Origin: Octopus bimaculoides
Lineage: Eukaryota
Direction: 5' to 3'
Length of the DNA: 43,902 nt
Assembly: GCF_001194135.2 (NCBI RefSeq)
Contig: NC_068993.1
Span: 8,952,299-8,996,200 of the forward strand
Part shown: positions 1 through 43,902 of the stretch, one piece after another
Numbering within the stretch: the stretch's first letter is position 1
Layout: each line of letters starts with the position of its first letter
Program-made: the position numbers and the translations under genes
The notes under the pieces: generated by a model
Database searches by the model: none
The model's input: the letters and a program-made list of their open reading frames with translations, nothing else
Told to the model about the DNA's origin: nothing

Positions 1-12707: not shown

Positions 12708-15700
12708 CTGAAGAAAATTAAAATTAAATAAAAGACAAAAGACAATCACAACTGGGCTCGATGTAAAATAATGAATTTTCTATGTAGGTTAAGACGTTCG
12801 CTTCCCAACCACATGGTTCCAGGTTCAGTCCCACTGTGGAGCATCTTCAACAAGTACCTTCTACCATAACCCCAGAGTGACCAAAGTCTTGTGAGTGGAT
12901 TTGGAAGATGGAAAATGAAAGAAGCTCTTTATATACTGTATTTTCTGGCATACAAGTCGATATAGTATATAATGTAAACATGTAGTGTAAACATTAAAAA
13001 AATCATTATCTTTCACAGTCCTTTATTTTCTTTTTCTTTTTTTACTTGCTTTCCCTCCTTTTCTTTTTCTTTGCCCTTCTCCCTCTTTATTCTTCTCACA
13101 TTTTGCTCTGATTTTTATTGCTTCTTTCCTTTCTTTTTATACTTCACTTTTTTTTTCTTCTTTTGCATTTGCTATCTTTTATCTTTTACTCGTTTCACTT
13201 ATTAGACTATGGCCATGCTGGTGGGGGACAAACAGAGACACAGACACACACACACATATACACATGACAGGCTTCTTTCAGTCTCCATCTACCAAATCCA
13301 CTCACAAGGTTTTGGTCAGCCCAAGGCTATAGTAGAAGACATTAACCCAAGGTGCAACACATTGGGATTGAACCCTGAACCATGTGGTCAGGAAGTAAAC
13401 TTCTTACCACAAAACCATTAATAATAAAAATAACGAATTGATTGTATACAATGCTCAGGTGCATTAAAACTCATCAGAAAAAGTAGCCAAAAAAGCATGA
13501 ACAGTACATAGAATACAGCACAGGAAGTGAACATTGAATGAGTCATTAAAAAAAACAGGTAGGTGGACATCAGGTGTACTCATCGTCATCGTCATCATCG
13601 TCGTTTAACGTCCGCCTTCCATGCTAGCATGGGTTGGACGATTTGACTGAGGACTGGTGAAACCAGATGGCTACACCAGGCTCCAATCTGATTTGGCAGA
13701 GTTTCTACAGCTGGATGCCCTTCTTAACGCCAACCACTCAGAGAGTGTAATGGGTGCTTTTACGTGCCACCGGTACGAAGGCCAGTCAGGCGGTACTGGC
13801 AACAGCCACACTCAAAATGGTGTATTTTATGTGCCACCCGCACAAGAGCCAGTCCAGGGGCACTGGCAACGATCTCGCTCGAAAGTCCTTACATATGCTG
13901 CGGGCAAAAGTGCCAGAAAGGCGTCGCTAGGCACAGATGCCATCACAATTTCGCTTTCGCTTGCCCCAATAAGACTTCGCAAGCTGAGTTTCGTGTCCAA
14001 TGAGGGAGACGACGTTGGCATGGGTGCCAGTCGTCAAATTTAACTCAATTTCGATTTCACTTGCCTCAACAGGTCTTCGCAAGTGGAAGTTAGTTGGTGA
14101 ATTTCAGGGGCATGGAAGTTTTGACAGATGCAGTGACCAAACATTTGCTAACAACTGAAGCATGTAATAATACCTGGATGTGAGAACAAGTGTGGGCTCT
14201 GTAGTTAACTCGTGAACCTTCTAAGCCATAGAGATGTCGAATGTTATACACGTAGCGTTTCTCATCTTTGTGCCAGGTGTGATTACAACTCCCTGCTGTC
14301 TTAGCATCGGCACACGACTGGGAGTACTCGTTTCGCCAAAACATAATTGCTTCGTGAACTGGCAGTCCTGCTTCCTTTAAGAATAACGTGTAACGGATCT
14401 ATTGAAGAAAACAAAAGACAAAATATAAACGGTTGAAAACATTTTACACCCCTTTAGCATTTAAATCAGCCATAACCGGCCCAAATATTCTACCTGCTTT
14501 CTGGTCAAACCAGCCAGATTTGGCCTCTCAAACCTACCCTACAATGTCAGTCTACAAAATAAGCAATTACATCTCACAGTTATGAGATAATGCATGATTA
14601 ATTCAAAATAATGTGAATAAATAAATATAAATTTGACAGAATATTCTGAATGCTGAAGGCTTAAATGTCCAAGATGAGTAATTGTTCATAAGATTATATA
14701 ATTTTTCAGGCTTGTTAACTCCCGCTTTTAAAGAAAGAAAGATGGATGGTGGATGGGTGGAGGGATGGATGGATAGATGGATGGGTGGGTGGAGTGCTGA
14801 AAAGTTTCTGGCTTTAAGGTTATCATGAAAGGGCTGGTTGAAGGTCCAATCTTCCAAGTTCTTTTACAGGGCTTAGAGAAATTGAAGGACCCTTAGAATA
14901 AGTGTGCGAATCTGAGAAGGGAATATGTTGAATAAAACCATAATTAACTGATCCTCCACTTTTCACGCCAACTTCACTGTATTCATCATCATCATCATCA
15001 TCATCATAATCATTTAACGTCCGCTTTCCATGCTGGCATGGGTTGGACGATTTGACCAAGGACTGGCGAGCCAGATGGCTGCACCAAGCTCCAATCTGAT
15101 CTGGCAGAGTTTCTACAGCTGGATGCCCTTCCTAACACCAACCACTCCAAGAGTGTAGTGGGTGCTTTTACGTGCCACCGGCACAAGGGCCAGTCAGGTG
15201 GTACTGGCAACGGCCTCGCTCAAAATGGTATTTTTACGGGCCACCTACACAGGAGCCAGTCCAGCAGCACTGGCAACGACCTCACACTCGAATGGTGCTT
15301 TTTATGTGCCACCGGTACGGGAGCCAGTCAGTGGCCCTGGCAACAATCACACTCTGATGGTGTTCTTAACGTTCCTCTTTATAGATTTTACTACATTATA
15401 CAAATCTTGCTGATGGAGACCAACAGCAGCCTCATAGGAGTCTGTTTGATCACATATATATATCATCATCATCATCATCATTTAACTTTCTATTTTACAT
15501 GTGGGCATGAGTTGAGCAGTTATAAATATATATACATGTGTGTGCGTGTGAGTGTGTTTTTCCCCACCCACCACTTTGCAGCTGGTGTTGGTTTGTTTAT
15601 GCTCCTAAAACTCAGTAGTTTTACATGCTGGCATGGGTTGAACAGTTATAAATATGTATATGTATATATATAAGTGTATATGTGTGTAGTGGGGAGGGAG

Positions 15701-17810
15701 CGTTTGTGTTTGTCCCCACACACCACTTGACAACTTGTGCTGGTTTGTTTACATCCATGTAACTTAACAGTTTGGTAAAAGAGATTGATAGAATAAGAAC
15801 CCTGACCCCCAAAAAAATAATAAGTACTGGGGTCAAACAAATTGACAAAAAAAAAGACCCTTGGTGCCCCAGTATATCCACAGTGCAATGACTAAAACAA
15901 GTAAAAGATAAAGATAAAAAAAAAGACAAAACCATCTTACTCGATCGTGGTGCTTCAGTCTGTGTTTGGTCCGCAGCGCCGTGTGGAGGTACGACATACA
16001 GGGAGGGAAATACTTCGCTTTGGCATCAATTATGTCATGAGACAAACTACTGGCAGTTCTGCTGCTTTCACAGTGCAGACATTTCAACTGGAAATATTTC
16101 TACAAACAGAAACAAACAATAAATAACAAAAAAAAATAAATAAATAAATAATCATATAATTAAATTACACATTGGGACACATCATCATCATCATCATCAT
16201 TATCATCATTTAATATCTGCTTTCTGTGCTGGTATGGGTTGGATGGTTTGAGATGAAAGCGAGTCACAGGGCTGCACCAAGCTCCATTGTCAGTTTTTGG
16301 CATGGTTTTTACAGCTTGATGCCTTTCCAAAATGCCAACCACTTCACAGTGTGGACTGGATGCTTTTTTTCATGCCACCAGCACTAGTGAGGTTGTCAAG
16401 TAACATGCAAAACAGAAAAAGAACAAGGAGAAAGGAAAGGGAAATAGGACCCAGTACTAAATGGGGGGAGTATTTGTGAGGGAGAGGAGGCTTACATGCT
16501 ACATGTTAATTATAAATATTTCTAATGTTTATAGTCTCAAGCTGCATGTGCCACTTGATGGTATCTATTTACAACCAAGAGAGTGGAGGCGCAATGGCCC
16601 AGTGGTTAGAGCAGCGGACTCGCGGTCATAGGATCGCAGTTTCGATTCCCAGACCGGGCGGTGTGAGTGTTTATTGAGCGAAAACACCTAAAAGCTCCAC
16701 GAGGCTCCGGCAGGGGATGGTGGCGAACCCTGCTGTACTCTTTCACCACAACTTTCTCTCACTCTTACTTCCTGTTTCTGTTGTGCCTGTAATTCAAGGG
16801 GTCAGCCTTGTCACACTGTCACGCTGAATATCCCCGAGAACTACGTTAAGGGTACACGTGTCTATGGAGTGCTCGGCCACTTGCACATTAATTTCACGAG
16901 CAGGCTGTTCCGTTGAACGGATCAACTGGAACCCTCGACGTCGTAAGTGACGGAGTGCCAACACACAACCAAGTGGACTAAGTCAAGATTGCTAATTACA
17001 AATTAGTTCAATCTACAGCCAGGAGTTTGACAGACATGCTTCCCACTCAGCCAACGGATACTCCACCAATCACAGCTGTGAATGATAAAACCTGTAAATG
17101 CTCTTCTTACCTGGAGATTAGCAAACAGTTTTTCAATTCTTTCATCGATGAGGTCCATTTGAATCTTCTGAAACTGCTGCCGACTGGATTCCAACATAAG
17201 CTCAAAGAGTGCCGTCATGACATGGTGCAGTCGACAGAACGGAACAAGAGCATCTCCTCGTTCAAGTCGTACTCTCCTTTCAGACACCAACTTCAAGACA
17301 TACATGAAAGGAATACGAAAGTAGTCAGTTTTACATCCGGAGTAGTATTTGTCAATGACGCTGGCCCATAAGCCACCACAGCTCTCGGCAATGTTCATAA
17401 AGACTTTTAATACACCTTCGAAAGATAATTGCTTTATGTCTTCTTTCTCTGAGATGGTAGCTGCGGATTTCCAAACTGGTTTAAGAGAACAAAAAATCTC
17501 TTCGGGTTTCATGCATTGGAATCTAAAGTTGAAAAGACTTGTCTCGGCTTTCTTGAATAATCTCCAGAGCTCAGCATCTTCACAAAAAGCCATTCTAAGT
17601 ATAAAGAGAGAACAGAGGGGTCACAATCAGAATGAGAGCAAGAGGGAGAGAATTTACAAAACAATGTGGTAAGTAGCTTGCTTGCCAACCACATGGTTCT
17701 GGGTTCATTTCCACTGCGTGGCACTTTGGGCAAGTGTCTTTTACTACAGCCTCGGGCCGACCAAAGCCTTGTGAGTGGATTTGGTAGACGGAAACTGAAA
17801 GAAGCCTGTC

Positions 17811-17847
<37 letters not shown>

Positions 17848-18601
17848 TGTTTGTGTATGTGTTTGTCCCCCACCAGCATCGCTTGACAACCGATGCTGGT
17901 GTGTTTACATCCCCGTAACTTAGCGGTTCGGCAAAAAGAGATCGATAGAATAAGTACTAGGCTTCCAAAGAATAAGTCCTGGAGTCGATTTGCTCGACTA
18001 AAGGCGGTGCCCCAGCATGGCCGCAGTCAAATGACTGAAACAGGTAAAAGAGAGAGTAATGGAGTAAGTGGGAGTAATGTATTTGACAGCATAGCTATGT
18101 GGCTTGATGGTTAGGGTATTTGACTCACAGTCATAATGTCGTGAGTTCAATTCCTGGCTGGATGTTGCGCCCTGGTAAAAATAAGTAGTACCTGTTATAC
18201 AAAGGGGCCAGCCTTGTCACATTCTATGTCATGCTGAATCTCCCTAAAAACTGCATTAAGGGTACATGTATCTGTACAGTGCTCAGCTATTTGCATACAA
18301 GCAGGCGATTCCATTGATCAGATCAACAGGGACACTCGTTATAACCAGTGGAGTGCACAAAACTGTCCGATGAACGGGAACGTGAAACTCAGAGTAACAG
18401 TCTTTTGTTATATTTCTGCTGCTTTTAAATAAAGCATATTACTCTACCTCTGGTATTTGAGTACTCTTTTTTCCACCTTGTTGCACATTTTATGTGCTTA
18501 CTCCGGTATATATATATCCCATCCATGGAAGGTGAACATTAAATGATGATGATGATGATATATATGAGGGGGCACTTATTTACTTCAGAAATGTCTGTGT
18601 A

Positions 18602-18636
<35 letters not shown>

Positions 18637-19863
18637 TCATCATCATCATCATCATCATCGTTTAACGTCCGCTTTCCANNNNNNNNNNNNNNNNNNNNNN
18701 NNNNNNNNNNNNNNNNNNNNNNNNNNNNNNNNNNNNNNNNNNNNNNNNNNNNNNNNNNNNNNNNNNNNNNNNNNNNNNNNNNNNNNNNNNNNNNNNNNNN
18801 NNNNNNNNNNNNNNNNNNNNNNNNNNNNNNNNNNNNNNNNNNNNNNNNNNNNNNNNNNNNNNNNNNNNNNNNNNNNNNNNNNNNNNNNNNNNNNNNNNNN
18901 NNNNNNNNNNNNNNNNNNNNNNNNNNNNNNNNNNNNNNNNNNNNNNNNNNNNNNNNNNNNNNNNNNNNNNNNNNNNNNNNNNNNNNNNNNNNNNNNNNNN
19001 NNNNNNNNNNNNNNNNNNNNNNNNNNNNNNNNNNNNNNNNNNNNNNNNNNNNNNNNNNNNNNNNNNNNNNNNNNNNNNNNNNNNNNNNNNNNNNNNNCGC
19101 TCAAAATGGTGCATCTCATGTGCCACCCGCACAAGAACCAGTCCAGGGGCACTGGCAACGATCTTACTTGGCTTGCCGGGTCTTCTCACGCACAGCCCAT
19201 TTCCAAAGGTCTCGGTCCGTAGTCATCGCCTCGGTGAGGCCCAATGTACGAAGGTCTTGCCTCACCACCTCAGCCCAGGTCTTCCTGATATATATATATA
19301 TATATATCAATCATCATCTTCATCATTTAGCATCTGCTTTCCATGCTGGAATGGATCAGACGGTTTGACTGGAACTGGCAAGCCGGAGGGCTGCACCAGG
19401 CACCACTCCACTCTGATTTGGCTTGGTTTCTATGGTTGGATGCCCTTCCTAATGCCAACCACTCCAAGAGTGTCATGGGTGCACTTTACGTGTCACTGGC
19501 ACAGGTGCATTCTACGTTTATATATTATGCATGTACATGTGTATACAGGTATACACACAGGTGTACACACACACACATATGTGACAGACAGTCTGATACA
19601 CTTAGAGTCACAAAGGAGGAAATTGTATAAGGATTCAAAGATTCTTACCTAAGAATAAAATGGGATACTTGATCCTTCTTAGTCCCTTCAATGAAGCAAT
19701 CAGAGTCAACTACTAGGCTCAAGTCTTTGACAAGATCAGTCAAAGCCATGAAGTCATCACCAGCACCCAGCACTCGGATGAGAAAGTCCAGGCGTTTGAA
19801 AGAAAATTTCTCCAGCTTTTCCAGGGAAATATTTCCAGAAGGAGGTTTTATATAAAATGACAT
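11952..19863 (-). CDS. PRIM2-like: DNA primase large subunit (PRIM2/PriL)-like gene, divergent. join(complement 19649-19863, 17111-17594, 15941-16099, 14174-14398, 11952-12707) = 1839 nt, 612 aa
   Basis: Five GT-AG exons splice in frame (215+484+159+225+756 nt). Motifs in PriL order: FYIKPP, DQVSHFILR, RIPF, DERI, FPPCM..LH..LR..H.L.H..R, YTLFLK..GL, FW..EY, YNIRHLYGLEG, GCPF, AC..FF. Confidence 0.9.
12785..12928 (+). mobile_element. SINE family B head
   Basis: cccaaccacatggttccaggttcagtccc...gtgagtggatttgg. Confidence 0.8.
13180..13408 (-). mobile_element. SINE family B, internally deleted
   Basis: ggcttctttcagt...aaatccactcacaagg...gaaccatgtgg. Confidence 0.8.
13579..14085 (-). mobile_element. 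SINE-like family C (ggaagggcatccagctgtagaaac central motif, RTE-like cggacgttaaacgat(gat)n tail)
   Basis: (cat)n-cgtttaacgtccgc on +; about 66-bp internal tandem units; more than 10 copies in the window. The central motif resembles the MetaSINE domain as I recall it (not verified). Confidence 0.85.
14174..14398 (-). CDS. PRIM2-like: PRIM2-like coding exon 4 (IRYTLFLKEAGL...YNIRHLYGLEGSRVNYRAHTCSHIQ), second Fe-S Cys
   Basis: Acceptor ttttcttcaatag|ATC and donor CAG|gtatta; 225 nt, phase 0/0; YNIRH..G.EG motif. Confidence 0.92.
14448..14660. mobile_element. TTAA-type (piggyBac-like) MITE
   Basis: ccctttagcatt...aatgctgaaggc|ttaa ends; second copy at 31424. Confidence 0.6.
14985..15370 (-). 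mobile_element. Family C element with three ~66-bp internal units
   Basis: Matches the 13579 copy. Confidence 0.85.
15690..15910 (+). mobile_element. SINE family B 3' half
   Basis: tttgtcccc...gatagaataag...aatgactaaaacaagtaaaag. Confidence 0.75.
15941..16099 (-). CDS. PRIM2-like: PRIM2-like coding exon 3 (...IDAKAKYFPPCMSYLHTALRTKHRLKHHDR), first Fe-S Cys
   Basis: Acceptor ctgtttgtag| (an alternative in-frame AG would start the exon at 16087); donor CGA|gtaaga; FPPCM motif. Confidence 0.9.
16188..16410 (-). mobile_element. Family C element, degenerate
   Basis: (cat)n tail; gatgcctttcc..tgccaaccac. Confidence 0.7.
16580..16964 (+). mobile_element. tRNA-derived SINE, family A, full length
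   Basis: Box A tggcccagtgg, box B gtttcgattcc, caa-type tail; 9-bp TSD acaaccaag (16571-16579, 16965-16973). Confidence 0.9.
17111..17594 (-). CDS. PRIM2-like: PRIM2-like coding exon 2 (MAFCEDAELWRLF...ERIEKLFANLQ)
   Basis: Acceptor atacttag|A completes the split AGA (Arg) codon; donor CAG|gtaaga; 484-nt open frame. Resembles PRIM2 LAYCQSEELRRWF, YKIPF and DERL regions. Confidence 0.9.
17664..18055 (+). mobile_element. SINE family B (tRNA head, CORE-like ttgggcaagt segment, internal TA/TG microsatellite, gagtaaaa tail), full length
   Basis: aaccacatggttc..ggttca head, gtgagtggatttggtagacggaaactgaaagaagc, catggccgcagtcaaatgactgaaac tail; more than 12 copies in the window. Confidence 0.9.
18095..18358 (+). 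mobile_element. Older, degenerate family A-like SINE
   Basis: gttcaattcc box B; ccagccttgtcaca...gctgaatctccc...taagggtaca body. Confidence 0.6.
18634..19270 (-). mobile_element. Family C element spanning a gap
   Basis: Tail before the gap and internal unit after it. Confidence 0.7.
19310..19505 (-). mobile_element. Family C element
   Basis: ggatgcccttcctaatgccaaccactcc. Confidence 0.8.
19649..19863 (-). CDS. PRIM2-like: PRIM2-like coding exon 1 (MSFYIKPPSGNISL...KKDQVSHFILR)
   Basis: Acceptor tttcttacag|ATG and donor AG|gtaaga. Matches the PRIM2 N-terminal FYLQPPSENISL and DHISHFILR motifs. Confidence 0.88.
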
Positions 19864-20218
19864 CTGTAAGAAAGAATATACCATAGTGTCACATTTTACA
19901 CATTGCAAATGAGATATTACCCAGTGAGAGGTAGGATATCACATGATTGACATGAGATATAACACTGTAAGAATGATTCTAACAACTGATACAAGACCAT
20001 AAATTTGCAAAAAGATTTTCATTTATAAACATTGAATTTTATTTATTTTTATTTTTTTTTACTTGTTTCAGTAATTAGACTATGGCCATGCTGGGGCAAG
20101 GCCTTGAAGAATTTTAGTCAAACGAACTGATTCCAGTACTTGTTATTTTTTTTTAAAACCTGGTACTTATTCTATCGTTTTTTGTTTTTTTTCCAACATT
20201 AAATTCTGACGTAATCAT

Positions 20219-20573
20219 TGGGACGCCATAGTCTGCGACTCCTTTGCTCTCTCCCACATCCTGGATGCGGAAGTTAATGAAAGGGTCACTGATTCCGTAG
20301 CCAAATGGAAGAAAACTCTGAAGTATCGGGACCTAACAGTGAACTATCACTTCCAACCTGTGGCGTTTGAGACGTTCGGAGGGACTGGGTCACCGACCGC
20401 GAAGTTCTTGTCAACGTTGGCAGCTCGCTTCACTGCCGTGTCAGGTGATGCCTGTGAGGGCGCTTGGCTTTCCCAGCGCCATGGCCCGTGGTAGTGCGGC
20501 GAGCATGCTGGCTTGCTTCAGTAGGTTCCGTTAAACCTTGTGGTGTGCGGCCAGTTGCTGTGATTAAAAAAAA
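20219..20573 (+). mobile_element. 5'-truncated CRE/R2-superfamily non-LTR retrotransposon relic (restriction-like endonuclease C-terminus)
   Basis: Frame reads WDAIVCDSFALSH...KYRDLTVNYHFQPVAFETFGGTG...FL..L......GD...AWLSQR, then a frameshift to AMARGSAASMLAC*, then an A-run. Fits the WD.T..D / K..KY / P.A.ET.G / QR....RGNA pattern of CRE-like RLE domains. Confidence 0.75.
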
Positions 20574-21047
20574 ATTCCCAACAAATGGTTTCAATAGTTT
20601 TAACAGAAAGAGTTGGAAGAATTTGATGAAAGTACCCGGGTAAATAAATGTTTAATGTTAATTTTTTTTTTAATGACAATTTGTAAATATAATTGAAGTT
20701 CGTTTAAAATTTAAAAAGGAATAAATAAATAGTTAGCCCTTCTTTCATAAGTCCCAAGTTACGTTAGTGGCAGAAAAACACTTGAGAATGTGTATCATTT
20801 ATGATATATGTTTGTCAAGGAAATATGTTGTGTATCATGTGATACATAGTACAGGTAAAACGTTTAAATTACACCTTTTTCCGTTATTTCAAATCACCAG
20901 GTAACTATGAAGATCCTCTCCCATAACTATCGCAGTTGAGAAAGATATCTCTACGTTTCTGTATGAGCTAATCTTCTGTTGAAAAACAATTGTTTCACAA
21001 GTATTATAAGATGCATTTCAAAACATCATAAAAATGTTCGTACGTAC

Positions 21048-21260
21048 CTTGGAGTTTTGAAGTTTTCAGCTCTCTTCTTAACGACCAAAATAGAAACCTT
21101 ATGGTCATCTTCGTGCTAAAGAGCGGTCTGAGTCCAGATCTTCCATCACATCACCCATCGCACTTAAATAACTGTCTATTATTGTTGATGATGGTGTGAT
21201 AAATAAACATTTGGCCAACATTGTGGAATTCGAATTCGCGGCATTGTTACTTACAAACAA
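21048..21260 (-). other. Candidate 5' non-coding exon of the PRIM2-like gene
   Basis: Minus-strand donor CAAG|gtacgt at 21048/21047 in non-repetitive, CpG-containing sequence upstream of the exon that begins exactly at ATG. The 5' end is approximate. Confidence 0.45.
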
Positions 21261-21262
21261 GG

Positions 21263-21413
21263 GGAATAATTCGCGGTATGATAGAATACGGGAATACAGG
21301 AATAAGATAGAATACGAGGAATGATTTGTGGTAAAACAGAATACTAGAACACAGGGATAAGACAGAATAAGAGGAATGATTCGAAGTAAGACAGAATACG
21401 GGAATAATTGAAT
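21263..21413 (+). repeat. 55-bp degenerate tandem repeat, about 2.7 copies (ggaat.att....gta..a.agaatac...)
   Basis: Units begin at 21263, 21318 and 21373. Confidence 0.75.
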
Positions 21414-21587
21414 ATTGAAATGCATAGTATCTAAACTTTAGAAACTATACATTTTAATATTCTATTAAACCAGTGTTTTTCAACCTTTTTTCTTTTTTTA
21501 ACTTATGATACCCTTTGATTCCTATTTTTTCTTGGATAGACCTATCGAGCCAATCGATGTTGAAAAAATCTTTTATAATTAGATTTC

Positions 21588-21730
21588 CGTCTACCAAATC
21601 CACTCACAAGGCTTTGGTCGGCCCGAGACTATAGTAGAAGACATTTGCCCAAAGTGCTACGCAGTGGGACTGAACCCGGGACCATGTGGTTGGTAGGCAA
21701 GCTACTTACCACACAGCCACTCCTGCGCCT
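21588..21730 (-). mobile_element. SINE family B head
   Basis: ccgtctaccaaatccactcacaaggc...ttaccacacagccac. Confidence 0.85.
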
Positions 21731-21922
21731 ATAAAAACAAAACAAAACAAAACAAAAAGAACATTTAAGTTACATGAGATTTATTTAACGGATTAGGTTT
21801 GCATTTTATATATCATCAAAGAGGTGATATATATGAAACGATATACATCTGGTGTCAACCGCTCTGAGGGAGTGGCCCGCACCCACCTTGCGACATTAGG
21901 AACGCAATTGAGTCATTGTGAC

Positions 21923-22793
21923 AACCACATGGTTCCGGATTCAGTCCCACCAGGCTTAGAGGCAAGGAAATAAGTATTTGGGGTGATTCATTCAATAAAA
22001 ACCTTCAAGGGGTGCCCGAGTATGGGCGCAGTCCAGTAACTGAATATCAGTAGCGGGGTCTGATTCAAGAACATCAACTCTTCTTTTATTAGTCAACAGT
22101 TAATGTTCTTGCTTTTCATTCATTTGCGGAAATTAAAAGATAAAGTCTCGTTGAGTCGTTAGCTTGATTTTGATACTTACAAATTAATGATTATTCTAAA
22201 TTTATTTTATTAAATTTCTTTTTATCTGCTTAATAAACATTTAAATGTTTTATTATAATTAAAAATAATTTTTAAAGTGGAAAAAAACAATAAACAAACA
22301 ATACAAGCAACTTCTCGTCGTCGGCAGAACCACATGGTTTCGGATTCAGTCCCACCAGGCTTAGGAGCAAGGAAATAAGTATTTGGGATGATTCATTCAG
22401 TTAAAACCTTCAAGGGTGTGCCCAAGCATAGGCGCAGTCCAGTAACAGAATATCTAATTCAAGGACATCAACTCTTCTTTTATTAGTCAACAGTTAACGT
22501 CCTTACTTTTCATTTATTTATTTATTATTGACCGAGCGACACCTAGGGACGATTTTAAAAACTAAAGATGTGGTGCGGAAATTAAAAGATAAAGTCTCGT
22601 TGAGACGTTAGCTTTTTTCTTTGATACTTACAATGGTTATTAATGATTATTTTAAATTCATTTTATTAAATTTCTTTTTGTTTGCTTAATAAACATTTAT
22701 GTATTTGGTTATAATTAAAAAATAATTCTTAAAGTTAAATAAAAAACAATAAACAAGCAATATACAAGCAACTTCTCGTCGTCGTCGGCAGAA
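21923..22793 (+). repeat. 405-bp tandem duplication (21923-22327 and 22328-22793)
   Basis: Both copies start aaccacatggtt.cggattcagtcccaccaggcttag and end caagcaacttctcgtcgtcggcagaa; copy 2 has an extra ~55 bp. Confidence 0.9.
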
Positions 22794-23013
22794 GTCGGCA
22801 TCAACAAAATTACCCGCCAACCGCGGTGGAAAGAAAAGCATCAGAGACAACGGGGGAAAAGATCGAGCCGAAAGAGAAGGTATTTGAGAAGACAGGCAAG
22901 GACAAAAGACTTCGTAGAACACGGGAAAAAAAAGGAAGACGTAAAAGGAAAAAGTCTGCGTTGTCTTTAACAAAGGATCCTTCGTATATTTTGGCTTTAA
23001 ACTTCCAGGAATC

Positions 23014-23073
23014 ATGTCGGAATCGGATCAGGAGAATATACCCCAGGAGGAGAATATGGAAGAAGGCGAAGAT
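23014..23073 (+). CDS. SMARCA5: ISWI coding exon 1 ([20 protein letters not shown])
   Basis: ATG at 23014 with an in-frame upstream TAA; donor GAT|gtgagt; phase 0 joins the acidic exon 2. Confidence 0.8.
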
Positions 23074-23321
23074 GTGAGTTGGGTTTTTAATCTATAAAAA
23101 GGGGTCTCGCTGTTTTTGATATATTTATTCATTTGATTTTGTTTTTCGTTATTTTTTGGTTTATTCTTGTCGCCATGTGTTGTATTTCTCTGATTTAAGG
23201 AAAATGGCGTGTGTGTGTGTATATATTTATATACACATACATATAAATATATATATATATATACATACACACACATAGATATATTTATATTTACATACAC
23301 ATAGATGAATATACTTAGGTA

Positions 23322-23366
<45 letters not shown>

Positions 23367-25762
23367 CATAAATATACACACACACAAATATATTTATATA
23401 TACATACACAAAGATAAATATATTTATATATACATACACATAGATAAATACGTATATAGATAGATAGGTATACACACATATATATTACCAAAGAATGTGT
23501 AATCTATATATATATATAAGTTTGTATCCCCTATTCACCATCTTTTTATACGTATCTTTATTAAGAAAAAAGCATGGACTTATTCAGACATCGTAATAAT
23601 GCGACTGCAAAAAAAACAATTGCCGACGTTTATATCTCAAAAGTGGTTAATAAAGGCAACATTATTAGTATTTCTTTTTGGTTCTTATTTTTGATTACTT
23701 AATAATCCTGGTATCCAAAATATGAATCATCATTACCGCCATCACCCCTCCCTCATCATTATCATCATCACCGCCGCTTCCCCCACATCTTTCATTTATA
23801 AGAAACTTTACCTCCTACTTCCTTTGTTATTATTTCGTTTGATTTTTGTAATTTTCTACTCGATTAGAAAATCTAAAATGGTTTGTTTATACATACTAAT
23901 ATCTATATATAATTTATTTTTTTATCACATAAGTGATAGATGTTTAATACCATATAGATAATTAGGCGATCTTTCGATACTAATGATTTATAACAAAGGC
24001 AAGAATTACGGATTTATTAGGAAAGGCTTATTATCGATTAGCAACTGACTCTTCCAGTTCTTCGTATTGCGGCTAGTTTTGAACTAATTAAATGCCTGAA
24101 AGATTTCTATTCTAACAGAGACAAGCTCACAAATTATGGGAGAGGATCCAGTCCTCCCTGCTCCTTATTAAAATCAGTGAAAGGCAAAGTTGTCCTGGGA
24201 GCTACATTACTGCAAATCATTTCTTTTTTGTCTCGCGGACGCAATTATCCTTCTTCTTAACTGGATTTTTTTTTTAATAATCTTATTCTAGACACGGCTT
24301 ATCCCGATCTTCTCTCGTGTATTATGTACCTAGGACGATATTATCCAATGTGTTCCGGAAGTAATTTAAGCGAAGCTTAGCTGCTATTTCTAACAGACCG
24401 ATGACCGCATAGAGGCTCCCGCGTTCACTCATTAATTTGTGTTTATAAAAATTCCATTTCTAATTGTTTCTCTCAAGATTTTAGTCTGCCCTTTCGGATT
24501 TCCTAAAATAAATACTAGCAATTTATAAATAGATGCTATAATTTCCTTACGCGCTAGAAAACATCTAACTATTAATGGTAATTATTTTAATAGAGTAACT
24601 GACATGCTGCTGTTTTCTTTTCGAATAAACGGTACCATTCCTCCTGAATTTGGTTAATAATTCCTCGGAAAAGCATCAACGCCACACAATCTAGCTTCCC
24701 CTACACACATATATACCTCTGTACATTTGACGTTTTCTTGTCTAATATTCTTTTCTACTCAAGACACGAGGCCCGAAATATTTGGTGAGGTGGGGGGCAG
24801 TCGATTAGATCGACCCAGTATGCAACTGGTACTTAATTTATCGACCCCGAAAGGATGAAAAGCAAAGTCGACCTCGGCAGAATTTGAATTCAGAATGTAA
24901 AGACAGACAAGCTCTTTCTTGTCTAATATTATCTTTAAGTGTTAATTTGGTAGAAGTTTTTAATCACTTGGTGACCTCTTAAACCCAGTTCACTTGTACC
25001 GCTAAAGGTAGCGCGCGCCGCCGCTCTCCTTTCAAACTAAACTTTAAAATATTCTATGGAAATGATCTGCGGTTTACCTGTTATTTAGCCTCGAGTCAGC
25101 TCTGATCTAACAGATCTATGGTTAAAAAACACGGACACGGTACTCATGAAGAAGACGCGGGTCCACTCTTCTTCATGAGTGCCAGCACCCCGATGGTACT
25201 CATGATCATGAGTACCTAAAAACACTCGAGCCGTGACCACCACGTTTTTTTTTTCCTATTTAGGCGTGTGACTTGAGGGAGATTTGGCTACTGTTTCCGA
25301 CAGGACGAGAAATCCGTGTTGTTAGATAGTAGTAATAAGGATCAGTAAGGAGACTTCGTCGAAACTGTAGGATACCGGATTAAATAAAAATGCTTTTATT
25401 TTCGTCTCTACATTTTTTGAGTTCAGACCCTATGAGATATAATCTGAAATGAATAATATTTGATATAACAGGCTTACAATACAAAAGATTAAATACCTTG
25501 TCATTAAAAAGAAATAAGGTCAAGAGTGGGACATTAAATGATAATGATTGGGAAGTGGATTTGTCAAAGGACGAAATACTTCGGAATTTTCCATTTCGTT
25601 CTTTTACAGTTTACTTTGCCTACTCCGGCATTCAATCGTTTTTAGTCTCAGATGTGTCATCGCCTTGTCAAGATTCGTTCGCCAGTTTCCGTGTGCATGA
25701 GACAGCACGTGTTGTCAACTATAAACACATGAAATATTATCACTAATACAGCTTTTTCTGTG

Positions 25763-25796
<34 letters not shown>

Positions 25797-28700
25797 CACA
25801 CATACATACTTCGATGTCTAATCCCAAAGTCCACCCAATAATCTTTGATAAGCACATCGTTAAATGCAATCTGTCTTAAAACTTTCCCCCCCTCTATCTA
25901 ACAAACCCGTGTTTTAGACTGTTTTCTTTGCTTTTTTTTTTTAAACTGTCTTTTGAGGATAGGGTGCACTATTCTATTGCAATTATATCCACATCTATAG
26001 TGCATTTTAAAGGTTTAAGGTGGACACAGTTCGAAGGATGGACGATTGGCCTCGGCTAGAGTTGAATTCATCGGTTCGATGCTCAAATTTTTTTTTTTTT
26101 TGCTGAAGGCCAGCAATTTTTAAGCGAAAATGAAAGTCGATCTCGGCGGAATTTGAACACAGAATGTAAAAGTTCGATGAATTGCCTCTAAGCATTTTAC
26201 CTGGTATGCTAACGATTCTGCCAGCTCACCGCTTAACTTCTTTATAAAAAGTTTGTACCCAGACACAAAGTTGCCCGTCCATTGCAGAAAAGAAGAAAAT
26301 GTGAGATAGCTCACTAGCTTCGCATTAAGCTGCTTCAGTTGTCGAGGACACCGTGTCAGCATTTTTTATCCCTTTGTCAGTCTACGTTCTTTCCTTTCTT
26401 TTTTGCTGTCGGCATTGCTTCAATGTATTCGGGCCTTCTTTTTTTATATATATAAAAACCGGTTTCAATTAGACTTTCTGCATTTCCTCTACCTTACCTA
26501 TGCAGACACATACAATGTGTGTGTTTTTAATAGCGGTTCTCAATGAGTTTGACATCATGGTGCACTTCTTATGTAAAGTTTAAAAGGAAACTTCGTTATA
26601 TATAGCTCGGTTCTTATAATCAGTCACTGCCGAACCGCTAAGTTGCGAGGGACTAAACACACCAACACCAGTTGTCAAGCTTTTTGTTNNNNNNNNNNNN
26701 NNNNNNNNNNNNNNNNNNNNNNNNNNNNNNNNNNNNNNNNNNNNNNNNNNNNNNNNNNNNNNNNNNNNNNNNNNNNNNNNGGGGGGGGGGGGGGCAAACA
26801 CAAACACACAACGGTCTTCATTCAATTTCCGTCTACCAAATTAACTCGCAAGGCTATCGTAGAAGACCCCCATCCAAGGTACCTTGCTGTGGGACTGAAT
26901 CTGGAATCGTGTGGTTGGGAAGCAAACTTCTTACCACATAACCACCCTTGTTTAGTTTCTCCTCCCTTTACAAACTAATGTTGAATCAGCTTTTCATTTT
27001 TTTTTTTTTTTTTCATTGACAGGATGTAGAAGCTGAAGCAGAAGACAGTGAAGCAGAGGAGGAAGAGGAAGAAGAAGCACCTGCTGAAGAGGAAGATGAT
27101 GAAGAAGAGGAAGAGGACGAAGCAGAAGAGCAAGGTGACGATGATGATGAGAATGAATCTGATCCGGAATATCTGGCAGATGGTGTTAAACCAGTGAAAG
27201 CACTCTTACTCAAGCAGCCACCCAAGAAGAATGGACAAGATGCTGAAGCTTACGAAGAACACATTGTACGTGGTCATTTTAATTTCATGTTGTTGTTTTG
27301 TTTACTTTCATTTAACATTTTGTGAACCATCGTTAGAGGTCTTTCTATTATCCATTCATTTGATTAACTGCCATTTCCAGTTGTGTTACTATCAGGGTAC
27401 TTTTGTCTGGCAATACCAAGGCAAATTTCTTGCCAAAGTATGTGTGTGTGTGTCCAAGCAGGATTCTCAATGTGTCGTGATTTTAGGTGCAAGCATCAAC
27501 CACAAGGTTTTGGATTCAGTCCAACTGCAGCACCCAGGGCCAGTGTCTTCTGCTATGGCCCCTGGCCTATTAGAGCCTTGTGAGTGGATTTGGTAAAAGG
27601 AAACTACATGTGTGTGTCTCCATGTCTTGATATAGCATGGGTAGTTGCATGCGAGTGTTGTTGTCAGTGCCATTGCCAATCTTCTGTGAAAACATGTGGC
27701 CATGCGGAAATATTGCCTTGCTTAGAAACAGGTGAGTGGTGGCTACAGGATAGCATCCAGCCATAGAAAATCTGCCTCGACAAATTCCGTCAGACCCATG
27801 CAAGCATGGAAAAATGTATATTACGATGATGGGGGTATATATATCATTTAACATCCTCGTTCCATATTGGCATGAGCTGGAAGGTCTGACAGGAGCAAGA
27901 TGCTCCAAGGACTGCATCATTCTCCACGATATACTTTGTCTGGTAGAGAAGCAAGGCCTAGACTTTTTACTGTTGTGGAAATTATTGGTGATAATTCTTC
28001 TTCAAAGTGACGAGTGAAGTTGCAGTTTGGGTGAACAAATGCAGTAGTTGAGATAGGCCTATGTTGTCGACTCTCTCTCTCTCTCTCTCACCTTTTTTTC
28101 TTCCTTTATGATTCTGTCCATTAGTTTGCATGTAATTGTTACTCTTGAATTGTGTATGCAATTATTTATTTTTGTTCAGGAGCCCGATTGGAGGGTAAAG
28201 TTGAATACAGAGTGGCCCAGGTCTAAGAAAGTTGATAGGAATATTGTGGTATACCCCTGGTGGTCAGCTATCATAGGGGAGACTCCCCTCTAGATTAAGT
28301 TAATAGGAAATTTAAATTCTAAATCAGAGTGAAAAGTAAGATGTACAGAATATTTAATATTTCTTTTTTTCTTTACACATTATAAAGATCTTACAGTTTT
28401 CAAAAAAGTTGATCTATCTTCGTAAACTTTCTCTGTAGTCTGTGTGGGTTGAATAGAAACTGTTACTTCTGAGCTAAGTTGACTGGATGTTTTTTTAACC
28501 TGCAGTTTTGTTACAATGTTTGTTTCAGCAAGCCGACAGGAGTAACCGGTTCGATTTCTTGCTGAAACAAACCGAGCTTTTTGCTCACTTTATGTCAACT
28601 GGTGGCCAAGGTGGAAAAGGCCCATCGAGTCCCCTTAAAATGAAACCTGGCCGTCCACGGCTGAAGAAAAATGACGAGAAAAGCAAGCTGGTTGCCATCG

Positions 28701-31700
28701 GAGAGTAAGTTTCGATTTTACTTTAATACATTTGTGTGCGTGTGTTTTTTTTTTTTTTTTTGTGTATTTACTAACGTTTTACTACTACTTGTTGGGTGAT
28801 TTCAGTTAAGTTTGGTTAATGTGAATTTTAATGATTTATCTTGCCAATAAATTAAAGGTTGCAGTTACTAGTGAACAATTGTGATGTGTTCAGCTGTAGT
28901 GTATTACTGATTTTTATTGTTTTTTTTCCCCCATTTATGTTTTCAAGTTGTGAACATTTTGTGTAAATCGATAAGTCAAAGGCATAAGCAAGCATAAAGA
29001 ATGTTGGGCTTTCAGTTACAACTGTAACTTGGTAGTTCTCTAAGCATGTGAAGTATGAGTTGCGTCTTTGTTCTGGAAAATGTGATGGGTGGGGATAGAT
29101 GTCGAAGATCCATTAAAACGTTTGAGACAGCCTCCTCCTCATGCTAGCATGTTTACTATCTAAGAGCTTCTCTCTTTCATTTTGTTTGCTCTTTTGTCAT
29201 CATTCGTAGACTATTGTGGAAAACATGAGCCAAAACTATCTCCAATGATATTTCCATTAAACATGGCAGCAGGAACATGATCAAAGACTGGATTGTTCTA
29301 GGATTGAAAAGATGAAGAATTTAGGTGGCAAAAAGAAAAAATATAGTTAATGAATTGTACAGTCGTGAGTTTAATCAAATACTTGGTGTCTATATATAAA
29401 AGTATGAATGTGTATATCTGATTTTTTTTCCATGTTGGTTTGGATTGAATGTGTCTGTTCCAACACAACATCTTGCCATTTTTCAAAGTCTTTCATTACC
29501 TGAATAACTTGACAACATTTCCAATCCCTGCCGGGGTCTATGTCATGGTTTTTTAATGGCTGGAGATCCTTCCTAATGCCAACCACTTCACATTGTTGAC
29601 CGGGTACATTTTATTGGGTCACGGGTACCAGAAAAGTTATCCACCTGGACAGAAGCATGACCTCCACCATGTATCCGTTTTTAAGATACTTGTGTGCACT
29701 TAATATGTATTTATGTATATCTTGGCTGTGTTCATCACTTTCTCATCTGGATGGACGTTTGCTTGCAGTGAAACTAGTATTTACTTTGCTGCTTGCAGCC
29801 TGATATCAATGCAGTTTCTTCATCTCCATCTGACAAGACTGTCTGATCTATAAGGCAGCGAACTGCATAAAGTCCTAGAGTTGGCTTTGGAACCACATCA
29901 GATAATTTGTTCAAATGAACTAAACATTGTTTAGCCCAAGTCGGCACTGAACAGGCAAGCCTACGATCATTGGTATTCCAGCTATAACCATCCTCTCTTT
30001 TTCTCTCTATTCTTAATTTGCGAATATAGTAGGAGATAATTTGAAGGAAATTTGGCTGCTAACTTTAGTAGGTTGAATAACCTCATAGAAGCTTTTCTTC
30101 TGTTGTCTTGTTACTGAAGTAGTTAGAGCATTAATAGGCTAGCCAACTTGTTTGGGCAGATAATCATACAATTTATTTAAAATGAAAATATATTAGCCCA
30201 GCAGTTAAGAATCCTGTAGCTAACATGCTTTGAATAGTTCAATTTTTTTTAATTTTATTTTTTATGCATTAGACTTTTCTTATTGACTATCTTAAATTTT
30301 CAGCCTTGCTGAAGGGGGTAGGGGGGTCTCTTTTCAAGTGTTTTTCAACGAAAATTTTGTTTTTATATTTGATAATTGTTATTTGGTTTGTTGCAAGTCG
30401 GGGTTGAAAGAAACAAAATTGTGAATTGTGTGTATTTATTACTTTTCTGGTAAAAGCTAGATTCCTCCACAGAAAAATACTTAGGAATTGCATATTTTGT
30501 TTTTTTGTTTTTTTTAAATTTTAGTTGTCATTTTTATTATTATTCATGTCGGGGGATATTTTAGTGTATTCATAGAACAATTCACCACATTCAGTTTCTG
30601 ATTGTTTCAAACATAGCTCCGAACCACTGTACAATCTTTAGGAATTGCCTGGCAGTCAAGTCTGTTTCCTCCTGACAAAATGCCATGCAGTAATTAATTT
30701 AGCTCCTTTATGTTTTGAGTTCAAATCCTGCCAAAGTCGACATTGCCTGTCATTCTTCTAGGGTCAGTTAAAATAAAGTATCGGTCAAGTATTTCTATCC
30801 CACGAAAATGTGTGGCAGCCTTGTGCTAAGTTAAAAACAAGATTGTCCTTGCTATTAGTAGTTAATTTGTTGTTTTATAGCTATTAACTTTTGAATGCAT
30901 GCATGTTGCCTAGGCTTTTGATAAAGCATGAAATCTCTTCCATTTTGGGTGAAAAAAAAATATAATTCAACCAAATACAAAATTAAAATGTTTATGTGCA
31001 GTCCACTTGCAGTGACTGAATGGTCAGCTTTTGTCTAAAGACCTGAAGAAAATGAACTCAAACCCAATCTTGCATTTTTTTTTTTTTTTTTTTTTCCTCT
31101 CGTTAAATACATGTTCAGAAAAACCTGCTGTGCTGTTTAGACAGTGAGACGAAATGCTTAATGAGCCTCTGAGGTTGAAATTAAGATTTTTTGATACAAT
31201 GAAGAAGTTTTGCTGATTTTCAAGGAAAGTAAATTTGAATACCAACTGAAATGTCTTTTAATCTTGGTTCCATTCTTATTGTTATCTTTTACATCTACAT
31301 TTTTTTGCTGAGGAATGTTGTTTTATCCAGTCTTCTGGAAAAAAAAAAATAACATTCATGGTTGAGTGATTTGTGTAAGCAAGGGTACTTGGTTTTTAAA
31401 ATATTTCCTTTAAATTCACTTAACCCTTTAGTATTTAAACCAGCCAGATCTGGCCTCTCACACCTACCCTTCAATGTCATTTTAAAACTAAACAATCCCA
31501 TCATCGAAATGTCAAAGCTACAAGATAATGCATGATTAATTCAAAACAATCATCGTCATCATCATCATCGTTTAACGTCCGCTTTGCATGCTAGCATGGG
31601 TTGGATGATTTGGCTAAGGACTGGCAAGCCAGAAGGCTGCATCAGGCTCCAATCTGATCTGGCAGAGTTTCTACAGCTGGATGCCCTTCCTAACGCCAAC

Positions 31701-33036
31701 CACTCCAAGAGTGTAGTGAGTGCTTTTACGTGCCACCGGCACGAGGGCCAGTCACACCACAGAGTAATCTAAAATGTTAAAACTCTTCTCAAGTAGTTTT
31801 GTCTTGCTCTGTATCAAAATGTTATTAGTTTTAATGAAAAGAATGATGCTGGTCTAAGAGCTCTCAGATGTAAGTCTCTCATCATTTAATGACCTATAAT
31901 TTTATGTCATTATCAATTCTGTTGCAGACACTGAAAACTGCTTCTCTTTGGACTTCACTTTTACAATGTTCCTAGTAATAGCATCTCTTAAATCCATTCT
32001 TGGTGTACTTTTCATTGTGGTTAGACCTTGTGTTTAGAATAAAACCATAACATTTTGGTTCAAGTGGAGTCTCTGTTTTTTTTGTTTTTTTATGCCAGAA
32101 CATGGAAAACAATGAATGCAAGAGCTGTAAACTATCTCAGCCGATCAGCTTCTGATTGTTATTCTTTGCTATTCCATTCTTGTATGGATTTGATGGGTCA
32201 TCTCCAGAAGACCATCTTGCTACTATTTGCAGTCTTCTGTCACCTCTTTTCTTGGGTTAAGCATTCTGAGAACAGACATCATCACTTCCTCCCATCTCTT
32301 CTTTGGTCTTCCTCATCTCTAGGATTCCCCTACTTGGATTGTACGTCTTTTTTTTATTCAATTGTCGTCCTCCATTCCTTTCCAATCATTGGATAATGTG
32401 GATCATGTACCAATATGTCCATGCAAGTGCAGTCTCCCCTTCTGCAGCTGATCCTTTATAACCTACTCATTTGTGGTCCATCATTTATTTACGCTAACAT
32501 CTGACATGAATATTTAAATTTATTTTGTAAGATTTTCGACATTAGTCTATATACACGTATATGCTAAATTTAAGAAAGGATACATAAATACATTCTACCA
32601 AAAAATGAAGAGAGAAATGATTATGTAGAAAAAATAGAAGCAAAATATTAATTTTGATGTGTAATATGTTTACATATCTCCATTTGGATTTTCTATTTTT
32701 CTAAAAAGATCATTTGTTCCTGTGACCAAACATAGTGAAATGAGACAGTAATGAAACTTGGTCTTTCAGATTGGTGTGATGGACTCTTAATTTTCAGAGA
32801 CTTGAGTTCGAAACCTGCTTGAGTAATGGTGTTATTTGTATAAATAGTTCTGTTATGTGTTGTTGGAAGTGATTTTATAGAGTTGAATATATTCATTTCT
32901 GTGGGTCACTTTTGTGTTGTGTAATTTTATGTACAATCAATCAGTAAAGTTCCCCACCCAATCAATACATTGTTGTCATTGTTCTGTGTATGGTTAATAC
33001 CTATCTCCTGCAACTCCTTTATAGTGATTTAAACAA

Positions 33037-33084
<48 letters not shown>

Positions 33085-36000
33085 NNNNNNNNNNNNNNNN
33101 NNNNNNNNNNNNNNNNNNNNNNNNNNNNNNNNNNTATATATATACAGTTTATATATATATATATATATATATATCGACTTTAAATAGAGCTCAAAACTGA
33201 TCCATTGAAAATACTTTATTATAATAATAATAATGAAAATGACCTATGAACATTTCGATGCAATATCCAGAACAATTCATACATATTATAAAATATTATA
33301 AAATATGGGATACCACATCTCATCGGGGCCTTATTATTATTATTATTATTATTATTATTAGTAATATGCAGACAATAAAAATATATATATATTCTTGTAT
33401 ATATTTGGTCATTTCTGTCATGTGTATTGTCTCTCTCTCTCTCTTGTAATTAATGAGACCAACAAAAATTGTTGAACTTCCAGTTCTTTATATGCTTGTC
33501 AGATATGTCACAAGACGTGTGTGTGTGTACGTGTATGTACTGGAAAAAGATTAATGTTTCTGTGTCTGTAATAGATCTTTGTTGTTCCCACCATTCCAAA
33601 GTTTTCATGTGAAATGTTTCATTTATAAAATAGAAAATATTTCTTTCTATGACAGTGAAAAGAAACCAAAGACTGATGCTGTAAAATCAGATGCCCCAGA
33701 AGAAGAGTAAGTGCCATGTATGGTCCCATACAGTTTCCCTATTACTGCAGTGTTGTCCTAGTTGTATATATGGTCAGTGGAGTCCCCACCAACCACTGCA
33801 GTGTGATCTATACAGTTCCCATGTATGAAATTGTATAGTATTTTCGACGAATACGGTGTTGTTTTCATCATTCCGTATATGGTGAATTTAGTTGTCATAG
33901 TTACATTTATAATCACTACAGCTCACCTGTCATTGTAATGTTGTCGTAGTCACATGTGTGATCAGAACAGTTCACCTTCCACTGTAGAAAAGTAGTAGCT
34001 CCATATTTCTCACTCCTACATAAACCATTCCAATGCTGCTGTCCCAAATTTCTGGTCATTTCATCACAACCCTTCTCCGTAGTGTTTGGCTTTGAAGTCA
34101 TTTTATCGTTCAATGCTTTTCTCTACAGTTCTACCTTTTGAACATCATTTTCTTAAGTCATTTATCCAAACAGATTATTGTCTTATTTCACTGCTTTATT
34201 TTATTATTTTTTTTTTTTTAATGGAGGAAGGGTTAATTTTTTCTATATAGTCATAGTTGTCTTTCTTTATTAGAATTTAAAAAAACTCATCTTTTTTTTT
34301 TTTTTTTTGCATTGATTAGGTTATATCGATTGTGTTTCTCATCATTTCTATCTTTTTCTTTTTTTTTCTTTTCACTAATGACCTTAATTATATCAAAAGC
34401 TAGAATCAATTGTTTATTCAGCTGTCATTTCTTTACAAACTCAGCAGATATATTGAAAGACATGTTATGTATGTGTATGTATTGAGAAAAAAAAAACAAA
34501 ATCTAAAAAGTGAATGTTTCCATGTTTGTTTGTGATAGATCTTTGTTGTTTACATTTGAAATGAATGCTTTGTTTATAAAATAGAAAATATTTCTTTCTA
34601 TAACAGTGAAAAGAAACCCAACGCTGATGGTGTAAAATCAGACGCCCCAGAAGAAGAGTAAGTGCCATGTATGGTCCCATACAGTTTTCCCTATCACTGC
34701 AGTGTTGTGGTAGTTCTGCATCTGTATATGCTCGATGCAGTTCACCTACCATTGCAGTGATGTTATCGTAGGTTCTCTATGTGGTCAGTACAGTTTCTAT
34801 ACCACTTCAGTGTTGTCGGTAACTTCTATGGTCAATGTTGTGTCTCTTCTTTTTATACCACTCATTCTAATGCTGTTCTCTCATATTTTTCTGGTCATTC
34901 CATTGCAACCCTTCTCTGCAGTGTGTGACTTTTTACATAAAGTTACTTTATCAACTACTATTTTTCTCCACTATTCTTACTTTTAGTGCCAATTTCTAAA
35001 GTCACTTTCATACAATGTAACAATGTAGAGATATTGTCTTAGTGGTTTAGTTGTACATTTTTTTTTCTTTGATTGGGAATGGGGGAGAATTTTACTATAG
35101 TTTCCTCTTTAGTCAACCATGCTTTACTAATCTAATTTTTAAAGAACTGTGTCTATATTGTATATATTTGGTTATTCCATGATTTCTGTCTTAGCTCTAT
35201 CTTTCCAAAGTGACCTACTCTTAGGCATCAAAAACTGGGCTCAATTATTCAACTTTCATAAGTTTTGCTTTTGAAATCTTTTCTTGATTGTAAAATAGAA
35301 ATAGTTATTTCTCATGATTGTGGAAAAGAAGCACAAAGACTGCTACAGTAAAATCAGAAGCCTCAGGTGAAGAATGAGTTCTGTATATGGTCAATACAAT
35401 TCACCTACCTCTGCAGTATTGTTACATCTATACGTATGGCTAATACAGTTTACCTACAACAGTAGTGATGTTGTTAGTCCATTAACCACTGCAGTGTTGT
35501 CATGGATATGAGTATTTTCAGTATAGTTACTAAAAAGGTACAATGTTCTCTTAGCTAATATATAGTTAATACAATTTCTTAATCTCTGCAGTAGTTTAAA
35601 TTACTGCAACTCTTTCTCTATAATATACATGTTTTTTTATATATGTGGTCACTTCTATTGTGTTACTTCTATCTTTTACTAATTACCAATTCTTATACAT
35701 CAAAAAGCTGGAATCAATTGTTCAACATCCAATTTCCTTTACATCCTTGACAATTATCTCGGTAGGCATGAATTATTAATTTTTTTTTTTTTTTCTGCTT
35801 CCATATTTGTTTGTACTAGATCTTTGTTCCTGCCACTTTTTCCAATGTTTTGTTTGTAATGCGAAATATTTCTTTCTATGACAGTGAAAAGAAACCAACG
35901 ACTGGTGATGTAAAAACAGATGACCCAGCAGATGAGTGAGTAAACCTTGTCCCAAAAAAAAAAAAAAAAAAACAAAATAGAATGAAATCGGAACTTCCAT

Positions 36001-38691
36001 CATCAAATATTCTTAATGGCAACTTTATTGCAGTTGATGCTACGCTACCTTCGTGAATTTATTCTCCTTCTCAACAGATTAATGATCTTATATATATATA
36101 ACATCAGATTTTAAGATCATTAATTCATATGGAAGCAATTATTATTTGATTTGATTTTATTTATTTTTTAATATAGAAGTACAAGACAGACCGAAGTCAA
36201 AGAATATACTTTGCTGGATTGTGTGTACATTTGTTGTTCATTTAAGCTTTTCATAGTACCTGAACTAATTGCTCAGTCTAGGAACCTTTATATAAGGCCA
36301 TATATAATAGTACCCACTTATTCTGTACACCTGAAATTTCTGCGTTGTAATAGTGTGTATAAGGTTGATAACTAAAGTGTGTCTAGTGGTCAGAGAATGT
36401 GGCACTAATAGTCCAAGGTATGCTGTGGACTGCCTGTTGTGTGTGAGAGAGAGCTTTTGTCTCTGTGCAGGCTGGTGTGCATGTACACTCATATATGTAT
36501 ATATATACACACACAAACACAAACACGTCTGGTGTTAGTCTTAGTGGTTTTGAAAACAAATTATCGTTTTTACGTCTGCTATTTTCCATGCTAGCATGGG
36601 TTAGAAGAGTACGCTTCAGCACAGCGTCTCACCCCCTTACGCTATAAAATTTCATTTTGGTTTTGAATTCTAGCTTTTGCTGATTGAAAGACTGTTGACT
36701 GTTGTTGTCAGACCACTTTTGGTTGCAACAAGATTTACCATTTTGCATGCTTCCATGGCATTGTTTACTTTTCTGCCAAATTCTGTGTGTAGTTTTCGCT
36801 CCTGCATTCTTTCTTTCACCCATTTTTATTTTTGTTTTTTGTTTTTACTAATTTTTCAGATTTCTAAAATTTTATTTTGGTTAGCATTATTATTGTGTTA
36901 CATTGCATTTCATTAACAATTTAATCTTTGTTCTTGTACTTCTCTATCTATCTATATATGTATATGTGTGAAAATATATATATATATATATATATTCTCA
37001 CAACAATTATCTTGCATGTAGTTCTTATTGAATGTGTAAGTTGTCACGTCATAGTGTGTGTTTGTGTATGTATATATGGGTATGCATGTGTGTGTACACT
37101 TATGTCTACACATGCTTGTGTGTGTGTGTGTGTGTATAGATATTATAATGTTTATATACATACACATGATCCAGCAGGGAATTTTGATAGTTTTGAATTT
37201 TCAAATGCTGTCAGGGAGTGTGCAAACGAAATACTGAAGAATATTACGGCTATTAGGAAGGCTGCAAAGAATTGTTGTTATTCTGCATCAAGACGTGTCT
37301 CTACACTGTGTAATTCAGATAATAATGTGCAAAGAATATTGCATTTTGAATTAAATTCTCTTATTCATAGAAGTATAAATTATACAAAAAAAAATTGAAT
37401 CCATATGATAGAGGAAAGCCAGAAAAAGTTTGCGGAAATTATTTCTCATGAGCAGTAAAGTGCCTTTCTAGCTGTTAGGTAGCATAAATGGGCAAAATAT
37501 ATGCTACTAGTGGCACAGCAGTCCACAGTAGCTTTATGAGTGTTGCCTTCACTGTGAATGAATGTGTAACAATGTGGTGCTGTGACGTAAACATTAGTGT
37601 GAAAGACTGGTGTCTCTTTGAAGAGGGCAGACACATTGTGACTGAATTCTCATCATTGTGTGATTATGTTGTGTCAAATTGTGCCAGCTTCTTTTCCCCA
37701 AAATTGAATAGATTTGGCATTAATGTTGTTGTTGGCACTCCGTCGCTTACGACGTCGAAGGTTCCAGTTGATCCGATCAACAGAACAGCCTGCTCGTGAA
37801 ATTAACATGCAAGTGGCTGAGCACTCCACAGACACGTGTACCCTTAACGTAGTTCTCGGGGATATTCAGCGTGACACAGTGTGACAAGGCTTACCCTTTG
37901 AACTACAGGCACAACAGAAACAGGAAGTAAGAGTGAGAGAAAGTTGTGGTGGAAGAGTACAGCAGGGTTCGCCACCATCCCCTGCCGGAGCCTCGTGGAG
38001 CTTTAGGTGTTTTCGCCCAATAAACACTCACAATGCCCGGTCTGGGAATCGAAACCACGATCCTATAACCGCGAGTCCGCTGCCCTAACCACTGGGCCAT
38101 TGTGCCTCCACTGTGGCATTAATACACAAGATGAAGCACACAGCCATGCAGCAAGAGCTTCTATGGACATTAGAATTGAAGAAATGTTTTTCAACCATGT
38201 CATGTCACAGTGCGATGACACGTAGCCTGCCTGCTCAGTTGTCTGATACTTCCGTTTCTGATGAGCTGCCACAAAAGGAAAATGCTCAATATTCCTCACA
38301 TATCAGACAAATTGAAAGCTGCTATTTTGGGGGCAAAACCTCATTACATGACACAATAAATACCTGGCTACAGTGTATGCTTGCAGAAGAATGGGTAAAC
38401 GTTTGGTTGGCAATATTCTAAAGACTAAATCCTGCGCAAAATCTGCCTTGCCTTTCTTCCTTTCGGGGTCATCAATATAATCAACCAATCCTTTCCCTTT
38501 AAATTGATGGCCCAGTGCCAAAATTTGAAGCAATTTTAAGGACTAATGAACAGTTACTTAGGTGTTATTTATGTGCTTGTAAATGGCACCCATTATTTTG
38601 TACATTCAGACAATAAAGTTGATAATATCTTCTATTTATTTACTACCATTTATAGGTTGTCAGATTTCTATGCTGGACCCTGTGTGTGTTT

Positions 38692-38739
<48 letters not shown>

Positions 38740-41700
38740 GAGTGTGTGTGTAAAATGTAAATTATAAGCTGTTTGTCAACTAGTTTCTATTAGAAAATAT
38801 GAGATTTATTTATAATTTATTCAATTTTCATTATTACGTTCCGAGTTCATATTCCTGCTGGGCTCAACTTTGCTTTAAGTGATCGTTCCCTCCCTCTGAT
38901 GTTAGTAGTATCATCATTATCATAGCAGTGGAGATGTGGAGGCTGTAGACAGTAGTTCTAGTTTGGCTGTGTCTAATTCAGAACTCTACTGCTCTTAAGT
39001 TTGACTTTTGTCTCTTCAGCACAATGTGAAATAAGTAGCAGTAATATACTGAGGTAGGACGATTGATATAAAGCTAATTTGTCTCACAAAATAATGTTGG
39101 CCTTGTGCCTAGTCAAAAGAATCAATTCTCTGTCACTTATTCTATTAGGTGAAAATCTTGAATATTAATTACAAATCAAAGAATTGTTGTTGCTGTTTAG
39201 TCTCAAATCAGCTTTGGTTGAACAGGCCTGTGGTCAAAACCTGGAACAGTCTTAACCATCCTGGGTCTATTTTTTTCCAGGAATATTGTACACTGATCCA
39301 CTTTATCCAGTGGTGGTAAGGAATGGATTATGGGATATGTTTGGCTGCTATGTGTAGTGGGGTCAAGCAACCATGCAGAATCTTCCTCATTGGCTTGCAA
39401 ATTCAGGAATGATTCTACCTGGATTTGATGACTTTATTACACAAGACACCTGAAAGGACAAATTGATCACCTTCACTGGTTTTAATGCCAGTTTTAAAAC
39501 TGACTTCATAGTATCATACGTTTGCACCTTTAACTTCCTTTTTTTTTTTTATACCATGCTAGCATATGTTGGGCAAAGGCATTTTGTAGGCACATCGTTT
39601 TAAAGCTGAACACTTTCCCTGTTGCTAACCCTTGGCTATTTTACAAGTAAAGGATTTACACAGCTTCAAGGTGATTAGTCTTACTCTTTTACTTGTTTCA
39701 GTCATTTGATTGTGGCCATGCTGGAGCACCGCCTTTAGTCGAACAAATCGACCCCAGGGCTTATTCTTTGTAAGCCTAGTACTTATTCTATCAGTCTCTT
39801 TTGCTGAACCGCTAAGTTACGGGGACATAAACACACCAGCATCGGTTGTCAAGCGATGTGGGNNNNNNNNNNNNNCACAAACACACACACACACACACAC
39901 ACATACATATATACGACGGGCTTCTTTCAGTTTCCGTCTACTAAATCCACTCACTGAACCCGGAACCATGTGGTTGGTAAGCAAGCTCCTTACCACACAG
40001 CCACTTCTATGCCTATTGATTCTACTCACAATTCAGTGTTCAGCCAGGGGTTATCAAAGATACCTGCCCAGAGTGCCATGCAGTGGGACTGAACCTGAAA
40101 CCATATAATTGTGAAGTGAACTTCTTAACCGCACAACCATTCCTGTGTCTTTACCATAGCCTACCTTATTATTAGTTATAGGTTCCAGAAAAGCTATTTC
40201 GATTGCATGCTGCTCTACATGTCTATAAGCTCAATCTTATTACTGAGCCAATGTGGAAGCTTAAACTGCAAATTCTTCTAAAACTAGCAGCCAAATTTCC
40301 CCACATCTTCATCATTTAACATGTGTTCTCCATGCAGGCATGGGTTGGACGGTCTGACAGGAACTGCCTACACTCCAATTAGGTGTTTTTGGCATGGTTT
40401 CTATGGCTGGATGCCCTTCCTAATGCCAACCACTTTAGAAAGTGTACTGAGTGCTCTTTACATGGCACCAGCCCGGGTGATTTATGCATGGTACAGGTGC
40501 ATTGCACCAGTACCCACAAGCCTGCTATACAAGGACCTTTCAACTTAGAGGGGGACTTGGATTTAGGGCCCATGGCTATAAAGGGCTACCATTGTGAAAA
40601 ATTAGAAGACTGTAGTCCTATGTACACTGTGCCAGAAAGAAAAAGATGGGGTTGGTTATGGTTAGAACAGGTTTGATCATAGATTTGCTGTGAGGACTGA
40701 CCTGGACTAAACGACAACAATTTTATTGTGAGTAACAAAATTAATTTTTCTTTGGTAAAGTAAGATATGTAGTAGGCAACTGAGGGGTCCTGTATGTTGT
40801 CACTCAAACCTGCTAGAAATAGCAGCCAAGTGTCCTTCGAATCAATCCTACTTTTTTGAAGAAATTTTCCATTCTGAGATAAATGGACATGTGCATATCA
40901 CTAAGTGGGTGAGGTGCATTAATAAGTAAGAGTTAGGGCAAATGAAGAAATTATTAACATTTAGTTGAAAATATACTAAAAAAAAAACATTAACTTTGAG
41001 TTAACATTTTAATGCTCTCTGCATTAAATATGTTAACACTAATTTAACTGTTATCTTTTCATGCAGATGGCGCCTCTGAGTTTTTGTTTTTATATTCTAG
41101 AGAACTCTATTTTTCTATGCCAACCAGTGATACCTGCATTAAATATGTTAACACTAACTTAATTATTGCATATGTTGGCTGACTTTCCATAAAAATACCT
41201 TGTCAGAAATATTGCGTGTGGACTTAAGTCTTCATTATTATTTTTTTATTATTATTATTTCTGTGTTTTGTTGTCTATCAGTTTAATTGGTGTATTGATC
41301 ATAAGAAAATCTCATACCTAGGGAGTGCTGCGTTTTATTCCCTTCATTTCATTTTATTTGATTTTATTTTGCAGCCATCGTCACCGACGTACAGAACAAG
41401 AAGAAGATGAAGAATTATTGATAGAAAGCAAGAAATCAGTCAATGTTGAAATTAGATTTGAAAAATCTCCATCTTGTAAGTTTTATTGTGTTTGCTGTCT
41501 TTATATTCTAGTGCCATGTAGAAAGCACCCTGTACACTCTGTAAAGTGACTGGCGTTAGGAAGGGTCTCTAACTGTAGAAGCCTTGCCAAAACAGACAAC
41601 TGGAGCCTGGTGCAGCTCTAGCCTTGCAAACTCCTGTCAAAGCATCAATCCTGTGCCAGCATGGAAAACATGTTAAATGAGGATGAATAACGATGTGGCT

Positions 41701-43488
41701 GTGTGGTAAGAAGCTTGCTTCCCAACCACATGGTTCTAGGTTCAGTCCCAGTGCGTGGCCCCTTGTACAAGTGTCTTCTACTATAACTTCAGGTCAACCA
41801 GAGCTTTGTAAGTGGATATAAGATATAACTGAGAGAAGTCTGTCGTGTGTTTGAGTCCTTGTCTTGATATCATGCAACAGTTTAAAATAAGTTTCACTGT
41901 CATACAAGCTGTGCCCTTTGTTCCCAGTATTCCATGAAAGCGTTTCCAGCTGTAGAAAATCTGTCTCAACAAATTCCAACTGACCCATGCGAGCATGGAG
42001 AAGTAGACTTTAAATCGATGATGATGACATTGACAACAATTACGTATGACATATATATATATATATAACATTGTCTTTTTGTTTTTAGATGTTCACAATG
42101 GTGAGTTGAGAGATTATCAAATAAGAGGATTAAACTGGATGATATCACTGTATGAACATGGTATTAATGGTATTTTGGCTGATGAAATGGTAAGTTGATG
42201 GTTTTTGGCATCGGTCTGTACATTTAAACCTTTTTGATACCAAATCACCCGAGACTCCTTGTGGTTCTGTGATATGAATGTCCTGTCTTAAAGTAGTCCA
42301 AATGAAAATCTTGCATCAAAATTTCATGTTAATCTATGTTCCTGCACCACCTAGATAATGGTCATTTTACTAAATTCTTCTTTTCAAAATTAGTTCAAAG
42401 GTAGTTTTATTTCAACAAAATATGGTAACAAAAAGATATTGGAAGATGTGCACGAATTTTTAGTTAACCCTTGTTTCATGTGTTTTAGATAATTGAAAGT
42501 TTTTCCTTTCATAAGTCCCAAGTTGCTCTAGTAGTTGTAAAAAAAAAAATTGGGTGTGTGTATCATATATGGTGCCTGAATGCCAGGCAAATACATCCTG
42601 TGTATTACAAGTGAAACAAAGGGCAGGACAACCTGGCTGCAACCACCTCTGGCTCTGTAGTTCAAATGTCATGTTTTCAAAGGTTCTGAATTAAAATCTT
42701 CCTCAAAACCTTAGTCACAATTTATGTTCCTAACACTAGCTTAATGACAACTAAGTTATTTTACTAATTTCTTTGTTATATTTAAAATTAATTAAAAGAA
42801 ACACAGAGCATCTCAACAGAAATAGGGTAACAAAACGGTTAAAGTATGTGTTTGTATTTGTGTTGTAGTCTGCTATTTTATATTTTGTTTAGATTGAATA
42901 AAATTGATTGGTGTTCTGTTTTTATGAAAACCTACATGAACATTCTTAGTTATAATACTCATCATAATATATTTGTTATCATGTTTAAGACTTTTACTAG
43001 TTCCAGTCATTGATTTTATTTTGTAGGGTCTTGGAAAAACCTTACAGACTATCGCTCTGCTCGGTTACATGAAACATTATAGAAATATTCATTCACCACA
43101 TTTAGTAATTGTCCCAAAGTCAACTCTGGCAAACTGGGAAAATGAATTCCTACGTTGGGTCCCTTCCATCCGAGCTGTCTGTTTGATAGGAGACCAAAAC
43201 CAGAGAGTGAGTATACCATCTCTGTTTTTCCATCTTATTTCGAAATATATCATTAGATATCTGTTTATGCCTGTGAATTACATCATGACCTTGATCTCCA
43301 GTTTGCTCATCGTTAACTATTGTATATTCCAGGCCACTTTTATTCGTGATGTATTGATGCCCGGTGAATGGGATGTGTGTATTACATCTTACGAAATGGT
43401 TATCAGAGAGAAAGCAGTTTTCAAAAAATTTAACTGGCGCTATCTCGTGATAGACGAAGCCCACAGAATAAAAAATGAAAAATCGAAG
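23014..43488 (+). CDS. SMARCA5: ISWI/SNF2H-type chromatin remodeling ATPase, 5' part. join(23014-23073, 27023-27265, 28529-28704, 41375-41475, 42089-42189, 43027-43206, 43333-43488), 339 aa, 3'-partial
   Basis: Exons join in frame with GT-AG sites. [67 protein letters not shown] and [13 protein letters not shown] are near-identical to SNF2H/ISWI. Confidence 0.97.
23205..23520. repeat. TA/CA-rich compound microsatellite in ISWI intron 1
   Basis: Directly visible. Confidence 0.9.
24770..24910 (-). mobile_element. SINE family D
   Basis: cgaccccgaaaggatgaaaagcaaagtcgacctcggcagaatttgaa. Confidence 0.8.
25133..25217. repeat. 85-bp double-hairpin insertion flanked by 8-bp direct repeats
   Basis: 17-bp stem at 25139-25183, 22-bp perfect palindrome at 25195-25216, aaaaacac at 25125-25132 and 25218-25225. 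Confidence 0.7.
26085..26235 (-). mobile_element. SINE family D head
   Basis: aaagtcgatctcggcggaatttgaacacag...gctaacgattctgccagctc. Confidence 0.75.
26590..26945 (-). mobile_element. SINE family B spanning an assembly gap
   Basis: gccgaaccgctaagtt...; ccgtctaccaaatt...tcttaccaca. Confidence 0.75.
27023..27265 (+). CDS. SMARCA5: ISWI coding exon 2, Glu/Asp tract ([15 protein letters not shown]...AEAYEEHI)
   Basis: Poly-T tract cattgacag| and donor ATT|gtacgt; 243 nt, phase 0/0. The YEEHI end aligns with SNF2H YEEKM before QxDR. Confidence 0.9.
27490..27625 (+). mobile_element. SINE family B head
   Basis: aaccacaaggttttggattcagtcc...gccttgtgagtggatttggt. Confidence 0.7.
28529..28704 (+). 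CDS. SMARCA5: ISWI coding exon 3 ([21 protein letters not shown]...SKLVAIG)
   Basis: tgtttcag| and GA|gtaagt; ends in phase 2; strong similarity to the SNF2H N-terminal region. Confidence 0.96.
30630..30850 (+). mobile_element. SINE family D, degenerate
   Basis: gagttcaaatcctgccaaagtcgacattgcct. Confidence 0.6.
31424..31785. mobile_element. Second copy of the TTAA-type MITE, interrupted by a family C SINE
   Basis: ttaa|ccctttagtatt start; shares ggcctctcacacctaccct and agataatgcatgattaattcaaaa with the 14448 copy; resumes as acagagtaatct after the SINE. Confidence 0.6.
31551..31755 (-). mobile_element. Family C element nested in the MITE
   Basis: Near-identical to the 13579 and 43680 copies. 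Confidence 0.88.
33656..33706 (+). CDS. Candidate ISWI cassette exon copy 1 (51 nt; [17 protein letters not shown])
   Basis: ttctttctatgacag| and GA|gtaagt; phase 2/2 matches the host intron; no stop. Confidence 0.7.
34607..34657 (+). CDS. Candidate ISWI cassette exon copy 2 (51 nt; [17 protein letters not shown])
   Basis: ttctttctataacag| and GA|gtaagt; 46/51 identical to copy 1; phase 2/2. Confidence 0.7.
35321..35373 (+). pseudogene. Dead copy (pseudo-exon) of the 51-nt cassette
   Basis: Homologous sequence, but the acceptor reads gattg instead of gacag, the donor reads atgagt, and the length is 53 nt. Confidence 0.65.
35885..35935 (+). CDS. Candidate ISWI cassette exon copy 4 (51 nt; [17 protein letters not shown])
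   Basis: ttctttctatgacag| and GA|gtgagt; 44/51 identical to copy 1; phase 2/2. Confidence 0.7.
37170..38300 (+). mobile_element. Degenerate Tc1/mariner transposase relic, rosa (DD41D)-like, split by a SINE
   Basis: Fragments across frames: SRR...VQRILHFEL (HTH), NGQNICY* (NKQNCRYW-like), [31 protein letters not shown] (QDGATAHTA-like), D.T*PA.S (WP.RS-like). Many stops and frameshifts. Confidence 0.65.
37725..38113 (-). mobile_element. SINE family A, full length
   Basis: Reverse complement of the 16580 copy; 10-bp TSD tggcattaat (37715-37724, 38114-38123). Confidence 0.9.
39685..40004 (-). mobile_element. SINE family B
   Basis: Reverse complement of the consensus from tail to gtggctgtgtggtaag head. 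Confidence 0.88.
40312..40468 (-). mobile_element. Family C element
   Basis: catgggttggacgg...ggatgcccttcctaatgccaaccac. Confidence 0.8.
41375..41475 (+). CDS. SMARCA5: ISWI coding exon 4, AutoN region ([33 protein letters not shown])
   Basis: ttttgcag|C completes the GAC (Asp) codon from exon 3; donor T|gtaagt. Confidence 0.96.
41511..41685 (+). mobile_element. Family C element
   Basis: gtgccatgtagaaagcacc...ggcgttaggaaggg...gcatggaaaaca. Confidence 0.78.
41695..41850 (+). mobile_element. SINE family B head
   Basis: gtggctgtgtggtaagaagcttgcttcccaaccacatgg. Confidence 0.85.
42089..42189 (+). CDS. SMARCA5: ISWI coding exon 5 ([34 protein letters not shown])
   Basis: tttttag|AT and ATG|gtaagt; SNF2 Q-motif and start of motif I. 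Confidence 0.97.
42228..42838. mobile_element. Two degenerate copies of another TTAA-type MITE (about 42228-42432 and 42630-42838)
   Basis: Mutual similarity (aaaatctt..., tatgttcct..., ggtaacaaaa); ttaa|acctttttgatacc start and ggtaacaaaacgg|ttaa end. Confidence 0.45.
43027..43206 (+). CDS. SMARCA5: ISWI coding exon 6 ([15 protein letters not shown]...IGDQNQR)
   Basis: ttttgtag| and AGA|gtgagt; Walker A GKT and VPKSTL motif Ia. Confidence 0.97.
43333..43488 (+). CDS. SMARCA5: ISWI coding exon 7 ([22 protein letters not shown]...[13 protein letters not shown])
   Basis: attccag| and AAG|gtaatt; DEAH Walker B. Confidence 0.97.
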
Positions 43489-43679
43489 GTAATTTTTATT
43501 TTGTTTTAAATTAGCTTAAAAGCTGCATTCCATGTGGACTCTTGAACTAGCTCCTGTGGCAGACTACCTGGGCTGGTTGGGCCCAAAACTAAAATGAACA
43601 ATAATAATAATGCCTTTGTTGGTCCCTTACCAATATGGTATTACTTTAATTTCAGTTTCTTACCCTAACCCTAACCCTA

Positions 43680-43902
43680 TCATCATCATCGTTTAACGTC
43701 CGCTTTCCATGCTAGCATGGGTTGGACGATTTGACTGAGGACTGGTGAAACCGGATGGCAACACCAGGCTCCAGTCTGATTTGGCAGAGTTTCTACAGCT
43801 GGATGCCCTTCCTAACGCCAACCACTCAGAGAGTGTAGTGGGTGCTTTTACGTGTCACCCGCACGAAAACGGCCACGCACGAAATGGTGTCTTTTATGTG
43901 CC
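43680..43902 (-). mobile_element. Family C element running off the window end
   Basis: catcatcatcgtttaacgtccgctttccatgctagc. Confidence 0.88.

What the first reader, a model, noticed from the sequence alone, without database searches (positions are those of the whole stretch)
33656..35935. Hidden array of duplicated 51-nt cassette exons that would insert modules directly in front of the ISWI AutoN (H4-tail mimic) patch
Seen: three paralogous 51-nt blocks (33656-33706, 34607-34657, 35885-35935) lie in the 12.7-kb intron 3. Each has a conserved polypyrimidine+AG acceptor and a GA|gt(a/g)agt donor. They are indel-free, although their flanks carry many indels. All are phase 2/2, exactly the phase of the host intron, so any subset splices in frame: ...[71 protein letters not shown]. 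Known: the RHR(K/R) patch and following acidic segment form the ISWI N-terminal autoinhibitory AutoN region that mimics the histone H4 basic patch, and this junction is normally short and conserved. Inference: a lineage-specific combinatorial splicing system (0-3 modules, up to 8 isoforms; spacings of 900 and 1227 nt do not force mutual exclusion) could tune autoinhibition or H4-tail dependence of the remodeler. I know of no description of this.
Basis: partly seen in the sequence, partly recalled or inferred. Interest (0 to 1): 0.9.

Follow-up and report, generated by a model that had tools for sequence, protein, structure and literature searches.

The report
Three duplicated mini-exons in ISWI gene
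Three tandemly duplicated 51-base exons in a chromatin-remodelling (ISWI) gene are real, but the main messenger RNA normally carries all three together, adding a 51-residue acidic flexible spacer just before the enzyme's self-inhibitory patch rather than acting as a hidden splicing switch.

Summary
Three paralogous 51-nt blocks (33656-33706, 34607-34657, 35885-35935) with AG acceptors and GT donors lie in the 12.7-kb intron of an ISWI-family ATPase gene. A fourth, decayed copy lies at 35321-35373.

RNA-seq contigs show that they are genuine exons. In 10 of 12 runs of the window's organism that I laid on the array (5 studies), the main mRNA contig joins c1 to c2 and c2 to c3 at exactly the predicted GT..AG sites. 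One contig gives the whole chain from exon 3 through c1, c2 and c3 to exon 4.

So they are not hidden, and the dominant transcript uses them as co-included exons. They encode a 51-residue Lys/Asp/Glu/Pro-rich acidic spacer (net charge -8) between the AT-hook and AutoN. Eleven other animal ISWI N-termini have no insert there.

The combinatorial-cassette idea is only weakly supported. Two runs from one sample of a sister species carry c1 joined directly to c3, and one run of the window's organism has a branch right after exon 3. Copy-number polymorphism or an assembly artefact could explain both. Contigs cannot exclude minor skipping.

This is a lineage-specific tandem exon duplication that lengthens a disordered linker. 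It is of moderate interest.

The parts
28529..28704 (+). ISWI exon 3. It encodes the ppHSA motif ([15 protein letters not shown]) and the AT-hook ([11 protein letters not shown]) and ends ..VAIG + GA (phase 2).
   Evidence: Sequence. tblastn with a bivalve, a vertebrate and an insect-like ISWI N-terminus. The RNA contig ends at 28704 and continues into c1.
33656..33706 (+). Module exon c1 (51 nt, phase 2-2), encoding (D)[16 protein letters not shown].
   Evidence: Joint 33706->34607 (GT..AG) in 10 organism-A runs. The loose end before 33656 matches the end of exon 3 (X5).
34607..34657 (+). Module exon c2 (51 nt, phase 2-2), encoding (D)[16 protein letters not shown]. This is the copy missing from some organism-B transcripts.
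   Evidence: Joints 33706->34607 and 34657->35885. Absent from the contigs of X37 and X24, present in X38 and X29.
35321..35373 (+). Pseudo-exon (fourth copy). Acceptor AG->TG, donor GT->AT, +2 nt, in-frame stop.
   Evidence: nhmmer E 2e-8 and MAFFT alignment, sequence. RNA depth is only at intron level and there are no joints.
35885..35935 (+). Module exon c3 (51 nt, phase 2-2), encoding (D)[16 protein letters not shown]. This is the oldest copy.
   Evidence: Joint 34657->35885. The loose end behind 35935 is CCATCGTCACCGACG, the start of exon 4 (X5).
41375..41475 (+). ISWI exon 4, encoding (D)[15 protein letters not shown]..., i.e. AutoN plus AcidicN.
   Evidence: Sequence, tblastn, alignment with 11 homologues.
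33551..35884 (+). Tandemly duplicated genomic units (exon plus flanking intron). The c1 and c2 units are 951 nt apart and 92% identical over 127 nt around the exon. Next come the pseudo-exon unit and the upstream flank of c3, which starts 1278 nt after c2.
   Evidence: the repeat finder families D3, D7, D10, D13, D14 and the alignment.
35796..35884 (+). Conserved intronic block upstream of c3, with counterparts at 33551-33655 and 34515-34606. It holds the polypyrimidine tract and acceptor and is a candidate splicing element. It is the only flank still alignable between c3 and c1/c2.
   Evidence: (D10: 70-88% identity).

Best explanation
A roughly 1-kb stretch of intron 3 of an ISWI-family ATPase gene, holding one symmetrical (phase 2-2) 51-nt exon, was duplicated in tandem several times. 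Three copies stay functional and one has decayed.

In the window's organism the spliceosome includes all three live copies, in order, in the dominant mRNA. The protein therefore carries a fixed 51-residue insert (3 x 17 aa) between the AT-hook and the AutoN/AcidicN autoinhibitory segment.

The insert is rich in Lys, Asp, Glu and Pro and almost devoid of hydrophobic residues. Its net charge is -8, and its sequence drifts quickly while length, frame and composition are kept. It therefore most likely acts as an intrinsically disordered acidic spacer that lengthens the tether between ppHSA/AT-hook and AutoN. It is unlikely to be a folded module or a splicing-controlled switch.

Shown: the exons, their splice junctions, their co-inclusion, their presence in two sister species, and the absence of an insert in other animals. 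Inferred: the disorder, the spacer role, and any effect on autoinhibition.
For: Splicing in the window's organism (A):
- Joints 33706->34607 and 34657->35885, both GT..AG, lie in the main mRNA contig of X14, X6, X15, X16, X1-X4 and X5, X9.
- Exon contig depth is 8-360, against 0-16 for the neighbouring intron.
- In X1-X6 and X9 a single 2.4-4.7 kb contig runs unbroken through all three exons.
- The X5 contig gives the end of exon 3 before c1 and the start of exon 4 after c3.

Sister species:
- Organism C (X29) expresses c1, c2 and c3 with 2, 0 and 1 differences.
- In organisms B and C exon 3 is followed by c1.

Gene identity:
- ppHSA, GRPR, RHRR and EEDEELL are present, and downstream exons encode [10 protein letters not shown] and GLGKTLQT.

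Lineage specificity:
- Eleven other ISWI N-termini (bivalve, tick, vertebrates, insect-like) read GD(Y/H/L)RHR with no insert.
- The closest available relative, L001, has an intron of about 85 nt at the same position and phase, with no modules.

Nature of the peptide:
- 18 acidic and 10 basic residues, 3 hydrophobic of 51, GRAVY -1.94, deep in the disordered zone of the charge-hydropathy plot, no Pfam hit.
- All 7 c1-c3 differences are non-synonymous. The two resolved module differences between species are also non-synonymous (Thr->Ala in c1, Asp->Gly in c3), whereas both exon-3 differences are synonymous.

Birth and death of copies:
- A pseudo-exon has lost both splice sites and its frame.
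Against: Logan contigs keep only the major path, so minor skipped isoforms would be removed as bulges. Constitutive inclusion is therefore shown only for the dominant transcript.

Organism B sample S20 yields c1->c3 contigs without c2 in two runs.

The disorder and spacer role rest on composition only; no structure prediction or assay was possible. Only close congeners could be sampled, so the age and selective maintenance of the insert are poorly constrained.
Confidence: 0.72

Rival explanations
1. One reading: the three exons are independently regulated cassette exons. Tissue-specific inclusion of 0-3 modules would tune the spacing or charge in front of AutoN and so tune ISWI autoinhibition and H4-tail dependence.
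For: - All exons are phase 2-2, so any subset stays in frame.
- In organism B sample S20, two runs (X37, X24) carry contigs with c1 joined directly to c3 and no c2, while sample S19 (X38) expresses c2.
- In organism-A run X13, the exon-3 contig stops exactly after the 12-nt prefix shared by all modules. That requires two different modules to follow exon 3.
Against: - Ten organism-A runs from 5 studies, including a four-run set from one 2015 study, show all three exons co-included in the dominant contig. No c1->c3 joint was seen in any of the 12 organism-A runs laid on the array.
- No exon3->exon4 junction was seen anywhere.
- All six splice sites are strong consensus sites, as expected for constitutive micro-exons.
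- The variable cases have other explanations: copy-number polymorphism or the assembler.
- There is no evidence at all for an effect on autoinhibition.
Confidence: 0.12
2. The variation in module number is genetic, not regulatory. Unequal crossing-over or gene conversion between the 92%-identical, ~950-bp c1 and c2 units creates alleles with two or four modules, or with hybrid modules. Each allele is spliced constitutively.
For: - The c1 and c2 units are long, tandem and 92% identical around the exon (D3), which makes them a good substrate for such recombination.
- The pseudo-exon shows ongoing turnover of units.
- The c2-less form tracks the sample: both runs of S20 lack c2, and S19 has it.
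That fits an altered or absent c1 allele.
Against: No DNA from the same individuals could be examined. I could not find a single allele model that reproduces every contig end in X13 (note). Sample S20 could simply be a different tissue.
Confidence: 0.3
3. The c1->c3 contigs of organism B are an assembly artefact. The contig ends suggest that in organisms B and C the ends of c1 and c2 are identical for about 27 nt, and the starts of c2 and c3 for 12 nt. The c1|c2 and c2|c3 junction 31-mers would then coincide, and a patchily covered c2 path could be clipped, leaving a false c1->c3 path.
For: The contig ends in X29 and X38 (3 nt after c1 and c2; 18 or 27 nt before c2 and c3) fit exactly such a shared-junction tangle. 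X37 and X24 have low depth (11 and 3.7).
Against: The c1->c3 contig appears in two independent runs. c2 has zero depth in both, while c1 and c3 lie in one contig. Losing every c2 31-mer at 11x depth is unlikely if c2 were fully included.
Confidence: 0.15

Closest known systems
ISWI N-terminal region (ppHSA - AT-hook - AutoN - AcidicN) as defined in Drosophila ISWI (Ludwigsen et al. 2017, PMC5305211; Clapier & Cairns 2012, the latter as cited in that paper)
   Same: The host protein has all four motifs in the canonical order: [31 protein letters not shown] and [10 protein letters not shown].
   Different: A 51-residue acidic repeat is inserted between the AT-hook and AutoN. In 11 other animals the two are joined directly by ...GD(Y/H/L)RHR.... 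No such insert is mentioned in that paper, and no paper combining 'octopus' and 'ISWI' deals with it.
Tandem exon duplication in animal genes (reviewed in PMC9013439, which cites the 2002 survey reporting tandemly duplicated exons in about 10% of animal genes)
   Same: Adjacent homologous exons have identical length and phase. They arose by duplication of an exon together with its flanking intron, and include an unexpressed decayed copy.
   Different: The classic outcome is mutually exclusive choice of one copy. Here all copies are included together in one mRNA, so the duplication lengthens the protein rather than creating substitution isoforms.
Titin PEVK-type modules: short, charged, proline-rich repeats, each encoded by its own symmetrical exon (from my own knowledge, not tested here)
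   Same: Short exon-sized modules of low complexity and high charge, containing proline, expanded by exon duplication and plausibly acting as a flexible tether.
   Different: PEVK exons are extensively differentially spliced to set spring length. That is not shown here. There is no sequence homology, and the protein context is unrelated.
Known alternative splicing of ISWI paralogues: human SNF2L/SMARCA1 exons 1, 13 and 24 (PMC2266716)
   Same: Splicing-level diversification of an ISWI ATPase.
   Different: [quoted passage not shown] None is described at the AT-hook/AutoN junction. Here alternative use is unproven.

Membership tests
ISWI-family SNF2 ATPase (host gene) | N-terminal ppHSA motif, AutoN basic patch (RHRR) and AcidicN (EEDEELL) in that order | tested here: met
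   Alignment with 11 ISWI N-termini: R7, F8, L11, L12, T15, E16, F18, H20, F21, R112, H113, T116, E117 and E119-L125 are invariant. Motif definitions from PMC5305211.
ISWI-family SNF2 ATPase (host gene) | SNF2 ATPase core beginning downstream (RDYQ..GLNW, motif I GLGKT) | tested here: met
   tblastn finds [30 protein letters not shown] at 42100-42189 and [19 protein letters not shown] at 43027-43200. The Pfam DBINO hit on the ppHSA region is below the curated cut-off (23.9 vs 31 bits).
Tandemly duplicated exons | Adjacent exons homologous in sequence, with the same length and phase | tested here: met
   78-90% identity, all 51 nt, phase 2-2, no indels. Chance expectation 0.04 matches.
Tandemly duplicated exons | Each copy is actually spliced into RNA | tested here: met
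   GT..AG joints at all predicted sites in 10 runs. The fourth copy is not spliced.
Mutually exclusive exon cluster | One and only one copy per mRNA | tested here: not met
   c1, c2 and c3 occupy consecutive 51-nt segments of the same contig, e.g. X6 positions 880-1032 and X1 positions 777-929.
Cassette (skipped/included) exon array | Both inclusion and skipping junctions present in RNA of one organism that carries the exon in its genome | tested here: inconclusive
   Organism A: inclusion only in 10 runs, plus an unexplained branch in X13. Organism B: c1->c3 in sample S20 and c2 expressed in sample S19, but the genotypes are unknown. Contigs cannot show minor isoforms.
Intrinsically disordered linker | Low hydropathy and high net charge, no domain match, fast sequence drift with conserved composition | tested here: met
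   Mean normalised hydropathy 0.285 against a boundary of 0.470, net charge -8, no Pfam hit, 7 of 7 c1-c3 differences non-synonymous.

The most novel reading that the evidence does not exclude
Module number in front of AutoN is regulated by tissue, stage or species through skipping of c2, and possibly c1. The changed tether length or acidic charge then measurably alters ISWI autoinhibition or H4-tail dependence. That would be a splicing-controlled rheostat on a chromatin remodeller.
Probability: 0.1. Interest if true: 0.65.

Novelty: new member of a known kind. Interest (0 to 1): 0.3.

Why it matters
The AutoN/AcidicN segment and its docking on ATPase lobe 2 set how ISWI remodellers sense the H4 tail and chromatin. 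A natural enzyme carrying a 51-residue acidic spacer right at the AutoN boundary is a ready-made test of how much tether length between ppHSA/AT-hook and AutoN matters.

It is also a clean, datable example of a protein linker growing by tandem duplication of a symmetrical micro-exon. The youngest pair, an older copy and a dead copy all sit side by side. If module number proves to be regulated, the interest would rise. As it stands this is an ordinary evolutionary mechanism in an interesting place.

Tried and rejected
- Laying RNA contigs on the whole exon3-exon4 interval (13.5 kb) was swamped by high-copy repeats, with 1182 joints not shown. I switched to the 2.4-kb array and to exon 3 alone.
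- The protein database search with the spliced N-terminus returned only fragmentary ISWI N-termini of other phyla and no cephalopod protein. Conservation beyond the two close congeners could not be tested.
I expected structure prediction to refuse it under the same rule and did not try, so no structure prediction was made.
- I tried to reconstruct the de Bruijn graph behind run X13: the exon-3 contig ends 12 nt past the exon, an 81-nt contig holds c2, the c3 contig starts 18 nt before c3, and c1 is absent. No single model of skipping, gene conversion or deletion reproduced all contig ends, so it is recorded as unexplained.
- The contig breaks around the modules in organism C (X29) first looked like alternative splicing. 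They are fully explained by 31-mers shared between the c1|c2 and c2|c3 junctions, so I rejected them as evidence.
- Breaks 30 nt into exon 4 (X14, X15) and at the end of c1 (X16) fit the unspliced pre-mRNA branch, not skipping.
- Tandem Repeats Finder does not call the ~50-nt intronic repeat as tandem.
- 'Not real exons' and 'part of another overlapping transcript' are rejected. The same contigs continue into ISWI exons on both sides.

Full report
**1. What is in the sequence**

The window region 33.5-36.1 kb holds three 51-nt blocks at exactly the coordinates given: 33656-33706 (c1), 34607-34657 (c2) and 35885-35935 (c3).
- Each is preceded by tttctttctat(g/a)acag.
- Each is followed by gtaagt (c1, c2) or gtgagt (c3).
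- They are 46/51, 44/51 and 40/51 identical, without indels.

A degenerate 19-mer gives 4 matches against 0.04 expected by chance: the three copies plus one 3-mismatch hit elsewhere on the other strand. An nhmmer profile finds the three copies at E about 1e-25, plus one further copy at 35301-35381 (E 2e-8) and nothing else in the 43.9-kb window.

That fourth copy, at 35321-35373 between c2 and c3, is a pseudo-exon.
- Its acceptor AG is now TG and its donor GT is now AT.
- It has a 2-nt insertion, and the old frame hits TAA.

The exons sit in tandemly duplicated units of exon plus intron.
- c1 and c2 are 951 nt apart and 92% identical over 127 nt spanning the exon.
- c3 shares only the exon, the splice signals and about 100 nt of upstream intron with them.

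Only the proposed frame is open in all three copies.

**2. The host gene**

- Exon 3 (28529-28704) encodes [22 protein letters not shown]...[22 protein letters not shown], i.e. ppHSA and the AT-hook.
- Exon 4 (41375-41475) encodes [15 protein letters not shown]..., i.e. AutoN and AcidicN.
- Further exons encode [30 protein letters not shown] (42100-42189) and [19 protein letters not shown] (43027-43200).

This is an ISWI-family ATPase on the + strand. The motif names follow Ludwigsen et al. 2017 (PMC5305211). Exon 3 ends with GA and exon 4 starts with C. Each module is T + 16 codons + GA, so any number of modules keeps the frame.

**3. Are they exons?**

Yes. I laid RNA-seq contigs of the window's organism (coded A) on 33590-35990. 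The joints 33706->34607 and 34657->35885, both GT..AG, appear in:
- X14, X6, X15, X16
- X1-X4
- X5, X9

That is ten runs from five studies. The contig carrying them is the main mRNA, with depth 8-360 against 0-16 for adjacent intron. In X1-X6 and X9 it is a single 2.4-4.7 kb contig in which c1, c2 and c3 occupy three consecutive 51-nt segments.

In X5 the letters before 33656 are ...GCTGGTTGCCATCGGAGA (the end of exon 3) and those behind 35935 are CCATCGTCACCGACG (the start of exon 4). The full chain E3-c1-c2-c3-E4 is therefore seen in one molecule-like contig.

The pseudo-exon has only intron-level depth and no joints. The contig breaks seen in X14 and X15 (30 nt into exon 4) and in X16 (at the end of c1) are those expected from the co-assembled unspliced pre-mRNA, not from skipping (my reading of the k=31 graph).

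**4. Are they cassettes?**

In organism A no c1->c3 joint was seen in the twelve runs laid on the array. Ten show all three included, X28 had no coverage, and X13 is discussed below.

This is a statement about the dominant isoform only. Logan contigs drop lower-coverage parallel paths, so minor skipping is not excluded.

Three observations keep the question open.
- (a) Sister organism B, sample S20: run X37 has a 1422-nt contig and run X24 a 226-nt contig in which c1 is directly followed by c3, and c2 has zero depth. In another sample of B (S19, X38) c2 is expressed.
- (b) In B and C the contig ends (3 nt after c1 and c2; 18 or 27 nt before c2 and c3) indicate that c1 and c2 share a ~27-nt 3' end. 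Junction 31-mers then coincide, which explains the breaks and could in principle create a false c1->c3 path.
- (c) In organism-A run X13 the exon-3 contig stops exactly 12 nt past the exon, after TGAAAAGAAACC. That is the prefix common to all modules; the 13th letter is A in c1 and c3 and C in c2. This requires two different modules to follow exon 3. I could not find one model that explains every contig end there.

Alternative splicing, copy-number or gene-conversion polymorphism between the 92%-identical units, and assembly artefact all remain possible for (a) and (c).

**5. Conservation**

Organism C expresses c1, c2 and c3 with 2, 0 and 1 differences from the window. In B and C exon 3 is followed by c1 reading TGAAAAGAAACCAAAGGCTG..., which turns Thr into Ala. 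In B, c3 carries 35908 A>G, which turns Asp into Gly. The two differences in exon 3 (28627, 28672) are both synonymous.

Between paralogues, all 7 c1-c3 differences are non-synonymous. So frame, length, splice sites and composition are kept, but the residues are not.

Outside these congeners, 11 ISWI N-termini (bivalve, tick, vertebrates, insect-like) join ...GD directly to (Y/H/L)RHR. The closest available relative is an unnamed ENA contig, L001. It has an intron of about 85 nt at the same position and phase (GGAGA|gtgagt...tgcag|CCATCGTCA) and no module.

The insert is therefore lineage-specific. How deep it goes in cephalopods could not be tested with the collections on hand.

**6. What it most likely does**

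The 51-residue insert has 18 Asp/Glu, 10 Lys, 6 Pro and only 3 hydrophobic residues. GRAVY is -1.94 and net charge is -8. It lies far inside the disordered region of the charge-hydropathy plot and has no Pfam match.

The best-supported reading is a disordered acidic spacer, grown by tandem duplication of a symmetrical micro-exon. It lengthens the tether between ppHSA/AT-hook and AutoN-AcidicN.

Whether it changes autoinhibition is untested. According to PMC5305211, ppHSA, AutoN and AcidicN are proposed to dock against ATPase lobe 2, and the AT-hook is poorly conserved. A longer linker may therefore be tolerated without consequence, or its acidity could add to AcidicN-like effects. Both are inference.

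**7. Comparison and novelty**

Mechanistically this is tandem exon duplication (PMC9013439), but with co-inclusion instead of the classic mutually exclusive choice. It resembles repeat growth in exon-encoded charged linkers such as titin PEVK (my own knowledge).

Known splicing variation of ISWI paralogues (SNF2L exons 1, 13 and 24; PMC2266716) is not described at this junction. I found no paper on octopus ISWI.

Because the exons are in the dominant transcript, any RNA-supported annotation should already contain them. 'Hidden' is therefore unlikely, though I could not check the annotation. It fits the closest named protein hit being a bivalve mollusc.

**8. Verdict**

- They are not hidden, and they are not shown to be combinatorial cassettes.
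- Interest is moderate to low (0.3).
- The regulated-rheostat reading keeps about a 10% probability.

Noticed in passing
window 35321-35373: A fourth, decayed copy of the module exon lies between c2 and c3. Both splice sites are lost, there is a +2 nt insertion and an in-frame stop. Position 35329 reads C instead of A in all four organism-A runs, the only runs where the tool lists it, so it is a reference error or a SNP.
   Followed up: yes
window 33551-33583, 34515-34547, 35796-35828: An intronic block (TGTTTGT..ATAGATCTTTGTT) about 90-105 nt upstream of each live exon is conserved even in the old c3 unit, whose other flanks no longer align. It may be a branch-point or splicing-enhancer element.
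   Followed up: partly
window 32954-33021, 33734-33990, 34686-34820, 35361-35600: A dispersed ~40-50-nt intronic repeat (TATATGGTCAATACAGTTCACCTACCACTGCAGTGTTGT-like) occurs several times after c1, c2 and the pseudo-exon, and once upstream of c1. The upstream copy hints at a remnant of a further unit. Tandem Repeats Finder does not call it tandem.
   Followed up: partly
window 33085-33134 and ten other N runs (e.g. 1556-2090, 9681-10502): There are eleven assembly gaps, one only about 520 nt upstream of c1. RNA shows exon 3 joined directly to c1, so no expressed module is hidden in that gap in the main transcript.
   Followed up: yes
window 31457-31907, 32810-33260, 37771-38221, 38673-39123, 39575-40025: These intron stretches have RNA-contig word depths of 1e4 to 4e5, so they are high-copy repeats or microsatellites. 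They swamp read-laying over the whole intron. A near-fixed A>G at 37759 lies inside one of them.
   Followed up: no
L001 3001-3447 (ENA ERZ26858995 contig): This is the closest non-congener ISWI N-terminus found. It has the same intron position and phase, an intron of only about 85 nt, and no modules. The gene caller had read through the intron. The organism is unknown.
   Followed up: partly
This implies a second kind of module directly after exon 3 in that sample. It remains unexplained.
   Followed up: partly
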